Origin: Actinomycetes bacterium
GTDB lineage: Bacteria; Actinomycetota; Actinomycetes; Nanopelagicales; Nanopelagicaceae
Assembly: GCA_025354785.1 (NCBI GenBank)
Contig: JANXME010000326.1
Span: 1,506 to 65,505 of the forward strand
Direction of reading: 5' to 3'
DNA length: 64,000 bases
In this document: positions 1 to 64,000 of the stretch, piece by piece
Layout of the letters: the number at the start of each line of letters is the position of its first letter
Position numbering within the stretch: the first letter of the stretch is position 1
Translations under genes and position numbers: made by a program
The notes under the pieces: model-generated
Database searches by the model: none
The model's input: only the letters and a program-made list of their open reading frames with translations
What the model was told of the DNA's origin: nothing

Positions 1-1745
1 TCCTTTCTCACTTGCAGACCGGATACTAGTTCACGGCGAAACTGAGACAGTGTTTCGCCGGTAGGCTTGCCGAGGTTTTGCATCATTGCTTGTAAAACTC
101 TTGATTGCTCTATGCCAGTTCGTCTGCGCCACAGGTCTACAGTACGGTTAAGCGCATCCATGAACTCATACTTTGGTTCGGTAGTTAAGATTGTGTCTAT
201 GACTTGTGGTAGTTCCTTGTATTGTGGGAACAATATTGCCATTTCATCACGCACCGACTGGACGGTTACGCTATCAGGCCCAGATAATGTTCTAGCTTTT
301 ATGTGGCATGTGTCTAGTGCGCCGAATACGTATTGATATGCGCCCGTTGTAAACGCTTTAGGATCAGTTATGGCCTGCCTTACAATTGACCAAGCTCTTG
401 GATTGAATAAAATGTGACGAAGTATACTTACTTCCGAATCTTTGTTCAACAGGCCAGACTTAGTCAATTTAAGTTCAGCCACAAACGATTTGATGCTGGC
501 TGGCTCAATCGTTAATTCTTGCGATAGATATGTTGCTGTTAAATCTAGATGTAATTCTGGAATGGAGGACAAGAATCCGCGTAGTTCTTGAATAACTCCA
601 AAACGATCTTTCGTTGATATATTGCCTTGTATGTCTCGTTTGGTATCAACGAAAAATTGGACCGGCAGTACAGCATCATGAAATATCTTATCTAGTGCTG
701 TCTTGCCAGACACTTTGACCATATCATCTGGCTGCGTATCGTTTGGCATTTTTGCCACCAATACATTCATGCTGTCCATTATTGCCACATCGTCTAAGAG
801 ACGAATCGAAGCGGCGCGACCTGCCGCGTCGCCATCAAAGCACACAACAACTTCTTTTACTTGATGCTCTTGCAACATCCGGATCTGCTCTTCATGCAAA
901 GATGAGCCCATCATGGCAACACCTGCACTGGCGATCGCGGCCTTTTGGCCTTCTACTACACGGATGCTATATTTTGTATCTCTAAGGGTTTTCCGGGCAA
1001 GATGGAATCCATAAAGAAGTTTATGGGTCATCAGGGGATGTTTACTGCTAGTGCCAACATACTTGCCACCGAAATCGGGCGGTGGTGAAAGCGGTTTGTT
1101 GTAAAACCGCATGGTTTTACCGGAGGGGTCCTTGACTGGGTAAACCAGGGAGTTGTTCCACATTAATCTATTTGTGAATTCGAGTTTATCAACATCATCC
1201 TGTGTTAGGCCAGGAGTGGTTGTGAATAGATGTCTTACGAGCGTGTCTACGCCTTGCGTCCATCCAACCTCATAGTCCGCAATCTGAGTGTTTGTGAATC
1301 CACTATCTATCTTATACCAGTCAATCAAGGCTTTGTTGTTAAACAATTGAGCGCAACAAAATTTGGATGCAGCGTCCATGATAGAAATGTATCTATTTTT
1401 AAGTATCTCTTCTTCAGTTGGTGGTCGCTCATATGCGGATATGTCTACGCCATATTTGACAGCTAGTAAATATATGGCTTCTGGCCACGTGAGGCCGTAA
1501 TATAACTCAGTCCACTTAACTACATCTCCACCTTTGGTGCAGCCCCAACATTTAAATATCTGCATCTGGCTATGTACGCCAAATGATGGGGAATTCTCTG
1601 AATGTAGCGGACAGCACCAGAAAGAATCATTACCTGAGATTTTGGATGGGGCTCCAATGTCATCAGATATCACTTTTACTATATCTAATTCTTTACGTAC
1701 TTTCGAATGTGCGCCCTTAATATCTGTCAACGTCTTAGTTGTCAA
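1..1745 (-). CDS. DNA primase, DnaG-like (C-terminal part lies beyond the left window edge)
   Basis: Hand translation; absent from ORF track (no ATG, runs off edge). CHC2 zinc finger CCPLHSENSPSFGVH..FKCWGCTKGGDVV and TOPRIM VVEGQKAAIA..CFDGDAAGRAA. Probable TTG start at 1745 overlapping upstream stop as TTGA (alternative TTG 1730). Confidence 0.85.
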   Translation of the reverse strand, partial: MTTKTLTDIKGAHSKVRKELDIVKVISDDIGAPSKISGNDSFWCCPLHSENSPSFGVHSQMQIFKCWGCTKGGDVVKWTELYYGLTWPEAIYLLAVKYGVDISAYERPPTEEEILKNRYISIMDAASKFCCAQLFNNKALIDWYKIDSGFTNTQIADYEVGWTQGVDTLVRHLFTTTPGLTQDDVDKLEFTNRLMWNNSLVYPVKDPSGKTMRFYNKPLSPPPDFGGKYVGTSSKHPLMTHKLLYGFHLARKTLRDTKYSIRVVEGQKAAIASAGVAMMGSSLHEEQIRMLQEHQVKEVVVCFDGDAAGRAASIRLLDDVAIMDSMNVLVAKMPNDTQPDDMVKVSGKTALDKIFHDAVLPVQFFVDTKRDIQGNISTKDRFGVIQELRGFLSSIPELHLDLTATYLSQELTIEPASIKSFVAELKLTKSGLLNKDSEVSILRHILFNPRAWSIVRQAITDPKAFTTGAYQYVFGALDTCHIKARTLSGPDSVTVQSVRDEMAILFPQYKELPQVIDTILTTEPKYEFMDALNRTVDLWRRRTGIEQSRVLQAMMQNLGKPTGETLSQFRRELVSGLQVRK

Positions 1746-2506
1746 TTTTCCTCAATATCTTTGAGCGCTTCAAGCCACTCACGTTCACGACGCCATTTTT
1801 CGGTTTTGTCCGTGCTGTCGTGTTGAATTTTTGGGCCACCATAAGACATTACTTTTGCTAATTTCTCGGCATAACGGGCTCCCATAGCCTGCTCGTGAAC
1901 GTGAGCAACCTGTTGTCTGGACGTCATGTCACGTACTACTGCATATAGATAGCTTATTTTCTTTTGTTCATCGTTAACAATGCCGTTAGCTGCATCTTTG
2001 ATAACCTGAAAATTAAATTCATCAGTGCCCAATTCGGCCATCTTATTTATTTCGGCAGCTGTGAAATCAGTCGTTACAAAGAAGGTGGTCAACCAATCGT
2101 AAAGCTGCATCGTTTTTTCGTTGGTTAAAGATCCAACGCGCAAAGGCTTCAATGGGATACTATGTTCAGATACCCAATTACTGTCCTCAAGATTCTTCAA
2201 GAGCATCACATTTAGTAGATTATCAATCTTATTTGGCTTGTAAGCCTTGTTGACAATCGTCATATATGTCTTCAAATCAAAATAGTGACAAGCTTCTTCG
2301 AATTTTATAGGCTGATATTCAGCAGCAAAATCTCGAATACATACTAGACTTGGATTTGATACTTTATATATCTGTGATGCCCTACTGGTGCCCCATGTGA
2401 TCATATCCTCAAGCAGCTTACGGGCATCCTTAGACATGGGCTTGTTGAACGACACTATGTCGGGAGCATTCAACAGCAAAGCACGTAAATTGGGGTCAAA
2501 TATCAT
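1742..2506 (-). CDS. hypothetical protein
   Basis: 254-aa co-directional ORF; ATGA overlap with upstream gene and TTGA overlap with primase start; no motif recognised. Confidence 0.6.
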   Translation of the reverse strand: MIFDPNLRALLLNAPDIVSFNKPMSKDARKLLEDMITWGTSRASQIYKVSNPSLVCIRDFAAEYQPIKFEEACHYFDLKTYMTIVNKAYKPNKIDNLLNVMLLKNLEDSNWVSEHSIPLKPLRVGSLTNEKTMQLYDWLTTFFVTTDFTAAEINKMAELGTDEFNFQVIKDAANGIVNDEQKKISYLYAVVRDMTSRQQVAHVHEQAMGARYAEKLAKVMSYGGPKIQHDSTDKTEKWRREREWLEALKDIEEN

Positions 2507-2811
2507 TCATTAAACATCGCTTTCAAGAACTCAAGCAAAGTCAACCCACCATTTTCAGACTTTCTCCATAGCAAACAAGCAGACTGAATATGGTCTGGCA
2601 GACCGAAGGGTCCGCTTATGGCACCCCCCATATAGACATATGTCCAGTGGTCATTAGCGGTGATCGCTCCCTCAATATGAATCCATGTCAGATCGGCAAA
2701 TACTGCTTGACAATAAGTCATATTGTTATACTTAAATATTGCATAGTGGCTTGAATCCACAAAATCTTTTAATTCTTCAAACACAAACGTTGATTCTTCA
2801 AACATAGACAT
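2503..2811 (-). CDS. hypothetical protein
   Basis: 102-aa ORF packed between neighbours with 1-4 nt overlaps; no motif recognised. Confidence 0.55.
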   Translation of the reverse strand: MSMFEESTFVFEELKDFVDSSHYAIFKYNNMTYCQAVFADLTWIHIEGAITANDHWTYVYMGGAISGPFGLPDHIQSACLLWRKSENGGLTLLEFLKAMFNE

Positions 2812-3242
2812 TAGAGTTCAATTTCCCAACGCGGACTGAATGGATGCTTAGTTATCTCACATTGTGTAACACGTTCAGGTCTGAAACTATGTATACGTTG
2901 ATGTATGCTACAAAACCCGTAAAAAAGTCTGCCGGTTGTCTTTTCCCTGAAACTATATGGTTCCACCAATCGTGATATGCCATCGTATGTTATCTGAAGC
3001 AACATCATCTTTCGACCAGCCTCGTGAATCATCTGAATTACATTAGATGCGTCGAGAGGGCCTGTTGGTGGTACTTCTGGTGCAGTTACGACGGGCTGGG
3101 GTGAGACAACCGGAGTCCTAACTGGTTGAACAGGGGGTGGCCGCAACGTAGGCTGCCTAACTGGCGAAGGCATACGTTGCGGCCTAGGTTGGGGGCTCCT
3201 AAAAAGTCGACGAATACGCGTCCAGAAGTCGTTAACAGCCAT
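2811..3242 (-). CDS. WYL-domain-like protein with Pro-rich N-terminus
   Basis: C-terminal LLQITYDGISRLVEPYSFREKTTGRLFYGFCSIHQRIHSFRPERV resembles the WYL signature; N-terminal PQPRPQRMPSPVRQPTLRPPPVQP is low complexity. Confidence 0.4.
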   Translation of the reverse strand: MAVNDFWTRIRRLFRSPQPRPQRMPSPVRQPTLRPPPVQPVRTPVVSPQPVVTAPEVPPTGPLDASNVIQMIHEAGRKMMLLQITYDGISRLVEPYSFREKTTGRLFYGFCSIHQRIHSFRPERVTQCEITKHPFSPRWEIEL

Positions 3243-3270
3243 TGGCCACCAGAAATAACTAAAATATGTT

Positions 3271-3552
3271 CTAACTCTTTGGATTTTCTGCGGTCTTCAA
3301 GAATGACACGATCCTGTTTTCATGTGCAACGTCCGTGCCAGCAGCCTCAGCCAATAATAGAAATTCAACCGCCTTCTTGATGCGTGTCTTACTCTCTGCG
3401 AGAGTTTCATTGATTGCTCCGACCAACGCTTTTTTGTTGTCTGAAACTTCTTGCATACTCTTGGTCTCATCGGCAATCATCTTGCGGAGCTCGGTGGTTG
3501 AAAGTTTAGCAAATCCATACGGATCACTGGGGTTTACTTGTTGGGTCGACAT
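3271..3552 (-). CDS. hypothetical protein
   Basis: 93-aa co-directional ORF; helical, charged; no motif. Confidence 0.5.
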   Translation of the reverse strand: MSTQQVNPSDPYGFAKLSTTELRKMIADETKSMQEVSDNKKALVGAINETLAESKTRIKKAVEFLLLAEAAGTDVAHENRIVSFLKTAENPKS

Positions 3553-3553
3553 A

Positions 3554-3925
3554 TTATCCTTTGCTGAGTGGGGTTAAACGTACAACATCTTGTGAGGTAA
3601 AAGCTGGACAGTTGGGTGTGTGGATGCCTTCATATTCAGGTTTGGTCGATATACAATGGGTCGTACCAGATCCTGGACGAATGGGAACATCATGTTCTAA
3701 ACAGTTGTTGCACCAAGGGCAGACTCCGCCTTCGTAGGCGTGGTAGCCAGCAACCTCAGCCTGTTTGATAAGATTCTCTAAATGTGTGACGGTAGATAAC
3801 AGGTGTGTAATTATGTTTATTAGACCATATGTGTCGACATTACCGCCGTATGGTCCAAGCGCATTCAACACTTCTTTCGAAGGCACAGACCCCACTGCGT
3901 CATCTATCACTGTATCGATATTCAT
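3554..3925 (-). CDS. hypothetical Cys/His-containing protein
   Basis: 123-aa ORF with 1-nt spacing to both neighbours; CPWCNNC..H..C cluster. Confidence 0.55.
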   Translation of the reverse strand: MNIDTVIDDAVGSVPSKEVLNALGPYGGNVDTYGLINIITHLLSTVTHLENLIKQAEVAGYHAYEGGVCPWCNNCLEHDVPIRPGSGTTHCISTKPEYEGIHTPNCPAFTSQDVVRLTPLSKG

Positions 3926-3926
3926 A

Positions 3927-5375
3927 TTATCCTAATACTATATTCCCATCGTGTTTATACTGACTACGCCGTATTGAGTGGTGCTTAGCTAAAAACGATA
4001 CATCGGTGTTGAGATCTATTAGCAGACCATTCACCTTACCCGGAGCGGCTCTTTCAACGCGTCCTTTCAGTTGTCGTATATCAGTTACATCACCTGCGAC
4101 AATTAGTGCATCCAGCGAGGGTATGTCCAGACCAGTTGATCCAAGGTCTGAGACTATGCAGAGTACCTTTTTGGTGCGCATATTATCATATGCAGTACGA
4201 CGAGCCAGCCTCTTGGTTTTACCATTAATTAAGACTGAACCTGGAATAAGGTCATGTATCGCTTGAGAAAATGCCAGCTTATGTGGTGCATATACAAAGA
4301 CTGTTCTGCCACCATTCATTAGGTCGAGCGCCAATTTAGCGATCTCTGCATGATATAGTGGATTATCCAGGATCTCTACATCGAGGCAGTGTTTAAAATT
4401 TTTGGCATTGTCAGGCGACAACACTCCGCGAAAGCCCCTCTTAAAATGTTCTTTATATTCGGTTCTGAGTGGCTGCCGATTAATGATGCTTACTATTAGA
4501 GGGGCCTTAACACCCAAGGAGATGAAATCGACCTTCCGACAGTCGTAGATGACCTCCCCGAAATGCTGTTCCAACTCAAGGTTGAATTTTTTCTCGGCTT
4601 TCTCGGCCCAACCATATGGGGTAGCAGACATTCCGAAAAACTTTTCGGTGGCCGTAAAATACGGCATAATTTTCCCGACAGTATTGGAATCGTACAGGTG
4701 GGCTTCGTCAGATATCACGACCCCCACCATATTTACGTGTCGTAACAATAATTTACGTTTATCGGCCGCCTCAATCGATTTAGCGTCGGTAATCGACGCG
4801 AAGGACTGCAGAGTAGTAACGGTGATGGGCTGTAGATCAAATTCACCATCGCCAATTACACCAATTGGCTGATCAAACAACCTAGCGAGGTTTTGCTGCA
4901 TCTGATCGAGTAATACGAGATCGGTTACCAAGACCATGGCATATTTTTTAAGTGTATTGATCATCAATGCGCACATCAGACTTTTGCCGCTACCTGTCGG
5001 GCTTACTATTATGCCCATATCTTTTGCCTCAACAACCGGCAAAAGATTTTGTTGGAACTCATAAGACTTAATCAGATGGGCATTAAACTTATGATCGATA
5101 TGTGGCGTGTGCTTCAGGTTGATCGTAACTATTGGATTATATCCATTCTCGGTCAATATTTGCACCACGCGGGGCAGCAAACCACGCCTAAAAATCGTAG
5201 TGGACGGATTGAAAAGCCGATTATATCCATCCCAGCGTTTATTAATGAAGCTCCATACATGCTCATACCCCTCGGCACGGCACTTGAGTTCTTCGTATAT
5301 TAAAGTTGTAACTGAAGGCGTTAAGGCGCTCTCGATCTTGCAATCGATATTATCTACAGATATTTTAATATCCAT
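3927..5375 (-). CDS. SF2 DEAD/DEAH-box helicase
   Basis: Walker A VSPTGSGKS, DEAH box VISDEAHLY, motif III MSATP, C-terminal helicase motifs GLDIPSLDALI and GRVER. Confidence 0.85.
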   Translation of the reverse strand: MDIKISVDNIDCKIESALTPSVTTLIYEELKCRAEGYEHVWSFINKRWDGYNRLFNPSTTIFRRGLLPRVVQILTENGYNPIVTINLKHTPHIDHKFNAHLIKSYEFQQNLLPVVEAKDMGIIVSPTGSGKSLMCALMINTLKKYAMVLVTDLVLLDQMQQNLARLFDQPIGVIGDGEFDLQPITVTTLQSFASITDAKSIEAADKRKLLLRHVNMVGVVISDEAHLYDSNTVGKIMPYFTATEKFFGMSATPYGWAEKAEKKFNLELEQHFGEVIYDCRKVDFISLGVKAPLIVSIINRQPLRTEYKEHFKRGFRGVLSPDNAKNFKHCLDVEILDNPLYHAEIAKLALDLMNGGRTVFVYAPHKLAFSQAIHDLIPGSVLINGKTKRLARRTAYDNMRTKKVLCIVSDLGSTGLDIPSLDALIVAGDVTDIRQLKGRVERAAPGKVNGLLIDLNTDVSFLAKHHSIRRSQYKHDGNIVLG

Positions 5376-5758
5376 TAGAAAGCTGCGCGAGGCTGCTGGA
5401 CGCCCGTGATCATGCGCGAAGCAGTCTCTCGAATTGCCTCAAGGGTCTGAATGGTTCGGTAGAGGATGTCCTTGCGCTTATTCATACTCTCGGCCATCTC
5501 TTTGGTGGTTGTCTGACCTGAAGAACGTATCGAAGTCTGTGTCGGGGTGGCTCCAACCACTGTCACATATAGTTCTGTGGCAAATGATTGGCGGTTGGCC
5601 AGTTCGGCGAGCATCGGAACTAGTACTCCAGGTATGTTGAGTGTTTCATTGGGCCCCGGCTTGGGTAGGCGCACATTGAGCAGGGTTGAGGCCGCCCATA
5701 GACCTAGTTCGAGTGGGTCGGTAGTGGTTACGTTTAATATGGTGACGTCTGGGAGCAT
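5375..5758 (-). CDS. hypothetical protein
   Basis: 127-aa co-directional ORF; start abuts HNH remnant, stop overlaps helicase start by 1 nt. Confidence 0.5.
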   Translation of the reverse strand: MLPDVTILNVTTTDPLELGLWAASTLLNVRLPKPGPNETLNIPGVLVPMLAELANRQSFATELYVTVVGATPTQTSIRSSGQTTTKEMAESMNKRKDILYRTIQTLEAIRETASRMITGVQQPRAAF

Positions 5759-6281
5759 TTATTTTCCGTTTGCAAGAACTGTGCCATTTAACTGATTAAA
5801 TCTTAACTGATGTGGACATATACGCTCTGGGCTATGTGATTTACCAAACTGGCAGTTCATGCACAATACCTGAAATCCGGCCGGAAAATCATTGTCACGT
5901 AACCAATAATAGATAAATGCTGGTCCGTGGCCCTGTGATATAAGTGCTCGTCTATGTTCAGCGCCATCTTCATTTATGTGATCGATACTTAAGAACAATA
6001 ATGTCGTCTCGCCACAGCACACATGTGCCACCATATCCATTAATTACATCTAATCTTAATTTTTGATTTAATCTTCGCTTCTCAGTCTTAATTTTCAATG
6101 GATCTTTGGCCACTAGCCTTGCCCGGTAGCATCGTATGCAGTCTACGTATCTAGATTTGCCCTTTGGTAGTCCACATGTATGGCATGGCGTAGTCGATAA
6201 AGGTCGTTGGGCGTATTCACAGATGTAGCAACGTTTGCGCCTAGGTGCTGCGGGTCTTTCGCAATCATAGCACTTCCTCAT
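5759..6281 (-). pseudogene. HNH endonuclease (family A), split by a frameshift
   Basis: ORF 5970..6281 carries the Zn-ribbon N-domain up to INGYGGTCV. ORF 5759..6040 in another frame carries CCGETTLLFLSIDHINEDGAEHRR..LCMNCQ. Intact paralogues at 34674 and 51145. Junction lies in GGCACATGTGTGCTGTGGC (6011-6029). Confidence 0.75.
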
Positions 6282-6907
6282 AGTATTTCCAATGCTGCAT
6301 CACCCATGTTGATTGCATCTGCTATATTATCATTCTTGCCAATCTGATCAATCAAATCTTTATGATTTAGATTTGCTATATGGATAGATAACCTCTTCGC
6401 ATCATATCTGGTAACTATCTTACCATCAATCTTAGCTATCTTAGCTCCGGATCTAGTTGGTACCGCCTTACGCTTTATCTTGCCAATTTCTTTATTCCAT
6501 TTTTGTATGTCAGGCCACTGAGATATGTAGCACCTGCAATACTTACGCCAGTCTGAATTCAATAGATATCTAGTCTTGGTTCCCATTGATGAGTCAAAGT
6601 GGGCGAAATGTATGAACTCTAATAAACGTTGGCTAACCCTATGTTTACTGCCCTCGGTATGCTCTGTAACTATCAGTGGCTCACCTAGGCTGATCCACAA
6701 CTCTAGACACATTTTGCTCATAGAGCGAGCTGCATTAATTAGGTTTTGTGGATATGTTATGGGGACATCTCTATATGACCTTAGCTCAGATATGTAATCG
6801 ATTACTTTTACATCGAATGATCCAACGGAGACTAACTTATTGTCGCCATAATATGCCCAACCGGTGTGTGTACTCAAGTCTAGCGACAATAAGTTAGAGG
6901 CCTTCAT
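6278..6907 (-). CDS. RuvC-like Holliday junction resolvase (RNase H fold)
   Basis: Catalytic-acid motifs LSLDLSTHTGWAY, VTEHTEG and NIADAINMGD in RuvC-like order; lies next to recombinase. Confidence 0.6.
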   Translation of the reverse strand: MKASNLLSLDLSTHTGWAYYGDNKLVSVGSFDVKVIDYISELRSYRDVPITYPQNLINAARSMSKMCLELWISLGEPLIVTEHTEGSKHRVSQRLLEFIHFAHFDSSMGTKTRYLLNSDWRKYCRCYISQWPDIQKWNKEIGKIKRKAVPTRSGAKIAKIDGKIVTRYDAKRLSIHIANLNHKDLIDQIGKNDNIADAINMGDAALEIL

Positions 6908-6913
6908 TATGTA

Positions 6914-7432
6914 TTACAATTTGGTGACTGATGCCGGGAATTTTGCCACATGTGCCAATAGATCCTTATTCTCTGGTCTATATAGCCATTCGCGATCTAC
7001 TCCGACTACACCGTTGTTAGCCGCCGATTTGATTGCATAAAGTGGAATTGCGCGCTTATCATTTGGACGCTCTTTACCATTGCTTTGCATGCCGCCAATG
7101 AATCCATTGATGTCGAACCACTCAACAAATCCGTTAACACCAGTGCTGCAATCTACTGGAACATACACAACTGCACTGAGAACCTTAACTGGGGCGACAT
7201 CAGTTACATCATCAAGAGCATCAAAAAGCTCTTCGTTGCCCAATTCAAATAAGCGGGATGTGTCCATCTTAAACATGTCTGCGCATAGAACATCGAGCTC
7301 ATCTAAAGTGCTTAGCAATTTTTCTTTACGAACCTCATGCCATTTCGCTCGCTCACTAAGAGCTAATGCTTGCGATGCTAGTTTGGTTGCCTGTAATGCA
7401 AGTTCCTTAGCTACATCCTGTCGTATACTCAT
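6914..7432 (-). CDS. hypothetical protein
   Basis: Track ORF 6914..7576 reads through a tRNA-like gene. MSIRQDV start at 7432 is preceded by AAGGAG. Confidence 0.55.
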   Translation of the reverse strand: MSIRQDVAKELALQATKLASQALALSERAKWHEVRKEKLLSTLDELDVLCADMFKMDTSRLFELGNEELFDALDDVTDVAPVKVLSAVVYVPVDCSTGVNGFVEWFDINGFIGGMQSNGKERPNDKRAIPLYAIKSAANNGVVGVDREWLYRPENKDLLAHVAKFPASVTKL

Positions 7433-7454
7433 ATCCTTTACAACTCCTTTCCTT

Positions 7455-7473
7455 CCTCTACAATATGTAGAGG
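7455..7473. repeat. perfect 8-bp inverted repeat hairpin (CCTCTACA ATA TGTAGAGG)
   Basis: Read directly. Lies between the tRNA-like gene and the SD of the next gene; no U-run follows, so not a classic terminator. Confidence 0.6.
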
Positions 7474-7481
7474 TACTGCAA

Positions 7482-7594
7482 TGCACATGGTTGGAGTTGA
7501 ACCAACGACCTGGGGCTTTCACGCCCCCCGCTCTACCAATCCTTCCCGTAGTTTCCGGACTCAATAAGGAAGGCACATCCTGAGCTACCTGTGC
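7482..7594 (-). tRNA. tRNA-like gene (Phe-GAA-like) with about 38-nt insertion in the D-loop and irregular anticodon loop
   Basis: Minus strand: GCACAGG TA GCTC AGG [ATGTGCCTTCCTTATTGAGTCCGGAAACTACGGGAAGG] ATTGGTA GAGC GGGGGG CGTGAAAG CCCC AGGTC GTTGG TTCAACT CCAAC CATGTGC A. Acceptor 6/7 bp, good T arm, no U33. Confidence 0.5.
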
Positions 7595-7603
7595 AAGTCT
7601 TCT

Positions 7604-8740
7604 TTAACTCGGTCCGTTTAATACTTCGTCACGGATCTTGTTTACCACTTCAACTGGCGCGGCACGCAATTGTTTGATAAAATTATCTTCACCATTCTCT
7701 TTAATGTCACCCCAGCCATACCATGATGAAGTTTGCTTAATTACTCCACACATGAGTGCTGTTTGGAAGACATCTTTATAGATATCTACCCCAGCATAAT
7801 ATTGAACACCCTTCTCGTCAGTTACAGTCTCAAACAAGACGTCATATTCGATACTGTTCTGAGGAATGGTGGCTGTCTTGTTCTTATGCAAAGTCGCCTT
7901 TACTCTGACACCGATCTTGCGCATCTCATATCCATTGCCGGCACTATTTGGCACGGATCGTACAATATCGTCACGATCGTAGTTCTGTGTCTGGAGTGAG
8001 TAAGACGCAAAAAATTTGAGCGCTGCACCACCGGTATGATCTTCAGTCGGCCCATGCATAACCATTGGCTTATACCGCATTTGGTTGACAAACCAAACGA
8101 TTGGTGTTCTGAAGGCATTAAGGAATGCATTAACCTGCTGCAAGCCTTCAGCCATCATCTGCGCCTGGGTGGCCTTTTGTCCTTGTCCAATGACTGCGGT
8201 GAGTCTTGAACTCGGAATTAAAGCAGGCACTGAGTCAACAATGATCATCTCAATGCCATTCTGAATGAGAATTCCGAGCAGATTGAAATAATCTTCGCCT
8301 GTTAACAGACGCTCTGGTGTGCTGCGGAATAACATTAGCTTATTTGGGTCAACACCCACAGCCGCTGCCATTGATGGACTGTAGGTATTCTCTGCGTCCA
8401 AAAATGCAACCCGCCCTTCGCCAGTTAGATTGGTTGACGAAGGCTCAAATTTGAGCCTTTGGATGTTAGCTGCGACGGTTAATGCAGTGAGTGTCTTACC
8501 ACTGCCCTCCCATCCGAATATGTTAAACACCCGTCCACCAAGCAGACACCCCGTGCCTAGATATTTATCTAGGGATAGAATGCCTGTAGGGTACTTGCGA
8601 ATATGGTTGGTGTCGAACTCCTCGGTATCGCTAGCCAGCGCACTGACCGTGCCACCCATCAATTTATTGATAGAAGCACTAAGGCTAGAAAGATCCTTGC
8701 CCTTTGGAAGGACATACTTCTCTTCTTTTTCTTTTGCCAT
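7604..8740 (-). CDS. RecA-family recombinase
   Basis: Walker A GWEGSGKTLTAL, Walker B IIVDSVPAL; RecA-like core length; neighbours are resolvase and SSB-like gene. Confidence 0.8.
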   Translation of the reverse strand: MAKEKEEKYVLPKGKDLSSLSASINKLMGGTVSALASDTEEFDTNHIRKYPTGILSLDKYLGTGCLLGGRVFNIFGWEGSGKTLTALTVAANIQRLKFEPSSTNLTGEGRVAFLDAENTYSPSMAAAVGVDPNKLMLFRSTPERLLTGEDYFNLLGILIQNGIEMIIVDSVPALIPSSRLTAVIGQGQKATQAQMMAEGLQQVNAFLNAFRTPIVWFVNQMRYKPMVMHGPTEDHTGGAALKFFASYSLQTQNYDRDDIVRSVPNSAGNGYEMRKIGVRVKATLHKNKTATIPQNSIEYDVLFETVTDEKGVQYYAGVDIYKDVFQTALMCGVIKQTSSWYGWGDIKENGEDNFIKQLRAAPVEVVNKIRDEVLNGPS

Positions 8741-8744
8741 TGAG

Positions 8745-9731
8745 TTACGCCTTCTTCGCGCGAATGCTGCTCAATTTAGCAGTCAGAGCGGTTTGAATTA
8801 ACGCAATCTGTTCGGGGGTGCACTTATGATAATTGACACCACCTATTTTTTCTTGAAGGACGGGAATGAGATTGTCAAATGCGCCCATGCCTTGAAATTC
8901 AGGCTGTTGATTTACCCATGTAGAAAACGTGTCAATTATGCTTACTCCACCCATTACAGCTGGCGTTACTGGGATTGGCGTTACTTTTGGTTCAAAGGTG
9001 AAAGTAGCCGGCACTTCTGGCTGCTGTGATACTGAACTAGACATATTCACAGCTGGAACAGAGACGGTTGTTGTGTTGTTATTGAGTGGAATTTCGCCGC
9101 CATTGATGGCGGCCATAAACTGCTCAAGCTTTAGCGGAGCCATATCTTGCTTAGCTCTCTCCATCATAATAGCAGCTTCTGCCTCTAGTTCAGCTGAAGC
9201 TTGAAACTGGGTAGCGTCCAGACGCATGGTGCTGTATTTTGTGAATAGCTCCTTGCCAGTCTTAGTGGCAGTCCACTCACAGCGTCGTAGATCCTTACCA
9301 GAATCTGGCTGTGTGGCAAGCCATAATCCCATATTCTCATAAAGCTGGTTGCCGCCTTTCATAATCTTAACCTTACCAGTATCTAAATCTAGTACCGGCA
9401 ATAGATCAACGCATGACTTTGGAAAGTCTGTTCTGGCACCTTTCTTGTTTGTCTTACTCTTGGCGTCGAGCTTGTCCCACATTGGATCTTGAGTGGTACA
9501 AGGATAACAACCGGCGCCACTTCGACCCGTAGAAACGCAAATCTCAGTTGCATACTTACGTAATATGCGCGGTTGTGCATCAGGACCGATAATCTTCACT
9601 GAGTTGATCTTATGAATCCAAACAGATACCGTGTCCTTTGCTAGCGGACGGAATCGCTTCGGAACATCCGATAGCTCTAGGTATAGATCACTGACCTTCT
9701 TACCACCTTCTTCGTTCTTAACTAATCCCAT
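8745..9731 (-). CDS. possible ssDNA-binding protein (gp32-like); otherwise hypothetical
   Basis: Sits beside the recombinase gene; Cys cluster CVSTGRSGAGCYPC; low-complexity C-terminal half. Weak assignment. Confidence 0.35.
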   Translation of the reverse strand: MGLVKNEEGGKKVSDLYLELSDVPKRFRPLAKDTVSVWIHKINSVKIIGPDAQPRILRKYATEICVSTGRSGAGCYPCTTQDPMWDKLDAKSKTNKKGARTDFPKSCVDLLPVLDLDTGKVKIMKGGNQLYENMGLWLATQPDSGKDLRRCEWTATKTGKELFTKYSTMRLDATQFQASAELEAEAAIMMERAKQDMAPLKLEQFMAAINGGEIPLNNNTTTVSVPAVNMSSSVSQQPEVPATFTFEPKVTPIPVTPAVMGGVSIIDTFSTWVNQQPEFQGMGAFDNLIPVLQEKIGGVNYHKCTPEQIALIQTALTAKLSSIRAKKA

Positions 9732-9792
9732 ATTATTTTAATCCTTGAATCCTTGAATTGGCCGAAGCCTTAAGTTGGATACTACTAACTGC

Positions 9793-9801
9793 ATTATAAC
9801 A
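9793..9801 (-). promoter_or_regulatory. candidate extended -10 promoter element TGTTATAAT
   Basis: Minus-strand TGTTATAAT about 60 nt upstream of ATG 9731, followed by a GGC-TTCG-GCC hairpin and AAGGA SD. Confidence 0.3.
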
Positions 9802-9815
9802 TATGAGTATGACAT

Positions 9816-10001
9816 CTACTCTGGGTAATCTATCTCCATATCTATATCTATACTCTCTGTCATAGACAGGTGTGTGGCCGCTTTTTCTTTTTGCTCATGA
9901 GCGCATGTTCTGCAGGGGGAATATCCGCATTCCGCTCCAATGCACTCGTCTTTATAGCCCTCGCATATACGACCGCAAACTGGGCAAGTTCGTGCTGACA
10001 T
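9816..10001 (-). CDS. small zinc-ribbon protein
   Basis: 61 aa with CPVCGRIC and C..C..C clusters; 1-nt gap to next gene. Confidence 0.5.
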   Translation of the reverse strand: MSARTCPVCGRICEGYKDECIGAECGYSPCRTCAHEQKEKAATHLSMTESIDIDMEIDYPE

Positions 10002-10002
10002 A

Positions 10003-10212
10003 TTACTTCAAAAGCTCGTCAATCTTTACCGCTAAATCGGTCTTGGTTAGAAGAAGACCGGTGGCTATAGCCGCGCAAATCCCTAATGCATTTGCAACTT
10101 CGTGGCGTTCATTGTTTCGTACGCCGCTATTTATGTATGCATGTTGATTTGCGCCAGTCTTGGTACGGCCAAAGGCATTTAGATATACTTGGTAATCAGT
10201 TTCGTCTTTCAT
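10003..10212 (-). CDS. hypothetical protein
   Basis: 69-aa ORF with 4-nt overlap to upstream ORF. Confidence 0.45.
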   Translation of the reverse strand: MKDETDYQVYLNAFGRTKTGANQHAYINSGVRNNERHEVANALGICAAIATGLLLTKTDLAVKIDELLK

Positions 10213-10409
10213 TTTGAGTCTTCCTTTAAATACCCAGCATCTTTTAGTGCCAGGTATATTTTGGTGTAAATACTATAATCATATTCGCCATATATGGCAG
10301 CCATAGAACTAGCCATAGCAGCATCATGATCAGACATGGTTCTGGCTATCAACTTTTGGACTTCATTCCAAGAATTTGGATTTTCCATCATTCCTTCAGG
10401 TTCTTCCAT
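10209..10409 (-). CDS. hypothetical protein
   Basis: 66-aa acidic ORF, co-directional. Confidence 0.45.
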   Translation of the reverse strand: MEEPEGMMENPNSWNEVQKLIARTMSDHDAAMASSMAAIYGEYDYSIYTKIYLALKDAGYLKEDSK

Positions 10410-10531
10410 TTACGTGAATTTTCTTCGGTCCAAAATGGCTGTAAGTTAGTGTAGTGGCACGCTTTTATTAATTCTTGTTTATTGTTTAGATCAAATGAGT
10501 CTAACGGTCTAATATGATCTATAACACATTT

Positions 10532-11662
10532 TCATAACATCCAGATGTAGTCGTCGTGTTCTGCAGAGGTGCCAATCATGACCACTGGTAGGTTGGTTAC
10601 ATCTTCCATCTTTTCAATATACGTTTGAACACTCCGGTGTAGCTTTCGGTATTCGGTGTGACCACCACGTACCTTGTAGGAGCTCCAGTGTATATATTGA
10701 GGAAAGTTGAGAATCAACTTGGTTGCCCCAGTTGCTTGTGCCGAGTCTGCTAGGAGACTCCAAGACTGTGTGGCTACCCGGCGAATCTTTTTCGTGACCG
10801 TCGTCCGCTCTCTCTCTGCCAGCCCGGCTGCCTCGTCGGGCGGCATGCCCGCATCTTTCGCAATTTGCTCCCATGTAGTTTCTTGTTGGTCGCTGCAGAA
10901 ATCACCAGAGTATCCAACCTGTGTCCCATCCTTGGTGAAATTGTTTCCAACACGTATGGCGAAACTTCGCACATTTAGATATACGTCGCCAATTAAACTG
11001 GGTGTAATACAAAAGTCTGAATAGGCTTGCTGCGGAGTGCAGTCACGAAAAGTACTATGGGGATAGTGTGTACCATAGTTAACTGAAAGTGCGAATCCCT
11101 GTGAGACTTCATGCATAAAGGTGCGGCCATCGGCAAATTCTTTGCGAACTGCCTTCATAAAATTCATTGGTGGTAGCGATGTATATTCTGGATAATTTCG
11201 TATTAAATCCACCGTTTCACCGCGCATAGCCTTTTCAGTGAAAGCTGCACCAGATCCACTCATGGTTGAAGAGATACGCTCTGTTGACTGCACTCCGCCA
11301 GGTGACTCCATATCAATATGCCGCTGGCTGGACACAATGGCACGTTCATGGAAGAATACCTCATTGTGTTTATACCCAGTTTCTTTAAGTTCCTTATTTA
11401 ATTGTTCAATGGTAAATCCAGAATTCGGTCCAACCCACAAACGGGGCTTACTTTTACCCATCGTATTCAGATATGATGGTGTAGGAATTGCCTTAGATAC
11501 AAACTTCTTAACCGAATGTACCACACTATGTCCAGCATTCGGAAAGTTACATGTCGAAACATTTTCTGTCTTATAAATGTCGACTAGTCGAGTCGACGCA
11601 GCCCCTTTCGCACTTGAACCCCAAGCAGAATCTACGATACAATTAAACTTACCCTTTTGCAT
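10532..11662 (-). CDS. adenylosuccinate synthetase family protein (divergent PurA homologue; candidate PurZ)
   Basis: Collinear with E. coli PurA motifs: WGSSAKG (GDEGKGK), FPNAGHSV (GGHNAGHT), ISSTMSGSGAAFTEK (IGTTGRGIGPAYEDK), IRVGNN (TRVGAG), TKLI (TKLD), IGTSAEH (ISTGPDR). 376 aa versus about 430. Confidence 0.75.
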   Translation of the reverse strand: MQKGKFNCIVDSAWGSSAKGAASTRLVDIYKTENVSTCNFPNAGHSVVHSVKKFVSKAIPTPSYLNTMGKSKPRLWVGPNSGFTIEQLNKELKETGYKHNEVFFHERAIVSSQRHIDMESPGGVQSTERISSTMSGSGAAFTEKAMRGETVDLIRNYPEYTSLPPMNFMKAVRKEFADGRTFMHEVSQGFALSVNYGTHYPHSTFRDCTPQQAYSDFCITPSLIGDVYLNVRSFAIRVGNNFTKDGTQVGYSGDFCSDQQETTWEQIAKDAGMPPDEAAGLAERERTTVTKKIRRVATQSWSLLADSAQATGATKLILNFPQYIHWSSYKVRGGHTEYRKLHRSVQTYIEKMEDVTNLPVVMIGTSAEHDDYIWML

Positions 11663-11880
11663 TATTGCACCTTAAGTACAACGTCGACGTTAGCCAAATA
11701 TGTCGTGAATTTAATCTTTGGAAGCGCGCTGCCAGCATCGATCTCTATTTCCAGATTAGAGATCAGTCCTACTGGCTTACCATTGTAGTAGAGCATAGAG
11801 CGCTGGCCATGCTTGGTGTCTAGCTCAAGGCGCCAGTCTGGCTTTTTGTCAAAAATATTCTCAATCTTCTTCTTGCTCAT
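11662..11880 (-). CDS. hypothetical protein
   Basis: 72-aa ORF; 1-nt overlap with PurA-like start and 4-nt overlap upstream. Confidence 0.5.
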   Translation of the reverse strand: MSKKKIENIFDKKPDWRLELDTKHGQRSMLYYNGKPVGLISNLEIEIDAGSALPKIKFTTYLANVDVVLKVQ

Positions 11881-12155
11881 TTTTCTATATCCTTGAGTAT
11901 TTTATGCCATGCTTTCTTCTTAGGAAATTTATTTACTAGACGTCCGATAACCTTCTGGCCGTGCATGAATAGTATAGTATATGCAGGTAATATTCTATGC
12001 TTGGCAATGAAAGATAATTCTTCTACATCCATCGTGTAAAAATCTAGGAATGTAGCGTCAGAAACGAACGCCGCTAGCTCCAGAAATTCTTTGTTGCGCG
12101 GGAAGTCGGGGTCAGTTATGAATATAACTTTCACGTCTTTTGACAAGTTGGCCAC
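11877..12155 (-). CDS. thioredoxin-fold-like protein without CxxC
   Basis: VKVIFITD..ILPAYTILFMHGQKVIGRLVN matches thioredoxin beta-alpha-beta topology; no redox cysteines; adjacent to RNR. Confidence 0.35.
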   Translation of the reverse strand: MANLSKDVKVIFITDPDFPRNKEFLELAAFVSDATFLDFYTMDVEELSFIAKHRILPAYTILFMHGQKVIGRLVNKFPKKKAWHKILKDIEK

Positions 12156-12190
12156 CTATTATCATATATGCGCGACTTAGCTGCGGATAA

Positions 12191-14134
12191 CTATATGTGG
12201 CAGACTGCGAATCCGCAATGTGTACAAGTATCGCAACCGCCAGCCGAATCCATCTCTTTCGTGCATTCAGGACATGCATTCTTGATATCCCTCATGGCTA
12301 TATCTATGTGGTTGTTCCCATATCTAATAGATTCTATGGTGCTACTAGCACTGTCAATTACCGCTTTAACAGTATCGATTATACTAGCTTGACCGCTTGA
12401 TAGTGTCTGGTTTGCTCTGCAACCGTCTCGATAGATTGTAATACCCTTACAGCCACTTTTCCAGGCTAACATAAAAGCTTTCTTTACATCTTCAACCGTT
12501 GCCAAATTCGGCAGATTGATGGTCTTAGATATCGCATTGTCTACATGCTTTTGCCACACCGCTTGCATGGCAATGTGCTGTTCTACAGTTACATCATTGG
12601 CCTGTACGAATATGGCCTGATATGCCAGATCAATTTCTGAGCAGCCTTGAATAGTATTGTGTTTGAAGTAATACTCGTGTATAGCATCAACCTTGATGTT
12701 AGGCAGCGTGTCTAAGTATTGCTGGAACAACGGGTGTGTCTCATACATCACCATACCAGCCTGTTCGCGTTTCAGAATTAAAAATGAGATCGGCTCAATG
12801 CCGGTGTCAGCCCCAACAATAATTGCTGTTGATCCGGTTGGAGCCACGTTGGTTCGACAAGCGTTTCGCATGGCCTCCCAACCTTCAGCTTGCACTGCTG
12901 AACCTTCGAAAGAACCAAAGGAACCTCTTTCTACACCCAGATTGCAGGATGCACGATCCGCGATAGACCTGAAAACAAACGCAATCTTGTCCGCAATGTC
13001 TAGAGATTCCTGTGAACCATAAGCGACGCCGAGCTTAATGAATAACCCAGCCTCACCCATTACTCCAAGTCCAATCTTACGATTGGTGCGCTTATGCATC
13101 TGCTCGATAGCGGGTAACGCATAGTGGTTGACTTCTATGACATTATCTAAGAATCTAACAGCAACGTGAATGTCTTTCTTGAATTGATCCCAGTTAAAAT
13201 GAGATTCCCAAGTGCCATTTGTTGGTGGCTTAGCGATATAATATTTACTTAGATCTAAGTGACCTAGTGTACATGCCTCATTTGGCAATAGCCACTGCTC
13301 TCCACAGGGATTAGTAGCCTCTAGTCGACCTATGTGGGGTGTTGGATTTGTTCTGTTCGCCGTATCGATAAATAACATGCCTGGATCGCCGGTCAGCCAT
13401 GCGTTCTGGCATATATCGTCAAACAGTTTGTCTGCGCGGACCATGCTGGTTACATGTCCGTCAACTCTTGATATAAAATCCCAGTTGTCTTGATTAAGCA
13501 CTGCATTCATGAATACGTCTGGAACTGTATGGGAAATGTTGAAAGACTTACATGAACCATCTACGTTTTTAAATGTGATAAATTCTGGGGTGTTTGGATG
13601 GTCAATAGGCAAAGCGGCCATATTGGCGCCATTGCGGGCACCACCTTGGATGATGAACTCTGTCATCATATAATTTTTCAGTTTGATTACTGGAATCGGA
13701 CCAACCGCTCTTTTGCCAGTGCTCTTAATTATGGCTTCAGATTCACGAATTAAGCCATAATTAAATCCAGTGCCTCCGCCACTCTTTTGCACCATGGCTT
13801 GAGCTTTGATGCAGTCCATGATTTCTTCCATGGAATCGCCAATTGGCAAAACGTAGCATGCGGCGAGTTGGCCACGTTCGCGACCAGCATTGATTAATGT
13901 GGGTGTATTCGGCATAAACCGAAGACTACACATCATCTCCATAAACTGTTGCTCAAAAATCTCGATAAGGTCTGCATGGCCAAATATAGCCTCAGCAGAG
14001 GCGACTTTGGTGGCCACGCGCCAAAACATATCTTTCGGAACTTCCAAAGAACCATCGGCTTTGGTCCAATGATATCGTTTGTCAAGGATTTTTAAAGCAT
14101 TGGCAGTAATGGCTGGGTCAATATCTACAGACAT
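12191..14134 (-). CDS. nrdJ: class II (adenosylcobalamin-dependent) ribonucleotide reductase
   Basis: TNPCGEQWLLPNEACTLGHL active-site loop, SGGGTGFNYG, C-terminal CPEC..CDTCTHC ribbon. ATG at 14134 preferred over track TTG at 14155. Confidence 0.85.
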   Translation of the reverse strand: MSVDIDPAITANALKILDKRYHWTKADGSLEVPKDMFWRVATKVASAEAIFGHADLIEIFEQQFMEMMCSLRFMPNTPTLINAGRERGQLAACYVLPIGDSMEEIMDCIKAQAMVQKSGGGTGFNYGLIRESEAIIKSTGKRAVGPIPVIKLKNYMMTEFIIQGGARNGANMAALPIDHPNTPEFITFKNVDGSCKSFNISHTVPDVFMNAVLNQDNWDFISRVDGHVTSMVRADKLFDDICQNAWLTGDPGMLFIDTANRTNPTPHIGRLEATNPCGEQWLLPNEACTLGHLDLSKYYIAKPPTNGTWESHFNWDQFKKDIHVAVRFLDNVIEVNHYALPAIEQMHKRTNRKIGLGVMGEAGLFIKLGVAYGSQESLDIADKIAFVFRSIADRASCNLGVERGSFGSFEGSAVQAEGWEAMRNACRTNVAPTGSTAIIVGADTGIEPISFLILKREQAGMVMYETHPLFQQYLDTLPNIKVDAIHEYYFKHNTIQGCSEIDLAYQAIFVQANDVTVEQHIAMQAVWQKHVDNAISKTINLPNLATVEDVKKAFMLAWKSGCKGITIYRDGCRANQTLSSGQASIIDTVKAVIDSASSTIESIRYGNNHIDIAMRDIKNACPECTKEMDSAGGCDTCTHCGFAVCHI

Positions 14135-14202
14135 AAAAGACACATTCCTACCCAATCGAACAGAGTTCGAGGGGCTTAAATTAGATAATTTGGATAGTTG
14201 AG

Positions 14203-14211
14203 ACTATAACA
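14203..14211 (-). promoter_or_regulatory. candidate extended -10 element TGTTATAGT
   Basis: Minus-strand TGTTATAGT about 70 nt upstream of the nrdJ ATG in a 170-nt intergenic region. Confidence 0.25.
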
Positions 14212-14306
14212 ATGTCAGGATATAGAACGGTGGTCGGAATGATCCAAAATCTGCACAAACCATTAACGTTCATAGATGCACCTGTCACAAAATGTTGCAA
14301 CTGAAA

Positions 14307-14588
14307 TTATAATTTTTGAGCATCAGCTGGAAATGTTTCGACAAACATTCCGAGCAATTTATTTTTACTTGCGCGCTTATTTCTAGCACGTTCCGCTCGT
14401 GAGCGCAGACGATACATACGAGCACACGCTTTACAATATTTCGTTTGACTTTTATCCTGTGCTTTCACATATCTTACTTTAAAGCATCCAGGTTCTTTGC
14501 AAATTATCTTGTAGCAATACAATCCAACATCGATTTTTTCAGGTTGCCCATTTTCATTTAGTTGGGTTGCAAATTTAACTTCATTCAT
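14307..14588 (-). CDS. zinc-ribbon protein with basic tail
   Basis: CYKIICKEPGC..KYCKAC followed by RMYRLRSRAERARNKRASK. Confidence 0.5.
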   Translation of the reverse strand: MNEVKFATQLNENGQPEKIDVGLYCYKIICKEPGCFKVRYVKAQDKSQTKYCKACARMYRLRSRAERARNKRASKNKLLGMFVETFPADAQKL

Positions 14589-14630
14589 TTAGATGCCTTG
14601 CCAGTGTTTGCAGGTTCTCTAGTGGCTTTC

Positions 14631-15869
14631 TTAGTATACAAGTAGCTTCCCTTGTTTCTTGAGTAAATTATATAAAGAGTCACACAGATCGATATCCCGG
14701 TTCTCAGACACATACTTGATAAAATATTTACGAATGGTCTGTATTCGACGTGATGATAATGTTGCAGACACGCCGTGATACTCACCAATCTTCTTACTAT
14801 AATTAATGCATCTGTCTAGAGAAAAAGATTCGGCCCCACATGTCTGTTTAGGGTTTTTAATTTTGAGGTGCTCACATTTACGAGTATTCTTAAATCCAGA
14901 ACATAATTCAGAACATACTGAATCGGCTTTGAGTGAGCACTTGGAGCATATATCTTTGGATGCTACCGGGTCGAAAATGACATCTAATATAGCTCTAGCC
15001 TTGGTGTCAGTTGGTGAAGCTAGTGGGTCTGGATTCAACGGCAGCGCCGCATATGTACCAGAGATTATGATTTGCACCTCGGCTTCCAATTCTTGCTCTA
15101 CATATTGTTCTTCAATATTAAGTTCTTCAGTTGGAAGGTCATGTACGATATCTTCTTTACTATCGAACCGAGATTCAATGTGTACATCCGTCGAAAGACA
15201 TTTTGCACAAACATATGCAAATTTACGCTGCCAAATATTTGAGCAGGTCAGACATTTGCGATATTTATTGGCTTTATATGCGGAATTACCATCTGGCCAA
15301 CATTCGATTGTTAACTGACTGGTGCATTCTGGGCACACTTTGCTGTCAACTTCTCTGGAATCTGCTTTAGAGCGATGTCCACAATCATCGCACACTTGGA
15401 TCAAGTTGTGATTATATATCTTGTTAATTGCGTTACGTACGCCCATGATCCCGCGTTTTTTAAGCCAGTTTATCGGGTTGGCATTTGTTGGCCTCACTAT
15501 GCCTCCACCAACATCAGCTGTCTGACCAACCACTGCCCTAGTGGTGACCACGGTTCCAAACGCTTTAGCGGAAGGTAAATCCTTGAAAATGGTTTCCCAA
15601 AATATGGAGACCACATCGTCAAGATTTATTGAGAAGTTTGAGTAGTCATTATTACGTGAATAATAACGTTTACACTCTTTCTCGAACAAACGCTTAATAA
15701 CGCCTTGTCTGGCGGGGTTATTTATGGTGTATGCAGTAACTCCGGACACGAGGTCCATCATCTCCTGCATCGCAGTTGGATCTTGAATCTTATTTAGTAT
15801 CGATTGTTGCACTCGATTGACTATCAAGTCCGCTTGTTGATTGCTTATCCAACTTTTTGGTTGTGCCAT
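14631..15869 (-). CDS. multi-zinc-ribbon protein with C-terminal sigma-70 region-4-like HTH (putative transcription factor)
   Basis: Several CxxC pairs (CDDCGH, CPEC, CLTC, CAKC, CSKC); C-terminal IGEYHGVSATLSSRRIQTIRKYF resembles a region 4.2 HTH. Start uncertain (80-nt overlap upstream). Confidence 0.3.
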   Translation of the reverse strand: MAQPKSWISNQQADLIVNRVQQSILNKIQDPTAMQEMMDLVSGVTAYTINNPARQGVIKRLFEKECKRYYSRNNDYSNFSINLDDVVSIFWETIFKDLPSAKAFGTVVTTRAVVGQTADVGGGIVRPTNANPINWLKKRGIMGVRNAINKIYNHNLIQVCDDCGHRSKADSREVDSKVCPECTSQLTIECWPDGNSAYKANKYRKCLTCSNIWQRKFAYVCAKCLSTDVHIESRFDSKEDIVHDLPTEELNIEEQYVEQELEAEVQIIISGTYAALPLNPDPLASPTDTKARAILDVIFDPVASKDICSKCSLKADSVCSELCSGFKNTRKCEHLKIKNPKQTCGAESFSLDRCINYSKKIGEYHGVSATLSSRRIQTIRKYFIKYVSENRDIDLCDSLYNLLKKQGKLLVY

Positions 15870-16272
15870 TTTTGTTTGATTTACACTCGCGACACCGTTT
15901 AACTAAAAATGCATCAGCTAAGTGGATGGTCCGCTCACCACCACAGTCTACGCATTTAATTGCAAGTAGCGTGCCACCTAATTTCTCTGGATCTTGGGTA
16001 AATGAGCCCACAACCACCCATGGAAATTTGACGCAGACTTCTTTTTGTTTCTCTACATCTTTGAATACAGGAACCTTAGTCTTAGCTTTGGTTAGACGGA
16101 CTTCTGGATGTCCCTCCACATCAAACTGGGTCTTAATGGCCGCTTTCATTGCGGCTTTAGCCTGCTCTTTAACCAGCTTGGCTGCGTCCTTCAATTCCTT
16201 TTCGGTTTTGATTGGCTCCGGCTGCAGTGCGAGCGGATCAAACGGAACATCTTCAATTGTGAGCTTATTCAT
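15790..16272 (-). CDS. hypothetical protein with C-terminal zinc ribbon
   Basis: KCVDCGGERTIHLADAFLVKRCRECK is the same ribbon pattern as the C-terminus of 16800..18395. MNKLTIEDV start chosen. Confidence 0.5.
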   Translation of the reverse strand: MNKLTIEDVPFDPLALQPEPIKTEKELKDAAKLVKEQAKAAMKAAIKTQFDVEGHPEVRLTKAKTKVPVFKDVEKQKEVCVKFPWVVVGSFTQDPEKLGGTLLAIKCVDCGGERTIHLADAFLVKRCRECKSNKNGTTKKLDKQSTSGLDSQSSATIDTK

Positions 16273-16537
16273 ATATGTTATCATATCCGTAAGATAGAGG
16301 AAATAGTTGAAACCAAACATGTTCTTTAATGCGTGCTAATGCGTACTCTAGAGCAACCACAAATGATGGTTGCTTGAGTAATCTTAAATCATCTGGATGA
16401 CCCATCTCAATTGCCCTCAATCGATGAGCATCAGCGACATGTCCGTCTTCGAACACTCGTATTGACTCCAGAACAGTATGCAAACGCCATACCAATGGTA
16501 TACCAGCTTCGTTTACTATCAGATAGACTGTCGGCAC
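16265..16537 (-). CDS. hypothetical protein
   Basis: 90-aa co-directional ORF. Confidence 0.45.
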   Translation of the reverse strand: MPTVYLIVNEAGIPLVWRLHTVLESIRVFEDGHVADAHRLRAIEMGHPDDLRLLKQPSFVVALEYALARIKEHVWFQLFPLSYGYDNIYE

Positions 16538-16800
16538 CGCTTCCTTGGATCTGGGAGATTTAGTGTCTTTAGTGAAGAGTTGTACATGTCTGGACCAAAC
16601 AACGCTGATACAGGTGTCCAGCCTGTATATGAATACATTTGTGGCAGATTAACAAATGAGGCAACAAAACCAATAATGAAGACCCATTTTAATACACCCA
16701 ATATAAATATGAGTAGTCGGCCCCACCACATCACTGATGACTTAAACATCAGTGATATGAAAAAGATGCCAACACATCCAACCGCCACCAACCCTGACAT
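16519..16800 (-). CDS. small membrane protein
   Basis: 93 aa with three hydrophobic segments (VAVGCVGIFFISLMF, LLIFILGVLKWVFIIGFVASFV). Confidence 0.5.
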   Translation of the reverse strand: MSGLVAVGCVGIFFISLMFKSSVMWWGRLLIFILGVLKWVFIIGFVASFVNLPQMYSYTGWTPVSALFGPDMYNSSLKTLNLPDPRKRCRQSI

Positions 16801-18395
16801 TAAGAGTTCCCAATCATTCTTCGCTCTTTCGCACGTTTCCGACGAGCTTCTTTAGTGCACGCGAGACATTTCTTAACTTGATGAACATCTTGAGGATATA
16901 TAATTCTACCGCCGTGGCAGTCTTCGCACTGAATCATCACCATTGATGTGGGCTTGGAACGAGCTATAATCTTCATTTCATTGCCCTTTGTCAGGGCAAC
17001 AATGGCCAATTTGCCAGCCATACGTTCCGACTCTCGTTGAAATGCCTCATCATGAGTGCCACACGTATTGTGAGCAAATTCGTGTACGATTGTACTTAGA
17101 ACCTTTTCATCCAGCGCATCTTTGAAATCAAAACAATTTACATTAAATCCAATAACCCCAGTGGACCATCTGAAATGCGCCATTTTCTGCACGCCAGTGA
17201 AACTTTGTGGGCGCTTGAAAAACTCGATGCCGACATTCTTGCCTAGCATTTCTTGACCCAAGAAACAAACAAGTCTACGAAATGCTCCAGTTGGCTCTGC
17301 AATGGATTCAGGAACATATTCATCCATGAACTCATTTTCAATACTGCGTACTACAGTTGTTGCGTTGTGAATGTGATTTATAAGTATGTTGACCAAATGG
17401 TTACTAATCCCAGTAAGTTTTATGATGGAATACCCATTTTGCTGTGCGACATCATTGGCAGCCATGTCATGTGATACCAATGCTAGTTTTGATAATGGCC
17501 CATAAAGTTTAGTAGCCACCAGACGTCCCTCTTCATATGTTAGGGCAGCCATGGCTTCATCAACCCATTCATGCTTCAAGGCTCGGGCACTCATTTTCGG
17601 TAGTAATTTGGGTAAAACCATCATGCCAAGTGAGTTCAGATATTCGTCATCAATACTATCTCGATTGTCATTTAGTGGAATGCGTTGGCAAACATTAATA
17701 TGAAATCTAGTACTATGTTCCTGTACCGGAATACCCATCTCATAGATCCAGCCCAGTTTTTCACCCTTAGCTAGATTTAGAATCTCAACTGTTGTGTCGC
17801 CAGACACGTCTTTCTGCACACCATTGATAATAGATTGGGTCCTCAGTGTTGCGCTAAAATGGGTGCGTAAACGACGAGCTTTTACTTCTGAGTTATTTAC
17901 AAATAGTGTTATTCCATTGGGTGGAATAATTCTATTTAGGTATACCGCAGCCGCCTCTACATCTGTTTGAGTCCATTCCGCAACTTTTACAGAGACTTTC
18001 GTTCCAACAATTCGATCCGATTTGACTGTTTCACGGCCATCGGTAAACGTGGTCTTAAATCCGATTGTGTCAACTTCGGCCCACTCAGCTGCCGATATTA
18101 GTTCTTTTAGCCCTCGGCCTTTACGTCCCCGCTTGGTCACGCTATCTTGCTTATCGGTTAAGAACACTGTGGTGACCAATGAGATATCTTGAATACCAAT
18201 CTTAGAATTATCCTCCACTGACACAAATCCAGGTCGGAGTTGGACACGTACTTCAGTAACATCACTAGTGTCGAAAGTGTTGGAAATAGCTTCTCGAATT
18301 AGATCGGCAGGACGTCGACCTGCATTCATCCGTTTCCAACCATCGTTGGAGATAGAAAACCGTTCCACGCTCTTTTCTAGAATGTCATTGCTCAT
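16800..18395 (-). CDS. GHKL-type ATPase-like domain fused to an HExxH metallopeptidase motif and a zinc ribbon
   Basis: Bergerat-like ADLIREAISNTFDT, VEDNSKIG, GRKGRGLK; C-terminal VHEFAHNTCGTHDEAF; terminal CEDCHGGR..CLAC. ATG 18395 preferred (track start 18428 is TTG). Confidence 0.45.
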   Translation of the reverse strand: MSNDILEKSVERFSISNDGWKRMNAGRRPADLIREAISNTFDTSDVTEVRVQLRPGFVSVEDNSKIGIQDISLVTTVFLTDKQDSVTKRGRKGRGLKELISAAEWAEVDTIGFKTTFTDGRETVKSDRIVGTKVSVKVAEWTQTDVEAAAVYLNRIIPPNGITLFVNNSEVKARRLRTHFSATLRTQSIINGVQKDVSGDTTVEILNLAKGEKLGWIYEMGIPVQEHSTRFHINVCQRIPLNDNRDSIDDEYLNSLGMMVLPKLLPKMSARALKHEWVDEAMAALTYEEGRLVATKLYGPLSKLALVSHDMAANDVAQQNGYSIIKLTGISNHLVNILINHIHNATTVVRSIENEFMDEYVPESIAEPTGAFRRLVCFLGQEMLGKNVGIEFFKRPQSFTGVQKMAHFRWSTGVIGFNVNCFDFKDALDEKVLSTIVHEFAHNTCGTHDEAFQRESERMAGKLAIVALTKGNEMKIIARSKPTSMVMIQCEDCHGGRIIYPQDVHQVKKCLACTKEARRKRAKERRMIGNS

Positions 18396-18573
18396 CAGTT
18401 GACTCGTCGAATATAAATGCGTGCGCAAATCCCAACACCAAACCTGCTACGATGCAAACTAAAAGTCCAGTAAAGCTGGTGAGATGACCATGCATTCTAC
18501 CGACTGTAACCAAAGTGGCTACCAACATGCTGCTTAAAATGATTGAGACAAGCTTCTTTGTGTAAGTATTCAT
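18385..18573 (-). CDS. small membrane protein
   Basis: MNTYTKK start; two TM helices (LVSIILSSMLVATLVTV, GLLVCIVAGLVLGFAHAFIF). Confidence 0.45.
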   Translation of the reverse strand: MNTYTKKLVSIILSSMLVATLVTVGRMHGHLTSFTGLLVCIVAGLVLGFAHAFIFDESTDEQ

Positions 18574-18574
18574 A

Positions 18575-19285
18575 TTAATATACTGGGAATGGGAATGGCG
18601 GGTCCATTTCGACTGCACTACGTATATCATCTACTAATCGCTGATATGTTTTGGGAGGCACATTATATCTCTTTTTAGAATATTTTACCAATCTATATAT
18701 TGATTCCATTGGAAATTGGTGTCGATGTATTATCAGATTATTTTTGAATAGATCAATAATAGACATTGGGTTCATGGTCAAAACACCATTATTCACCGCA
18801 AATTGTGTTACAGTGAAATCGAATGAATCGATTACATGTTCAACACTCTCGTACCACACCAATTTCACCAATTGAATAGGTAGCCGCGATTTGCCTGGGT
18901 GCTCAAAATTAACCAATCGTATGGCTGCAGATCGCGCCTTAATATCTTCGCGGGATATGTCGGGTTTATATCCCTTTAATGCCCAAGCATCATCTGCATC
19001 AGGTGGGTTGCAAAGCAATTCGTAAGTATCAATAAACGCTGCGCCTGACGTAAAGAATATATCGATATCTGTTGGTTTACGATTACGATCAATCAAAGAT
19101 GTGATAAAGCTGCCAGCCAGAACAGCGCCATCTGGCAAATATTTTGTCAAACTATCTAACTCTTTATTAAAGATATTTCGTGGTCCAGCCAGGTCTTTCA
19201 GTGCAACACTGTGATACATAGTGCTGGTTAAAGAATAATGCGCGGGACAGTTGTGTTTTAAATAATACGGATCAATAATGGTCAT
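18575..19285 (-). CDS. Pol-beta-superfamily nucleotidyltransferase-like protein
   Basis: hG[GS]x9-13DxD pattern LAGSFITSLIDRNRKPTDIDIFF, downstream acidic DSFDF; adjacent to RNA ligase. Confidence 0.45.
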   Translation of the reverse strand: MTIIDPYYLKHNCPAHYSLTSTMYHSVALKDLAGPRNIFNKELDSLTKYLPDGAVLAGSFITSLIDRNRKPTDIDIFFTSGAAFIDTYELLCNPPDADDAWALKGYKPDISREDIKARSAAIRLVNFEHPGKSRLPIQLVKLVWYESVEHVIDSFDFTVTQFAVNNGVLTMNPMSIIDLFKNNLIIHRHQFPMESIYRLVKYSKKRYNVPPKTYQRLVDDIRSAVEMDPPFPFPVY

Positions 19286-19295
19286 GGACCCTAGA

Positions 19296-20399
19296 TTACG
19301 CAGTATAATCGATATCTTGTAGTTCCAACATTGACATTAGACTCTTGATATTCATGTCTGCCAGATAAGCTTTAATGCTGGCGGCTCTCTTCGATCGGAC
19401 AGAAAACAAAGCTCCAGAGCATCGCGTCTTGACCGCCTCTAAGGCAAATGTCTTTTGGTCCGGAAAATCTTCGATCTGTAAATATGCAGTCTCAAGTTCA
19501 TGAATTAATTTCTTGAGCGCAGTGCCTACTTTTTCAAATTGAGGTGCCCACTCCGGAAAATAGGTTAGAAACTCTGGAACTTCTCCGGAACGCATAATCT
19601 CAACAATTCGACGCATCCCGAAACCATCTTTTAAATGATGGATGGCCACATATCCAGGGTGCTTCATTTTGTTGCGATTAAAATCACTATCCAGAACTAC
19701 ATATCCCTCTTGGGACATTGGGTCGATTGTGTCAAAAGACGATTCGATGGCGGCCACGCTGTTTAGCGCGAAAGCCCGGACCGCTGGGTATCCTGTTGCG
19801 ACGGCGCGCGGGCCATATACTGATAGCTCCTGTCCAGAAAATCTATCGCGGACGCCAATTAATTTTAATTGACAGTCCATGTGTCGCACCACAATTCGAT
19901 TGTAGGGAGTCATTAATTCAAACATATAATTAATGTCCACGTCTGAATGTGGGGGAACAGACAATTTTTGCTTCTGGAATGTATCCCAAAACAAACTTGC
20001 AAAAGTCATGTTTGGCAAGTCGTTTACATTACCGCCAGCATCTGGCGATCCGGAGGTTGCAACATTCCAAATCCCATTGTACCAATATAAAGTACACAAT
20101 GAGCCATCAAGCTTTTCTTGGACCATTGCGGTGTTCCAGTTGATCACTGAGGCATGCCCTTCGCCAAAATTGAAAAATTTATCGAATGGGCGACAGATAA
20201 CACGCCAATTATCGGATTCATCTAAGATGAGTCCACGACATTCACGAACCAATGGTTCGGCCATTGGAGAATCTATCTGATTATATTTGAACAGAAGCAG
20301 ATTGTCGAATTTAGGATGATGGCGTGCCACAATAGCATATTTCTCAGTCAGCTGGGCGGGCGTAGCCCCAGACATAAGCGCTTCTTGTATTTTGAGCAT
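19296..20399 (-). CDS. ATP-dependent RNA ligase, Rnl1-like
   Basis: Motif I EKLDGSL; FELMTPYNRIVV as in T4 Rnl1-type ligases; size 367 aa. Confidence 0.65.
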   Translation of the reverse strand: MLKIQEALMSGATPAQLTEKYAIVARHHPKFDNLLLFKYNQIDSPMAEPLVRECRGLILDESDNWRVICRPFDKFFNFGEGHASVINWNTAMVQEKLDGSLCTLYWYNGIWNVATSGSPDAGGNVNDLPNMTFASLFWDTFQKQKLSVPPHSDVDINYMFELMTPYNRIVVRHMDCQLKLIGVRDRFSGQELSVYGPRAVATGYPAVRAFALNSVAAIESSFDTIDPMSQEGYVVLDSDFNRNKMKHPGYVAIHHLKDGFGMRRIVEIMRSGEVPEFLTYFPEWAPQFEKVGTALKKLIHELETAYLQIEDFPDQKTFALEAVKTRCSGALFSVRSKRAASIKAYLADMNIKSLMSMLELQDIDYTA

Positions 20400-20404
20400 A
20401 TTTA

Positions 20405-20851
20405 CTATTCGCGATAATCGTTAAGTAGGTCTGCATCACTCATGAATCTAATTACATCTCTAACCAATTCATCATTCTGAGACACACTGCCGTCTACTCT
20501 TACTTTGTGCAAAAATCGTGCCAAAAGATCTTGCATTCTTACAAAATCATTGCGCGATGGAATTGCATTATCAACTCTTACAATGGTCGATATTTCATCG
20601 CGCAATTGGTGAACATTTATTGTGTCATTTATTGTATCCCAAACTAATATGCTTATCCTACGTGCAGATTCAAGCAGATTGATTTGGTCCGCTTCCATCT
20701 TTTTAAACTTGCCATAGATCGTCTCTGCTTCCATGAGAACAGACAGGACGTCGTCAGTCAGAAGACCGTCTTTTCGTAAACGTTCCTTAACATCGTCTAA
20801 ATTATTTAGCTTTAAGCTTGTGACAAGAAGCCCAGGCATTGAAGAGTCCAA
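20405..20851 (-). CDS. hypothetical protein
   Basis: 148-aa ORF; about 40-50 nt overlap with upstream ORF, start uncertain. Confidence 0.5.
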   Translation of the reverse strand: MDSSMPGLLVTSLKLNNLDDVKERLRKDGLLTDDVLSVLMEAETIYGKFKKMEADQINLLESARRISILVWDTINDTINVHQLRDEISTIVRVDNAIPSRNDFVRMQDLLARFLHKVRVDGSVSQNDELVRDVIRFMSDADLLNDYRE

Positions 20852-21029
20852 CGATTTGCTCCAGACCTTGTAGGTCGGAATGAGACAGACAATCTAGATG
20901 AGATCCGTTATCGTCTATAATATAGAAGCTTGAATCACTTCGTAAAATTAATGTAAAATGTCCAATCACTCCAATCACCAATCCTTCATTCTTGATTTTA
21001 TCAGCATCTAACGTTCTTTCTATTTCCAT
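20802..21029 (-). CDS. hypothetical protein
   Basis: 75-aa co-directional ORF. Confidence 0.4.
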   Translation of the reverse strand: MEIERTLDADKIKNEGLVIGVIGHFTLILRSDSSFYIIDDNGSHLDCLSHSDLQGLEQIVGLFNAWASCHKLKAK

Positions 21030-21063
21030 ATGCTAGATATTAGTATCGTTAACTATGTTGGGT

Positions 21064-22227
21064 CTATTGACACTCGTCAATCATGTTGTCGAGTTCGTTT
21101 TCCATTGCAGCAGCACTCATGTATATATCAAGAATCTTGCCGCCGGTTTGAGTGGCAGCTGCTTGATATGATAGCGCGACTCCGGCCTCTGTAAAGATAA
21201 ATACTTTCATGTTTGCATCAGATGCCTCAGTGGCTGCTTCGTCAATAGTGTGTGTAATCGGAGCATAGGATTGAGCGTACTCGTCTGAAAACATAATGAA
21301 GGTTCTCTTGGCGCCCGCCCGCCAATTCAAATGCAGATGGTTAACTGGATCAGCGGTCATATATATCGCATCAATAGTTGGCTCACTCCCAGTATCACCA
21401 GAGCGTTCATAGGCCATTCTTTGATTAAATACAGATACGGTCGTAAAATTTTGGACGAGTTTTACCTTATAGTCGTCAATTGTATCTGGCCCCGGACACT
21501 CCTCTAAGGCCCACGTGAGATCTGCGCGCCCCGCATATTTGGTGGTCCATTGCTGCGTAACTCCTTTAATCGTATTAATTACATTGCCCATTGACCCAGA
21601 ATTGTCTATGCAGATAACTATATCACGTGGATACAATGATGTTCCATTGTCTACGATTCCGTCACAATTATCATCAATATGATTGCACATTTCTGGCCTT
21701 GGAAGCACTTGTCCAATACATTTAGATGAGCCGTCCACGCATGATTTTATTCCAGCTTTGCAGTTGCCCTTGCCAAGTGTGTCAAGTGGAGCATCATAGC
21801 AAACTGCATCCGATATCGTTTTGTACACAATATTATCTATAATACCATCACAATCATTATCCAAGCCGTCACATACCTCTGGGCCACCTTCGTTGCCAAG
21901 ACATGACGATTGGACCCCACCTACACAAGTTTTAATGCCTGAACCACACGGGTTAACACATTGGGTGACTGGCTCATCTATAAATCCGTCACAATTATTG
22001 TCTAGTCCATTGCAGACCACTGGACCGGGTTTGCCTGATCCAAGACACACCGGATTTTGATCGTCATCGGCACAATCCCATTTGCCAAAAGCACAAACAC
22101 CCTTACCTGCCAGATTGTTTTCGCCATCGAAACATGGGGAGTCGCATTTTGGATTTGGCGCTTTAACCAAATGATACTTAGTGCACCCGGCAAACAGTGC
22201 TAGAACCACCAAAATACAAACTCTCAT
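21064..22227 (-). CDS. lipoprotein with Cys-rich DNDCDG repeats and C-terminal vWA domain
   Basis: Signal peptide with lipobox LFAG-C; repeats CNGLDNNCDGFID, CDGLDNDCDGIID, CNHIDDNCDGIVD; MIDAS CIDNSGSM. Confidence 0.7.
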   Translation of the reverse strand: MRVCILVVLALFAGCTKYHLVKAPNPKCDSPCFDGENNLAGKGVCAFGKWDCADDDQNPVCLGSGKPGPVVCNGLDNNCDGFIDEPVTQCVNPCGSGIKTCVGGVQSSCLGNEGGPEVCDGLDNDCDGIIDNIVYKTISDAVCYDAPLDTLGKGNCKAGIKSCVDGSSKCIGQVLPRPEMCNHIDDNCDGIVDNGTSLYPRDIVICIDNSGSMGNVINTIKGVTQQWTTKYAGRADLTWALEECPGPDTIDDYKVKLVQNFTTVSVFNQRMAYERSGDTGSEPTIDAIYMTADPVNHLHLNWRAGAKRTFIMFSDEYAQSYAPITHTIDEAATEASDANMKVFIFTEAGVALSYQAAATQTGGKILDIYMSAAAMENELDNMIDECQ

Positions 22228-22236
22228 ATCATCTCT

Positions 22237-22716
22237 TTACATATAAAATATAGCAGGTCGACTGTTTAGATGTTCACGAATTTTGCGAACCACTTTAAAA
22301 GGTATTCCCTCTTTATCCATTAGATCTTCCAGATCTGCGGTAGGAATAACTCCGAATCCAGCGGTATTAACACGGCCAATGATTATATATGGCGGATCAC
22401 CATATACTTTATAGTCCTCTATAGTGGTTGATGGCCATGCATAAATGTCAGTAAAATCTTCATTGGGACGTTTAAAATCGTGAATATGACATTCGTCAGC
22501 CATGCGATTTACAGTTTTTGAGCAGGGATACCAATCAGCCTTTTCTGGGTCTGGACGAAAAATTGTTAGATCAGGCAGCCTGGCGAATAAAATCTTGAAG
22601 GCGTCAATAACATTTTGATCTGCTCCACATGCAGATAATGTCTCAATACCTTTTTGGGCTGGCGTCAGAAAATGCTGGATCATGTGTCTATCCTCTCTTA
22701 AATGGTCTTCAGTCAT
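22237..22716 (-). CDS. hypothetical protein
   Basis: 159-aa co-directional ORF. Confidence 0.55.
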   Translation of the reverse strand: MTEDHLREDRHMIQHFLTPAQKGIETLSACGADQNVIDAFKILFARLPDLTIFRPDPEKADWYPCSKTVNRMADECHIHDFKRPNEDFTDIYAWPSTTIEDYKVYGDPPYIIIGRVNTAGFGVIPTADLEDLMDKEGIPFKVVRKIREHLNSRPAIFYM

Positions 22717-22719
22717 TTC

Positions 22720-23301
22720 TCACCTGGATATGTGTCCCATACGATTCTTGAGACGAGGGGCCTTATGTCTAACCTTTCTCTTAACATTTTCTTCTTCGTC
22801 TATTTCCTCATATTCTACTTTATGTTTACCAAAAACTCGACGATTTTTGGGTACGCTCGCATTGGATTTTTGCGGGCGCATTGATAATATATATTGCTTA
22901 AGTGTTAGATCCGCAAATCCGCCGGTATTTCGATACATCTTAAATGCGGCATGCACCCAATCTGGCAGCCACACGAGTGTGTCCGATATTCTACACAGAT
23001 CTCTGGCGCCACGCAAACTATCAATTAACATATCTATATCTGTGTCGCTAAGCATCGACGGAACAAAGCCTTCAGCATATAATTTGAGCGCTGACATTTG
23101 CCCCAATAACACATTCTTGTGGCGCCAATCAACATATTCATTTATATGACATGGGTCGTTAAATATCGCAATAGCTTCGTTGAGCATGCCTGTGGCAACG
23201 CGAACCAGCAAGTTGACACATCGCCCAGCTGGATTGTCGGCAGTGTCAATTTTTTGCAGACATTCGAGGGCTTCTCGGAGGGCTCTTAATTGGTCGTTCA
23301 C
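22720..23301 (-). CDS. hypothetical protein
   Basis: 193-aa ORF with basic C-terminus. Confidence 0.55.
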   Translation of the reverse strand: MNDQLRALREALECLQKIDTADNPAGRCVNLLVRVATGMLNEAIAIFNDPCHINEYVDWRHKNVLLGQMSALKLYAEGFVPSMLSDTDIDMLIDSLRGARDLCRISDTLVWLPDWVHAAFKMYRNTGGFADLTLKQYILSMRPQKSNASVPKNRRVFGKHKVEYEEIDEEENVKRKVRHKAPRLKNRMGHISR

Positions 23302-23732
23302 GGCTTAACAGGGGCTGTGCTGCGTTTTAGATCCCTATGAAAATTTTCTTTAAGGGTGGCTGCCAACGGCGCGCCAGAATCCCTCGCAACCGCTTCCCTG
23401 AATTCATTTCGCAACACCACTTTAACCACAAACTCTTTCACGGCGCGACTAAGAGCCAATGATCGACCACGGAGCAACATTGGCTGGTCAGTTGGATTGC
23501 GTTTAGACACGCCAACAGACATGGCCTTACCGTCACTGGCCTCATATAGCACAGCGACGGTAAAGTCATCTTGTTGGAAATACTGGACACCAAGACCCTC
23601 CAGAACGGTAGTCAAGATTGAATCGTGGTTATCTTCTCGGAGTACCTTCTTTTCCAAAAGACGTTTTAGGGTGCCAGTCACAACTTCAGTAAAATTCGGG
23701 GTGCTATTTTTAGCCATTGCGTATGCCTTCAT
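23298..23732 (-). CDS. hypothetical protein
   Basis: 144-aa ORF, 4-nt overlaps on both sides. Confidence 0.5.
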   Translation of the reverse strand: MKAYAMAKNSTPNFTEVVTGTLKRLLEKKVLREDNHDSILTTVLEGLGVQYFQQDDFTVAVLYEASDGKAMSVGVSKRNPTDQPMLLRGRSLALSRAVKEFVVKVVLRNEFREAVARDSGAPLAATLKENFHRDLKRSTAPVKP

Positions 23733-24202
23733 AAGTATGAGATGGTGTTAATCACGTGTTTAATACTCGGACCAATATACATGAAACCGACTGATAGTAT
23801 ATACCAAAACAAGGCGTAATCCAGTCTTATTAACCCCATTATGCTAAAACGATGTATCTCCTCACTTGTGTCAGATTTGGTGTACTTCCAGAAACATCGA
23901 CCATATATTTTTATCGACAACAAACCAAACAAAAATTCGATGACGAATATTGCAAGTGTCATCGGAATTGCCTTTAGAAAAATATTCCACGACAACGACC
24001 AATCAAGTAATTCAAGAAGTGTGCCACCAATTCCGTAAACAAAAAAGACTGGCAGATTGCTCTTGGTCGGCGCATCCCATCTGCCCTGTGATAGTGCTTT
24101 AAGTCCTGTGAACCAATGTTCTGTTAGAATGCCTAGTAGGCCCCAGGCAGCAAGCCGCTGGAGAGCTTGGTTAAAGAAATGAAGAGTAATCATGCTGCAC
24201 AC
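23729..24202 (-). CDS. integral membrane protein
   Basis: 157 aa with about 4 hydrophobic helices. Confidence 0.55.
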   Translation of the reverse strand: MCSMITLHFFNQALQRLAAWGLLGILTEHWFTGLKALSQGRWDAPTKSNLPVFFVYGIGGTLLELLDWSLSWNIFLKAIPMTLAIFVIEFLFGLLSIKIYGRCFWKYTKSDTSEEIHRFSIMGLIRLDYALFWYILSVGFMYIGPSIKHVINTISYL

Positions 24203-24231
24203 CCAAATATTTCTTGAATGATTTTGTCTAT

Positions 24232-25320
24232 TTACTCACCAGCAGTATGCCGAGTCAAGATTCTCCAACCTTTTACAGCTAAGAAACCTGCGCATCGTTG
24301 CAGATACTCACCATCTTCAATGGGTAGCTCAGTGGCTGTGCGTGCTAGTGCTTCGATAACGTCTGCCCGAGTATTTTTCCGAAACATATTGTCACCGATG
24401 CGCTTCAGAGTGTTTTCATTGAATTCGAATTCTTTCTTGAGCGCATCATGGAGATCTTCTGCAGAGTTGAAATGCCCCATGATAGTATCCTCATACGAAG
24501 CATCCAACATGTCGATGAATGGTTCGATAGCCTCGAATGTGGCATCAAGCTTTTGGGAGAGACGGTCGGCTGCATTGCCAATATGCCGAATCGCCACCTC
24601 AGACCGATTGGTCGGTACGATAATCGATGCATGGTATCCTACACTATGTACAATAGGATCTAGGCTAATACTGGAGGCTCCGGTTTCAGAATTGGAGAGT
24701 CGAACGGCCACCATCAAGGGTTCACCGTTTACCAGAGTGCGTTTCATGGTAGGCCAGATTACATCATATCGCGATTTAATATCTCCGCGAGCACTCCTCA
24801 TCTTTGCGCCGGCTGGCGCAATCTCCAAGAAATTCTTGAGCACAACCGGGTCATCAATCGGGACATAGGACTGGCTTACAACTGCCCGAAGGATGGCACA
24901 TCCGACCTCGCCGGCTCGGGTTCTCAATAGAGCATCATTCTTGGTGAGTGTCTTAACATCTGGGCCATATCGCTCGTTGTGCCAGAAATTGAAATTGACA
25001 GCCCGAAGATCAGGTGGACACACAGCTAGATATCCTGCCATACCGACCACACCTTCAGGTTTGATACGCATTACTGCCTGGGTAAGGGCATGGCGCGTAT
25101 ATTGGAATTGAAGGCCAACATTGTCGTGCGAATATGCTAACCCACCATCATCTTCCATGCTCAACTTGTCGAAATCGACCGGCAAATCGATATGATACTC
25201 TGACTTAACCATCTGATTAAGAATGTTTACGCCATCTGCAATATCTGGGAGTTTGAATACATCACCCAAAATAGTCTGAATATTGGATTCGCGCTGCGGC
25301 ACAAGGGCTACAAATTTCAT
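24232..25320 (-). CDS. hypothetical protein (possibly DUF932-like)
   Basis: 362-aa ORF with AGGAGG SD; RLSNSETGASS resembles the DUF932 core. Weak. Confidence 0.55.
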   Translation of the reverse strand: MKFVALVPQRESNIQTILGDVFKLPDIADGVNILNQMVKSEYHIDLPVDFDKLSMEDDGGLAYSHDNVGLQFQYTRHALTQAVMRIKPEGVVGMAGYLAVCPPDLRAVNFNFWHNERYGPDVKTLTKNDALLRTRAGEVGCAILRAVVSQSYVPIDDPVVLKNFLEIAPAGAKMRSARGDIKSRYDVIWPTMKRTLVNGEPLMVAVRLSNSETGASSISLDPIVHSVGYHASIIVPTNRSEVAIRHIGNAADRLSQKLDATFEAIEPFIDMLDASYEDTIMGHFNSAEDLHDALKKEFEFNENTLKRIGDNMFRKNTRADVIEALARTATELPIEDGEYLQRCAGFLAVKGWRILTRHTAGE

Positions 25321-25470
25321 AGACTGCCTCCTATTAGAAGAATTGCAATACCCATGCCAATATATCTATTGATGGGTAGCCTATCATCATTGTCGTACAC
25401 AACTTTTAGATAGTCTAGTTGTTACCATAGACATCTTAATTCGCATTATATTTTAGCGAGGATATATTTC

Positions 25471-26109
25471 ATGGCTAACATCTCAGTTCAAAATCTAACT
25501 ACCAGCATTCTTTCCACTGAGGTCGGATCTCTGCTTCCTGGCGAGACTAAGTCAGTGCCAATGGGTCCACTTCAGGCTTATAGAGCAGCTGATAGCCTGA
25601 AGGCTATGCAGGACGCTGGCAAGATACAGGTCACTGTGACCGAAGAGTCATCCAAATTGGATGCCATGGAACTTGGTCCGACAGTGGTTTCACAAATTGA
25701 CGTAACTATTCCTACCGCAGCGGTGTTAACTTTAAATGCAACACCAGTTCAAATTGTTCCTGCTCCAGGTGCCGGCTTTTGCGTTATTTTTGAAGGTGCC
25801 GTTCTTTCAATGAAATATAACTCAATCGCCTACAACGGTGTTGCTGCCGGCGAAGACCTAGTATTCAGCTACACCAACGGCGCTGGTGTTAAGGTTGCGT
25901 TGGTTGAATCAACCGGGTTTGTTGATCAAACCACCAATCAGATGCGATATGCACGTCCTTATGGTGCACTAATCACAACCGACTCTTCAATGATTCCGAC
26001 CGCTGGGGCCGCTCTAATGTTGAGCAACCTTTCAGGTGAGTGGGCGACTGGTAACTCCGATTTGAAGGTACGTTGCTTCTTCCGCATCGTTCCAGCCACT
26101 CTCGGATAA
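25471..26109 (+). CDS. hypothetical protein; only non-HNH plus-strand gene (A/G/T/V-rich, structural-like composition)
   Basis: 212-aa ORF, GAGGA SD 8 nt before ATG, 150-nt divergent AT-rich region upstream. Confidence 0.6.
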   Translation: MANISVQNLTTSILSTEVGSLLPGETKSVPMGPLQAYRAADSLKAMQDAGKIQVTVTEESSKLDAMELGPTVVSQIDVTIPTAAVLTLNATPVQIVPAPGAGFCVIFEGAVLSMKYNSIAYNGVAAGEDLVFSYTNGAGVKVALVESTGFVDQTTNQMRYARPYGALITTDSSMIPTAGAALMLSNLSGEWATGNSDLKVRCFFRIVPATLG

Positions 26110-26385
26110 TTAAACAGCTACAGTCTTGAAGGTAGTCCAACCCTCAAGGTTATCTTGAGGATCAAAAACCTGTACAAGTGTAGGTTTGGCGGCAATCCGT
26201 CGCAAACACACCTTGGCTTGGGTCAGCGAAATATCTGTAAATATTACCTTGTATGGATGTGGGTCATCTTTGGACCCTGCCAACCAATCGGACCAAGTTC
26301 CAATACTCTCCAACTGGTCTAGTGCAGCCTCTGCATCCTTCTGTGTATTGTAAAATGCGCGCACTACCAATGGTTGACTATGCAT
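26110..26385 (-). CDS. hypothetical protein
   Basis: 91-aa ORF, 1-nt overlap with deaminase stop. Confidence 0.5.
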   Translation of the reverse strand: MHSQPLVVRAFYNTQKDAEAALDQLESIGTWSDWLAGSKDDPHPYKVIFTDISLTQAKVCLRRIAAKPTLVQVFDPQDNLEGWTTFKTVAV

Positions 26386-26810
26386 TAATGCTTCCTCGGA
26401 TTTTTACTGATGAAGTGGTATTCCAGATACATTGGAGCATCGTTGTTAGAGGCCAGTTTGAGACTTTCAAGACTACCGTCGTTGTTGGAAAATATAATCT
26501 TCTTTATGCCCGCTTGGCTAAGCCTAGACATACAGAGATGACAAGGCTTAGCCATTCCCAGACTGCCATCTTTACGCACACGAATAACCAAGAGGGTGGT
26601 GCCTTCAACATCACTTCGCCAAGCTCGGTTGAGAACAGAATGCTCGGCATGTATGAATGAATGATTCCAACCAACTTTGATTATACTACCGCCACGGACG
26701 ATGGCAGCCGCAATTTTATGTTGTTTATGATCTGATTTACCAACATGCTTCAATAAAGTGCGTACATGTTTTGCAGGGTTTCCGTCAATTGTGTATGACA
26801 GGCCAATCAT
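26385..26810 (-). CDS. dCMP/cytidine deaminase family zinc enzyme
   Basis: HAEHSVLN and PCHLCMSRL zinc-binding motifs at the expected spacing. Confidence 0.85.
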   Translation of the reverse strand: MIGLSYTIDGNPAKHVRTLLKHVGKSDHKQHKIAAAIVRGGSIIKVGWNHSFIHAEHSVLNRAWRSDVEGTTLLVIRVRKDGSLGMAKPCHLCMSRLSQAGIKKIIFSNNDGSLESLKLASNNDAPMYLEYHFISKNPRKH

Positions 26811-26842
26811 GACTACCTCTCTGCGTTATACTATATATCTGT

Positions 26843-27199
26843 TTAATTCAGTTGGCTCTTATCCAGAGGTGGCACTTCATCCATCGACGGTTTGTGGAAT
26901 TCCTGAGCAGTCGTGAGAATATGCATACTGGCCCCCTGAAGGAGCATTGAAATAGTCTCTTTCAACAAGGCACCATCTACTGCGTTGATATATCGTCGAG
27001 CCGGTTCGTTGTTTGAAACGAACACAAGACGGTTTATCTTCAGTTTTGGTTGAGGATTCCCCGCTCTGTTAACCTCCACATCAAACCCAACCCCAATCTC
27101 AAACGACAATGAGTTATTTGGGTCAATAGTATCAACGAGACTAATTGCGTTGGCCGGCTGAGGCTTTTTCTTGAATAGTTTCTTAAAAAATTCGAACAT
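26843..27199 (-). CDS. hypothetical protein
   Basis: 118-aa co-directional ORF. Confidence 0.5.
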   Translation of the reverse strand: MFEFFKKLFKKKPQPANAISLVDTIDPNNSLSFEIGVGFDVEVNRAGNPQPKLKINRLVFVSNNEPARRYINAVDGALLKETISMLLQGASMHILTTAQEFHKPSMDEVPPLDKSQLN

Positions 27200-27256
27200 A
27201 GTTATTTGTGCCTTTGAACATTACCGTAATGTTTACATTTGTTACTATTAAGGTAT

Positions 27257-27514
27257 ATGGATCCTATACTCAAAAAATGTTGGCGATGTCCAGCTGACAA
27301 AGGTGGGCAACCGCCTGAAAACTTCTGTCGTGATGGTAAAGACTCGGTGTGTAAGTCATGTCGATATGAACTGAATGCTGAATGGGCTAAGAATAACCGT
27401 GAGAAGCTGCGTCCAAAGCGCGCCGAATACATGCGCCACTATCGCGCGCAAAAAGCAAAAGAACAAGCTGCAAAAGACGTGCCAGCGGCCCCCACTGAAG
27501 ATCCAGAAAAATAG
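27257..27514 (+). CDS. N-terminal Zn-ribbon module of HNH family B without the nuclease core (truncated remnant)
   Basis: CWRC..FC..SVCKSCRYELNAEW parallels CTGC..F..SKCKKCYSN of 57596..58051; no DH..N..CH core. Stop TAG touches the 3' end of the opposite-strand tRNA. ATG 27257 with AAGG SD. Confidence 0.5.
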   Translation: MDPILKKCWRCPADKGGQPPENFCRDGKDSVCKSCRYELNAEWAKNNREKLRPKRAEYMRHYRAQKAKEQAAKDVPAAPTEDPEK

Positions 27515-27595
27515 CTCCGTGAGGGAGTCGAACCCACGCGTTCTTACGAAGCCTGCTTACAAAGCAGGTGCACTCGGCCACTATGCGAACGGAGC
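27514..27595 (-). tRNA. type II (long variable arm) tRNA with apparent UGU (Thr) anticodon
   Basis: GCTCCGT TC GCA TAGTGGCCGAG TGC A CCTGC TTTGTAA GCAGG CTTCGTAAGAACGC GTGGG TTCGACT CCCTC ACGGAGC. 7-bp acceptor, 3-bp D stem, 14-nt variable arm, one U-U in the T stem. Confidence 0.6.
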
Positions 27596-27626
27596 ACGTA
27601 ATACTTACACCAGTCAACCAATCTAG

Positions 27627-27857
27627 TTATTTGCAATACTGATCGTAGATCCTTAGCTCGTCTGGGGTTAAGCTACATATCTCAGAACGCCGCATGCATA
27701 GGTCGATGAATCCACATTTAGCCTTTTGCACGCGATTGAGTTGTTCATATTGTGCCTTATATTCTTCCTGTTGCAAATGGGCCGCTAAGAACAGTAGGCC
27801 AAAGATCATGGCGTACATAATAATTATTAGTCTTTTTGCCAAGTTCATTGCACTCAC
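27627..27857 (-). CDS. small membrane protein
   Basis: 76 aa; N-terminal TM LIIIMYAMIFGLLFLAA. Confidence 0.45.
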   Translation of the reverse strand: MSAMNLAKRLIIIMYAMIFGLLFLAAHLQQEEYKAQYEQLNRVQKAKCGFIDLCMRRSEICSLTPDELRIYDQYCK

Positions 27858-27937
27858 TTTTGCCAGACGATGCCGCTTGATCTATTATATTACGCGCGTC
27901 GCGCGCTTGAATTGGCGCAGTCAGGGCCATTATTTCT

Positions 27938-28240
27938 TCAAGTTTTAGCATTACTGTCACGCTTGCCACATGCCTTACAGGTAGTAAATAAAGATCCGCT
28001 TGGAGTTGTTATGGCACGTATGTTGGTACTATCGCAAAACTTACACTTGGGCAAATCATTAGGTAAGGTGTATTCTGACGAAACATCTTCATACTTTACT
28101 ATCTCTGGCTTATTTGCCTCTTTTCTAAGCCTAGCTACCTGTTTGCGCAAGAGTTTGATCTCTGATTTTAGCTCTTGGACCTCTTGATTCTTTCGTTCTT
28201 CTCGTGTTGGTTTATGTTGTGTGCGCTTAGGCTGCCTCAT
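27938..28240 (-). CDS. coiled-coil plus zinc-ribbon protein
   Basis: Basic/heptad N-terminus, CKFC..CKAC ribbon; 4-nt overlap upstream. Confidence 0.5.
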   Translation of the reverse strand: MRQPKRTQHKPTREERKNQEVQELKSEIKLLRKQVARLRKEANKPEIVKYEDVSSEYTLPNDLPKCKFCDSTNIRAITTPSGSLFTTCKACGKRDSNAKT

Positions 28241-29421
28241 CGAGTTCTACGTTCCGGCATCTCGCAGAAGATAACCTGGGCGCCCTGAGGTGGTTTGGTG
28301 TGGATTTCGCGGGCGAAAGCACCAACGATTAGCTGTCTGGCAGGGATGGGTGAGGGCCACGCTGCGAAAAATTCGCAGTCAGTGAAATGAATGCACGCAT
28401 CGAACTTACCTTTCTTGCTTGCTTGCCTGCACGCCACGTACGCTGGCTCGGGGTCAGTCCCACCAGAGAACGAAACAGCTTCATTCAGCTTCCACTGCTC
28501 ATTCTCAGACAACCAACCAGACCACACCAATTCGCTGGTGTGAACCGCCAAAAACACCTTCACGCCACTGAATGAATGCATCAGATTGACCGTTTCGGCG
28601 ACAATCTGGTTAATCCATTCACGGTCCATCGACCCAGATGCATCGATAATTACGCTAAGGCTCGGCTGATGTCCCTTCCATCCAGGCAACTGCACACCTT
28701 CTTCCGGGGACCGGCGATTACGCTTTGAAAAAGTCTGATAGTCGCGGGTCGGCTTTGATGCTGTAACTTCGAAACCGTGACGGATAATCTTCTTCCAGTC
28801 GATGCGGGCTGCACGTGGAGATAGCAATGCTGCGACCGCTGAGCTACCTTTCCCAGCCGCTTGGGCGTGGGCTCGCGCCTCAATAGCAACTTGTTTCCAA
28901 TCTGGAGCGCCCTCGGTGTTGTCGTCAATAACGCCACAGCCTGCTGCGGCATCCCCCTGCCCACTATCCTTTGATTGCTGTGGCATATTCTTCGGATTTT
29001 TCTTTAAAAATTCGAAGATCGCCTCTGCGAATATGTCTCCATGATACTCATGGGGTGGATATAGCGCATCCTTTGGCAATTTAATATCATCGAGCTTCAG
29101 AGCATGATTGATCGCCATGTCGGTTGCCACATTCCACATCCAAGCATCACGCCCACCACGCCGACCATGATGAAGCAAAATTAGATGCAACATCTCGTGC
29201 GCCAGAACTCCCTGGAGCTCCTCCTTTGTGAGCTTGTTCACAAATTCGGGGTTCAACAAGATTCGACCAGCGGCAGTGATACCCATCGTACCAACACCCT
29301 GCTCTTTATTTGAGATTTGATACAATTCGCGAATACGTTGGTGGATTAGCAAGAAATGTGGTTGAGTAAAACCAAGCACGTAGACAGCATTCCTACATTT
29401 CTCGATTGCGTCGTGGCTCAT
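28237..29421 (-). CDS. putative metallopeptidase (HExxH) fused to vWA-like domain; MoxR partner type
   Basis: VLAHEMLHLILLHH; C-terminal MIDAS-like VIIDASGSM; lies just downstream of the AAA+ ATPase. Confidence 0.65.
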   Translation of the reverse strand: MSHDAIEKCRNAVYVLGFTQPHFLLIHQRIRELYQISNKEQGVGTMGITAAGRILLNPEFVNKLTKEELQGVLAHEMLHLILLHHGRRGGRDAWMWNVATDMAINHALKLDDIKLPKDALYPPHEYHGDIFAEAIFEFLKKNPKNMPQQSKDSGQGDAAAGCGVIDDNTEGAPDWKQVAIEARAHAQAAGKGSSAVAALLSPRAARIDWKKIIRHGFEVTASKPTRDYQTFSKRNRRSPEEGVQLPGWKGHQPSLSVIIDASGSMDREWINQIVAETVNLMHSFSGVKVFLAVHTSELVWSGWLSENEQWKLNEAVSFSGGTDPEPAYVACRQASKKGKFDACIHFTDCEFFAAWPSPIPARQLIVGAFAREIHTKPPQGAQVIFCEMPERRTR

Positions 29422-29477
29422 TATGGATCTATCTCACTAATGGTGTTTGGATGCGTGTTACTAGACATATGATACAT

Positions 29478-29672
29478 TTAATTTTTGTTGTGATTCGCCC
29501 AATAAATCCATGCTCTAGGGAATAAATTAAAAATCATTCTACTGAATAGACTAAACCAGTGGTTGCGCCACGCCCCTATCCGGCAGCGTGGACACAACCG
29601 GTCCAATTCATTGTGCTGGGAACAAACAGAATAGAAGTCCCGGCGCCACCATAAATGACCCTTATAAAGCAT
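29478..29672 (-). CDS. hypothetical small protein
   Basis: 64 aa, Trp/Arg-rich with CPRC; start overlaps ATPase stop by 1 nt. Confidence 0.35.
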   Translation of the reverse strand: MLYKGHLWWRRDFYSVCSQHNELDRLCPRCRIGAWRNHWFSLFSRMIFNLFPRAWIYWANHNKN

Positions 29673-30841
29673 TACTGACCGCGAATAGCCTGTCCGATAG
29701 AACGAAGAAGACGGCCTTGCGCGAGAGTGCCTTCCTTGTGGAAAGGAGAGGAAGTGAACTTCTGCATTCCGAAACGACCCATCACATTCATTGCCGCTAC
29801 GCGGGTTTCATTCTGCAAACGGTCAGAATAGATCCATGCGGGGCAGGGGTCGGTCTGTGAAACTTGGGCAAGAATGCCAAGCACCGCGATTGCGGAATTC
29901 ACATCGGTGGGCAATTTAGCGGAGGCCGGGTTCTTCAAAATCTCCTTGATGCTCGGAAGGCTGTGGCGAACTTTACGAATGGTCATATACGATGCCGCCG
30001 CATCTTCACCCACATTGCCAGCCAGCACAGCGGCAAAAACAGACCCGCTATCCTGTTCACCAGCATCAAGCGCTTGGGCAATGACACGAATGCCACGCTC
30101 CCATGACCGTGGAGCGCCCCAAGCCTTACCCGACGACGATGCGCCCGGCGGTGGGTCAATGCACAACAAATCCGGAGCCATCTCAATAGTGGCGGCGAAG
30201 TCCGTGGCGATAGTCTGTGCAGTGGTCATCTCCTTAACCAGCCGCTCCTTCTCGCCATTAACTTCAACAAACTTGGCATCGAGGTTGTAAAAATACTCTT
30301 GGACCTCTTTGTTCGCCGGGCGCATATTGATTTGCGTCATACGACCGAGAAGAGGAAGTGAAAGTTCCCATCCGCCAGACGCCTGCTCTGGTGGGTTGGC
30401 TGCCGCCACGATGCGCGTTCCGGGGTGCAGCTTGACATCACCAGCCCAACGCTCATACACCAGCCGCAACGCTGCGCCCTGAACAGCCGGGGAGGCGCAG
30501 GTAAGCTCGTCTAGGAACAGCAGTACGGGCTCTTGCGTCGCGCGCTTAATACAGCCGAGCGGCAGCCGGTTGATGCTGCCGAGCTTATTTTCCGCATTGC
30601 CGCCAGTTGACACCGGGAAACCACCGATATCAGTAGGATCGCAAAGTGAAAGGATAAGCGGCTCAAACGGCAACTTGAGCTCCGCCGCAACAATGGCGAC
30701 GATAGCCGACTTGCCAATTCCAGGCGGACCAATCAAATTGATCGGCTGGTTGGCCAGGATGGAATGCCGCAAAGCCCGAATGCATTCTGCCAGATTCAAC
30801 ACATCAATTCCACTCGTCTTATCTGAAGTAATTTTACTCAT
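29672..30841 (-). CDS. MoxR/CbbQ/CobS-like AAA+ ATPase
   Basis: Walker A GPPGIGKSAIV, Walker B LLFLDELT; GAGGAAAG SD before ATG 30841 (track start 30883 less likely). Confidence 0.75.
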   Translation of the reverse strand: MSKITSDKTSGIDVLNLAECIRALRHSILANQPINLIGPPGIGKSAIVAIVAAELKLPFEPLILSLCDPTDIGGFPVSTGGNAENKLGSINRLPLGCIKRATQEPVLLFLDELTCASPAVQGAALRLVYERWAGDVKLHPGTRIVAAANPPEQASGGWELSLPLLGRMTQINMRPANKEVQEYFYNLDAKFVEVNGEKERLVKEMTTAQTIATDFAATIEMAPDLLCIDPPPGASSSGKAWGAPRSWERGIRVIAQALDAGEQDSGSVFAAVLAGNVGEDAAASYMTIRKVRHSLPSIKEILKNPASAKLPTDVNSAIAVLGILAQVSQTDPCPAWIYSDRLQNETRVAAMNVMGRFGMQKFTSSPFHKEGTLAQGRLLRSIGQAIRGQ

Positions 30842-30905
30842 CTTTCCTCTTCTGCGTTGTGTGTGAACTGCAATAAACTGCAATAATTATGCCAGTGCAA
30901 CATCG

Positions 30906-30915
30906 AATATAACCA
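30906..30915 (-). promoter_or_regulatory. candidate extended -10 element TGGTTATATT
   Basis: Minus-strand TGGTTATATT about 65 nt upstream of ATG 30841. Confidence 0.25.
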
Positions 30916-30955
30916 CAGATGCGATCCTGACTACAACTTATATAAAAAATATTAT

Positions 30956-31028
30956 TGAGAATGACAGGAGTTGAACCCGCGTCTACTAAGTCGATACTTT
31001 AGTCGCTCTACCGTTGAGCTACATTCCC
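30956..31028 (-). tRNA. tRNA-like gene with 9-nt anticodon loop (isotype undetermined)
   Basis: GGGAATG TA GCTC AACGGTA GAGC G ACTAA AGTATCGAC TTAGT AGAC GCGGG TTCAACT CCTGT CATTCTC A. Acceptor, D and T arms fold normally; the loop does not fit a 7-nt U33 pattern. Confidence 0.5.
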
Positions 31029-31063
31029 ATTTATTGCCTAATTAAGACCTTTTGACGTGTCAC

Positions 31064-31423
31064 TCACGGCTTCAGATTTGTTAGGAAATCGGTCATCGAC
31101 AACCCGTCGATTTGCATTGAATAGTACATGTTTACGCCCTCATAAAGCCAATTTGGGGCATATAGTGCTATCATATGTCCATTTATGATATCAACGCGAA
31201 ATTCTTCGAATGGTAGTCCATGGGTGGTCTTAAGCAGGTCAGTCAATTCTGTTGTAACATCAACCCGCTTTAACTTATTACGCTCAATATTAGCCAGATG
31301 CTTGTTTAAGCAACATTCATACGTGTGATTAATAATGGCGTTCGCATACACAGTCAATATACGTTCGCCACAATCATCACAAGTTTTAGCCAACTGTGCA
31401 TTCTTACCAACTGGTTTGGTCAT
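31064..31423 (-). CDS. C2HC zinc-finger / C-terminal-helix paralogue family member
   Basis: CDDCGERILTVYANAIINHTYEC, then ..NWLYEGVNMYY..GLSMTDFLTNLKP. ATG 31423 forms an ATGA overlap with the upstream stop. Confidence 0.55.
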   Translation of the reverse strand: MTKPVGKNAQLAKTCDDCGERILTVYANAIINHTYECCLNKHLANIERNKLKRVDVTTELTDLLKTTHGLPFEEFRVDIINGHMIALYAPNWLYEGVNMYYSMQIDGLSMTDFLTNLKP

Positions 31424-31647
31424 CTTATACCCGTACCATCGAGAAATTCTTGTAAAGAGATTGCTCCAGCACAACTTGCGACCCATATGCGACAAGCGGC
31501 ATTTAAATCTTCATCCAACACGTAGGCGAATTTGTTATTAGTATAAGCCGATCTCGCCAATATCACGTAGTCATTCGAAAGGCCAAACATAAACGTCCTA
31601 AATTCATATCCAGCATAAATTGCTGCGCAATGTGACAAGAGGTACAT
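31420..31647 (-). CDS. hypothetical protein
   Basis: 75-aa ORF, ATGA-coupled to the downstream family member. Confidence 0.45.
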   Translation of the reverse strand: MYLLSHCAAIYAGYEFRTFMFGLSNDYVILARSAYTNNKFAYVLDEDLNAACRIWVASCAGAISLQEFLDGTGIR

Positions 31648-31651
31648 GGCA

Positions 31652-32506
31652 TTATTGGGTTGATTCTGGTTTCATTGCACAAAGAAATTCTGCAAGTGTC
31701 ATGCCAGCATATTCCGGCCCAGATTTATTATAAGATTTGATTGCTTCAACCACCCACGGTGGTGTCCACATGCGCCAGAATGTACTACACATTTCATGTG
31801 TAATGTCAGCAGAACGTATCGCGAGCAATTCAGTCATGTTTTCAATCTGAACATATCCTTTATCACTCATCTTTTGTTGATCTGCTTGTATCCTACATTC
31901 GGGATGCAGCTTGTGCATGGCCATGTCTTCGACTGGCCTGATGCTCTGGCATACATCACATTCTGCTCCATCTATTAAATTAACCTGATATATAACACCT
32001 TGATTGTGCAGAGATGGTTTAGACATAAATGGCGGCACGAGTCCTTCTAATAAATATATTTGTTGATCAACTATTGGCCTGCCAGCTAAAATTTCTACGA
32101 ATGCGGCGGTGTCGCTTGCTTGCATCGAGGCCAATTGACGCAACGCATTTTCACCTCTTTCAACACTATTATGTGATTCTATTGATTCAGTGCCTAGGAT
32201 TGAACACCATTTCGGCCAGTGTGTTTTATTGAGCGCCAGTTCATCTCGGTAGTTATCGAAGTAGTTAGTAGAGTTAACATCTACTTTATCAAATCTGACC
32301 CATAATGTGTCTATATACTTAATTGCATTTTGTAACAGCAATAGTAATTGATCCCGTTCGATGCGTGCATAACGATACTGGTTACGGTAAGGCTTAGCCT
32401 TGAACATGTTGCTACAAAAATATCCAACCTTATTTTGGTTTGATTGCATGTCTGTCATCTGCCATCTTGCTAATAAAGTCTGCAAGACACATGTCGCCAA
32501 ATCCAT
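31652..32506 (-). CDS. C2HC zinc-finger / C-terminal-helix paralogue family member (long form)
   Basis: CDVCQSIRPVEDMAMHKLHPEC, then WTPPWVVEAIKSYNKSGPEYAGMTLAEFLCAMKP. Start may be ATG 32449. Confidence 0.6.
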   Translation of the reverse strand: MDLATCVLQTLLARWQMTDMQSNQNKVGYFCSNMFKAKPYRNQYRYARIERDQLLLLLQNAIKYIDTLWVRFDKVDVNSTNYFDNYRDELALNKTHWPKWCSILGTESIESHNSVERGENALRQLASMQASDTAAFVEILAGRPIVDQQIYLLEGLVPPFMSKPSLHNQGVIYQVNLIDGAECDVCQSIRPVEDMAMHKLHPECRIQADQQKMSDKGYVQIENMTELLAIRSADITHEMCSTFWRMWTPPWVVEAIKSYNKSGPEYAGMTLAEFLCAMKPESTQ

Positions 32507-32801
32507 TATTTTTGATGTAAAGCCGGATTGCGTCTGCTCCCCAAGATTCTACAAACAAATCCGCTGGTATGCCATTTACACGAATCGGCTTTGATGCCAA
32601 CTTAGGATAGATATTTGCTAAATTGCCGGCTACATAGTCAAATGTGTATTTTGATTCGGAAAGCATGCCGTATACGCTAACCATATTATATTTTGGCGCT
32701 TCGATATTTCTGAATCTCATCCAACTACATACCTGTGATGCATGGTCAGGCGCTGACGACGAAATTTTGGTCATACATTTCGGACAGATATTATCAGTCA
32801 T
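32430..32801 (-). CDS. C2HC zinc-finger / C-terminal-helix paralogue family member (short form)
   Basis: CPKCMTKISSSAPDHASQVC, then ESWGADAIRLYIKNNGFGDMCLADFISKM. Confidence 0.55.
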   Translation of the reverse strand: MTDNICPKCMTKISSSAPDHASQVCSWMRFRNIEAPKYNMVSVYGMLSESKYTFDYVAGNLANIYPKLASKPIRVNGIPADLFVESWGADAIRLYIKNNGFGDMCLADFISKMADDRHAIKPK

Positions 32802-33597
32802 CTTTTGTGCCCATGCTTGTTAAATAGTCGGCAAGTGACATGTCTAGAAACATGCCCCGACTTTGCATCGCATTAAATGTTTTAATCACTTTATCCACCC
32901 AATCTGGAACAAACATGGCATAGCCAATTGGAAGAAATTCAAATGGAATATTTTTAGCCCTTATGATTTGAGTTTCTTCAGCAATACTAACATTGTAAAT
33001 ATTTTGTTTGCTGATCAATTGCATGCGCATAGTTTCCATACATGCAATTGATTTCATGTGATCTTCTACCGCCTCTGTCACCACATTGCACAAGCATTTT
33101 GGACAAACGATTGGTTTTAATAGCGTATGTTTAGTAACATATCCGTCAAAATCAATCTGATGCTCAACTAGATAAACAGTTTTCCCATGTACTTGTTGAG
33201 CCGTTGCATCATTAATTCCATTTAGTAGAATGGAAGATGATTCACTGTTATGCGTGCGAATTGTCTCAATCGCAGACAATGACAAATTTGAAATGTGCTG
33301 ATCAAATGGTGCCTGATATATAGACATCCCATGATTATCATTTTCCAGACGTTCGATCATATATGGGCAGTGTGGCATACTTAAACTATTTTCAGCGCGC
33401 GCAGCTTCCAATCTGTCTTTAAGTCTTAGTAGATACACATCTGTCGACTGAATTAGTTTAATGAAGCCATTAGTATCATACGCACGGGCATTTATGTGGC
33501 CGAGTGAAATAACGCGCTGTACCAATATGTTTGATTCTATATTAGGTTTGAGTCCCATCGGTCTGGTCGGTCTGGTCGATTGCAATGCTCTCACCAT
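32794..33597 (-). CDS. C2HC zinc-finger / C-terminal-helix paralogue family member (long form)
   Basis: CPKCLCNVVTEAVEDHMKSIAC, then FVPDWVDKVIKTFNAMQSRGMFLDMSLADYLTSM. Confidence 0.6.
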   Translation of the reverse strand: MVRALQSTRPTRPMGLKPNIESNILVQRVISLGHINARAYDTNGFIKLIQSTDVYLLRLKDRLEAARAENSLSMPHCPYMIERLENDNHGMSIYQAPFDQHISNLSLSAIETIRTHNSESSSILLNGINDATAQQVHGKTVYLVEHQIDFDGYVTKHTLLKPIVCPKCLCNVVTEAVEDHMKSIACMETMRMQLISKQNIYNVSIAEETQIIRAKNIPFEFLPIGYAMFVPDWVDKVIKTFNAMQSRGMFLDMSLADYLTSMGTKDD

Positions 33598-34282
33598 TAA
33601 TTGCTCTGAGGAATTCGTGTAGTTTTAAACCGGCAAATTCTGATGATTTACGATAATCTTGGATGGCTTTATCAACCCAAGCTGGCACCCACATGTCTAG
33701 TGCTTGTGGACGAATTTTGAATTCAATGCCCGATTTACGAATAGCATTAGTTGCAGCCGGGTCATCTACAATGACATATCCGGCCTGTTGAACATCGCGT
33801 ATCTGGGTATCACGCAAGCATCTAAGCGACCCCATGTGGGAATTCATGCCACTCTTGGTGTATTGTTTATGACATTGAGGGCATTCACTCGCCTTAATTA
33901 TGGTAGCTAAATAATATCGATAGAATGTTGGAGTGGAGGTGGCAACGTCCCATACGAAACTAATCTTGGGCATCTTGTCGCCCTTTTTGACCGCATCTAA
34001 CACCAATCTAGAACACTTGATAGTGTGGTCTAGATCCTGCATGTCGGCGAGCATGTTGTATTTGTATACGGATATGTTCACGTCAACTATACTATATCCA
34101 ACACTAATCGTGGTGTAATGCCACACACCACCACGATTAGTTATGCTTTCTAAGTTGATGGCCCGGAATTGCTCTAATGCTACAACAATCCCCTCGACAC
34201 GCTTGATAATATCCTGGATATCAAATTTGCATATTGTGTTTTGTGTCTGCACCGCATATTCGTCCAAAATATAACCCCTCAA
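33542..34282 (-). CDS. C2HC zinc-finger / C-terminal-helix paralogue family member (long form)
   Basis: CPQCHKQYTKSGMNSHMGSLRC, then WVPAWVDKAIQDYRKSSEFAGLKLHEFLRAI. TTG start in a TTGA overlap. Confidence 0.6.
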   Translation of the reverse strand: MRGYILDEYAVQTQNTICKFDIQDIIKRVEGIVVALEQFRAINLESITNRGGVWHYTTISVGYSIVDVNISVYKYNMLADMQDLDHTIKCSRLVLDAVKKGDKMPKISFVWDVATSTPTFYRYYLATIIKASECPQCHKQYTKSGMNSHMGSLRCLRDTQIRDVQQAGYVIVDDPAATNAIRKSGIEFKIRPQALDMWVPAWVDKAIQDYRKSSEFAGLKLHEFLRAINGESIAIDQTDQTDGTQT

Positions 34283-34479
34283 TAGTCAGAGCAGTCTGGG
34301 CACGCGGTCCGCGTGCCATTGCTGGCAGCAACGACTCCTGTGTCATTACACGTTTTGCAAAGGGCGTGCCAACTTTTATCATCCATAGGCCCAGCACTCA
34401 TCCGCATCTTGGCATGCAAAGCAACGATGTTACGGCGCCTTGGCTGTTTTATCGTTATCGGCTTGATTGGTTTTTTCAT
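34279..34479 (-). CDS. small Cys-rich protein (CxxCxxxG-type)
   Basis: CKTCNDTG..CPDC; start uncertain (may be 34407). Confidence 0.4.
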   Translation of the reverse strand: MKKPIKPITIKQPRRRNIVALHAKMRMSAGPMDDKSWHALCKTCNDTGVVAASNGTRTACPDCSDY

Positions 34480-34588
34480 GACATTCGCACATATGATAAT
34501 GCAAATTAGTAGATAATTCGCATCCTAGAGTTTTATCACCAATGCAAGCAAAATAGCCTTTGTCTTCACAAGCTTTACAATTAAACAT
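34430..34588 (-). CDS. small Cys-rich protein (below ORF-track cutoff)
   Basis: Hand-translated 52 aa MFNCKACEDKGYFACIGDKTLGCELSTNLHYHMCECHEK..; GGTGA SD before ATG 34588. Confidence 0.3.
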   Translation of the reverse strand: MFNCKACEDKGYFACIGDKTLGCELSTNLHYHMCECHEKTNQADNDKTAKAP

Positions 34589-34673
34589 CAATCACCAGTT
34601 TGGGGTTAAATGGTACATCAACATCTTCATGGACACGATATTACTAGTGTGTCCATGGACTTAAATATCTAAT

Positions 34674-35231
34674 ATGTCCACCACATATAATAGTAGAAGA
34701 TCCCTGAATAAATGTGTTAAATGTTCTAAACAATTAAATGACATTACTCAAGCTAGATGCCAGACATGCCGTAATTTTGAGCAAGAAAATACAAAATCTT
34801 ATCAGTCAAAGCGTATTCTTGCACATTTATGCCGGAGTTGTTGCAAGTCCAACAATAATGGGAAAGTTCATTGTGATATTTGCGGTTTTAAAGCAAGAGT
34901 CCGTGCCCGTAAGCGCGCCATAGAATTAAAAATTATGATATTAAATGCATATGGTGGACCACAGTGCGCTTGTAGAGGGTGCAGTTGGCATAATCAACGC
35001 TGTGTCTGTAGTCACATAGACGTCTTAACTATAGACCATATCGACAATAGTGGCGCCAAACATAGGAGAGAGATGACTGGCGGAGATCGCGTCGGTGGCG
35101 GCGATACCACCTATCGATGGCTTAAGAAGAATAATTACCCATCTGGATATCAAGTTCTATGCTGGAATTGTAATTGGATCAAATATAAACATTTAGTCTC
35201 TCCACAAAATCTGGATTCTCATTTTCATTAG
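34674..35231 (+). CDS. HNH endonuclease, family A (free-standing, opposite strand)
   Basis: N-terminal Zn ribbons, LNAYGG, TIDHIDNSGAKHRRE, LCWNCNW. 53-nt convergent overlap with the phosphoesterase gene. Confidence 0.8.
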   Translation: MSTTYNSRRSLNKCVKCSKQLNDITQARCQTCRNFEQENTKSYQSKRILAHLCRSCCKSNNNGKVHCDICGFKARVRARKRAIELKIMILNAYGGPQCACRGCSWHNQRCVCSHIDVLTIDHIDNSGAKHRREMTGGDRVGGGDTTYRWLKKNNYPSGYQVLCWNCNWIKYKHLVSPQNLDSHFH

Positions 35232-35916
35232 GATATCCCATTGGATTGGCAAAAACGCGCGTGCTGCCAATCTTAATATCGATTGGACAGTGTGTATGCC
35301 CATGTATCCACAATTTTGGCTTGCGAGCAACCATCAAATCTTCCACGTCACACACGAAAAATCGATTTAATGAAGACTTTTGAAATTTTGGATGAATACT
35401 CTTTGAAGATGGAAGATGGTGTGTGACCACCACATCATTTTCACATAAATTATCTTGTAGACCTTGAACAGTTAATTTATTTTCTTCGTAGACCCATGGA
35501 TCAAATCCATCGATTACATGAAAGTCGTTCATCTGCTGTGCGTGCAGACGATTGTTCTTCTCTTGACGAAACCAGAGAGTGCCTCCAAGAAAACGCTGAC
35601 CATCAATTACCTTTACGCCACCGTGACGTAATACATGGAGATTGGTGAGATTATACTCAATTGCATTGAGGTGTCTCTCAGCAGTTCCAACATCGGTATT
35701 GTAATACTCATGATTACCGCAAACCATGAGTACTTTGTTATATTTAGAACAAAATTCAGACAGAATGTCTTGGGACCAATAGTAGTCGCGCAAAACAGTG
35801 ACGTCGCCGGCTAAAACTAATATGTCTACCCCGCTTGGGTCAAGACTTTTTAAGAAAGAAATTCCATGGTCCCTGTGAAATTCTAGGTGGAGATCACTCA
35901 TAATGGCCAGTTTCAT
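35179..35916 (-). CDS. calcineurin-like metallophosphoesterase
   Basis: MSDLHLEF, LAGDV, GNHEYY, THHLP, GHTHCP in canonical order. Confidence 0.85.
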   Translation of the reverse strand: MKLAIMSDLHLEFHRDHGISFLKSLDPSGVDILVLAGDVTVLRDYYWSQDILSEFCSKYNKVLMVCGNHEYYNTDVGTAERHLNAIEYNLTNLHVLRHGGVKVIDGQRFLGGTLWFRQEKNNRLHAQQMNDFHVIDGFDPWVYEENKLTVQGLQDNLCENDVVVTHHLPSSKSIHPKFQKSSLNRFFVCDVEDLMVARKPKLWIHGHTHCPIDIKIGSTRVFANPMGYPNENENPDFVERLNVYI

Positions 35917-36875
35917 TTAGTCGATTCCAGATCAACACTATCTTCATTGCGCTGACGGAAATAATTCCTGATCGCATCTCTGAACTCTGGCTTATTGTCC
36001 TCCAATTGAAGGACGCCATTATATCCATATTTAATATCTTTCAATGGATCGTAATCGTGCTTTGTAATTATATCCCATCGTTCAACATATTTTCGATCTT
36101 TCTTTTTACCATGGAAGGCGTGACATATAATTCCTGGAACATAGCCCACATCGCGTTTGATCAAACGCTCACATCTGTCCTGAAATGTATATAGCGCATC
36201 TGAGTAATTTTTGTGGATTCCGCCCGGCATTGAGTTTTTAACATTTCCAACAAACGCTAGGGCCATGTGGTGATCGGCTGCGCCCAAGATGGCGTAATCG
36301 ATCAATCGACCAATAGCATTGAAAGCATCTCGTCTAATAGCCCAAGCATATCCTGGATGCCAAAATGTGTACTCTGGCTTCATGATTTGTCCTGTAATAT
36401 ACTGATAACCAAATCCGGTATGAGTCTGGATTGCACTACCATCAGGACCAGTATCGATACAGTTTTGGAACATCTGAACGATCTTGTAGTGTTGTAGGGC
36501 GTTAAGCGTGTCGTGAACCCATTCCGGATTCATAAATTCAATGTCGCCATCAACCCACGCCGCATACTCCCAATCATCAGGCAGTCGTGCAAATCCGAGA
36601 TTAATTAGATTTTCCTTGTGCCATAGTTCGTCCTTGCCACGCACCTGCACGTGATTTGGATTGGTCGCATTGGTGACCTCGAATTGTCTTGCTCCAAAAG
36701 CCATCTCAACTACAATCAGATTTACATCATGAAGAGCCATAACCGCTTGAAATTGCTTAAAGAGCACATATCGACTCTTAAATGCAACCGGGTTACTCAC
36801 TACAGCAATTACATGCAATGTACTGCTGGGACTGTGATGTACAATCTCATGATGGTGCTTCATTAAATGACGCAT
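35913..36875 (-). CDS. putative glycosyltransferase (nucleotide-diphospho-sugar transferase fold)
   Basis: VIAVVSNP N-terminal strand and DxD-like WVDGDIEF; 320 aa. Moderate guess. Confidence 0.4.
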   Translation of the reverse strand: MRHLMKHHHEIVHHSPSSTLHVIAVVSNPVAFKSRYVLFKQFQAVMALHDVNLIVVEMAFGARQFEVTNATNPNHVQVRGKDELWHKENLINLGFARLPDDWEYAAWVDGDIEFMNPEWVHDTLNALQHYKIVQMFQNCIDTGPDGSAIQTHTGFGYQYITGQIMKPEYTFWHPGYAWAIRRDAFNAIGRLIDYAILGAADHHMALAFVGNVKNSMPGGIHKNYSDALYTFQDRCERLIKRDVGYVPGIICHAFHGKKKDRKYVERWDIITKHDYDPLKDIKYGYNGVLQLEDNKPEFRDAIRNYFRQRNEDSVDLESTK

Positions 36876-36893
36876 TATATCCTCGGATTAATG

Positions 36894-36967
36894 TCTAGAT
36901 GACTGGAGTTGAACCAGCGACACCTTGCTCCCAAAGCAAGTGCTCTACCAAACTGAGCTACATCTAG
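36894..36967 (-). tRNA. tRNA-Pro (UGG)
   Basis: CTAGATG TA GCTC AGTTTGGTA GAGC A CTTGC TTTGGGA GCAAG GTGTC GCTGG TTCAACT CCAGT CATCTAG A; perfect acceptor. Confidence 0.85.
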
Positions 36968-37142
36968 ATATGCTTCTTGAACCACTTAATTAATGCTTCT
37001 ACTGTTGAAACAATGATTAATATAATATCTTCAATTACCTGTTCTAGTACAAACAGCATTGTTAAACATGCCGTCACCGTTAGTAACCACATAATACCAT
37101 CTAGCACGCCTTCCAACATTTGGACCTGGAGTCGATTTTATA

Positions 37143-37215
37143 TGGACGTTCCGGGGATCGAACCCGGCGCCTTCTGCGTGCAAAGCAGACGCTCTCCCAA
37201 ATGAGCTAAACGCCC
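37143..37215 (-). tRNA. tRNA-Ala (UGC) with G3:U70
   Basis: GGGCGTT TA GCTC ATTTGGGA GAGC G TCTGC TTTGCAC GCAGA AGGCG CCGGG TTCGATC CCCGG AACGTCC A. Confidence 0.9.
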
Positions 37216-37299
37216 TAGACTATCGTTCCAAATATGTTCGTTTACATTTCTGGTTGCCATTGTGTGACACCATATTTTGCGACCTTCATCAACCATAAT

Positions 37300-38007
37300 T
37301 TAAAATGTTATGATGCCATTTAATTCACAAAATCGGCTCTTAATAGTTTGTGCTGCCTGCTCTGCTGGTAGCTTATTCTGAATGGGCGTTCCATCGAGTC
37401 TAGGTGCCACACTAAAGTCGATTGCCAAACGTTCATGTCCTATAGCCACGAAATCAATTGCGTAAAGAGGGGAGTTGATCTCGTAGATTGGCCCGCGCAT
37501 ACCACGGTCATATCGATTGTCAATCTCAGTAATGGTCACATCGCCTGAATTTGATCGCCAATCGTCTTTACTCGTGTACTCCAGCCAGAATTGGCGATCG
37601 CCCATAACCACCAATCGTTCCGTACGTGAAGCAAATGTTTTGGCGGTAGGAATGAATTGTGCTGCAAAATGGCCTGGATATTTCTTACGTGCGTCATCCA
37701 AGGACATTTTTTCTTTACCTTCGCCCGCATGCGCATGGATGTCGATAAAAACCACCAACTCTACCAACTTACCATATCCACTAGATTTTAGACTGGACAC
37801 TCCGCCATTCTGCGTACCCAAATCCTTGTAAAGTTCGGCAACCATACCGAACTTAGGTGTCTTCAGTCCAACCATGTTCAGAGCTTTATATGTTTCAATC
37901 CGATTGAGCTTAGGTACTGTGTGACGTTGGAGCATGAGCTCACCATCTAGGTCCATGAAATGGTCATAATAGTCGACGAAATCACTATCAAGTTTGATCT
38001 TAGCCAT
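37300..38007 (-). CDS. hypothetical protein
   Basis: 235-aa co-directional ORF; no motif. Confidence 0.6.
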   Translation of the reverse strand: MAKIKLDSDFVDYYDHFMDLDGELMLQRHTVPKLNRIETYKALNMVGLKTPKFGMVAELYKDLGTQNGGVSSLKSSGYGKLVELVVFIDIHAHAGEGKEKMSLDDARKKYPGHFAAQFIPTAKTFASRTERLVVMGDRQFWLEYTSKDDWRSNSGDVTITEIDNRYDRGMRGPIYEINSPLYAIDFVAIGHERLAIDFSVAPRLDGTPIQNKLPAEQAAQTIKSRFCELNGIITF

Positions 38008-38060
38008 GTGTTATCACCAAATTTGTAAGATGCCTAGTAAAGTGTGTCTCAGAATCGTTT

Positions 38061-38459
38061 CTACGTATCACGTGGCACCATGGAAACAAGAAATTCTGCA
38101 AATGTCATGCCAGCATATCCTTCTTTTAGGGCATAGTACACACGCACAGCGTCGATTATATCTTCAGATACAAAAACTTCAAAGAAACTCCCGCCTATAC
38201 CCGACATCTTAAAGGTTTTTGCAGAATATCCTAGTGAGATTAACGTTTCATTAACCTCACTAAGTTTATCCATTTCACTATTATGCCTCATGTAGCCAGG
38301 ATGACCAAAACTTATGCCCACATCATTATATGTAAGACTACAGAGTTTTAGCATTGGCGCTTCTTGTGATTTAAATCGCAGATATTCGCAGATATCTTCA
38401 TGCATGTGCCCCCATACACCAGTTACTATCTGGTGGCCGCAAACGCTACACTGATTCAT
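38061..38459 (-). CDS. C2HC zinc-finger / C-terminal-helix paralogue family member (short form)
   Basis: CSVCGHQIVTGVWGHMHEDIC, then IIDAVRVYYALKEGYAGMTFAEFLVSM. Confidence 0.55.
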   Translation of the reverse strand: MNQCSVCGHQIVTGVWGHMHEDICEYLRFKSQEAPMLKLCSLTYNDVGISFGHPGYMRHNSEMDKLSEVNETLISLGYSAKTFKMSGIGGSFFEVFVSEDIIDAVRVYYALKEGYAGMTFAEFLVSMVPRDT

Positions 38460-38919
38460 AGTCGCCCATTCTAATTAATTTTCGAAGTCTTGCCTTATAA
38501 CGGAATCTATCACTTCTGCCTTTATAATATTTCATGCGCTTCGCATTGCGACTACGGCCCGACCGTCTGCCACGGGCGCGGACATATGGATGATAGTACA
38601 TTGGAACGGTGCAATATTGCGCCTTGCCAAGATACCGATTAAGTATGTGTGTACGCTCTAAGCGATTAAGAAAGAACATTTCCCAGCATGCACTATGATC
38701 GTTGACTATAAATTGTTGATATCCATACACCCTATAATGCGTAGTATCCAATTCAACAATTGCCCCGCTTTCAATAAGACATGGGGCCATGAATATATCA
38801 TGTACAATAATCTTTATTCTATTTGCATCTACAGTCGCTATGTGTATAAGAGCCACGCTATCGGTATAGCGCGGGCTATTCTTTAGTCTATTATGTCGAA
38901 GCCGTTCTGTTCTAGACAT
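38446..38919 (-). CDS. hypothetical protein with Arg-rich C-terminus
   Basis: 157-aa ORF; RARGRRSGRSRNAKRMKYYKGRSDRFRYKARLRK tail. Confidence 0.5.
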   Translation of the reverse strand: MSRTERLRHNRLKNSPRYTDSVALIHIATVDANRIKIIVHDIFMAPCLIESGAIVELDTTHYRVYGYQQFIVNDHSACWEMFFLNRLERTHILNRYLGKAQYCTVPMYYHPYVRARGRRSGRSRNAKRMKYYKGRSDRFRYKARLRKLIRMGDYESV

Positions 38920-38920
38920 A

Positions 38921-39088
38921 TTAAAACATGGCGTTGAGATATGCTTGAAGACTCATTGAATCAGAAAAGGTCTTGGCCCAGATTTCACACTTCATTCTAA
39001 TGGCGTCGAGATCGTCTTGCGCCAATTTTGGATGATGTTTATTCGTATATCCTATGAGGATTCTGGGCGATCCGAATAAGTGTATATC
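38921..39088 (-). CDS. possible short member of the paralogue family (helix module only)
   Basis: Hand-translated about 55 aa from GTG: ..HHPKLAQDDLDAIRMKCEIWAKTFSDSMSLQAYLNAMF. Ends 2 nt before the next ATG. Below ORF-track cutoff. Confidence 0.3.
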   Translation of the reverse strand, partial: DIHLFGSPRILIGYTNKHHPKLAQDDLDAIRMKCEIWAKTFSDSMSLQAYLNAMF

Positions 39089-39140
39089 CACATAAATTTC
39101 TAAGCACCAAAGTGTGCGTCACAATGTTCTATAGAATAGC

Positions 39141-39569
39141 TCACATCGCACTCCATATACCAATGGAATATGTCTCACCCTTACTGGTTGACCATCGTTT
39201 AAGCAGTTGGCGCTTGGTAAGCACCAGGGTGCCGACTTGAGGATCAAAAATGATGGTTAGATCGTCATGGCTACCTATTTTAACAACCCAATGATCAAAC
39301 TCATCAATGCATAATATATTAATGTACTTTGAAGTGGTCAACTGTTCATATGCGACTTTATTGCTGAACGTCTGACGCACTTCGAAATTGAGCTTAAAAT
39401 GTTCAAGTACCTTCAGGATGTTTTTGGAGTCTGTACCGTTTATTCTGGAAGTCTCAGCCAGTTTGTATATTGCTTTATATGATTCATCGATCCCGAAAAA
39501 CAGGAGAGCCGCCCGAAGGGCTGCCACGCCACAATCTGCAGTCGTTCGCTGGAGCTCTAAGACGCTCAC
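39141..39569 (-). CDS. peptidase C39-like cysteine protease (stand-alone)
   Basis: LQRTTADCGVAALRAALLFFG (Gln/Cys), DHWVVKIG (His), IFDPQ (Asp). GTG start with GAGG SD. Confidence 0.6.
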   Translation of the reverse strand: MSVLELQRTTADCGVAALRAALLFFGIDESYKAIYKLAETSRINGTDSKNILKVLEHFKLNFEVRQTFSNKVAYEQLTTSKYINILCIDEFDHWVVKIGSHDDLTIIFDPQVGTLVLTKRQLLKRWSTSKGETYSIGIWSAM

Positions 39570-39580
39570 GAGAGCCTCGA

Positions 39581-39658
39581 TTACTTAGGGGGCCTGTGAC
39601 ATCCACACATAACACATTTCCCGTCATTGCCAAATTTACATGTATTATTCGGACACAT
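39581..39658 (-). CDS. 25-aa Cys-rich peptide MCPNNTCKFGNDGKCVMCGCHRPPK
   Basis: Hand-found. ATG shares a base with the upstream TAA (TAATG); stop lies 11 nt before the C39 peptidase start. Confidence 0.3.
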   Translation of the reverse strand: MCPNNTCKFGNDGKCVMCGCHRPPK

Positions 39659-39894
39659 TATATGCCTGCCTTTGCAAATACTTCTTTCCAATCCATACCA
39701 CTAGCCACAGATTTAAATCCATGCACTATAGTATAATTCTCGCTAATTCGCTCATGAATCTCTGGTAGAATCAGCGTACCAACTTCTTTTAGACCATTTT
39801 CATGAATACGTGCCATACCTAAATAATCCCACCTTGACCTACATCGATGTTGCGCATCGACCAATTCGGTAAGCTGTTTGGTATTTAGGCGCAT
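39658..39894 (-). CDS. hypothetical protein
   Basis: 78-aa co-directional ORF. Confidence 0.45.
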   Translation of the reverse strand: MRLNTKQLTELVDAQHRCRSRWDYLGMARIHENGLKEVGTLILPEIHERISENYTIVHGFKSVASGMDWKEVFAKAGI

Positions 39895-39896
39895 CG

Positions 39897-40085
39897 CTAA
39901 TATTCGCTAGATTGGCCACGCTTTTGCGGCTCTGGTGGCAGATTGACACCCAAGTCTTGTGCAATCAATAGAATTGACTGAACAATCCACTCCATACGCT
40001 CATTTGCATAATCGATTTGATTCTGTAAGTCTATCCTGTTTTGGCATTCATCACAGGTATAACTACAGTTACATTCGCAAGACAT
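39897..40085 (-). CDS. small Cys-rich protein
   Basis: MSCECNCSYTCDEC N-terminus; AAGGA SD. Confidence 0.45.
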   Translation of the reverse strand: MSCECNCSYTCDECQNRIDLQNQIDYANERMEWIVQSILLIAQDLGVNLPPEPQKRGQSSEY

Positions 40086-40243
40086 ATTTTCCTTGGTGGC
40101 GTGGGTCGGCCATCACTCTGACATACTGAGGGTTAGCATACTCTCTGCTCTACTAAGGTTTTTATTCAAACCTCTGATGCCATGTTGTTAAACCAAGCAT
40201 TTCATGAAATGCTGGGCGCACTCCATGCTTAAGCTACCACGCA

Positions 40244-40315
40244 TGCGGCCTATCGGATTTGAACCGATAACCCTCGACTTGGAAGGCAGATGCTCTACCG
40301 TTGAGCTAAGGACGC
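40244..40315 (-). tRNA. tRNA-Gly (UCC), two stem mismatches
   Basis: GCGTCCT TA GCTC AACGGTA GAGC A TCTGC CTTCCAA GTCGA GGGTT ATCGG TTCAAAT CCGAT AGGCCGC A. U4-C69 and U29-C41 mismatches. Confidence 0.7.
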
Positions 40316-40530
40316 TGATTCTGACATTTGTCACAAGGTGTCTTGTAAACTTTGTATTTTGGACTATAGTCCACGACATGTTGAACATATACTGACCTAC
40401 ATATTTCGCATGGATAGATCTCACGACTGCGCAAGAATCGATAACACTCATAACAGTGCATATGGTGTGCCGACACTTTAGCGCCAACCTTTAAATCGCG
40501 TCCATGGTCCGCACTTGGAATCTTGCCCAT
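40306..40530 (-). CDS. possible zinc-ribbon protein filling the gap between two tRNAs
   Basis: 74 aa with CYEC, CEIC, CDKC. ATG follows directly after the tRNA-Met 3' end; stop lies 10 nt inside tRNA-Gly. Confidence 0.35.
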   Translation of the reverse strand: MGKIPSADHGRDLKVGAKVSAHHMHCYECYRFLRSREIYPCEICRSVYVQHVVDYSPKYKVYKTPCDKCQNQRP

Positions 40531-40531
40531 A

Positions 40532-40605
40532 TAGCGGGAGTGGGATTTGAACCCACAACAGGCGGGTTATGAGCCCGCTGATCTACCGGATTGATCTATC
40601 CCGCA
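40532..40605 (-). tRNA. tRNA-Met (CAU) with initiator-type features
   Basis: TGCGGGA TA GATC AATCCGGTA GATC A GCGGG CTCATAA CCCGC CTGTT GTGGG TTCAAAT CCCAC TCCCGCT A. Unpaired 1:72, A11:U24, three G-C pairs closing the anticodon stem. Confidence 0.8.
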
Positions 40606-40606
40606 A

Positions 40607-40688
40607 TGTCGGATACTGGAATTGAACCAGTGGCCCCTAAAATCGCCCTTTCGGGATACTTAGCACTCTTTCTCTGAGCTAATCCGAC
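40607..40688 (-). ncRNA. tRNA-shaped RNA with 17-nt anticodon region forming a GAAA-capped hairpin
   Basis: GTCGGAT TA GCTC AGAGAAA GAGT G CTAAG TAT-CCC-GAAA-GGG-CGAT TTTAG GGGCC ACTGG TTCAATT CCAGT ATCCGAC A. Perfect acceptor and T arm; no 7-nt anticodon loop. Confidence 0.5.
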
Positions 40689-40770
40689 TAACTCCAGCAG
40701 CTTCTTAGGTAATTTCGCGCCTATACCCAATTCTTTCTGACATAATTAAACAAGCTTACAGTCATCCATC

Positions 40771-40824
40771 TTAGATGGGAATCGAACCCACATTGCGCTA
40801 GACCTCTACCTGCTCAACTACATC
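40771..40824 (-). other. tRNA fragment-like sequence (T arm GTGGG TTCGATT CCCAT, no matching acceptor or anticodon arm)
   Basis: GATGTAGTTGAGCAGGTAGAGGTCTAGCGCAATGTGGGTTCGATTCCCATC; no 5' partner for the 3' acceptor strand could be found. Confidence 0.35.
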
Positions 40825-40896
40825 TGGTGGGGAGTCCCGGTCGTGAGACGGGATCCTTGGCCGTAAGGCCGCCGTTCTACTTTGAACTAACTCCCC
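40825..40896 (-). ncRNA. 68-nt tRNA-like small RNA, paralogue A, with encoded ACCA tail
   Basis: GGGGAGT TA GTTC AAAGTA GAAC G GC GGCC TTAC GGCC AAG GA TCCCG TCTCACGAC CGGGA CTCCCC ACCA. Central tetraloop hairpin instead of an anticodon loop; 9-nt loop in the T position. Confidence 0.45.
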
Positions 40897-40901
40897 ATAA
40901 A

Positions 40902-40970
40902 GCCCGAGGGCGGTTGCGAGGCGCCATCTCTCCCCTATAACGGGGCCGCTCTGCTTTGAGCTACTCGGGC
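40902..40970 (-). ncRNA. 69-nt tRNA-like small RNA, paralogue B (possible UAU loop)
   Basis: GCCCGAG TA GCTC AAAGCA GAGC G G CCCC GTTATA GGGG AG AGAT GGCG CCTCGCAAC CGCC CTCGGGC. Same architecture and loop motifs (AAAGYA, YCTCRCRAC) as 40825..40896. Confidence 0.45.
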
Positions 40971-41039
40971 ACAAAAACCACAGCACGGGTTGTGCAACAC
41001 TCGTGCCAATATCTGTTTATCAAGTCAATGTTATCCTCT

Positions 41040-43085
41040 TTACTGACATATCCAATTGTCATTGGAATTTTTAGCCGTGAACAAAAGTTCATACCCAGTC
41101 TCTAGATTTACAGTGACTGCTCCAGTAAATGTTAGATAATCTGGTTCAATGAATGTACCGCCGCCACTTATAGCATTTGACAATGGCGTCCAACTGGACC
41201 ATGGACCATAGTTATCACGATGCGTTATATATATATTGTTATCAGTTCCAACAGTGGCCATCGCTTGTTTGTTTACGCCGCCAATGTCAGTACTAACAAG
41301 TGTTTCACCAGTACGACTGGCGCCCATGACATTCAATGGCGGGCGCTGGCTTATACCTACCGTTCCGCCTTGATTCCCTGCGCCGCCAGTCCCCTGCCAT
41401 GTGCAGGGATAATCCTGCGCCAAATCGGTGTACATGTCATAAGTTGCGATATATCTGTTTGGATCATTCATTGTAAATGCAATCGTGCATGCACGAGCAG
41501 GATCGACAGGTGTTGCTGGCCAAAATAGATCGCTGCATGACACAACGGGCGCTTGTGATGAAATAATAAATCCCGCTGGGAAGTTTGACCAGACTTGTGT
41601 CCATTGTTTCTCAGAGTAGTCAGAAGTTGTTGAGATTGTTGTCCAACTTACTGCGCCGCTAGGCCCATTAGGCTGCCAATACTGCCCCGGCCCCGGCGGT
41701 GGATTAACAATGTCTTGTCCATCGAAGAGATCCTGAGAATAGTCTAGATATACTACCACAATCAAATTCATTCCAGGTTCGTAGGCAACACTCACTGGTA
41801 GACGTGTTTCAATGGGGATCTGATATGGCGGACTCTTCAGCATGCCACATGATGTATTACACGACGGTGTGTCCTTGCAACCGTTAGGATAGTTGTAGCT
41901 GTTCCATGAATCCACCGTAGTACGACGTACCAAGCCATGGTAGGTCCAATTCGCTCGATCCGTGCTTGTCCAATATGAGACATTCCGGGTATTGGAGCCG
42001 CGAACGAATCCGAATGCCCACCATACCTTATGAACAGGATCGAATGTGACTGCCGGCTTGCGAAGTGAATCAAAGGGGCTTGCTGGAGCAAAGAGGCCAC
42101 CCGATCCCTTGTAATCATTGAATTTTACTGGGTGAAACTGATCGCTATCAATCACATGAATGTTTGATTCGGCAAACAGGCCCCACGGTGCTATGCCACC
42201 AGTATCTGATCCTCGCACTGCATCGAACCCACCAGCGCCACCAATCTGATTAGATGGGCTCAGCACTGCTGCGGTGAAGTTACTACCAGTGGGCAGCCAC
42301 GATGCTGTCGTTGTTTTATATATCGAATTGGTATAGTACCCATCAGTCCGTCTTGCGTCAGCGCAAGTAGTACCGGGGCGACTGCCATATCCAGCCACCA
42401 ATTTCATTATTTCATCTTCACATAAGGCATTTCGACTATAATACAAAACTTTGTTTAGATCCGTGCCCGTCGCTGGACCTGTTAGACAGGAAGAGTCCGA
42501 AACCATGCCATTGCCAGCAATCATCAAAAAGGCGCGTAGAATTATTTGTGATATTTCAATTCTATTCGGATTAGTTACGTAGTATGTACCATCCAAGTCA
42601 TATAGACTGGGATCTCTTAGTTCACCACCTCGATTCCATGTAACCCACAGTGTACCTGGGTTATTATATAGTGTGATTAACCAAGGGCCAGCTGGCGTGC
42701 CACTGCAATTTGACCAAGCCATGTGGCCAACTGGACACCCAGTCTTAGGACACGAAGTCATAACGCGTATGACAGTTTGCGTGGGGAGACAAGAAGACGC
42801 CGTTGTGATGCCATCATATACAAACTGCGTTCTAGAATTACCTTGTGACTGCAATACTGCAGCGGCTTGCAAAATGCTGGCCGTTGGGTCACCGTTCGCA
42901 TGGGCGCCGCCATTTGGTAAATTGATTACTGCCTGTTGCATTACGTAATGCTGCGGGAAGTATGATTGTCCAAACTGAGTGTGATTGCCATCGGTACTGG
43001 CTACATTTGAATCCATGGGTGGAATTGCCCAGGCTGACCTGTAACACAATACTAAGATTACACTATACCATCGAATTAGGTTCAT
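41040..43085 (-). CDS. secreted protein, function unknown (one Asp-box-like motif)
   Basis: Signal peptide MNLIRWYSVILVLCYRSAWA; WTSTDRANWTY resembles an SxDxGxTW Asp-box; 681 aa, Gly/Thr/Ser-rich. Confidence 0.6.
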   Translation of the reverse strand: MNLIRWYSVILVLCYRSAWAIPPMDSNVASTDGNHTQFGQSYFPQHYVMQQAVINLPNGGAHANGDPTASILQAAAVLQSQGNSRTQFVYDGITTASSCLPTQTVIRVMTSCPKTGCPVGHMAWSNCSGTPAGPWLITLYNNPGTLWVTWNRGGELRDPSLYDLDGTYYVTNPNRIEISQIILRAFLMIAGNGMVSDSSCLTGPATGTDLNKVLYYSRNALCEDEIMKLVAGYGSRPGTTCADARRTDGYYTNSIYKTTTASWLPTGSNFTAAVLSPSNQIGGAGGFDAVRGSDTGGIAPWGLFAESNIHVIDSDQFHPVKFNDYKGSGGLFAPASPFDSLRKPAVTFDPVHKVWWAFGFVRGSNTRNVSYWTSTDRANWTYHGLVRRTTVDSWNSYNYPNGCKDTPSCNTSCGMLKSPPYQIPIETRLPVSVAYEPGMNLIVVVYLDYSQDLFDGQDIVNPPPGPGQYWQPNGPSGAVSWTTISTTSDYSEKQWTQVWSNFPAGFIISSQAPVVSCSDLFWPATPVDPARACTIAFTMNDPNRYIATYDMYTDLAQDYPCTWQGTGGAGNQGGTVGISQRPPLNVMGASRTGETLVSTDIGGVNKQAMATVGTDNNIYITHRDNYGPWSSWTPLSNAISGGGTFIEPDYLTFTGAVTVNLETGYELLFTAKNSNDNWICQ

Positions 43086-43101
43086 TTATTTCCTTGTGTA
43101 G

Positions 43102-43491
43102 TTAGACAGCAACTTCTCGTGTGAAATCCACCGGTAAATTCCTAAATACAGACTTAATATGCCATTTCTTTAAATATTCTTGACGATGCAGTATGAAGTT
43201 ACGTGCAATCTCTATGAACAATTTTTGAGTGGCTAGACTATCAATTTCCATTGTAAAATGTCGTGGATTGGTGTCCATTGCCATGCCAGTCTTGAATTTA
43301 TATGGATAAATCATATTCCAGTGTGTCATATGTAGGTGACCACGAAAATCTGATGCCACACAATATAGGTAGGTGGCGTATAGCGCCAAGTCTGAAAGGT
43401 ACGCATCATCGCCTACGTTTCGCTGCAACGCAGTTGTGGCATGGATCTCTCGCTTAAGTTTTATCCAATCTGGCTTAATTAGAGTTTTCAC
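43102..43491 (-). CDS. hypothetical protein
   Basis: GTG at 43491 preceded by AAGGAG at 6-nt spacing, directly after the upstream TAA. Track start 43554 rejected. Confidence 0.5.
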   Translation of the reverse strand: MKTLIKPDWIKLKREIHATTALQRNVGDDAYLSDLALYATYLYCVASDFRGHLHMTHWNMIYPYKFKTGMAMDTNPRHFTMEIDSLATQKLFIEIARNFILHRQEYLKKWHIKSVFRNLPVDFTREVAV

Positions 43492-43501
43492 AGTCGGCTC
43501 C

Positions 43502-43822
43502 TTATTTTGAGAGAGGATATTTTTGAAGAATTTTCTTAACCAAGCTACGATCACAAGGCACCAAGCCTATCGCCATTAACTGGTTGCATAGATCGGGTTC
43601 ACGAATGGCGACGTGAGGAATAGTGTGTTCTATGAGTTTTTGCTCTAACAGAGCAAGATCCATCTCATTTTGAGCGACGAGCGAGACGGCGTGGGTATTG
43701 TTCGGTAAAAGAACTTGATTCTGAAGTGTCCAGATGCTTGTGGACACATCTGCTGCATGTGTTAACTGAGCATCCCACATACCTCTTGGGACATCACCTC
43801 GGCCAACAATGTAATGGTACAG
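43502..43822 (-). CDS. divergent PTH2-like protein, no ATG at the true N-terminus
   Basis: Upstream in-frame extension gives YHYIVGRGDVPRGMWDAQLTHAA (compare KQVLVMRADLKMRKGKCVAQGAHAS in 44498..44893). C-terminus AIGLVPCDRSLVKKILQKYPL. Start codon uncertain (CTG 43822, ATT 43810 or ATA 43849). Confidence 0.4.
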   Translation of the reverse strand: MYHYIVGRGDVPRGMWDAQLTHAADVSTSIWTLQNQVLLPNNTHAVSLVAQNEMDLALLEQKLIEHTIPHVAIREPDLCNQLMAIGLVPCDRSLVKKILQKYPLSK

Positions 43823-43895
43823 CGGTGTATTATCGGTTGTATCGCATATTCAAAACCTCAGTACATAATTATAACATGGGAAAGTCCTACGGAAA

Positions 43896-44021
43896 CTACT
43901 CATCATTGCTACGATCCATGGTGGACAGGGCGACTACTTGTAGAACTGAATAGATGGCCTGCAAGCAGGCAAGAGCCAAAATGAAAGTCATCCAGGGATG
44001 TTCTCGCATTAGTTCAATCAT
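43896..44021 (-). CDS. 41-aa membrane peptide (below ORF-track cutoff)
   Basis: MIELMREHPWMTFILALACLQAIYSVLQVVALSTMDRSNDE; ATGA overlap with the upstream stop. Confidence 0.3.
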   Translation of the reverse strand: MIELMREHPWMTFILALACLQAIYSVLQVVALSTMDRSNDE

Positions 44022-44344
44022 TGTGGTTGCTCCTTGGCCTTCTCTAGCATTTCTAGATGCTTGCGAATGTAGCGCATGAATAGAATGGCCTTGTCTTGAG
44101 ACAAGAAAGTTGTAGTGCCAATGTCTGTTATTGGCACCGGGAACTCAAACTGCTCGTAGTTGGCGTCTTCTGGGCTACCTGACATATCTGGCACCACATA
44201 GTCCACCTGATACCAAAGGTTTCCGTCAAAATATCGGGTGAAATATGCACTATTCTCGCCGACCACCATCAATTTAATTAAGTCCGTATTGCCCATATAC
44301 ATATCCTCAAGCATCTCGATTAATGACAAACTTGCCCAACGCAT
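44018..44344 (-). CDS. hypothetical protein
   Basis: 108-aa co-directional ORF. Confidence 0.5.
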   Translation of the reverse strand: MRWASLSLIEMLEDMYMGNTDLIKLMVVGENSAYFTRYFDGNLWYQVDYVVPDMSGSPEDANYEQFEFPVPITDIGTTTFLSQDKAILFMRYIRKHLEMLEKAKEQPQ

Positions 44345-44497
44345 TAACTGTCTCGATGATCATCTGGCGTATGATCACCCATCTGTTGAATATTGTCGCA
44401 ATTACTGCAAATGTGTGTCTCACATCCATAGCAGTAGTCATCGTCGTCGCATTTAGTTTTGCAGAAATAGCAGAAACCATCGTTGTGTAGGGCCATA

Positions 44498-44893
44498 TTA
44501 ATATAGTTTAAGGTGTCCTGTCACCTGGTTTATCTTCTCTTCTGTGTCCGGGCCAATGGCTAGGCATGTGCGGGTTGGTACGCCGTTGAACTCAGTCTTA
44601 CCTGCGTCGGTAATCATATGCACCTCAAGACCACTAGTTTCGGCCTGCTCATAAATCTCCATTAATTCTGCCTCTGAGCTGACTTGAAGACATATTTTGG
44701 TAAATGCGCCGCCAAACATCCACTCTATTTCATTTTTACTAAAGTTGCCTTCATATTGGCCCGTTCCTAGACTATCCCAGGCTGTGGTTAGCCGTTTCAC
44801 TAAGAATGAAATAGATGCATGAGCACCTTGAGCAACACACTTACCTTTTCTCATTTTTAGATCGGCGCGCATCACTAGCACTTGTTTGATCAT
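44498..44893 (-). CDS. pth2: peptidyl-tRNA hydrolase, PTH2 (archaeal/eukaryotic) type
   Basis: KQVLVMRADLKMRKGKCVAQGAHAS, ITDAGKTEF, TCLAIGPDTEEKINQVTGHLKLY. ATG 44893 (or GTG 44899 in a GTGA overlap). Confidence 0.85.
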   Translation of the reverse strand: MIKQVLVMRADLKMRKGKCVAQGAHASISFLVKRLTTAWDSLGTGQYEGNFSKNEIEWMFGGAFTKICLQVSSEAELMEIYEQAETSGLEVHMITDAGKTEFNGVPTRTCLAIGPDTEEKINQVTGHLKLY

Positions 44894-44895
44894 GC

Positions 44896-47502
44896 TCACC
44901 TTAATAGTTGTAATAGTGCAGCCAGTTCGACCGGCGCCATCTTAGCAACACCAGCACATGTGTTGTTTACCTGATTGCAATTTGCTCCTACGTTAGGGTG
45001 AATACCATCACGAAGGTCTGCCAACGTTAATACCGAGTTAACATCTGCTAAACGCACTTTCTGCCCCGCAGTGACCCTTGCAGCTACCAGCCGGCGCAAC
45101 TCGGTATTATACTGTTGTGCAAGTACGGCCCGATCTACATTGTTCGGTGCTACCAACACTGACGACTGAGGTGGGATTGTTTGCACCACAATTTTTACGT
45201 TCGGTAGTGTTTGTTGAATGGTGGTGATTAGAACATCCTGTCGACCTGCAACACTCGTGCCAGTCTCGGCTGTCCACCATGCAATATCATTAGTTCCGGC
45301 CATGACGACCACAACATCTGGTTGATAGGTATTCAGCCACCCTACAACTTGCGCACTAATATCTCCAATTGTCCAACCTGGATGTCCCTCGTGGCGTGTG
45401 GAACATGGATCGTATGTATTTGCCTGAGACCCTACAGGTACGATATTATATCCAGCTGCGATTGCCTGTGTGGTAAGTGCGCAGCGCCATGACCATTCTT
45501 CTTGTGTTATCGAGTCACCAAGGTCCATGAGCTTAATGGCTGCGCCCGTGACCGGTGCACCCGCATCGACAACCCCGGCGTCTGGAACCACGGTGCCAGC
45601 GTCCTTTGCCACAACTCCTGCATCTGTCACTGGTGGCGGGGGTGTGCCCGCATCCGGTGTTTGAGTGCCCGCGCCCCACGAAATTGAGTCAACATATATA
45701 ATACCAGACAGGGCTGCGTTTGGCTGCAGTTCCACACCAAGGCTTTGCAACACACCTGGAACAGTGGGCAGAGTGAGTGTGAACGTATTCCATCCGACAA
45801 TCAGTGCTGACTGTGGGAACCAGTTAGAGTTCCATTTCCATGAAGTGGTTGCGTCTTCCTGAGCAAACACCTGTAATGAAGTGAGGGCCGTGACCACAGG
45901 GATATAGACATGGTATGTAATCGTCGTGCCGCGCGGGACTGCTGGGTTGGCTACGATGAAGCTCTGATTGGCAGATGAGGAGCCATTGAATGTTCCAGCC
46001 AGTGACCGTAAGCCAGCAAATGCCTTGGCCGTACTGGTACCAAGCGTGCCACCCCCGCCAGTTAGAGTAAACCCCTGCAGATTGCCCGCAGTCTCGAAGT
46101 TGCATTGTGCAGGATCCAAAACAACTCCACCTGCGTCTGGTGTGCCAGCATCCTTAGTGCCTGCGTCAGGTGACCCAGCATCAACAACTATCGTGCCTGC
46201 ATCCTTTATACCCGCATCCACAACCGTTCCAGCGTCAGGTGTTATACACACACAAGTACACACGGCACCTGCATCTGGCGACCCGGCATCAACAATGCCT
46301 GCGTCAGGCACAGGGGCGCTAGATGGTAGATTCATGCCTCCACTAGCATAAAATGTACCAACATTGACTTTCAGGAAATCGTTGTCAACTTCTTGACGGC
46401 TCTGGCATCCCTCGCCCGCTCCGAACAACAGTGAAATCATGCCACTGCTTACAAATTTTTGTAGATGCGTGGTGCCACCGTTGCCGAAGAAATATTCTGA
46501 ACGATTGTCTTTGTATCCACTACCTATGCTACCATTGTAGCATACATCCTTACTAAAGGAGTTGCCAATCGGCACCTGCCAAAGCACCCAACGCTTGGAT
46601 GCCTTTACGTTCCAGAGGCGCATCCATTCAGCATAACGATTGAAGCTTCTGGTGTTTATGGCAGCTGTATCAGCTGTGTCCCACCAACGATTCTCTCCTC
46701 TTACAAGCGTGTAGTAGTTAGAATCTCTGTCAAGAGGGTCGCCCACTAATATATCATATGTATCACCAGTTATATTAGCGACTAGCCCCAGTGGCGCTAA
46801 GAAGTTGTATACATTGTCAACAGCTGGCTGTAGCGGATCGGTCACATTGAAATGTATGATGTCTAACCCAGTTGCCCAGCCAGAAATGTGCATACCCAAT
46901 ATTACGTTTGTTGCACCAACAGACTTGCGCATCTGCAAAAATGCTAACCCCCATCCTGCAGCCGTATTGGGTAGCCCGGCTAGCTCTGGTAGACCAGTGG
47001 ATGCGATTGCGGCTGGAGCAGTTGGTACTACGGCTGACTCTTGTAGATATGCATATCCATCTGGTTCAAGCATAACTAGGACCGGTCTGCCAAATGTCTT
47101 TGCTTGCTGCATTAGCAGCTTGAAATCGCCAAAATATTCGGCCATTGCTGTGGGCGATTGTACCTTTTGGTAGAATCCGGTATTAGCGGGCGGGATGTCA
47201 TACATTTCATAGTACGAGATAGCTGGAATGTATCCGTTGGCGTCTGCGGACTTGAAGAAGGACTGAGCGAAGGCGCCGTCACGTGGGCCACCGCCCCAAT
47301 TGGTGGCCCAGGAGTATGTCAGATAGATATATTCCAGATCCCACTGGACACCGCTATTGTGCATCCAGGTTGTGGACGCTGAGTCGTTGTTGTTGAATAG
47401 CCCGATAGATAACTTTTGCGGCATTGGTGCCGGCACAGACCCAGATGGGCCTGCCCATGCATTAACAGTAAGAAGGAGGCAGATTAAGCAGCTTAATTTC
47501 AT
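44896..47502 (-). CDS. secreted modular protein: N-terminal domain, DAG-rich linkers, beta-sandwich (CBM-like) domain, C-terminal SGNH/GDSL hydrolase
   Basis: Signal peptide MKLSCLICLLLTVNAWA; linkers PDAGIVDAGSPDAG..DAGTKDAGTPDAGG; SGNH blocks LGDSITQ, MAGTNDI, DGIHPN. Confidence 0.75.
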   Translation of the reverse strand: MKLSCLICLLLTVNAWAGPSGSVPAPMPQKLSIGLFNNNDSASTTWMHNSGVQWDLEYIYLTYSWATNWGGGPRDGAFAQSFFKSADANGYIPAISYYEMYDIPPANTGFYQKVQSPTAMAEYFGDFKLLMQQAKTFGRPVLVMLEPDGYAYLQESAVVPTAPAAIASTGLPELAGLPNTAAGWGLAFLQMRKSVGATNVILGMHISGWATGLDIIHFNVTDPLQPAVDNVYNFLAPLGLVANITGDTYDILVGDPLDRDSNYYTLVRGENRWWDTADTAAINTRSFNRYAEWMRLWNVKASKRWVLWQVPIGNSFSKDVCYNGSIGSGYKDNRSEYFFGNGGTTHLQKFVSSGMISLLFGAGEGCQSRQEVDNDFLKVNVGTFYASGGMNLPSSAPVPDAGIVDAGSPDAGAVCTCVCITPDAGTVVDAGIKDAGTIVVDAGSPDAGTKDAGTPDAGGVVLDPAQCNFETAGNLQGFTLTGGGGTLGTSTAKAFAGLRSLAGTFNGSSSANQSFIVANPAVPRGTTITYHVYIPVVTALTSLQVFAQEDATTSWKWNSNWFPQSALIVGWNTFTLTLPTVPGVLQSLGVELQPNAALSGIIYVDSISWGAGTQTPDAGTPPPPVTDAGVVAKDAGTVVPDAGVVDAGAPVTGAAIKLMDLGDSITQEEWSWRCALTTQAIAAGYNIVPVGSQANTYDPCSTRHEGHPGWTIGDISAQVVGWLNTYQPDVVVVMAGTNDIAWWTAETGTSVAGRQDVLITTIQQTLPNVKIVVQTIPPQSSVLVAPNNVDRAVLAQQYNTELRRLVAARVTAGQKVRLADVNSVLTLADLRDGIHPNVGANCNQVNNTCAGVAKMAPVELAALLQLLR

Positions 47503-47662
47503 TTTTTAATTCTTCCTTTACGATCTTACGAATAAGATCTTGTAGTTTCTTGTTTTTGATCGAGTTAGACTGTCTCTCGCGATACTCTGCCACATCTAAC
47601 TGAGTATGTGGACACATATCAAAATCTTCTTTACAAATAACACATTCTTCATGTCTAGACAT
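47462..47662 (-). CDS. hypothetical small protein
   Basis: 66 aa, CVICKEDFDMCPH; 41-nt overlap with the downstream gene start. Confidence 0.4.
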   Translation of the reverse strand: MSRHEECVICKEDFDMCPHTQLDVAEYRERQSNSIKNKKLQDLIRKIVKEELKNEIKLLNLPPSYC

Positions 47663-47870
47663 TTATATCTTCAGGCAATAGATAGAGAGTGTATTTCCTA
47701 TTCACTTGCAAAAGTTGATATGTTTCCGAATCCACAGTTAGGCCGATGCGCGGCCAAGGCTGGCCATCTTGCGCCAATTCCACTTCAAAGTGATTAACGG
47801 TTTCTTCCTTTTTCACGATTCGGAAAGTCTTCTTGGACTCTATAACTTCTTTATCGATTTTAGTAATCAT
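47655..47870 (-). CDS. hypothetical protein
   Basis: 71-aa co-directional ORF. Confidence 0.45.
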   Translation of the reverse strand: MITKIDKEVIESKKTFRIVKKEETVNHFEVELAQDGQPWPRIGLTVDSETYQLLQVNRKYTLYLLPEDINV

Positions 47871-47873
47871 TGT

Positions 47874-48167
47874 TTACCCACTTAAACCAGTAAGCATCCG
47901 TTCTATTGTCTGTTTCGGCGTCAAATCGGCATAAGTATTAGATATTTTAAATATGATATTTAAAATATCTAATATGTACCACAACTTGCTCGCATCGTGA
48001 TGTGAGACTTCTCCTAATAGTATATAACTCCAGTGCACATAATCACCGTAGGCTTCTCTGTAAAAAGCAAATGTTGTTCCATCGAATTGGAAAGTAAAGA
48101 GTTCAGGATGGTTCCTACTAAGATCATGCAACTGTTTACGTCGAGATTTACCTGGTCTGGACATCAT
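47874..48167 (-). CDS. hypothetical protein (paralogue of 48148..48525)
   Basis: Shares ..WYILDILNIIFKISNTYADLTPKQTIERMLTGL with ..YTLSKIEMVIDFLNKSDNYAGLAPKQIAKQLLTDL of the neighbour. Confidence 0.5.
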   Translation of the reverse strand: MMSRPGKSRRKQLHDLSRNHPELFTFQFDGTTFAFYREAYGDYVHWSYILLGEVSHHDASKLWYILDILNIIFKISNTYADLTPKQTIERMLTGLSG

Positions 48168-48525
48168 TTAGATCTGTCAACAACTGCTTTGCAATCTGTT
48201 TAGGAGCCAAACCCGCATAGTTGTCCGACTTGTTTAGGAAATCTATTACCATCTCGATTTTTGACAGAGTATAGTATATGCTATTGGATGCGATAGGACG
48301 CCACTGCCAATATTTTTTCAATATTCCGTCTATCATGTGTCCCATATAAACATAATAAAGAACTGAATCTATTAGTATGGTGAAATGGTCTGCATGGAAG
48401 CCGGAAGCATTAGCCATCCAGAAATGTCTCTTTTCATAAGACAACAAACTAAAAGCCTTAGATTCTGAACGGTTGATTTGTGTATGATAGTCAGTAGCCA
48501 CGATGGCTTTTACCAACCTTTTCAA
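48148..48525 (-). CDS. hypothetical protein (paralogue of 47874..48167)
   Basis: See neighbour; tandem duplication. Confidence 0.5.
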   Translation of the reverse strand: MKRLVKAIVATDYHTQINRSESKAFSLLSYEKRHFWMANASGFHADHFTILIDSVLYYVYMGHMIDGILKKYWQWRPIASNSIYYTLSKIEMVIDFLNKSDNYAGLAPKQIAKQLLTDLNDVQTR

Positions 48526-49034
48526 CCATTGCCATCAGCTGGCGGATATTCTTCGGCCTATATTCGTTTACATCCACACCAACATTAATGATCGGACCCT
48601 TACGATTAAACGCCTCGTGAACGTGACCATGTAGATGAACATCTGCCTTCTCGTTTGGCAGAAATGCCATATCTGGCTCATGGCGTAGGTAAAGTTTTAC
48701 TCCATCGACAGTCAAAAAAAGCTCAGTGTTGATTGAGGCCCATTCAGCATTCTCAATTTGAGATAGGATGGTCACACCGTTATGCTTCATGTCATGATTG
48801 CCCAAAACAATATGCTTAACGCCATTCAGGCGCGCCCAGATGCCTGGAATGAGCCCCTTGTCACCCATGGCAAAATCGCCCAAATGATAAATAGTGTCTT
48901 GTGGACTAACAACCTCATTCCAATTCTTAACTAACTCTTCGGTCATGTGGGCGCAGTCTTTAAACGGCCTACTCGAATATTGTATAATATTGTTATGGTT
49001 GAAAGTGCGTATCCGAAGTAAAGTATGTACTCAA
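48491..49034 (-). pseudogene. small metallophosphoesterase interrupted by a 1-nt frameshift near its 5' end
   Basis: Track ORF (to 48946) has HLGDF, GNHD, GHVH but lacks the first DxH motif. Upstream, one frame encodes (TTG)STYFTSDTHFQP-stop and the main frame continues FNHNNIIQYSSRPFKDCAHMTEEL. The shift lies in CTTTC at 49001-49005. Confidence 0.65.
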
Positions 49035-49783
49035 GAGTCACCTCCTTTGTGTAGATGTAGATAAATTTTATCTACCCAGGCCGTAAATTCTCCTACGGCC
49101 ATTGTGTGTTTCGCTATATTGCAAATCTTACAGCAAGATACTACGTTTCCTACTGTATATCCGAGTGCGTTATTTAACCTATCTATGCCATTGTTGTAAA
49201 TAAAATCACCATATTTCATTTTAGTTAATGTCAATGGCGATGTTCCGCAAAATTTGCAGTTGGAAAATATAAGTAACTCAAATTGTTCACGTGTGAGCGC
49301 CCATTCGTAGCTGCGTACTGCTGCGTTACGCTTATAATAGTTCCATACGGATGTAGTTGCTGAGGTGCCCAGAGCTTTTCTTGTTCTTATACTAGCAGAT
49401 TCCTTCTGCCAACACCCACAACTTTGTGTTCCACCACTCATCAGATTGGTATATGTAACTTCCGTAAAAGTACCACAATCACATACGCACTTGTATTTAA
49501 CCATCTTGCGACTACGTGGAGTCGCGGGACGGGGGAGGGGTGTCAGACGTTCTATCGCCACTAAACGACCAAATCTCTTATTTATTACGGAATATGCAGC
49601 GGCATCTTTAAAGAGGTGCTGTCTACAGCCGCAACTCTTAGTACGTTTGATGTTAGAACCAGTTATCTTCGTTAAGTTTCCACATTCACACAAACATTGG
49701 TACTTAGTTGCGGCACCATTGACACTTGGTATGCTGTATAATAATTCTAAACAACCAAATTTGTACCCTGAAGTATACTTCAT
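49031..49783 (-). CDS. HNH endonuclease (third family), minus strand
   Basis: Repeats YQCLCECG..SCGC and YKCVCDCG..SCGC; C-terminal GIDRLNNALGYTVGNVVSCCKICNIAK. Confidence 0.7.
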   Translation of the reverse strand: MKYTSGYKFGCLELLYSIPSVNGAATKYQCLCECGNLTKITGSNIKRTKSCGCRQHLFKDAAAYSVINKRFGRLVAIERLTPLPRPATPRSRKMVKYKCVCDCGTFTEVTYTNLMSGGTQSCGCWQKESASIRTRKALGTSATTSVWNYYKRNAAVRSYEWALTREQFELLIFSNCKFCGTSPLTLTKMKYGDFIYNNGIDRLNNALGYTVGNVVSCCKICNIAKHTMAVGEFTAWVDKIYLHLHKGGDS

Positions 49784-50076
49784 CTTTGTTCCTGTGGAAA
49801 CATCATTGATAGTAATTCTTCGTGAGATAAATCTGCGTATTTAATATACTCACCATTTGCCATCTTCTGTATAATGTTGAATGGGGCCATAGCATGCCTG
49901 CAAAATGGCCCCTCGTCGCAATAGTTAAGCCCATCAACATCATCGTCTACACATTTAAAATGTCTGCCACCATAGTCGTCGTGGTTGTTCCATCTGGTAC
50001 AGAAGATTCTAGACATGATATCTCGGGTAATGTGGGTGTCGATTCGGCTTGGTTGGCGAGGAGTGCTCCTAGACAC
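49780..50076 (-). CDS. hypothetical Cys/His-rich protein
   Basis: 98-aa ORF overlapping 49947..50330 by 130 nt in another frame. Start probably MSRIFC at 50016; possible further frameshift. Confidence 0.35.
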   Translation of the reverse strand: MSRSTPRQPSRIDTHITRDIMSRIFCTRWNNHDDYGGRHFKCVDDDVDGLNYCDEGPFCRHAMAPFNIIQKMANGEYIKYADLSHEELLSMMFPQEQR

Positions 50077-50330
50077 TCTTCAGAACATATAGGGGTGGGC
50101 CAGTAATCATTCGCGCCAGAATCATGTCTAAATGCGGTGGTAACGTCGCATATATTACATCCAGCATACATGCCTGAGAAATATATGGTTGGCTCCACTA
50201 GCATGCTTTCTGATTTATACGGATCGCGATACTCCGCTTTCGGCTGGTTAAATACCCCTGGGTGCTTTGTGTTGAAATCCATCAGTGTCCGCCACAATTG
50301 GTTCTGCGCCATCGAAAAAAACCTCCACAC
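49947..50330 (-). CDS. hypothetical protein
   Basis: 127-aa ORF overlapping the Thg1-like 3' end; start uncertain (50312 or 50282). Confidence 0.35.
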   Translation of the reverse strand: MWRFFSMAQNQLWRTLMDFNTKHPGVFNQPKAEYRDPYKSESMLVEPTIYFSGMYAGCNICDVTTAFRHDSGANDYWPTPICSEECLGALLANQAESTPTLPEISCLESSVPDGTTTTTMVADILNV

Positions 50331-51117
50331 GATTCACAACACGTGCCAGCGGCGGCATATTAATTTGAGCCACAACATGGCGTTCAATCTCTAGATTGGG
50401 ATTTACGCGTGCTGCGTGTTTTGGCGGTAGTGCCTCCAATTCTTCTTGGGTAAATTTTCCAGTCATCTTAATACGGCGCACATATGCACCACGTTTGAAA
50501 AACGTCGGATAGTCAGACCAGTTCACACCCTTTTTATGGAGCATCTCGATCATCTCTGTCCGACCCTGGTTCGCCATTTCTAAATGGGAGTAATAGTGGC
50601 GTGTGGCCATAGATACACTATTTTTGGTGGCATCTTGCTCACGCCACAAAATGGCATTAACAGCTTCATCCTTGTTAGGCACATTCCAAACACGACAATC
50701 GAATGTCGGAAGAGATTCTGCCTTTTCTGGAATGTACATAGCCAAATTTTTGTTGAAAAAGGCGCTTGCTTGTGAAGCGAGATTGCTTACGATCTTTTGA
50801 ATTTTACCATCAAACCATACCTGTTCACGGAAATCATGCGCATATATCAGTAGACTGATCTCGTCGGATTGAGTGTAGCCCACCAACGCATTAGTTTCCT
50901 CTACTAGATGGATGGTGGTGTCGGCCATCAAACTTGACATACGGCGATCGTATGGACGTTTTAGTCCGCGAGTAAATTTACTAAAACTACGTCCATCTAG
51001 ACGGGCAATGAGCGGCAATAGAGGCATAAGTTTGCGACCAGCCTCAACCTGCTCGTAAGACTTCATCCTTATTGCCACATCTGTATTGTCTTTGCTCATA
51101 AATTTAATTATTTCCAT
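50248..51117 (-). CDS. Thg1-like protein (tRNA-His guanylyltransferase family, 3'-5' nucleotidyltransferase)
   Basis: LIARLDGRSFSKFTRGLKRPYDRRM and VGYTQSDEISLLI match the Thg1/TLP palm-domain carboxylate motifs. Confidence 0.8.
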   Translation of the reverse strand: MEIIKFMSKDNTDVAIRMKSYEQVEAGRKLMPLLPLIARLDGRSFSKFTRGLKRPYDRRMSSLMADTTIHLVEETNALVGYTQSDEISLLIYAHDFREQVWFDGKIQKIVSNLASQASAFFNKNLAMYIPEKAESLPTFDCRVWNVPNKDEAVNAILWREQDATKNSVSMATRHYYSHLEMANQGRTEMIEMLHKKGVNWSDYPTFFKRGAYVRRIKMTGKFTQEELEALPPKHAARVNPNLEIERHVVAQINMPPLARVVNRVEVFFDGAEPIVADTDGFQHKAPRGI

Positions 51118-51144
51118 GAATAGATTTGGTGATGATCATTAGCC

Positions 51145-51672
51145 ATGAATACACTATGCATATATTGCAATAAACAACCGCCACGTATAGGCAAAAGTCA
51201 GTGTGCCGATTGCAGGGTGCAATTAACTAAGATGGAGCGCATTAGAGTAGCCCGTAGAAGAGTGGCTGGAGTGTGCATTAAATGCGGTGATAAAAGATAT
51301 CTCAATTTTGTTGAATGTGAATATTGCCATAATATAAATGCAGCTAGACGTCGCGTTGTACAGCACAACTTAAAATTGGAAACATTAAATGCATATGGTG
51401 GACTTAGATGTGCTTGTTCGAAATGTCCATATGCTATCGCAATTCCTGCCATTCAATTTGCCACACTTGACCATATAAACAATGATGGCGCCAAACACAG
51501 AAAAGAGGTTGGTGTTGGATCACATTCAGGTAAGACATTCTATAGATACTTGAAGCAGCAGGGATTTCCGTTTGGATTGCAAGTAATGTGTTTCAATTGC
51601 AACTCTGGACGTCAATTAAATGCTGGCATTTGTCCACATATGGGTGACGAATCACCCATAAATCTTCTTTAG
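51145..51672 (+). CDS. HNH endonuclease, family A (free-standing, opposite strand)
   Basis: LNAYGG, TLDHINNDGAKHRKE, MCFNCNS; paralogue of 34674..35231. Confidence 0.8.
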   Translation: MNTLCIYCNKQPPRIGKSQCADCRVQLTKMERIRVARRRVAGVCIKCGDKRYLNFVECEYCHNINAARRRVVQHNLKLETLNAYGGLRCACSKCPYAIAIPAIQFATLDHINNDGAKHRKEVGVGSHSGKTFYRYLKQQGFPFGLQVMCFNCNSGRQLNAGICPHMGDESPINLL

Positions 51673-51966
51673 CCTCTCATATTCCTGTCTCTCACATTCC
51701 TGTCTCTTAGTCAACTTTTGTGCGTTATCGCTCAGTCTAATGGCCATTTCAATTTTAGACTCTGGGCGATAGCCAGACAATAACAATTCCACGTCTGTGT
51801 CGCCATAGTTGGTTGATACTTCAATTTTTAATTCTAAATTGCGCCAACGTCCGAGTCGAACCTTGTCCTCAGCGTCGCCAATGATATCTTTGATCTCATT
51901 CAATGTGATATATCTACCAAAATTATGATAGATATCACGCACCCATTCGGTATTTTCTTCAGCCAT
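51652..51966 (-). CDS. hypothetical protein
   Basis: 104-aa ORF; 21-nt convergent overlap with the HNH gene. Confidence 0.5.
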   Translation of the reverse strand: MAEENTEWVRDIYHNFGRYITLNEIKDIIGDAEDKVRLGRWRNLELKIEVSTNYGDTDVELLLSGYRPESKIEMAIRLSDNAQKLTKRQECERQEYERLKKIYG

Positions 51967-52279
51967 TCCGCATCTCCTTGATCAATTGTTCTCCACGTGT
52001 TCGATTTTTGCAATTTCGACACCAGAAACGGTCGGGTAGTGGTAGACCCCGTTCTCCCTTTGGGGCACGACTCCCACGTAATTCATGGCACCAAGTTGTA
52101 TCACCCTGAGCTAAACATTGCGCCGTATCTTTTAACAGTTTGAATAATTCTTCGCAACGTTCTAAATCAGCCGATGTCATCTGGGTGGCGGATGGCTCGG
52201 TAGGTTGGAAGAATTGGAACATTGTCATCACTGAGCCTTTGATATTTAAAATTAACAATCTTGCCAATAAGTTTCTCAT
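51959..52279 (-). CDS. hypothetical protein (start uncertain, possibly 52180)
   Basis: Track ORF overlaps the ligase 3' end by 113 nt; the internal ATG at 52180 gives a 14-nt overlap. Confidence 0.4.
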   Translation of the reverse strand: MRNLLARLLILNIKGSVMTMFQFFQPTEPSATQMTSADLERCEELFKLLKDTAQCLAQGDTTWCHELRGSRAPKGERGLPLPDRFWCRNCKNRTRGEQLIKEMRNG

Positions 52280-53471
52280 CGTCCCATAACTCTTGTCGCA
52301 ATGCTTTGGTCAGCCCTTCGCCAGTGCCCATGCCGAATACTGGACCAGTTGGCTTGCCTTTGACAAGTAAACGGCATTCAAGTTTGCCGAGAGATCCGAC
52401 CAACCAGCCTTCTCCCTCAACCTTGCCAACGATCATTGCTTCTGCGTCTTCAAATGGCTTGATTTTGGTGATGTCGGAAGTTTTCTTATTAGTTGGTGCC
52501 TTGTCCAGACGACGGATAATAGCTCCGTCACAACCAAGGGTAGTCACGAAATCACCAGCTTCTTTGTCAAGGAATTCTTGGGTTGGGTCGATCACCACCC
52601 GCGAGCTCACAATCCTTAATACACCATGACTGAACGAATGTGTACTATGAGACTGCATCATGTTTCTTAAATGTTGTAGCCGATCTTCATAAATAGTATG
52701 CGGGTCGTCATATTCATCACTGGCGGCACAATCAAACATCACATATACCAATAAACCTTTTTCCGGTTCGCGACCATCATCCGCATGGAATAATTTCTGA
52801 ACCGCCTGGAAGTCCATGCGGCCATAACTGTCAAACACTACAACTTCACCATCAATCGTAGTGCCTGACTGCAGTTTGAGACGTGTGATTTCCGCCTTGA
52901 TCGACTGAAAGCCTTTCCATTCTTTGCCAGTCCTGGATAAAAGAGTGACTGCGCCGCCTTCACCAATGCGAGCGATCGTACGTCCTCCATCCATTTTGGG
53001 CTGTAATGCCCATCGGCCCTTAAGAGATTTAAGCTCTTTAAAAGGCTTGGCGAGCGGAATCGAAAATAGAGCAATCGTGCCCGGCATAACCTTGTTTACA
53101 TCCTTGGCGCCGACGCTCAGGCGCAGATCTTGCTTGATAATACGCTCGGTCCACTTCACTTCTACCGAACTACACAATCCGAGAAAGGAAGCGATGGCAC
53201 TTTTAGCCGCATTACCAGTCAGCGTACGATCCGACAAGGGGACGAGCAAATGTTCTTCCAAATATTTGAACCAATCGTCCTCATCCATGGAAGCTACCTG
53301 GGCCGGTGCTGGCGATGGTACCTGCTTAATACCAAAGGTGATCGCTGGAGAAAGAGCATAGTTCAACAACTTACGCATCTCGGGTGAATCACCCTTTTTC
53401 ATCGCTTCAAGACGCGCATTACCCAACGGAGCGGCCTCAAATTTTTCTAGCTGTTTGACTAATTCATTCAT
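52167..53471 (-). CDS. ATP-dependent DNA ligase
   Basis: Motif I KMDGGR, III DGEVVVFD, IV DGAIIRR, V ITKIKP. ATG 53471 forms an ATGA overlap with the upstream stop. Confidence 0.85.
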   Translation of the reverse strand: MNELVKQLEKFEAAPLGNARLEAMKKGDSPEMRKLLNYALSPAITFGIKQVPSPAPAQVASMDEDDWFKYLEEHLLVPLSDRTLTGNAAKSAIASFLGLCSSVEVKWTERIIKQDLRLSVGAKDVNKVMPGTIALFSIPLAKPFKELKSLKGRWALQPKMDGGRTIARIGEGGAVTLLSRTGKEWKGFQSIKAEITRLKLQSGTTIDGEVVVFDSYGRMDFQAVQKLFHADDGREPEKGLLVYVMFDCAASDEYDDPHTIYEDRLQHLRNMMQSHSTHSFSHGVLRIVSSRVVIDPTQEFLDKEAGDFVTTLGCDGAIIRRLDKAPTNKKTSDITKIKPFEDAEAMIVGKVEGEGWLVGSLGKLECRLLVKGKPTGPVFGMGTGEGLTKALRQELWDDEKLIGKIVNFKYQRLSDDNVPILPTYRAIRHPDDIG

Positions 53472-53896
53472 AATTCTCCAGATTGGGGACAATCCACTAC
53501 ATGTCCGCACAAAGCGGCTCGATCTTCCCATCTCCAATTTCTCGTAAGATGGTCACATTCACAAACTAACTTAGTTGGCTTAGTTGCGCCATCGGCATAC
53601 ACTATATGACATTCATCGCTTAATACGTAGTACATAACTGCCTTCTGGCGATAGTGGTCGATCGTTATTTGCACGATTTGTGCCATGATATCGTCGGCAC
53701 ACATAATTCTAACTGGAATTACCCTTTCTAAGAAAGTTTCTCCTTCATGTTCCCAAACACCCTTTCCAGGAGTAAAGATGGTAAGTCCACCCGTAAGCTT
53801 TTGCACTTTAGCGTCCCAGTTCTTATGATGTTTCGTGCGAATGGGCTTGATTGTGTCGCCATACATCGTTGGCACTAATATCTCATAAAGCTTCAT
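53468..53896 (-). CDS. hypothetical protein
   Basis: MKLYEILVPT start in an ATGA overlap; C-terminal Cys/His cluster. Confidence 0.5.
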   Translation of the reverse strand: MKLYEILVPTMYGDTIKPIRTKHHKNWDAKVQKLTGGLTIFTPGKGVWEHEGETFLERVIPVRIMCADDIMAQIVQITIDHYRQKAVMYYVLSDECHIVYADGATKPTKLVCECDHLTRNWRWEDRAALCGHVVDCPQSGEL

Positions 53897-54402
53897 TTGT
53901 GAGCACTCTCGGTGGCGCCACATATAACGCAGCCATTTACATATATCGGATGGGACCTAAATTGATGGTTCGGCGCTGGAGCGGGACGTGTCGAAGCTTT
54001 ATTTGTCATACCTTTTAGATTTCCAATCGTTATGTGGAACACTGGGCGACTGTCAGGGGGCCTAGATTGGACACTTGTTCGTGGGAGCCCCAACCCTAGT
54101 CGAAGTAGTTCCAACTCCGCACTCATTGCATTTACCCAATAATATTTGCCATCGTCATGGACAAACGGATTATATTCAAAATTAATAGGCAGGCCATCAT
54201 TTAGGCCCCATAGTGTTAAGTCTATTGGAACCTCATGGCGAATAACTGAAATATGTGGCGCATATTTCTGATGATTAAGTCCCACTGGCGTCAAGGCTCT
54301 AGCAACCGCAACTATTCCTGGATCTACTTCGACTATAAGCTTATGCCCGGTTGAGTCGTGGGTGTAACGTAATATACCAGTTGAGTCATGCCAACCATTC
54401 AT
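53893..54402 (-). CDS. 2H phosphoesterase superfamily protein (LigT/CPDase-like or Acb1-like)
   Basis: Two Hx(S/T)x motifs, PHISVI and FHITIG, about 80 aa apart. Confidence 0.6.
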   Translation of the reverse strand: MNGWHDSTGILRYTHDSTGHKLIVEVDPGIVAVARALTPVGLNHQKYAPHISVIRHEVPIDLTLWGLNDGLPINFEYNPFVHDDGKYYWVNAMSAELELLRLGLGLPRTSVQSRPPDSRPVFHITIGNLKGMTNKASTRPAPAPNHQFRSHPIYVNGCVICGATESAHK

Positions 54403-54593
54403 GTGGCTTTATTCATCTCTTCAGCAGATAGCACGTGTGTGCCTTCAGGTATGGCGAAATACCATGCCTGCTCCACGCCTTCAGACTCTCTCACATTCAG
54501 GCGATGGGACTCAGCTTCATCTTCGGTATTGTACGGTCCGTTAGAGCCATAATATTGACCAGCAACCTTCCACATCACATAGTATTTATTCAT
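54399..54593 (-). CDS. hypothetical protein
   Basis: 64-aa ORF, 4-nt overlap downstream. Confidence 0.45.
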   Translation of the reverse strand: MNKYYVMWKVAGQYYGSNGPYNTEDEAESHRLNVRESEGVEQAWYFAIPEGTHVLSAEEMNKAT

Positions 54594-54698
54594 ATCACCG
54601 TTGCTTAGGGCGAGTAAGCTTCCTCTCCCTCAACTTTGCGCGTCCGCAAGTTTATAGATAGTGGTTTCAATAACCTAAACGATGGCTTCCTTCTAGGA

Positions 54699-56873
54699 TT
54701 AGATATCTACTTTAACTTCACGAACGCCAATTGTGAATTCGTTGCCATCCACCGTCAGCTTATTATCTTCGCGGCTAGTGAACTCTGAAAACCACCGCTT
54801 CGCAAGTAGAACCGAGAACTTGGTGCGTTGAATGTCTCCACGAACAGTCGCGAGCGCGCCCTTCTCAGCCTTAATCTGCAAATCTAGTTTGGCCAGCTTA
54901 TCCGTCTTACTAGACCCGGCGCGCACGAGGGTTGCGACAGCCTTAACCAAGCCGTTGGCCACCAGTTGACCACTGACCGTCAAAACCTTCTTGGAAGCGA
55001 CCTTAGTCTTCACCTCTTCGACCTTAGGCAAGGATGACAGCCCCTTGATCTTAATCTCGAACTCCTTCGCCATATAAAAGTCGGTGGCGTCGAGCTTCTC
55101 GGTCGGAGGGTTGAATCCAGACTTCGTAACCCCCTTCTCTTTAAGGAACTCTTCCTGCTCGTCGGTCAAGTTCAGACCAAGACTGCGTTCAGTGAGTGGT
55201 TCAAGTTCATTGCGTGCGAAGTTGAGGGCCTTGATGTTCGCCATTAACTCCATCTCTTGGAAGCTGTTGACGCAAAGTACCTTGGCAGATGTCTTCCCAT
55301 CGGCAATCTTACGATTGATGACCGGAATACGATCGAGGTTCAGTGTGTAGCAGCGGCCCTTATAGTGTCGATTGTGTTCGGCGTCGATCACACCCTCAGC
55401 GAGGAATCGGTCGTAAGACGCCTTGGACAGCGTGACCGGGAGCCTCTGCACATTTAGGAAACCATCCTTTACCAGTGCGTAGTTGCGCCACACGTAGGTG
55501 TCGAAGGTGTTCTCCAAGCCAAGGTACTTTGCGTCCTTTCCGAGCTCGATCGTGCCGTCAATTTTGGCTCGAATAGACAGGTTGAGCTTGGTGTCATTCC
55601 ACACCAGTCCGGTCATCGGGACACGCGTATCCTTCTTAGCCTCGAACTTAGGGAAGTCTCCCTTGGTCTTGGTGCCAACTCCTACCTTATGGTATTCGAA
55701 ATCGTCGTGATAGGGGTAGAATTCCGCTTCCTCGTCGTTCATAAGAATGTCGAGCGCATCCAAAAGGCAAAATACATCGGGCTTTGGAAGATAATTCTTG
55801 ACGCGGCCAGCTGAGAAACGCTTATTTTCGGAGCCGATTGCCTCAAGAATACTTTGTTCGACCGCACCATACTCGGCATTGGTGAAGGCATTATTCACTC
55901 GATCGATTACTGCCTTATCGCCGATTACAGAGAGGACGTCAAGAGCAACATCGGTCTTAGTGCACTGAGTGAGTACGTATGCTGCCGCATACATTGCTTT
56001 AGTAAACGTCTCTTCACCTACATTGGATAGTGTAACGGACTCGCCATTCTTCGGTTTCTTATCCGATAGGACGTAGAGATTCTCGTTGGAATTCTTGGTA
56101 GGGGAGAATGCAACCGCGCCATTCTCGACGGCATAGAGATTGACTGTACCTCCGCTCAACGAGAACACCGCACCACCTTCGGAGGCGGGTCTAACCAGAA
56201 GCTCGACTAGCATCTTCGGCTCCGAGTCACGCGACTTGTCCATGAACTTCTGGTAGGCGGTCGGAAAATCAGACAGCTTGCTGGAGTGAATGAGGGCGCC
56301 CGACAGTTGCGACGCCATGTCCGAGAGGAGTTCCTTGTTGTAGTAGTTGCCGTAGCCGACGAGCAACGAAGACGCAATCTCGCCAGACACGTTGGCAATG
56401 GCGGCCTTGATCGCCTTGATCTCCTTCTCATAGGGATGCACTGTCGGATATCCGTCAGTCAGGAAGCAAAGCGCGAACCCATTACCGAGCGGCTTCAGAT
56501 CCTTGACCACCTGCTTAGTGTCATCCAGGATCTCAGAGAAGCACGTCGAGCCTAGAGTTGTGCTGTTAGCGTCGAGAACCTTATCGATATTGTCGAAGTC
56601 CGCCTTGCCAGCGATCTTTAGACCCTTGAGAGGAAATCGAAATTCACCGGGGCTCGAAAAATATCCAACAGTGACAGTATCACCATTTGGTACTGTCCGC
56701 AGACGCGCCTTGAGATCGACGATGAGGGTGTCCAGCACACCATACATCGAACCTGACCGGTCATAGATGAAAATATGATTAAGCCCCTTCGGAAGCTTAA
56801 CCTCCTTCGCCCCATTCTTTACAACTTCCTGTTCAACGAGGTACAACGAATTATTAATTTCAATATAGCGCAT
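54699..56873 (-). CDS. large vWA-domain protein
   Basis: N-terminal MIDAS IFIYDRSGSM; 724 aa; G+C-richer than flanks. Confidence 0.6.
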   Translation of the reverse strand: MRYIEINNSLYLVEQEVVKNGAKEVKLPKGLNHIFIYDRSGSMYGVLDTLIVDLKARLRTVPNGDTVTVGYFSSPGEFRFPLKGLKIAGKADFDNIDKVLDANSTTLGSTCFSEILDDTKQVVKDLKPLGNGFALCFLTDGYPTVHPYEKEIKAIKAAIANVSGEIASSLLVGYGNYYNKELLSDMASQLSGALIHSSKLSDFPTAYQKFMDKSRDSEPKMLVELLVRPASEGGAVFSLSGGTVNLYAVENGAVAFSPTKNSNENLYVLSDKKPKNGESVTLSNVGEETFTKAMYAAAYVLTQCTKTDVALDVLSVIGDKAVIDRVNNAFTNAEYGAVEQSILEAIGSENKRFSAGRVKNYLPKPDVFCLLDALDILMNDEEAEFYPYHDDFEYHKVGVGTKTKGDFPKFEAKKDTRVPMTGLVWNDTKLNLSIRAKIDGTIELGKDAKYLGLENTFDTYVWRNYALVKDGFLNVQRLPVTLSKASYDRFLAEGVIDAEHNRHYKGRCYTLNLDRIPVINRKIADGKTSAKVLCVNSFQEMELMANIKALNFARNELEPLTERSLGLNLTDEQEEFLKEKGVTKSGFNPPTEKLDATDFYMAKEFEIKIKGLSSLPKVEEVKTKVASKKVLTVSGQLVANGLVKAVATLVRAGSSKTDKLAKLDLQIKAEKGALATVRGDIQRTKFSVLLAKRWFSEFTSREDNKLTVDGNEFTIGVREVKVDI

Positions 56874-56940
56874 TGGCTCTTCCTTATTTACACGACATTT
56901 GTGGGGACTACTAGAGAATTATATCATAACAGTATGACAT

Positions 56941-57171
56941 TTACTTATTGTTATAGTACTTGGTCAAATCACACTCGAAATGGCAGGTGACGTCACCGCA
57001 CCCACACTTGACAATATCTGTGTGGTTACTACGTTTATATTCACCGCGTTTCACGCGACTGTTACGGACAGCCTCGGCATGTTTCATGGTCGCAATGGCA
57101 ACTTTGGTTAAGAAGTATCCGCCAGATCTGCCCATGTAGACCAACTTAGTTTTAATATCATATAGTTTCAT
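56941..57171 (-). CDS. hypothetical protein
   Basis: 76 aa, basic, CGCGDVTCHFEC. Confidence 0.45.
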   Translation of the reverse strand: MKLYDIKTKLVYMGRSGGYFLTKVAIATMKHAEAVRNSRVKRGEYKRSNHTDIVKCGCGDVTCHFECDLTKYYNNK

Positions 57172-57179
57172 GCATCACC

Positions 57180-57587
57180 TCAATATGACCGATCGTCGCG
57201 ATTATATTCAGCATCATCATCTTCATGCTGCTGTATCTCAGGTTTTACAACAATTGGGTCTGTGTCAAAAAATCTTACGCCCTCGCACCACACTCTTACA
57301 TAGCTATCTGAGCTAGTACCGCACGTGGTGCATCCTGAGTCAGTGTATTCTACGACACTGCGGAAGTTAATAAGTTTCGTGTCGGTAATCTTGGCGATTT
57401 CCTCTAAACGGTCATACTCGATTTCATATCCCCTCACCCAAAATTCTAAAGTCTTAGCAGTATGATTCTCGCTATATCGCTCAACATTTCCGAACTGTTG
57501 GCTGATTAACTGGTCAAATATGTTCTTAGACATAGTACCCCAGGCAGAGCGAATTAGAATTGCTAAACGACTTCTAATTGACAACAT
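57180..57587 (-). CDS. hypothetical protein
   Basis: 135-aa ORF with acidic C-terminus. Confidence 0.5.
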   Translation of the reverse strand: MLSIRSRLAILIRSAWGTMSKNIFDQLISQQFGNVERYSENHTAKTLEFWVRGYEIEYDRLEEIAKITDTKLINFRSVVEYTDSGCTTCGTSSDSYVRVWCEGVRFFDTDPIVVKPEIQQHEDDDAEYNRDDRSY

Positions 57588-57595
57588 TTCTCCAC

Positions 57596-58051
57596 ATGAC
57601 TATTTTTAATAAATGTACAGGCTGCCATCGCAAATTACCAGAACATGACTTCAGTTTTAAAAACAAGTCTACTGGCTATAGACAATCCAAGTGCAAGAAG
57701 TGTTATAGTAACATTTTGAAAGTCCATTATATGCTGAATAAAGAGGGTTATATTCATAAATATAAGTATCGAGCTAAACAAATCAAATCCAACATTGCTT
57801 CGATCAAATCGAGTAAACCATGTCTAGACTGCGGTGTCGCGTATCCATATTATGTTATGGATTTTGATCATCGACCGGGTGAACTTAAGACTGCTGACAT
57901 AAGTGTAATGATTAGAGCAAAAATGGCATATAATTCGATTTTGACTGAAATATCTAAATGTGACTTAGTATGTGCAAATTGCCATAGGGTACGCACATTT
58001 ATACGTTCTAAACGCCCCCTGAGGGCCTCGAACCCCCGACCTTCAGAGTAG
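57596..58051 (+). CDS. HNH endonuclease, family B; 3' end antisense to tRNA-Arg
   Basis: CTGC..KCKKC, PCLDCGVAYPYYVMDFDH, CDLVCANCHRVRT. The last 38 nt overlap the opposite-strand tRNA. ATG 57596 preferred over track TTG 57578. Confidence 0.8.
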   Translation: MTIFNKCTGCHRKLPEHDFSFKNKSTGYRQSKCKKCYSNILKVHYMLNKEGYIHKYKYRAKQIKSNIASIKSSKPCLDCGVAYPYYVMDFDHRPGELKTADISVMIRAKMAYNSILTEISKCDLVCANCHRVRTFIRSKRPLRASNPRPSE

Positions 58052-58086
58052 AAATCTGACGCTCTATCCATCTGAGCTAAGGGGGC
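58014..58086 (-). tRNA. tRNA-Arg (UCU)
   Basis: GCCCCCT TA GCTC AGATGGATA GAGC G TCAGA TTTCTAC TCTGA AGGTC GGGGG TTCGAGG CCCTC AGGGGGC. Confidence 0.85.
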
Positions 58087-58101
58087 TACTGGGGCAGGAG
58101 A

Positions 58102-58374
58102 TTAGTATTCGCGTGATATGGTTACATGTACGGCTGGGGACTTATTCTCAAATGTTTCGGTAAAGATTGTGACTACCCCTAAAGCGCGCATCCACGCTCG
58201 CGGATTGCTCTTCTTGGTTGGTTTAAAGATGGTTTCGCTTGGCACTTCGAATTTGACCGTGGAGGCTGGAATGCATGCGCCGCGATAATGTACAGTCCAC
58301 GGCAGACCATGCGCGACGCCGGCCTTGCGGAAATGTACTAAGACCACTCGCGCCCTTATTTTGTTGGTAGACAT
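58102..58374 (-). CDS. hypothetical protein
   Basis: 90-aa co-directional ORF. Confidence 0.45.
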   Translation of the reverse strand: MSTNKIRARVVLVHFRKAGVAHGLPWTVHYRGACIPASTVKFEVPSETIFKPTKKSNPRAWMRALGVVTIFTETFENKSPAVHVTISREY

Positions 58375-58508
58375 TCGTGATTTTTAGCCATGGAGCACTC
58401 GCAGCTTGGCGAGGGTGGATAATATAGCAGATATAGAAATGCTGAGAGCGAGACAAATACTAAGAAGATCAAAAGCGCTAAGTCTTGCTCTTTACGGTAC
58501 TCATTCAT
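58353..58508 (-). CDS. 51-aa membrane peptide (below ORF-track cutoff)
   Basis: MNEYRKEQDLALLIFLVFVSLSAFLYLLYYPP..; overlaps the next start. Confidence 0.3.
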
Positions 58509-58552
58509 GACTTTAACCCGAATGCTCTATCAACCACTGTATCTTATCTTCA

Positions 58553-58768
58553 TCACTCATTCGAGTGTGGGTAGCAGATAATGTAGCTCTTGGCGTCGTT
58601 TTTGTCATTGAACGTCTCGCAGCGAACCACCGACTTCTGTTGGTCCGCCAATAGGACAAACTGTTCTTCGCGATTGCAAATGGGGCAGTCAGCCCAGACG
58701 TTACGGAATTCGGGATCAGGGTGCGGATGGGTGCTCCATCCTTCTACTACTTTCATGGTCATCTCCAT
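58553..58768 (-). CDS. hypothetical protein
   Basis: 71-aa ORF with CPIC. Confidence 0.45.
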   Translation of the reverse strand: MEMTMKVVEGWSTHPHPDPEFRNVWADCPICNREEQFVLLADQQKSVVRCETFNDKNDAKSYIICYPHSNE

Positions 58769-58998
58769 TAGACGAATGCTACTTTCCTACCCTTCGCGAC
58801 TGTGGCTACATTATGAAGATTGTTTAGCATCGAAGATGCGTCACGCAGATCGCCCAATGTGACAGTTGACAAGCCGGGTGCATCTGAAATTATCTCGTAA
58901 TCATCGGGGGTGTCATCTGACACCCCGCTCCAGTCCAACAACGTATTGACCACTTTGAGGAGCAATTCAATCTCCTCCACCTTAACCTCATTCGACAT
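58768..58998 (-). CDS. hypothetical protein
   Basis: 76-aa acidic ORF, 1-nt overlap. Confidence 0.45.
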   Translation of the reverse strand: MSNEVKVEEIELLLKVVNTLLDWSGVSDDTPDDYEIISDAPGLSTVTLGDLRDASSMLNNLHNVATVAKGRKVAFV

Positions 58999-59016
58999 TA
59001 TGTATGCTTCTCCCAG

Positions 59017-59400
59017 TTACTTTGAATGATCAAAAAGGGCCATGGGACGATTATAAGGCGCATGGTCGCGATTTTCTTGAGAGAGTTCATCACGCTTTTT
59101 AATGTATTCTCCCCAAGCGATAATCGCCTTGGCCTCGGCGCGCTGCCCTTCCCACGCCTGCTGAAACGCCTCGTTTACGCGATTCAGTTCAGCACGGGCG
59201 TGGGAGAATGTGACAACTGCCTCGTCAAGTTCCCTTGCTGCTTTACGATGTTCTATAGCCGCACCGCTGCTAAAACAAATCACTCCACCAAGAACTAGAG
59301 AGGTAGCCCACCCGGCATACCAAAACTTGGTACGGACCTGTAGGCGATCCAAAAGAAATTGGGACACGATCACCGGACGATCTTCTTTCTTTGTCATCAA
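59017..59400 (-). CDS. membrane-anchored protein
   Basis: 127 aa; TM WYAGWATSLVLGGVICFSSGAAI. Confidence 0.5.
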   Translation of the reverse strand: MMTKKEDRPVIVSQFLLDRLQVRTKFWYAGWATSLVLGGVICFSSGAAIEHRKAARELDEAVVTFSHARAELNRVNEAFQQAWEGQRAEAKAIIAWGEYIKKRDELSQENRDHAPYNRPMALFDHSK

Positions 59401-59624
59401 TTATCCTGTGGACGCATATTACTGAGGAATTCTTCCAGAGACAGCCCGGCAAACCCATCATTCTTACGATAAAGCTCGATAGCGTTCTTTACCCATCGTG
59501 GAACCCATGCTTGTCCTATCATTTTATCAGCCTTGAGTCCCTGACGAATCAATATGTCTCTCAGCATGGCATCCATGTTGATTTTCACATATCCACCGAT
59601 CGCCGGAGTTCGTTTGCGTTCCAT
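59397..59624 (-). CDS. short member of the paralogue family (C-terminal helix module only)
   Basis: WVPRWVKNAIELYRKNDGFAGLSLEEFLSNMRP. Confidence 0.5.
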   Translation of the reverse strand: MERKRTPAIGGYVKINMDAMLRDILIRQGLKADKMIGQAWVPRWVKNAIELYRKNDGFAGLSLEEFLSNMRPQDN

Positions 59625-59626
59625 GG

Positions 59627-59845
59627 CTACTTCTTCTTTTCGGCCTTAGCAACAGCCTTGGCAACGATTGCCAGATTCTCCTTGGCAATGCGGCCCATAA
59701 GACGAGCGCGCTGATGAGCAGCCTTGGGTTCGGGTTCAGTACGATTCAAGACCTCCAGCTTTTGCTGGGTAGTCAATTTGTCGTATCGCTCCTTGCGAGC
59801 GGCGGCAGACTTCTGACGATTCACACGGTTATAGCTGGGCTTCAT
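59627..59845 (-). CDS. hypothetical basic protein
   Basis: 72 aa, Lys/Arg/Ala-rich. Confidence 0.45.
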   Translation of the reverse strand: MKPSYNRVNRQKSAAARKERYDKLTTQQKLEVLNRTEPEPKAAHQRARLMGRIAKENLAIVAKAVAKAEKKK

Positions 59846-59852
59846 GATTTCC

Positions 59853-60062
59853 TCAGAACGGCGGGGTGGGTTCAGGTTCAGGGTAAGGGTATGGGTATGG
59901 CAGCGGGGGCGTTATGTGCGGGACGGGGATTTCTATTTCCTGTGTAACCCTACGTCTACTCGGAGTGGGAAGGTCATACACTCTGGCACAGCGAGCGCAC
60001 ACAGGTATCTTCTCACCTGGATGACGCTCTTCATTATAATCACAAATGTAACAGGCTCTCAT
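59853..60062 (-). CDS. small zinc-binding protein with Pro-rich tail
   Basis: CYICD..CARC; PLPYPYPYPEPEPTPP. Confidence 0.45.
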   Translation of the reverse strand: MRACYICDYNEERHPGEKIPVCARCARVYDLPTPSRRRVTQEIEIPVPHITPPLPYPYPYPEPEPTPPF

Positions 60063-60316
60063 TTAAGCCTCTTAAGCACGATTCGCCGCATTGTAACAAA
60101 CAACACTGCAATCGCAATGCCACCGGGTAGTAATATAAGACCGACCAATACTATCGTTTCGGTCTTATTCGGCTTCGGTCCGAATATTACGGTTGAGGCT
60201 CGCTTTGAAAAGCTTAACAGTGCGATGCCCAATTGCGCTGTGTACATCCTTGCCTTCAACAAGTTCGCCTTTACCTTCTCTGAGCACATCTTCCACCATT
60301 GCACTAATAATGTCAC
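60059..60316 (-). CDS. possible small membrane protein (start unclear)
   Basis: C-terminal TM IVLVGLILLPGGIAIAVLFV; the N-terminal part overlaps the Rnl2 3' end in another frame. Confidence 0.3.
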   Translation of the reverse strand: MTLLVQWWKMCSEKVKANLLKARMYTAQLGIALLSFSKRASTVIFGPKPNKTETIVLVGLILLPGGIAIAVLFVTMRRIVLKRLK

Positions 60317-61121
60317 GCATAGAATTGATAGTACGCTTCTCTTCGGGCATCTTATCTAACACGTGCTGCAAACGAACATCGGTCACCCATTCGTCGGCGA
60401 TTGCTTTAGCATTGTCGAGTACAGCTAGTTTCGCCGGATCGACAACTTTGCGCACACTCGTTGTCTCGCGCCACTCGGGGCGCTTGTGTTTTGCAATCAC
60501 CCGGTCCCCGTTGTTCGCGCGCAACTCTATTAGCGGTCTGGCGACGACGCCTTCGGCGATCTTGTCCGCGCCACACCCATTCCGGATTGCCTGTGTGGAG
60601 AAAGCGTCTCGTTGCGCATCCAATGCCTCAACGGTAGCAGGAATACGAACATAGTGCACAAAGTCAAATCCTAGATCTAGAGCAACCTTCTCGGCCTTAG
60701 GTACACTGAGCCACAAGTTGCCAATTTTTACGTCGAAGGCAACAAACTTGAGCTCTTTCCCGTAGGTATTAGACATACCTTGACATTTGCCACCATATGC
60801 TTCGCCAAAGACAATGACCTTATCCATGCCCAATCTAGTGAAGGCTTCAGACAACTTATCCTTGTCAAATAAGCTAACAAATTTTTCGTATTTCTCCCCA
60901 CCAGAGAAAAATCCGACGCCCACTTGAGGCTTCCCATCACACCCCTCGCATGGTAGCCCTAGATTTTGCGCACTGCCTCCACCACCGCCACATTCGGCAC
61001 AGGGAGTGAGTCGGAAAGATACATGGGCGCTCGTGCCATGAATCTTTTCCATGGCATAACACTCCTTGAAAAGGAGTATTTCTTGGTTCTTGTACAGGTT
61101 CTCTATATGTAAGTATCCCAT
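60165..61121 (-). CDS. ATP-dependent RNA ligase, Rnl2-like
   Basis: Motif I EKIHGTS, FGEAYGGKCQG, EGVVARP, KHKRPEW. ATG 61121 lies directly after the upstream stop. Confidence 0.8.
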   Translation of the reverse strand: MGYLHIENLYKNQEILLFKECYAMEKIHGTSAHVSFRLTPCAECGGGGGSAQNLGLPCEGCDGKPQVGVGFFSGGEKYEKFVSLFDKDKLSEAFTRLGMDKVIVFGEAYGGKCQGMSNTYGKELKFVAFDVKIGNLWLSVPKAEKVALDLGFDFVHYVRIPATVEALDAQRDAFSTQAIRNGCGADKIAEGVVARPLIELRANNGDRVIAKHKRPEWRETTSVRKVVDPAKLAVLDNAKAIADEWVTDVRLQHVLDKMPEEKRTINSMRDIISAMVEDVLREGKGELVEGKDVHSAIGHRTVKLFKASLNRNIRTEAE

Positions 61122-61123
61122 TA

Positions 61124-61600
61124 TCAACTCACGTTTGTAACTGCGTATAGGGGGTATGTTCCCCGAACAAACACACTGCTTAAAACTTCTGGAGCACGAG
61201 ATACTGCGAAACATCGTTTAAGATCAATGTCATCATAATTCAAGCTCCATCCGGCATCTTCTAGCTCATCTCTTAGGCTGCCCATGCTATCATAAGTCGC
61301 TTGTAGTATAGCTGCGATGCCGTCTATTATGTCGTTTTCGACATGAACATGAAGCTCGTCAAGCTTGACACCACATTCTGGGCAAAATTTACACTGCGTC
61401 TTAATCGCACCATCAGCCTTACAGTCTCCTAGATGCCCGTCGTCTTCGTCAATATCTTGACCAAATACCCTAGCGAGGCTCTGCAGTGCATCTAGCACAG
61501 AGTCAAATCCTTTAATGTGGCTAATAACCATGCAGGACATGCTCTGGTCCTCTGCATACCCTTGATAGAGCCATAGTGTTTTGACCGGCTTTTTCTTCAT
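61124..61600 (-). CDS. hypothetical protein
   Basis: MKKKPVKTLW start with AGGAG SD; CKFCPEC ribbon. Confidence 0.5.
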   Translation of the reverse strand: MKKKPVKTLWLYQGYAEDQSMSCMVISHIKGFDSVLDALQSLARVFGQDIDEDDGHLGDCKADGAIKTQCKFCPECGVKLDELHVHVENDIIDGIAAILQATYDSMGSLRDELEDAGWSLNYDDIDLKRCFAVSRAPEVLSSVFVRGTYPLYAVTNVS

Positions 61601-61872
61601 AGTTGCTCCTAAAATTTTGCACCCCATATTAGCCAATACTAATATGATTAGATGTGTGGGTCCGTAACTGGACTAGGACCCCATCTCCACGAATGATCGT
61701 CGCAGGCCGATATATCCACACCAGATTCAACCCTGGCGTTTGTACTATACCACCAACCGGACCTTAACTAGTCTAACCGGCTGAAGTGATGTACTGCGCA
61801 AATCCGAATAGTGGTTCGACGCAGCGTTGTGTCTCTTCCCCATAGGTGCATTCTGGGATCGGGGACGGTTTC
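61601..61872 (-). ncRNA. candidate structured non-coding RNA region 2 (class unknown; strand inferred)
   Basis: 272-nt gap in a tightly packed genome; G+C-rich. Hairpins CCAG-GGTTGAAT-CTGG, GGGTCC..GGACCC, CTGCG..CGCAG. Only a poor 72-aa ORF overlaps it. Confidence 0.4.
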
Positions 61873-62424
61873 TTACAACAACTGCTTCGCGAGTTCGTAT
61901 AAAACAATATTTCCCGCTTGTGAAGTATTCAAACAAAATCCAACTCCCGGCATTGGAATGCAAACAATCATGTCTGACACATGAAGGATTTCCTCTGGGA
62001 CGCCGGTAGTTTCGTGACCAAGCACCAACATAATCTCCTTGCCCCTCTCTACCCTTAGCTCCGACAATGGGATTGCTCGCTCATCTAACTCTAACGAAAT
62101 AAGTGGAATGTTTTTTGCTAGCGTATATTCGAGAAAAGAGCTTGGGTTGGAATGTTGCCTGATATTAATCAGGCGGTTAAGACCACCAGATAGACTAACC
62201 ATATCTCGATAGCTGGGTGCGGCGCCAATGATGTGCAGATCCATTGCTCCGAAACAAGCCATCGCACGGATGATAAACCCAATATTGCCATCACACCGAA
62301 AATTTATAGTAGCAACGGATATGGGGATGGTCTTGGCGCCAAGAGCCTTAGCCATATGTCGCTCAGCGCGAGTTTTTCTCTGGAGAAGAGGCGAGAATAC
62401 ATTCCCACTCTGTAAGACCTGCAT
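61873..62424 (-). CDS. SpoU/TrmH-family RNA 2'-O-methyltransferase
   Basis: NIGFIIRAMACFGA, MLVLGHETTGVPEEIL, CIPMPGVGFCLNTSQAGNIVLYE. GGAGG SD before ATG 62424 (alternatives 62439, 62355). Confidence 0.85.
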   Translation of the reverse strand: MQVLQSGNVFSPLLQRKTRAERHMAKALGAKTIPISVATINFRCDGNIGFIIRAMACFGAMDLHIIGAAPSYRDMVSLSGGLNRLINIRQHSNPSSFLEYTLAKNIPLISLELDERAIPLSELRVERGKEIMLVLGHETTGVPEEILHVSDMIVCIPMPGVGFCLNTSQAGNIVLYELAKQLL

Positions 62425-62677
62425 ATGAATTACCTCCATCAGCTAATTTACGGTACAATTGCTGCACCTCAATGACCCATGGCTCAACAAAAGCCATGTA
62501 ATAAGGTGGCCAATCAGGTTCTTTCGGCACCCACACCCTAATACCAGCCTCTCTGAGTGTTAGCACCTTGTCCATGCGCAAATAACCTAGCGTAACCATC
62601 CCCGGTGGACCTTGATGCAATTTTGCCTCCGATCTTGCGAAATCAGGATGCAGTGGATCGTGCAAAAATCGTGCCAT
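62363..62677 (-). CDS. member of the paralogue family (helix module, no zinc finger)
   Basis: FVEPWVIEVQQLYRKLADGGNSYAGLTEWE. MARFLHD start at 62677; the track start reads into tRNA-Lys. Confidence 0.45.
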   Translation of the reverse strand: MARFLHDPLHPDFARSEAKLHQGPPGMVTLGYLRMDKVLTLREAGIRVWVPKEPDWPPYYMAFVEPWVIEVQQLYRKLADGGNSYAGLTEWECILASSPEKNSR

Positions 62678-62679
62678 AA

Positions 62680-62753
62680 TGGGATTGGTGAGACTTGAAC
62701 TCACGACCTTGCGCTTAAAAGGCGCTTGCTCTAACCAACTAAGCTACAACCCC
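62680..62753 (-). tRNA. tRNA-Lys (UUU)
   Basis: GGGGTTG TA GCTT AGTTGGTTA GAGC A AGCGC CTTTTAA GCGCA AGGTC GTGAG TTCAAGT CTCAC CAATCCC A. Confidence 0.85.
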
Positions 62754-62775
62754 AAAACACCTAAATCATATTAAG

Positions 62776-62848
62776 TTGCACGTATCGGATTTGAACCAAT
62801 GTTTCCACTCTGTACGAATGGTATCCTAGACCTCTAGATGAACGTGAA
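62776..62848 (-). tRNA. tRNA-like gene, UAC (Val) anticodon position but G at position 33
   Basis: TTCACGT TC ATC TAGAGGTCTAG GAT A CCATT CGTACAG AGTGG AAAC ATTGG TTCAAAT CCGAT ACGTGCA A. 3-bp D stem, one acceptor mismatch. Confidence 0.55.
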
Positions 62849-62857
62849 CTTCTCTAT

Positions 62858-62895
62858 AGATGGGTACTATTCGAATCATAGTTAGTATCCCATCT
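62858..62895. repeat. long imperfect hairpin (AGATGGG..CCCATCT) around a TTCGAA core
   Basis: AGATGGGTACTATTCGAATCATAGTTAGTATCCCATCT. The AGATGGG word also occurs beside the tRNA fragment at 40771. Confidence 0.5.
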
Positions 62896-62907
62896 GTATT
62901 GCGAGAA

Positions 62908-62988
62908 TGGAAGTTGCAGGAATCGAACCTGCTTGTATTTCTACGTCCGATTTACAGTCGGGTGTCAAGTCCGTAAGACGGAACTTCC
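62908..62988 (-). tRNA. tRNA-Tyr (GUA), type II
   Basis: GGAAGTT CC GTC TTACGGACTT GAC A CCCGA CTGTAAA TCGGA CGTAGAAATACAA GCAGG TTCGATT CCTGC AACTTCC A. Confidence 0.85.
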
Positions 62989-63281
62989 GTAAATACTGCG
63001 CCCCAAACACCACCTCAACACCTCAAACGGTTGGTCAGTCTTATCCATGCGCCGGCCAACAGACACATGGGCTCGTGACTCTGTGGGTTTATAACGTGGC
63101 AGGTGCCACACTTAACAGTTTGTCACTATTTAGTACTCGTCTCGGCGTCTCAACCCGTCCGGATTCAACCCCGGACTAGCCACCTCTTCACTGGATGGCC
63201 CCAACTCCCCTGCGCAGTACCAGGGATTCGGTTCAAGTGTTATGTAGCTAGCGGAGGGCCGGTGCCCAGAGGCAATCGCAT
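62989..63281 (-). ncRNA. candidate structured non-coding RNA region 1 (class unknown)
   Basis: 293 nt between a CDS stop and tRNA-Tyr; about 56 percent G+C by hand count over 63001-63280. Helices GTCCGG-GGTTGAAT-CCGGAC, GCCATC..GGTGGC (G-U only on minus strand), GTGGC-ACCT-GCCAC, CCCTG..CAGGG, CCATG..CATGG. Terminal pairing CGCCCCAA/TTGGGGCG. Confidence 0.45.
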
Positions 63282-63653
63282 TTAATACTTGGGGCGGGTA
63301 GTGCCAACCGGTATGGTCAGATCCAGCGCTATGACTCTATCCGCAAATTGAAGATAGGACAATATTGATGCATCATCCATAAGCCGCAGATCACCAGCGG
63401 TAGATGATACGTTATCCAGATATGTTACATTAATTTGAAACAATCTGAGCGCTATTTCAATGCGATCAATCATAAACGTACACTCCAATTTAACCAAGGC
63501 AGCAACGATGGGAGTGGCTCCTGTACCCCACATTCGCGTGTAATCCTGCTGTACATCTACCTTCGCAGATTCAACTCTGCCACGTGAGGTCCCTCTCCCG
63601 AGCGTGTACACCCGGATCAGCCATGGCGCCATATGCGTGGTGACGGTCTGCAA
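63282..63653 (-). CDS. hypothetical protein
   Basis: 123-aa co-directional ORF. Confidence 0.5.
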   Translation of the reverse strand: MQTVTTHMAPWLIRVYTLGRGTSRGRVESAKVDVQQDYTRMWGTGATPIVAALVKLECTFMIDRIEIALRLFQINVTYLDNVSSTAGDLRLMDDASILSYLQFADRVIALDLTIPVGTTRPKY

Positions 63654-63731
63654 CTAGCGTCACTCCTAGTATCTTGTGAAAACTGTAATGCGGATACAAT
63701 AACATAATTGCTACAGACTCGTCGGCCTGCT

Positions 63732-64000
63732 ACCATTTTGCATGAAAACTTGTTCAAAATGTAGCAGCAGTGCCGGCCCATTTAAGGGAAGTTGCAACTA
63801 TTGTCAAAAATGTCAGAGTGAGTATTTCAAAGCTCGTTATCAACTAAAATACAAAGACAGTGTTAAGGAACATAAAAAGCAGCACATTAGAACTATTGTT
63901 GCCTATATTCAACAAGTTAAAGATGGCAAACCATGTTTAGATTGTGGGAAGCTATACCCATATTATGTAATGGACTTCGACCATGTGCGAGGGGAGAAAA
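63732..64000 (+). CDS. HNH endonuclease, family B (3' part beyond the right window edge)
   Basis: Hand translation MKTCSKCSSSAGPFKGSCNYCQKCQSEYF..KPCLDCGKLYPYYVMDFDHVRGEK; paralogue of 57596..58051. Confidence 0.75.

What the first reader, a model, noticed from the sequence alone, without database searches (positions are those of the whole stretch)
40607..40970. Tandem tRNA-shaped genes whose anticodon arm is a closed hairpin
Three consecutive minus-strand genes sit next to canonical tRNA-Met and tRNA-Gly. All three have perfect 6-7 bp acceptor stems and a D-like hairpin, but none has a 7-nt anticodon loop. In 40607..40688 the acceptor, D and T arms are orthodox, yet the CTAAG/TTTAG stem encloses 17 nt that stack into TAT-CCC-GAAA-GGG-CGAT (GNRA-capped). 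40825..40896 and 40902..40970 are 68-69 nt paralogues. They share D-like loops AAAGYA, central hairpins GGCC-TTAC-GGCC or CCCC-GTTATA-GGGG, and 9-nt loops YCTCRCRAC where the T loop should be; one has an encoded ACCA end. Conserved loops across diverged stems argue for function rather than decay. Possible roles are decoys for anticodon nucleases or tRNA-modifying enzymes, Y-RNA/YrlA-like tRNA mimics, or substrates of the co-encoded RNA ligases. I know of no described phage RNA class with this layout.
Basis: seen in the sequence. Interest (0 to 1): 0.8.

Follow-up and report, generated by a model that had tools for sequence, protein, structure and literature searches.

The report
Phage tRNA look-alikes lacking anticodons
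Three small genes beside real tRNA genes in a large phage encode tRNA-shaped RNAs whose anticodon loop is replaced by a sealed hairpin. Related phages keep this shape through compensating mutations, so these are working RNAs that cannot read codons, of a kind I could not find described.

Summary
Window 40901-40970 (R1), 40825-40896 (R2) and 40607-40688 (R3), all on the minus strand, fold as cloverleaves. They score as weak to moderate tRNA in Rfam (28, 30 and 46 bits). ARAGORN calls none of them, because none has a 7-nt anticodon loop.

They are not decaying pseudogenes.
- R3 belongs to a family of 33 distinct IMG/VR and huge-phage sequences with D loop AGAGAAA. In that family 96.5% of cells are paired and 16 of 21 pairs show double changes. 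The central arm is always a closed hairpin, often capped by GNRA or UUCG.
- R1 and R2 belong to a rarer family of 9 members, including a five-copy array. It has a rewired elbow in which a D-loop G-Y pairs with a T-loop R-C (4 C:G, 4 U:A, 1 U.G).
- Relatives of this phage at 68-94% protein identity carry orthologues of R1, R2 and R3, and of a fourth element, R4 (7482-7594). Their stems and tertiary pairs carry compensatory changes, and their closed hairpins differ.

The R1/R2 elbow recurs in a second YrlA (Y RNA) copy beside Ro60 in Myxococcota. Four family-A loci encode Ro60.

Best reading: these are non-decoding tRNA mimics that are processed like tRNAs and present only the tRNA body to a partner protein. 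That partner is unknown.

The parts
40901..40970 (-). R1: 69-nt tRNA-like RNA plus discriminator U. Acceptor GCCCGAG/CUCGGGC, D arm GCUC-AAAGCA-GAGC, closed central hairpin CCCC-GUUAUA-GGGG, T stem GGCG/CGCC with 9-nt loop C-CUCGCAA-C. No encoded CCA.
   Evidence: Sequence. Rfam tRNA 28.2 bits. Fold. Family B pair counts. Orthologue L325 2031-2102 with compensatory changes.
40825..40896 (-). R2: paralogue of R1. Acceptor GGGGAGU/ACUCCCC, D arm GUUC-AAAGUA-GAAC, closed hairpin GGCC-UUAC-GGCC, T stem CCCG/CGGG with loop U-CUCACGA-C, then A-CCA encoded.
   Evidence: (29.9 bits). Orthologues L325 2106-2176 and L327 2611-2683.
40607..40688 (-). R3: 82-nt tRNA-like RNA of family A. D loop AGAGAAA and an ordinary T arm ACUGG-UUCAAUU-CCAGU. 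The stem CUAAG/UUUAG encloses 17 nt that fold into a bulged hairpin capped by GAAA. It ends 1-2 nt before tRNA-Met.
   Evidence: 46.1 bits; 70.7 bits with the family model. Family A alignment and covariation. Orthologues directly 5' of tRNA-Met in L325, L327, L331 and L332.
40531..40606 (-). tRNA-Met(CAU) with initiator hallmarks: 1:72 mismatch, three G:C pairs at the bottom of the anticodon stem, and A11:U24. It is the conserved downstream partner of R3.
   Evidence: The pairing with an R3-type element is conserved in five phages. The initiator features are read from the sequence and interpreted from established knowledge.
40770..40824 (-). Remnant between R2 and R3 with a canonical T arm (UGGGUUCGAUUCCCA at 40776-40790) but no full cloverleaf. 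It is probably a truncated tRNA-like element.
   Evidence: Sequence. The fold is no better than shuffles (z +0.28). Only a 12-bit partial tmRNA/T-arm hit.
7482..7594 (-). R4: a fourth non-decoding tRNA-like gene. A 46-nt hairpin is inserted in the D loop and the central arm is GGGGC-GUGAAA-GCCCC. It lies between the RecA-like ORF and the next ORF.
   Evidence: Family model 48.8 bits. Sequence and fold. Orthologue L331 1036-1147 has the same GUGAAA loop on a compensated stem. L316 10986-11097 has the same design.
30955..31029 (-). tRNA-like gene that ARAGORN calls tRNA-Asp(atc). The stem ACUAA/UUAGU carries a 9-nt loop AGUAUCGAC. It is a paralogue of R3 without the inserted CCCGAAAGGG hairpin.
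   Evidence: The same 9-nt loop type (AGUAAUGAC) occurs in L292 8953-9028, L300 1085-1160 and L294 1534-1608.

Best explanation
R1, R2 and R3, together with R4 elsewhere in the window, are genes for stable, non-decoding tRNA mimics.

Proposed mechanism
- They are transcribed with the neighbouring tRNAs.
- They fold into a genuine L-shaped tRNA body: a 7-bp acceptor stem, a D arm, the Levitt pair and a T arm.
- They are released by the ordinary tRNA-processing enzymes, RNase P and RNase Z, and receive CCA where it is not encoded. This step is inferred.
- The anticodon loop is replaced by a sealed hairpin of variable length, often capped by a tetraloop. They therefore cannot read codons, and they offer no target to anticodon-loop nucleases.
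- What remains under selection is the acceptor/T-arm 'top half', the core and a modified elbow. I infer that they act in trans by presenting this tRNA body to a tRNA-recognising partner protein, as the tRNA-like module of bacterial Y RNAs (YrlA) is thought to do.

The most likely arena is the RNA quality-control, repair and decay conflict (Ro60/Y-RNA type) or another process directed at tRNA ends. The partner is not identified.

Sub-claims and my probabilities
- Real, selected structured RNAs: about 0.9.
- Non-decoding: about 0.85.
- Processed like tRNAs: about 0.7.
- Act in trans on a tRNA-binding protein: about 0.5.
- That protein belongs to a Ro60/Y-RNA-type pathway: about 0.2.
For: Shown
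- The cloverleaves lack a 7-nt anticodon loop.
- Family A (R3 type): 33 distinct sequences were retrieved using only the D-arm 18-mer. 96.5% of cells are paired and 16 of 21 pairs have double changes. The covariation score is 0.807, against 0.178 in shuffles and at most 0.20 when partners are slid. The central arm is always closed. About 12 loops are GNRA, and others are UUCG or GUUGA. 39 of 40 elements with this D loop lack a canonical loop.
- T-loop position 56, invariant C in real tRNAs, varies freely (C, U, A, G).
- Family B (R1/R2): 9 members with 95.4% of cells paired and 13 of 17 pairs with double changes. The inter-loop pair Y19:R57 is 4 C:G, 4 U:A and 1 U.G. The Levitt pair switches between A15:U48 and G15:C48.
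- L227 carries five tandem copies and no ordinary tRNA. This argues for a function of their own.
- Orthologues in relatives of this phage keep the architecture at about 75% nucleotide identity. Stems, the Levitt pair and the elbow pair carry compensatory changes, and the closed hairpins differ in sequence and length.
- N73-CCA is encoded wherever the host phage's real tRNAs encode it.
- Link to Y RNAs: a second YrlA copy beside Ro60 in Myxococcota has a D arm identical to R1's and T loop A(G/U)CUCGCGC.
- TROVE/Ro60 genes occur in 4 of 33 family-A loci. In L295 the family-A RNA sits inside a Y-RNA cluster 255 nt from Ro60.
- YrlA tRNA-like modules are substrates of tRNA enzymes (PMC4201824).
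Against: - No expression, end-mapping or binding data exist for any member.
- No Ro60 gene is found in the window or in the fetched parts of its relatives.
- Ro60 enrichment near family A (4/33) does not differ significantly from the control set of phage tRNA-array loci (1/34). It may only reflect that Ro60 and Y RNAs sit near tRNA arrays.
- The three RNAs lack a Ro60-binding stem and have the opposite topology to YrlA.
- The discriminator base varies in family A (A 20, G 7, U 5, C 1), so there is no single aminoacylation identity or single partner signature.
- The invariance of the D arm in family A comes from how the sequences were collected.
- Family B is small (9 sequences from 4 sources, 5 of them paralogues). 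The elbow covariation is only suggestive (Fisher one-sided about 0.04).
- R3's fixed position directly 5' of tRNA-fMet also fits a cis role in processing.
Confidence: 0.5

Rival explanations
1. They are cis-acting processing or stability elements. A tRNA-shaped module is kept only so that RNase P and RNase Z cut the polycistronic transcript correctly, for example to release the adjacent initiator tRNA-Met, or to protect transcript ends. The released RNA itself has no function.
For: - R3-type elements lie 1-5 nt upstream of tRNA-Met in five related phages.
- R1 and R2 are separated by only 5 nt and sit in a tRNA cluster.
- Phage T4 tRNAs are matured from dimeric precursors (established knowledge).
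Against: - RNase P needs no structured upstream neighbour to cut a tRNA 5' end.
- L227 has five tandem copies with their own terminator and no ordinary tRNA to process.
- L295 has a lone family-A RNA among Y RNAs.
- Selection extends to the Levitt pair and the D/T-loop pair, beyond what a cleavage signal needs.
Confidence: 0.2
2. They act at the acceptor end. Either they are decoys for host toxins that modify tRNA 3' ends (CapRel, MenT/AbiEii or GNAT-type), or they are charged with an amino acid by a synthetase that ignores the anticodon and donate it to a non-ribosomal reaction.
For: - Acceptor stems and N73-CCA are intact.
- The sealed arm keeps them off the ribosome.
- The window encodes PTH2, Thg1, Rnl1 and an Rnl2-like ligase, so tRNA ends are contested here.
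- Jumbo phages carry such repair sets (PMC7824862).
Against: - There is no G3:U70, no G-1 and no long variable arm. The discriminator varies, so no known anticodon-independent identity set is present.
- A stoichiometric decoy against an enzyme would need very high abundance, which is unknown.
- This reading overlaps with the best explanation and is not exclusive of it.
Confidence: 0.15
3. They are precursor tRNAs. The inserted hairpin is a mini-intron removed by an endonuclease, and the phage RNA ligases rejoin the ends to give a normal 7-nt anticodon loop.
For: - In R3 and a subfamily (L285, L293, L297, L311) the hairpin sits in a 3+4-nt internal loop. Removing it would leave 7 nt, for example UAUCGAU in R3.
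- The R3 paralogue at 30955-31029 lacks the hairpin.
- Rnl1 and an Rnl2-like ligase are encoded in the window.
Against: - The 7 nt that would remain lack U33 (A33 in R3).
- Most family members are perfect hairpins with nothing to leave behind, for example CCUGGG-UUCG-CCCAGG and UCAUUGUG-GAAA-CAUAAUGA.
- There is no bulge-helix-bulge motif and no group I intron (Rfam).
- R1 and R2 have 4- and 6-nt loops on 4-bp stems.
Confidence: 0.07
4. They are decaying tRNA pseudogenes with no function.
For: - Rfam scores are low for R1 and R2.
- A truncated remnant lies between R2 and R3.
- Annotation papers routinely list 'pseudo-tRNAs' in phages.
Against: - Every helix shows compensatory changes across 33 and 9 family members and between orthologues.
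- Tertiary pairs covary.
- The closed arm is capped by stable tetraloops far more often than decay would produce.
Confidence: 0.04

Closest known systems
Bacterial Y RNAs of the YrlA class (Rfam RF02553) and D. radiodurans Yrn1
   Same: - tRNA-derived, non-decoding RNAs with a tRNA-like D arm, T arm, acceptor-type stem and a covarying Levitt pair.
- Substrates of tRNA enzymes (PMC4201824).
- A second YrlA copy in Myxococcota has the same D arm as R1 and the CUCGCR T-loop motif.
- Yrn1 is modelled with a 5-bp 'anticodon' stem and a 6-nt loop.
- Ro60 genes lie near four family-A RNAs.
   Different: - YrlA is circularly permuted relative to these RNAs. Its ends lie in the anticodon-stem position and form the Ro60-binding helix, and its acceptor stem is closed by a loop.
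- R1-R3 have free acceptor ends, a closed central arm and no Ro60-binding helix.
- The only YrlA hit in the locus is spurious: 21 bits across the R3/tRNA-Met junction.
- No Ro60 gene is in the window.
Canonical phage-encoded tRNAs (Rfam RF00005)
   Same: Same cloverleaf, same genomic setting in tRNA clusters and the same 3'-end style as the neighbouring tRNAs. R3 passes the Rfam gathering score.
   Different: - No 7-nt anticodon loop with U33 and R37.
- No G18G19.
- C56 is not conserved in family A, and the T loop is rebuilt in family B.
- ARAGORN misses them or assigns 2- or 4-base or spurious anticodons.
Phage T4 stable RNA species 1 (rnaC), encoded at the end of the T4 tRNA cluster
   Same: A stable small RNA of unknown function, co-located with tRNA genes, carrying a canonical T arm (CCGGGUUCGAAUCCCGG) and a terminal stem.
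   Different: It is 139 nt with long extra arms. It shows no detectable homology: the family-A model scores 8 bits. It has no cloverleaf with a short sealed central arm.
tmRNA tRNA-like domain
   Same: A tRNA mimic without an anticodon that still uses the acceptor and T arm.
   Different: tmRNA has G3:U70 alanine identity, a reduced D region, a tag reading frame and SmpB dependence. None of these is present here.
Irregular and pseudo-tRNAs: B. cereus tRNA-Other, and allo-tRNAs with polycistrons of irregular tRNAs (PMC5389517)
   Same: tRNA-derived RNAs with non-standard arms, some suspected to be regulatory rather than decoding, and found in clusters.
   Different: Those keep an anticodon loop and differ in acceptor/T-stem lengths (8/4, 9/3). 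Here the 7/5 or 7/4 branch is kept and the anticodon loop is abolished.

Membership tests
tRNA (RF00005) | Cloverleaf with a 7-bp acceptor stem, D arm, T arm, and a score above the Rfam gathering threshold (29 bits) | tested here: inconclusive
   R3 scores 46.1 bits, R2 29.9 bits and R1 28.2 bits. All four helices are predicted.
tRNA (RF00005) | 5-bp anticodon stem with a 7-nt loop carrying U33 and a purine at 37 | tested here: not met
   The loops are 6 nt (R1), 4 nt (R2) and 17 nt folded into a GAAA-capped hairpin (R3). ARAGORN calls none. 39 of 40 AGAGAAA-type elements are non-canonical.
tRNA (RF00005) | Canonical elbow: G18G19 in the D loop pairing with Psi55 and C56 in a UUCRANY T loop | tested here: not met
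   The D loops are AAAGCA, AAAGUA and AGAGAAA. The T loops are CCUCGCAAC and UCUCACGAC in R1 and R2. In family A, position 56 varies among C, U, A and G.
YrlA Y RNA (RF02553) | 5' and 3' ends pair to form the Ro60-binding helix with the conserved GNCGAAN0-1G-type motif | tested here: not met
   The ends form a plain 7-bp acceptor stem. Rfam gives only a 21-bit partial hit spanning the R3/tRNA-Met junction and nothing in the whole-window scan.
YrlA Y RNA (RF02553) | Encoded next to a Ro60 (rsr/TROVE) gene | tested here: not met
   tblastn finds no Ro60 homologue in the window or in the fetched parts of relatives. The feature is met for family-A relatives in L285, L295, L297 and L316.
YrlA Y RNA (RF02553) | tRNA-like module with a D arm, a T arm and a covarying Levitt pair | tested here: met
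   The Levitt pair switches between A15:U48 and G15:C48. The D arm is identical to that of the Myxococcota YrlA copy 2.
tmRNA | G3:U70 in the acceptor stem plus a tag-peptide reading frame | tested here: not met
   The acceptor stems have G3:C70 or C3:G70. ARAGORN finds no tmRNA.
Intron-containing tRNA | A group I intron or bulge-helix-bulge motif whose removal restores a 7-nt anticodon loop | tested here: not met
   No intron family appears in Rfam. The unpaired strands face each other and are not staggered. Most family members are perfect hairpins. Actual splicing cannot be tested with these tools.
tRNA pseudogene | Unconstrained decay: substitutions break helices and there are no compensatory changes | tested here: not met
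   95-96% of cells are paired, and 16/21 and 13/17 pairs have double changes. Orthologues carry compensated stems.
T4 rnaC-type stable RNA | Sequence or structure homology to T4 species 1 RNA | tested here: not met
   The family-A covariance model scores 8.1 bits on rnaC. The fold has different arms.

The most novel reading that the evidence does not exclude
These RNAs are free-standing versions of the tRNA-like effector module of Y RNAs. Phages express the module without the Ro60-binding helix. In one version this engages or jams the still-unknown cellular partner of that module, subverting the host Ro60/Y-RNA RNA-surveillance and repair system. In the other it supplies the module in trans to a phage-encoded Ro60 particle. 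The rewired elbow (D-loop G-Y paired to T-loop R-C) would be the recognition surface.
Probability: 0.2. Interest if true: 0.88.

Novelty: new variant of a known kind. Interest (0 to 1): 0.72.

Why it matters
Phage tRNA clusters are usually read as codon-supply or anti-defence kits. Anything that fails tRNAscan or ARAGORN is dismissed as a pseudo-tRNA.

Here, in a sample chosen partly for these elements, about half of the tRNA-like genes in large-phage arrays (72 of 134 model hits) lack a canonical loop. The closed-hairpin families among them are conserved, structured RNAs that cannot decode.

This has four consequences.
- It defines at least two new RNA families. They come with clear signatures that could be built into covariance models and added to Rfam.
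- It warns that software assigns spurious anticodons (Gln, Ala, Val, SeC, 'Pyl') to them, which inflates counts of phage tRNAs and suppressors.
- It reveals an alternative tRNA elbow, supported by covariation and shared with a Y RNA paralogue.
- It gives a genetic handle on an open question: what the tRNA-like module of bacterial Y RNAs binds. The phage RNAs are that module in isolation.

Tried and rejected
- BLAST of the locus against 50,697 phage records found only the ordinary tRNA-Met and tRNA-Gly. The phage has no close cultured relative; its Thg1 is at most 53% identical to those of uncultured huge phages.
- An exact-pattern scan for R3's central arm and a protein-anchored search with the upstream 681-aa ORF in IMG/VR found nothing. 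The PTH2 anchor gave one unrelated locus.
- The 681-aa ORF led only to three Logan contigs of the same phage, with a 100% identical RNA locus.
- I lost most of the single metagenome scan by dropping the TAGY prefix, because the tool requires four plain bases at the start. Of 120 hits, only L227 was real.
- A second family-B pattern in IMG/VR re-found only L012.
- The consensus promoter/terminator scan found nothing on the minus strand.
- Six literature searches found no description of anticodon-less tRNA-like families in phages.
- I suspected that the AAAGYA elements in Streptacidiphilus and Streptomyces were YrlA RNAs. Rfam did not confirm this, so I dropped the claim.
- T4 rnaC is not a homologue.
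- Ro60 enrichment near family A is not significant against the phage tRNA-array control (4/33 vs 1/34). I treat it as a lead only.
Full report
**What is in the window.**
The three elements lie on the minus strand, downstream of a 681-aa ORF and upstream of tRNA-Met(CAU) and tRNA-Gly(UCC).
- ARAGORN calls eight tRNAs in the window but none of the three.
- At its gathering thresholds Rfam calls only 40828-40896, at 29.9 bits.
- A local scan gives tRNA hits of 46.1 bits (40607-40688), 29.9 bits and 28.2 bits (40901-40970). In each, the anticodon loop is modelled as an insertion or deletion.
- RNAfold gives cloverleaves with a closed central hairpin, with z-scores of -2.1, -2.9 and -1.7.

R1 reads GCCCGAG-UA-GCUC-AAAGCA-GAGC-G-[CCCC-GUUAUA-GGGG]-GAGAU-GGCG-CCUCGCAAC-CGCC-CUCGGGC-U. 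R2 has the same plan, and every stem differs from R1 by compensated changes. It has D loop AAAGUA, T loop UCUCACGAC and an encoded ACCA. R3 has an ordinary T arm, D loop AGAGAAA, and a stem CUAAG/UUUAG enclosing 17 nt that fold into a bulged GAAA-capped hairpin. The exception is that R3's D loop lacks G18G19.

**The setting.**
The window looks like part of a very large phage. It encodes:
- ribonucleotide reductase, a RecA-like protein and a DNA ligase;
- Rnl1, an Rnl2-like RNA ligase, Thg1 and PTH2;
- a PurA/PurZ-like enzyme.

The nearest records are uncultured huge phages, at about 52% identity for Thg1. Three Logan contigs carry the same phage with an identical RNA locus. No gene is called across that locus.

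**R3 belongs to a recurrent family (family A).**
Scanning IMG/VR with only the 18-nt D arm of R3 (TAGCYCAGAGAAAGAGYG) returned 39 loci, many on contigs of 100-359 kb and inside tRNA arrays. One more member is in the huge phage LR756511.
- The 33 distinct sequences align cleanly.
- 96.5% of cells are paired and 16 of 21 pairs have changes on both sides.
- The covariation score is 0.807, against 0.178 in shuffles and at most 0.20 for slid partners.
- None has a canonical anticodon loop. The central arm is a closed hairpin of 12-34 nt.
- About 12 loops are GNRA tetraloops. The rest are UUCG or short loops such as GUUGA.
- A subfamily (L285, L293, L297, L311, L282) shares R3's design: a 5-bp stem, a 3x4 internal loop, 2-3 bp and a GNRA cap.
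- The variable loop (AGGUC) and the T-loop positions U54, U55 and A58 are kept. Position 56, invariant C in real tRNAs, is free.
- N73-CCA is usually encoded.

The invariance of the D arm in this set is an artefact of how I collected it. The association of that D arm with a missing anticodon loop (39 of 40) is not.

ARAGORN misses 13 of the 33. It gives 9 a 2- or 4-base 'anticodon' and gives 11 a spurious amino acid.

**R1 and R2 belong to a rarer family (family B).**
The D arm GCUC-AAAGYA-GAGC is also used by ordinary array tRNAs, for example a tRNA-Thr in L015. The combination with a 4-bp T stem and the loop N-CUCRCRN-C was found only in four sources:
- the window;
- L012;
- L016;
- L227, a metagenomic contig carrying five tandem copies followed by a terminator-like hairpin, with no ordinary tRNA.

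Across the nine sequences the acceptor and T stems are 100% paired, and every pair shows double changes. The D-loop dinucleotide G-Y pairs antiparallel with the T-loop R-C. G18:C58 is invariant, and Y19:R57 is 4 C:G, 4 U:A and 1 U.G. This suggests a rewired elbow. With nine partly paralogous sequences it remains suggestive only.

The Levitt pair switches between A15:U48 and G15:C48 in L227a and L227e.

**Orthologues in related phages.**
Homologues of the nearby C39-peptidase ORF, at 68-94% identity, led to related phage contigs L325-L334.
- L325 2018-2179 aligns with R1+R2 at 75.6% identity, while the flanks do not align.
- The R1 orthologue differs as follows:
  - acceptor G7:C66 becomes A:U;
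  - the Levitt pair A15:U48 becomes G15:C48;
  - the D loop GC becomes GU, together with T loop CUCGCAA becoming CUUCACAA;
  - the T stem is fully replaced but still paired;
  - the closed hairpin is different (CGGCU-GCUUUA-AGCCG).
- R2 orthologues (L325 2106-2176, L327 2611-2683) keep ACCA and a closed hairpin with a different sequence.
- R3-type elements sit 1-5 nt upstream of the initiator-like tRNA-Met in the window, L325, L327, L331 and L332. Their acceptor pairs are compensated and their central arms are 27-46 nt. None has an anticodon loop.

This is purifying selection on the fold. The content of the sealed arm evolves freely.

**More of the same in the window and elsewhere.**
The family-A covariance model found a fourth element, R4, at 7482-7594. 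It has a 46-nt hairpin in the D loop and the central arm GGGGC-GUGAAA-GCCCC. An orthologue in L331 keeps the GUGAAA loop on a compensated stem.

The 'tRNA-Asp(atc)' at 30955-31029 has a 9-nt loop. It equals R3 minus the CCCGAAAGGG hairpin.

In 42 sources, 72 of 134 model hits lack a canonical loop. The sample is biased towards such loci. Even so, it shows that closed-arm tRNA-likes with several D-loop types are common in large-phage arrays.

**Link to Y RNAs.**
Pfam scanning of 148 neighbouring ORFs of family-A loci found TROVE/Ro60 proteins in L285, L295, L297 and L316. In L295 the order is:
- a Y-like RNA;
- the family-A RNA (2778-2865);
- a YrlA-like RNA (32 bits);
- another Y-like RNA;
- Ro60 (3120-4430).

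There is no ordinary tRNA nearby.

A tblastn control found Ro60 in one other phage array locus (L009) and in two Myxococcota MAG loci that my R1 D-arm pattern had retrieved. In those MAGs the pattern lies in a second YrlA copy (54-60 bits). Its D arm is identical to R1's, and its T loop is A(G/U)CUCGCGC, the family-B motif with two extra bases.

YrlA tRNA-like modules are modified by tRNA enzymes and can be cut by RNase P. Their partner is unknown (PMC4201824).

Against membership:
- R1-R3 have the opposite topology to YrlA and no Ro60-binding helix.
- The window has no Ro60 gene.
- The Ro60 enrichment (4/33 vs 1/34 control array loci) is not significant.

**Interpretation.**
- Shown: these are selected, structured, tRNA-shaped RNAs without a decoding loop.
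- Inferred: they are matured like tRNAs. Sealing the anticodon arm keeps them out of translation and removes the target of anticodon nucleases. The conserved top half, core and elbow is the working surface for a tRNA-binding partner.
- The Y-RNA parallel is the best lead to that partner.
- Rivals that remain open are a purely cis processing role (favoured by the R3/tRNA-fMet pairing, disfavoured by L227 and L295) and an acceptor-end decoy or amino-acid carrier role.
- A mini-intron reading and plain decay are poorly supported.

**Comparison with what is known.**
I filed the RNAs under none of the known families. They fail the defining anticodon-loop and elbow features of tRNA, and the Ro60-helix and topology features of YrlA. 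They are not homologous to T4 rnaC. Literature searches found no description of such families. The library is limited to open-access papers and preprints.

Noticed in passing
window 10532-11662 (-): A 376-aa ORF matches adenylosuccinate synthetase over its N-terminal part only (PF00709, E 7e-19). This size and pattern resemble the phage PurZ enzymes that make 2-aminoadenine (Z) genomes. No MazZ or DatZ partners were looked for.
   Followed up: no
window 40531-40606 (-): The tRNA-Met(CAU) next to R3 has bacterial initiator hallmarks: a U.U mismatch at 1:72, GGG/CCC at the bottom of the anticodon stem, and A11:U24. The pairing of a tRNA-like RNA with tRNA-fMet is conserved in five related phages.
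   Followed up: partly
window 27513-27595 (-): The tRNA-Thr(UGU) is 83 nt long. It has a normal anticodon loop and an extra variable arm capped by GUAA (CUUCGUAAGAACGC). This is unusual for a threonine tRNA.
   Followed up: no
window 62790-62870 and 62908-62988 (-): Two more irregular tRNA-like genes lie upstream of tRNA-Lys. One is Tyr-like (GUA anticodon, long variable arm, odd D arm; Rfam 37 bits; missed by ARAGORN). The other has a D arm CUAG-AGGU-CUAG and loop CGUACAG with no U33. The same UAGAGGUCUAG motif occurs in the remnant at 40800-40812.
   Followed up: partly
window 6914-7576 (-): The mechanical ORF (220 aa, GTG start) runs across the R4 RNA gene. The real start is probably the ATG near 7431, after a hairpin at about 7450-7475.
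   Followed up: partly
L075, L080, L102, L130, L144, L148, L156, L062, L079, L120, L126, L106, L061 (Clostridia MAGs, mostly Acutalibacteraceae and Oscillospiraceae): A 63-66-nt mini tRNA-like element sits 20-30 nt upstream of an ORF beginning MYEDKTLKC (zinc-ribbon type). It has acceptor-like stems (e.g. UGCCCCA/AAGGGCA), D arm GCUC-AAAGCA-GAGC, a very short closed hairpin and T loop UGCAAUU. Rfam calls the two scanned copies (L061, L106) only as tRNA (about 44 bits). It looks like an undescribed cis-regulatory leader.
   Followed up: partly
L295 2690-3100 (+): This IMG/VR phage locus carries three Y-like RNAs directly upstream of a TROVE/Ro60 gene (3120-4430). They share a Ro-binding-type stem (GUAGUGU..CAGUUAC / ACUGUUACGAUUGUUCUC), and one has a YrlA-like tRNA module. 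A family-A anticodon-less tRNA-like RNA lies among them.
   Followed up: partly
L047 2119-2720 (+) and L058 5480-5760 (-) (Polyangiales and Myxococcales MAGs): Downstream of Ro60 there are two YrlA copies. The first has a canonical elbow (73 bits). The second has D loop AAAGCA and T loop A(G/U)CUCGCGC (54-60 bits, below Rfam's gathering score). In L047 (sequence read only there) a further tRNA-like element lies at 2119-2200 and a short Y-like RNA follows the second copy.
   Followed up: partly
L327 2690-2779 and L331 159-228 (+): Relatives of the window phage carry tRNAs with anticodon UUA, which would read the UAA stop codon (ochre-suppressor type). This hints at stop-codon reassignment or readthrough in this phage group. 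ARAGORN called none in the window.
   Followed up: no
L227 4420-5085 (-): This is an operon-like array of five family-B tRNA-like RNAs. Their central hairpins differ in length (caps GCAA and UUCG) and one has a hairpin inserted in its D loop. The array is followed by a terminator-like hairpin and then an outward promoter-like TTGACA...TATATT. The contig also encodes an APS-kinase-like protein.
   Followed up: partly
window 44896-47502 and 21064-22227 (-): Two secreted-looking proteins are present. One has long PDAG/DAGT low-complexity repeats plus a GDSL lipase domain. The other has a MopE-type metal-binding motif plus VWA. The repeat style reminded me of myxobacterial proteins. Together with the shared YrlA-2 elbow, this hints at a Myxococcota host, but that is unverified.
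   Followed up: no
L038 2666-3534 (+) (Erysipelotrichaceae MAG): A ROOL RNA (295 bits) is immediately followed by a tRNA and then a tRNA with the AAAGCA D loop and T loop UGCAAAU. This is another case of giant ncRNAs sitting next to unusual tRNAs.
   Followed up: no

What the first reader, a model, noticed from the sequence alone, without database searches (positions are those of the whole stretch)
61601..61872. Second G+C-rich non-coding region sharing a hairpin with region 1 through a compensatory change
This 272-nt gap lies between the SpoU methyltransferase gene and the next CDS. It contains CCAGATTCAACCCTGG (plus strand); region 1 contains CCGGATTCAACCCCGG. The loop is identical and the stem differs by a paired G-to-A and C-to-T change, which preserves base pairing. 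The two regions also contain the same 10-mer in opposite orientation: GTACTGCGCA on the plus strand here and TGCGCAGTAC on the plus strand of region 1. It is a half of the palindrome GTACTGCGCAGTAC. Two related RNAs flanking an RNA methyltransferase, an Rnl2 ligase and a tRNA block look like one functional module.
Basis: seen in the sequence. Interest (0 to 1): 0.65.

Follow-up and report, generated by a model that had tools for sequence, protein, structure and literature searches.

The report
New pseudoknotted RNA family in phage
The gap after the phage's SpoU methyltransferase gene encodes one of three copies in this window of a structured RNA that matches no catalogued RNA family: a 5' hairpin whose loop pairs with the 3' tail, plus a hairpin with a near-invariant tRNA-T-loop-like loop; it recurs in related uncultured phages and its function is unknown.

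Summary
All genes here are on the minus strand.

**What the hairpin is.** It belongs to a conserved RNA element that occurs three times in the window:
- R2, the finding: 61604-61866
- R1: 62989-63281
- R3: 63478-63670

I found 21 copies in 9 related phage genomes, recovered through SpoU homologues and one metagenome scan.

**Shared architecture.** Each well-resolved copy has these parts:
- Hairpin H1, of the form U-CCC...GGG-G, followed by GA.
- A variable middle hairpin or domain.
- Hairpin H3.
- A 3' tail that is complementary to the H1 loop, forming a pseudoknot.

**Evidence.**
- All three helices covary (0 of 500 shuffles reach the observed score). G·U pairs fix the strand as minus.
- A covariance model built from 4 copies finds held-out copies at E-values from 4e-10 to 2e-3.
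- Rfam 15 has no match, and the region encodes no conserved protein.
- A copy sits from overlapping the SpoU stop codon to 36 nt after it in all 8 SpoU loci. R1 always ends 3-13 nt before a tRNA or tRNA-like sequence.

**Function.** Unknown. My best guess (about 0.4) is a stable RNA cut out by tRNA-processing enzymes, with the T-loop-like loop presented to a partner, possibly SpoU. Rivals are a processing or 3'-end stabilising element, a ribozyme, and a riboswitch.

The parts
61604..61866 (-). R2: the RNA element that fills the reported gap (about 260 nt). Approximate limits: from a few nt upstream of H1 to the conserved AAAAUUUUAGGAGC after the pseudoknot tail.
   Evidence: Orthologue in L129 6590-6855 is conserved from H1 to the tail. 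Indels are not multiples of 3 and there are stops in all frames. The minus strand folds to -86.3 kcal/mol (z -1.82); the plus strand folds to -70.3 (z +0.28).
61839..61857 (-). R2 hairpin H1: CCCA-GAAUGCACCUA-UGGG, preceded by U and followed by G then GA.
   Evidence: Same hairpin in L129, and in L267 as TCCCAGACATGCACCTATGGGGAAGA. Family-wide, the H1 helix is 97.8% paired, and 4 of 6 pairs carry double changes.
61845..61850 (-). R2 pseudoknot strand a: UGCACC in the H1 loop.
   Evidence: Perfect complement of 61618-61623. RNAalifold independently pairs these columns. Cognate versus non-cognate test.
61740..61838 (-). R2-specific insertion domain between H1 and H3 (99 nt; 95 nt in L129). It holds the stem GCUGCGU/GCGCAGU and a second hairpin.
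   Evidence: The other types have only 16-39 nt here.
61791..61800 (-).
   Evidence: L129 has CGCGCAGUUAG at the same place.
61718..61739 (-). R2 hairpin H3: ACGCCAG-GGUUGAAU-CUGGUGU (7 bp including one G.U).
   Evidence: Partial covariance-model hit at 61719-61769, E=0.048.
61624..61717 (-). R2 3' domain between H3 and the tail, with three predicted hairpins.
   Evidence: RNAalifold on window plus L129 gives hairpins at alignment columns 163-181, 189-212 and 228-243, each with a double change.
61618..61623 (-). R2 pseudoknot strand b: GGUGCA within GGGGUGCA, 10 nt upstream of the AGGAG ribosome-binding site of the 158-aa gene.
62989..63281 (-). H1 63208-63225, with loop GUACUGCG holding the 10-mer. 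H3 63157-63176. Tail CGCAGUA 62994-63000, ending 5 nt before tRNA-Tyr.
   Evidence: Covariance-model hit 63155-63226, 82 bits. Orthologues in L129, L130, L131, L132 and L133. The pseudoknot is 100% paired, and 3 of 7 pairs carry double changes.
63478..63670 (-). H1 63598-63615 (CCGGG-UGUACACG-CUCGG). H3 63565-63580 (GCAG-AGUUGAAU-CUGC). Tail GUGUAC 63478-63483, directly before the start codon of a 63-aa ORF.
   Evidence: Found by model R2 at E=2e-7 although it was not in the training set. 79.5% identical to L129 3664-3856. Pseudoknot GUACAC/GUGUAC here versus AUGCAC/GUGCAU in L129.
61873..62439 (-). SpoU/SPOUT 2'-O-methyltransferase gene directly upstream of R2.
   Evidence: PF00588 1.7e-24. 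Best NCBIfam match is TrmH at 56 bits, far below its cut-off of 227. A copy of the RNA sits from overlapping the stop codon to 36 nt after it in 8 of 8 loci.
61124..61600 (-). 158-aa hypothetical gene downstream of R2.
   Evidence: No family and no homologue other than itself. The gene in this position differs in every relative.
60165..61124 (-). Rnl2-like RNA ligase gene.
   Evidence: PF09414 2e-11. PHROG 548 3.5e-25; TIGR02307 41 bits, below cut-off.
62680..62988 (-). tRNA block between SpoU and R1: tRNA-Lys 62680-62753, a weak Val-like tRNA 62775-62848, and tRNA-Tyr(GUA) 62908-62988.

Best explanation
The gap encodes, on the minus strand, one paralogue (R2) of a family of structured RNAs that has no match in Rfam 15. 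The family belongs to a small clade of large, uncultured, tRNA-rich phages.

**Shown: architecture.**
- A 5' hairpin H1, of the form U[CCCnn...nnGGG]G followed by GA.
- A variable hairpin or inserted domain.
- A hairpin H3 with a 4-7 bp covarying stem and a nearly invariant 8-nt loop, GGUUGAAU.
- A variable 3' domain.
- A 3' tail that pairs with the H1 loop. This H-type pseudoknot closes the whole molecule.
- The smallest copy is 77 nt, about the size of a tRNA. R2 is about 260 nt because of insertions.

**Inferred: how it works.**
- No promoter or terminator excess is seen around the RNAs, so they are probably transcribed with the neighbouring genes and tRNAs.
- They are probably released as stable compact RNAs by the enzymes that process the adjacent tRNAs. 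RNase P cleavage at the downstream tRNA would leave R1 a 3' end 3-13 nt after the pseudoknot.
- The stacked H1 and pseudoknot helices would act as a rigid scaffold. This scaffold would present the invariant UUGAA loop, whose sequence is compatible with a T-loop, as the working surface.
- The partner would be something that normally reads a tRNA loop or elbow. The adjacent SpoU 2'-O-methyltransferase is the first candidate, either as the enzyme that modifies the RNA or as a protein that binds it.

**Confidence.** About 0.9 that this is a real, conserved, pseudoknotted RNA family read from the minus strand. About 0.4 for the stable trans-acting RNA reading. About 0.15 for the specific link to SpoU.
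For: **Hairpin recurrence and covariation.**
- H3 occurs three times in the window and in every relative, always on the gene strand.
- H3 helix, 17 copies: the inner 4 pairs are 100% paired. Pair types at position 4 are UA 6, CG 5, GC 4, AU 1, UG 1. The covariation score is 0.547 against 0.186 for shuffles (0 of 500 reach it), and at most 0.169 when the partner columns are slid.
- H1 helix, 16 copies: 97.8% paired, 4 of 6 pairs carry double changes, and the closing U.G pair is invariant.

**Pseudoknot.**
- The longest perfect complement between an H1 loop and its own downstream region averages 6.5 nt, and 14 of 16 are at least 6 nt.
- Against the downstream regions of other paralogue types the mean is 4.4 nt, and 10% are at least 6 nt.
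- In six R1 orthologues the 7 pseudoknot pairs are 100% paired, and 3 carry compensatory double changes.
- R3 shows GUACAC/GUGUAC versus AUGCAC/GUGCAU.
- RNAalifold independently pairs the R2 loop and tail.

**Family membership.**
- A model built from 4 copies, using H1 and H3 only, finds held-out copies at E-values from 4e-10 to 2e-3, including one I had not seen (L132 5135-5202).
- The second model finds window R3 at 2e-7 and L266 at 6.5e-15.

**Strand and coding.**
- The G.U pairs would be A.C mismatches on the plus strand.
- The minus strand folds better.
- It is not coding.

**Context that favours an independent RNA.**
- L129 R3 lies between two tRNAs, with 3-4 nt spacers.
- Copies occur in tandem: L258 A and B, and L129 R2 followed by R4.
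- R1 is always followed by a tRNA or tRNA-like sequence.
- The gene downstream of the SpoU-linked copy differs in every genome, while the SpoU-RNA adjacency holds in 8 of 8 loci.
- Promoter-like and terminator-like sites are not in excess.
Against: - There is no expression, end-mapping or biochemical data. The phage is known only from metagenome assemblies.
- The family comes from only about 9 related genomes, so part of the covariation is phylogenetically correlated.
- R2 itself has only two other representatives. L129 is one. L267 is cut off by the end of its contig after H1.
- R2 is recognised by the covariance model only over H3 (E=0.048), because of its 95-99 nt insertion. Its membership rests on the H1, GA, H3 and pseudoknot pattern.
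- A near-identical strain (L122) lacks H1-H3 of R3, so at least that copy is dispensable.
- Nothing shows that SpoU acts on these RNAs. In L258, no SpoU gene is visible in the roughly 600 nt of sequence held upstream of the copies.
- The T-loop reading of GGUUGAAU rests on sequence only. The loop has 8 nt, not the 7 of a tRNA T-arm.
Confidence: 0.4

Rival explanations
1. A cis-acting 'punctuation' element. The compact pseudoknotted fold marks cistron boundaries in a long transcript. It would act either as a processing signal for tRNA-type nucleases or as a block to 3'-5' exonucleases. The block would stabilise the upstream mRNA (SpoU, the 63-aa ORF) after cleavage at the next tRNA or gene.
For: - Copies sit immediately after stop codons. 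In L266, H1 starts at the base after the SpoU stop. In L132 the stop codon lies inside the H1 loop. In the window H1 starts 15 nt after the stop.
- The R1 tail ends 3-13 nt before a tRNA 5' end, so RNase P cleavage would leave the pseudoknot at the new 3' end.
- No promoter or terminator excess is seen, which is consistent with polycistronic transcription.
Against: - L129 R3 lies between two tRNAs, with no mRNA to protect.
- Tandem copies would be redundant.
- A simple stabiliser would not need a nearly invariant 8-nt loop, or paralogue-specific conserved domains of 100-170 nt.
Confidence: 0.25
2. A new class of self-cleaving ribozyme that cuts the polycistronic tRNA/mRNA transcript, comparable in role to the HDV-like theta ribozymes found next to phage tRNAs.
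For: - The elements have several copies per genome, on the gene strand, next to tRNAs and between cistrons.
- They have a compact pseudoknotted core of about 77 nt with variable peripheral hairpins.
- The H1-plus-tail topology resembles P1 and P2 of HDV-like ribozymes. A variable middle hairpin sits where P4 would be (my comparison, from knowledge of the HDV fold).
- Theta ribozymes are reported adjacent to viral tRNAs (PMC10879173).
Against: - No Rfam ribozyme family matches, even at E up to 10.
- The H1 loop, at 5-12 nt, has no room for P3, L3 or P1.1.
- Outside the helices, few unpaired nucleotides are conserved: the 8-nt loop, GA after H1, and U before it. The linkers show no conserved candidate catalytic residues or fixed cleavage dinucleotide.
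Confidence: 0.1
3. A riboswitch or translational operator in the 5' UTR of the downstream gene. Formation of the pseudoknot would control access to the ribosome-binding site.
For: - In the window, the R2 tail lies 10 nt before the AGGAG of the 158-aa gene.
- The R3 tail GUGUAC lies between GGAG and the ATG of the 63-aa ORF.
Against: - The downstream feature is not conserved. It is a tRNA for R1, another copy of the element for L129 R2, and a tRNA for L129 R3.
- For the SpoU-linked copy, the downstream gene is unrelated in each genome.
- The distance from tail to start codon varies from 4 to about 40 nt.
Confidence: 0.05
4. A decoy for a host RNA-guided or RNA-cleaving defence. One version is an RNA anti-CRISPR whose H1 imitates a type I-E-like CRISPR repeat hairpin. 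Another is a tRNA mimic that absorbs a tRNA-targeting nuclease.
For: - H1 with its flanks (for example AGAGUUCCCCGGUUCUGCACGGGGGAAAUG in L130) resembles the E. coli type I-E repeat GAGUUCCCCGCGCCAGCGGGGAUAAACCG. That repeat is recalled from memory and was not tested here.
- The elements sit among tRNAs, an RNA ligase and a 2'-O-methyltransferase, which is typical RNA-repair and counter-defence context.
Against: - The host and its CRISPR repeats are unknown.
- The inner stem and loop of H1 vary freely, and the loop is engaged in the pseudoknot. That fits poorly with mimicry of one fixed repeat.
- C-rich/G-rich stems are a low-information resemblance.
Confidence: 0.07
5. No RNA gene at all. The similarity would be chance, a repeated DNA palindrome (a protein-binding site or terminator), or a small protein-coding gene.
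For: - Direct sequence similarity between the three window regions is limited to the 14-16 nt hairpin.
- The fold z-scores of single sequences are weak: -1.82, -1.40 and +0.48.
Against: - Compensatory changes occur in three separate helices, including a long-range one.
- G.U pairs are strand-specific.
- Held-out copies are detected at E down to 1e-10.
- There are stops in all frames, and similarity hops between frames.
- No run of T follows H3.
Confidence: 0.03

Closest known systems
Phage T4 species 1 and species 2 stable RNAs (rnaC, rnaD) in the tRNA gene cluster
   Same: They are small stable RNAs of unknown function, encoded inside a phage tRNA array on the tRNA strand and flanked by tRNAs (annotation of AF158101). 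L129 R3 has the same context between two tRNA-Leu genes, and R1 sits directly upstream of a tRNA.
   Different: - There is no sequence or structural similarity.
- rnaC ends with a canonical T arm (GGTTCGAATCC) and an acceptor-like stem.
- Neither has the H1 hairpin, the GGUUGAAU loop or the loop-tail pseudoknot.
- The T4 RNAs are single copies, whereas this family has 3-4 paralogues per genome.
HDV-like 'theta' ribozymes next to phage tRNAs (PMC10879173)
   Same: Both are small pseudoknotted RNAs adjacent to viral tRNA genes. The 5' hairpin strand, the 3' tail pairing and a variable middle hairpin give a topology reminiscent of P1, P2 and P4.
   Different: - There is no P3, L3 or P1.1 and no identifiable catalytic C.
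- There is an extra invariant-loop hairpin (H3).
- No Rfam HDV-type model matches.
- Self-cleavage has not been tested.
tRNA and viral tRNA-like structures (for example the tymovirus TLS, whose acceptor arm is built from a pseudoknot)
   Same: - The minimal size is 77 nt.
- It has several hairpins closed by a 5'/3' pairing of 5-8 bp.
- One hairpin has a UUGAA loop that fits the T-loop pattern. GGUUGAAUCC differs from the tRNA consensus GGUUCGAAUCC by one missing C.
- A pseudoknot stands in for a terminal helix.
   Different: - ARAGORN and the Rfam tRNA and tmRNA models do not recognise it.
- The covarying stem leaves an 8-nt loop, not 7.
- H3 is separated from the 3' strand by 12-171 nt.
- There is no anticodon-like 7-nt loop and no CCA or discriminator.
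- The pseudoknot joins the 5'-most loop to the 3' tail, rather than being local to the 3' end.
Pistol self-cleaving ribozyme
   Same: The loop of a 5' hairpin forms a pseudoknot of about 6 bp with a downstream single strand.
   Different: In pistol the partner strand lies inside the P2/P3 internal loop, and the whole ribozyme is about 50 nt with its own conserved nucleotides (from knowledge of the family). No Rfam pistol match was found.

Membership tests
Any Rfam 15 family (4227 covariance models) | A match to a curated covariance model at the gathering score, or at least a suggestive E-value. | tested here: not met
   Window at gathering threshold: only tRNAs. Window 61400-64000 at E up to 10: only tRNAs and noise. 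Relatives L129-L133 at E up to 1: nothing overlaps any copy.
tRNA | A cloverleaf with a 7-bp acceptor stem, D arm, anticodon arm with a 7-nt loop, and a T arm with a 5-bp stem and 7-nt loop. | tested here: not met
   - ARAGORN, both default and relaxed or with introns allowed, and RF00005 call nothing credible in the three regions.
- The H3 stem covaries in a register that leaves an 8-nt loop.
- The middle hairpin loops have 3-11 nt with no conserved anticodon-like loop.
tmRNA | A tRNA-like domain with a canonical T arm and acceptor stem, plus a tag reading frame. | tested here: not met
   ARAGORN finds no tmRNA at default settings. The only Rfam tmRNA fragment (L131 4051-4068, 16 bits) is the T arm of a separate tRNA-like sequence downstream of R1.
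HDV-like / theta ribozymes | A nested double pseudoknot P1/P2 with P3-L3-P1.1 enclosed between the P1 strands, and a catalytic C in J4/2. | tested here: not met
   The H1 loop is 5-12 nt and holds only the pseudoknot strand, so there is no room for P3 or L3. No HDV-type Rfam hit. Catalysis was not tested.
T4-type stable RNAs of tRNA clusters (rnaC/rnaD) | Location within a phage tRNA array on the tRNA strand. | tested here: met
   R1 and R3 lie within or next to tRNA blocks in all relatives. L129 R3 is flanked by tRNA-Leu(CAA) and tRNA-Leu(TAG).
T4-type stable RNAs of tRNA clusters (rnaC/rnaD) | Sequence or structural relatedness to rnaC/rnaD, meaning a canonical T arm plus a terminal acceptor-like stem. 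| tested here: not met
   Reading the T4 sequences shows no H1, GGUUGAAU loop or pseudoknot pattern.
T-loop structural motif | A five-nucleotide U-N-N-R-A turn with a reverse-Hoogsteen pair between positions 1 and 5 and a stacking gap. The consensus is recalled from the literature. | tested here: inconclusive
   The UUGAA within GGUUGAAU fits the sequence pattern. In 17 copies, 5 of the 8 loop positions are invariant and a sixth is nearly so. The three-dimensional geometry cannot be tested with these tools.
Riboswitch / 5'-UTR regulator | A conserved aptamer coupled to an expression platform that controls a conserved downstream gene. | tested here: not met
   The downstream feature varies: a tRNA, another copy of the element, or unrelated genes. 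The spacing from tail to start codon varies from 4 to about 40 nt.
RNA anti-CRISPR (solitary repeat unit) | Near-identity to the CRISPR repeat of the host's own system. | not testable with these tools
   The host is unknown. Only a remembered resemblance of H1 to type I-E repeats is available, and the inner stem and loop of H1 vary.
The new family itself (H1 - variable hairpin - H3 - loop/tail pseudoknot) | U[CCC..GGG]G + GA hairpin; a hairpin with loop RG(Y)U(N)AAU; a 3' tail complementary to the H1 loop. | tested here: met
   R2 in the window has all three. H1 is at 61839-61857, H3 at 61718-61739, and the pseudoknot pairs UGCACC with GGUGCA. The same three features are in its L129 orthologue. 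The covariance model recognises only the H3 part of R2, because of the insertion.

The most novel reading that the evidence does not exclude
These RNAs could be a new functional class specific to large phages. One possibility is a new self-cleaving ribozyme class that processes tRNA/mRNA transcripts. The other is a tRNA-elbow or T-loop mimic that works with the linked SPOUT methyltransferase, or against a host tRNA-targeting defence. In the second case the paralogue-specific pseudoknots and domains would give each copy its own target.
Probability: 0.2. Interest if true: 0.85.

Novelty: new variant of a known kind. Interest (0 to 1): 0.62.

Why it matters
- **An unknown component of phage tRNA arrays.** Phage tRNA arrays and RNA-repair genes are now read mainly as counter-defence equipment, yet the non-tRNA RNAs inside such arrays remain unexplained. 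The T4 species 1 and 2 RNAs are annotated simply as small stable RNAs.
- **A well-supported family with testable structure.** This family has clear, testable architecture: two covarying hairpins, a covarying long-range pseudoknot, and a nearly invariant T-loop-like loop.
- **Features that point to function.** It has 3-4 diverged paralogues per genome and a strictly conserved position right after a SPOUT methyltransferase gene.
- **Practical experiments.** The 77-nt minimal version is small enough for direct tests of self-cleavage, RNase P recognition, methylation and structure.
- **Possible outcomes.** The results could reveal a new ribozyme, a new kind of tRNA mimic, or an RNA partner of a SPOUT enzyme.
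- **Annotation.** The family also explains several 'empty' G+C-rich gaps in these genomes.

Tried and rejected
- **16-mer scan of IMG/VR.** Scanning for CCRGGGTTGAATCYGG gave more than 120 hits, but BLAST showed no similarity beyond 17-19 nt. These are chance matches.
- **Pattern GGGGAR-N18-45-CGGGGTTGAATCCG.** It gave 3 IMG/VR hits and 114 GTDB genome hits. All lie in GC-rich, apparently coding DNA without H1 or a pseudoknot, and about 60 were expected by chance. The family is therefore not detectable in cellular genomes with this pattern.
- **Metagenome scan with H1 plus H3.** It gave 10 hits, of which only L258 is genuine.
- **Sources of relatives that failed.**
  - The only IMG/VR relative of SpoU (L001, 37% identity) is too distant and lacks the motif.
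  - The 158-aa neighbour has no homologues.
  - SpoU homologues at about 50% identity (L134-L137) belong to other phage types without the element.
  - INPHARED phages gave no match by megablast, blastn or tblastn with a large protein.
- **Direct alignment of the three window regions.** Only the hairpin aligns.
- **ARAGORN with introns and lowered thresholds.** It produced only spurious calls in the regions.
- **MAFFT alignments of the cores.** These put H1 out of register by one column. I therefore used fixed-length extracts for the pair counts, and a 4-sequence seed refined by Infernal for the models.
- **N-padding.** I considered padding a hand alignment with N and dropped the idea, because N columns would become model positions.
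- **T4 rnaC/rnaD.** Analogous in context only.
- **Two weak extra hits in the window.** Sites 45327-45342 and 41369-41409 lie in coding sequence and lack the full pattern, so I treat them as noise.
- **Literature.** Two full-text searches for a described family of this kind found nothing relevant.
Full report
**1. The observation**

- The gap 61601-61872 lies between two minus-strand genes.
  - Upstream is a SpoU/SPOUT methyltransferase, 61873-62424/62439 (PF00588, 1.7e-24).
  - Downstream is a 158-aa ORF, 61124-61600, with no family. An Rnl2-like RNA ligase, 60165-61124, follows it.
They are the only matches in 64 kb, against none expected. The stems differ by a paired change.
- The inverted 10-mer is also real. 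The chance that two ~270-nt regions share some inverted 10-mer is about 0.07 by my arithmetic, so alone it is weak evidence.
- The gap is only mildly G+C-rich: 0.489 against 0.446 for the window.
- Reading the minus strand shows a third copy of the hairpin at 63565-63580.
- GTTGAATC occurs 7 times in the window against 2.8 expected. Three of these lie in non-coding stretches within about 1.9 kb, all on the gene strand, and each is flanked by at least 4 complementary pairs.

**2. What the window is**

- It is part of a large phage genome. It carries ribonucleotide reductase, DNA ligase, a helicase, MoxR/VWA proteins and about ten tRNAs.
- It has no close relative among isolated phages.
- Near-identical contigs exist in Logan assemblies (L122-L128). 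They are too close to be informative, except for one mosaic junction described in section 9.

**3. Finding relatives**

- The 158-aa neighbour has no homologues.
- SpoU does have homologues, at 84% to 60% identity. Their contigs are L129, L130, L131, L132, L133, L266 and L267.
- L129-L133 share the local gene order, with tRNA blocks, SpoU and (in L130-L132, as in the window) the RNA ligase. L266 and L267 are too short to show more than SpoU and its flanks.
- The hairpin recurs in all of them except L267, whose contig ends before where H3 would lie.
- It is always on the gene strand and never inside a called tRNA. Its loop is (A/G)G(C/U)U(G/A/U)AAU, and its stems differ.
- By position and flanking similarity the copies fall into four types:
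  - **R1:** upstream of a tRNA. Found in the window, L129, L130, L131, L132 and L133.
  - **R2:** after SpoU, long. Found in the window, L129 and L267.
  - **R3:** after tRNA-Leu(CAA) or a gene. Found in the window, L129 and L131.
  - **R4:** after SpoU, short. Found in L129, L130, L131, L132, L133 and L266.
- One metagenome scan added a more distant 174-kb contig (L258) with two tandem copies. One of these is only 77 nt long.

**4. Architecture**

Every well-resolved copy has the same order of parts:

- A hairpin H1, preceded by U and followed by G then GA. It reads U[CCCnn-loop-nnGGG]G-GA.
- A variable hairpin, or in R2 an insertion of 95-99 nt.
- The hairpin H3.
- A spacer: 12-21 nt in R4, 70-84 in R3, 94-104 in R2, and 142-171 in R1.
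- A 3' tail that is the reverse complement of the H1 loop.

In the finding itself:

| Part | Coordinates | Sequence |
|---|---|---|
| H1 | 61839-61857 | loop GAAUGCACCUA |
| H3 | 61718-61739 | ACGCCAG-GGUUGAAU-CUGGUGU |
| Tail | 61618-61623 | GGUGCA, which pairs with UGCACC at 61845-61850 |

RNAalifold cannot draw pseudoknots, yet it independently picked this loop-tail pairing as the closing helix of R2.

**5. Is it more than chance?**

- **H3.** Across 17 copies the four pairs next to the loop are always paired. One position shows UA, CG, GC, AU and UG. The covariation score is 0.547, against 0.186 for shuffles (0 of 500) and at most 0.169 for slid partners.
- **H1.** Across 16 copies it is 97.8% paired, and four of six pairs carry double changes. 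The closing U.G pair is invariant.
- **Pseudoknot, cognate test.**
  - The longest perfect complement between each H1 loop and its own downstream region averages 6.5 nt, and 14 of 16 reach 6 nt or more.
  - Against the downstream regions of other types the mean is 4.4 nt, and 10% reach 6 nt.
- **Pseudoknot, R1 orthologues.** In the six R1 orthologues the seven pseudoknot pairs are 100% paired, and three carry compensatory double changes. The pairs seen are:
  - UACUGCG/CGCAGUA
  - UUCUGCA/UGCAGAA
  - ACCGCA/UGCGGU
  - CCUGCA/UGCAGG
  - ACUGCA/UGCAGU
- **Pseudoknot, R3.** It changes from GUACAC/GUGUAC to AUGCAC/GUGCAU.
- **Covariance models.**
  - A model built from only four copies, using H1 and H3 alone, found held-out copies at E-values from 4e-10 to 2e-3. 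One of them was a copy I had not noticed, L132 5135-5202.
  - A second model found window R3 at 2e-7 and L266 at 6.5e-15.
- **Strand and coding.** The G.U pairs and the better minus-strand fold fix the strand. The region is not coding: all frames have stops, similarity to L129 hops between frames, and indels are not multiples of three.
- **Caveats.**
  - The genomes are related, so the counts are not independent events.
  - R2 has only two other representatives, and the model recognises it only over H3 (E=0.048) because of its insertion.

**6.

- In R1, GUACUGCGCA is the H1 loop plus the first stem base. It pairs with R1's own tail GCGCAGUA, just before tRNA-Tyr.
- In R2, UGCGCAGUAC is the 3' strand of a local stem (GCUGCGU/GCGCAGU) inside the insertion.
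- So the two occurrences play different roles.
- The R2 stem does repeat the sequence of the R1 pseudoknot duplex. L129, the only other genome in which both RNAs are seen complete, keeps GCGCAGU in both places. A trans pairing between R1 and R2 is conceivable, but two closely related genomes cannot test it.

**7. Context**

- A copy sits from overlapping the SpoU stop codon to 36 nt after it in all eight SpoU loci.
  - In L266, H1 starts at the next base after the stop.
  - In L132, the stop codon is inside the H1 loop.
- The gene that follows is different in every genome. The copy is therefore tied to SpoU, or to that position, and not to the downstream gene.
- R1 always ends 3-13 nt before a tRNA or tRNA-like sequence.
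- L129 R3 lies between two tRNA-Leu genes with 3-4 nt spacers.
- No excess of promoter-like or terminator-like sites surrounds the elements.
- SpoU cannot be assigned to TrmH, TrmL or TrmJ. All scores are far below the cut-offs.

**8. Most likely mechanism and rivals**

- **Shown:** a conserved, compact, pseudoknotted RNA with one nearly invariant loop.
- **Inferred:** it is co-transcribed with its neighbours. The tRNA-processing machinery excises it as a stable RNA. It works through the invariant UUGAA loop, which fits the T-loop pattern, held on a scaffold of stacked H1 and pseudoknot helices. The partner may be the linked SpoU enzyme.
- I put about 0.4 on the stable trans-acting RNA reading and about 0.15 on the SpoU link.
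- **Rivals:**
  - *A cis-acting processing or 3'-end stabilising element (0.25).* It fits the positions after stop codons and before tRNAs. It does not fit the copy between two tRNAs, the tandem copies or the invariant loop.
  - *A new self-cleaving ribozyme (0.1).* The context and topology are suggestive, and theta ribozymes do sit next to phage tRNAs. However, few unpaired positions are conserved, and the H1 loop has no room for an HDV-type core.
  - *A decoy for CRISPR or a tRNA nuclease (0.07).* This rests on a remembered resemblance only.
  - *A riboswitch (0.05).* The downstream features are not conserved.
  - *No RNA at all (0.03).*

**9. Other points**

- A near-identical strain (L122) replaces everything upstream of window 63517 with other genes and a canonical tRNA-Leu(CAA).
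  - The junction falls in a 9-mer, CCACUCCCA, shared by the tRNA 3' end and the interior of R3.
  - That strain keeps the R3 tail but lacks H1-H3, so R3 is dispensable, or is exchanged with the tRNA.
- R1 carries an invariant CCUCC in its 5' domain. In L131-L133 this reads GGACCUCCUUAG, which resembles the 3' end of 16S rRNA (from memory).

**10. Comparison with known families, and novelty**

- No Rfam 15 family matches in the window or in the relatives.
- The elements are not tRNAs or tmRNAs.
- The T4 stable RNAs rnaC and rnaD share the context but not the structure.
- HDV-like, pistol and viral tRNA-like structures share single features only.
- Two literature searches found no description.
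- I classify this as a new family of a known general kind: structured small RNAs embedded in phage tRNA arrays. Its function is open.

Noticed in passing
window 63517-63525 (minus strand); L122 4010-4092: This is a mosaic junction. Near-identical contigs L122, L123 and L125 match the window 100% from 63517 downward. Upstream they carry different genes and a canonical tRNA-Leu(CAA). The tRNA's 3' end, CCACTCCCA, coincides with the same 9-mer inside R3. That strain keeps the R3 tail but lacks H1-H3.
   Followed up: partly
window 63249-63261 (minus); L131 ~3706-3720; L133 ~4643-4657; L132 ~5099-5113: The 5' domain of R1 contains an invariant CCUCC. In L131, L132 and L133 it reads GGACCUCCUUAG. 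This looks like the anti-Shine-Dalgarno end of 16S rRNA (from memory). It might pair with ribosome-binding sites or with a GGAGG inside the RNA.
   Followed up: no
window 61791-61806 and 61824-61832 (minus) versus 63213-63220 and 62994-63001: The internal stem of R2, GCUGCGU/GCGCAGU, repeats the sequence of the R1 pseudoknot duplex ACUGCGC/GCGCAGU. L129 keeps GCGCAGU in both RNAs. A trans pairing between R1 and R2 is possible but cannot be tested with two related genomes.
   Followed up: partly
L130 4518-4547 and H1 of other copies: H1 with its flanks (AGAGTTCCCCGGTTCTGCACGGGGGAAATG) resembles the type I-E CRISPR repeat GAGTTCCCCGCGCCAGCGGGGATAAACCG, which I recalled from memory. This could be a lead to an RNA anti-CRISPR, or it could be a coincidence of C-rich/G-rich stems.
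   Followed up: no
window 62775-62848, 62908-62988, 30955-31029, 40828-40896: Several atypical tRNA calls:
- A Val(TAC)-like tRNA is seen only at a relaxed ARAGORN threshold.
- tRNA-Tyr(GTA) scores only 37 bits in Rfam and is missed by default ARAGORN.
- A tRNA-Asp is called with the unusual anticodon ATC.
- A further Rfam tRNA hit barely clears the threshold at 29.9 bits.
   Followed up: no
L131 ~3996-4075; L132 ~5362-5437: Directly after R1, these two relatives have a tRNA-sized sequence with a 7-bp acceptor-like stem and a canonical T arm (GCGCGGGTTCGAGTCCCGC and GCGCTGGTTCGAATCCAGC). ARAGORN does not call it. It occupies the position where the window has tRNA-Tyr.
   Followed up: no
L258 (reverse strand ~598-830): Two tandem copies of the element lie on a 174-kb metagenome contig that shares an NT5C-like gene with the relatives. 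No SpoU gene is visible in the roughly 600 nt held upstream. Copy A, at 77 nt, is the smallest member found.
   Followed up: partly
L267 (contig Hain_H41_01um_R1_304534): The contig name suggests a groundwater sample taken on a 0.1 µm filter. It carries an R2-type H1 32 nt after the SpoU stop, which makes it a third genome with the R2 type. The contig ends before H3.
   Followed up: no
L001 1780-1900 (IMG/VR 175-kb contig): A distant SpoU-carrying phage has its own odd tRNA-like stretch, with two adjacent T-arm-like hairpins (GGTTCGAGTCC and GGTTCGATTCC) and a tRNA call with a two-base anticodon. This is unrelated to the family described here.
   Followed up: no
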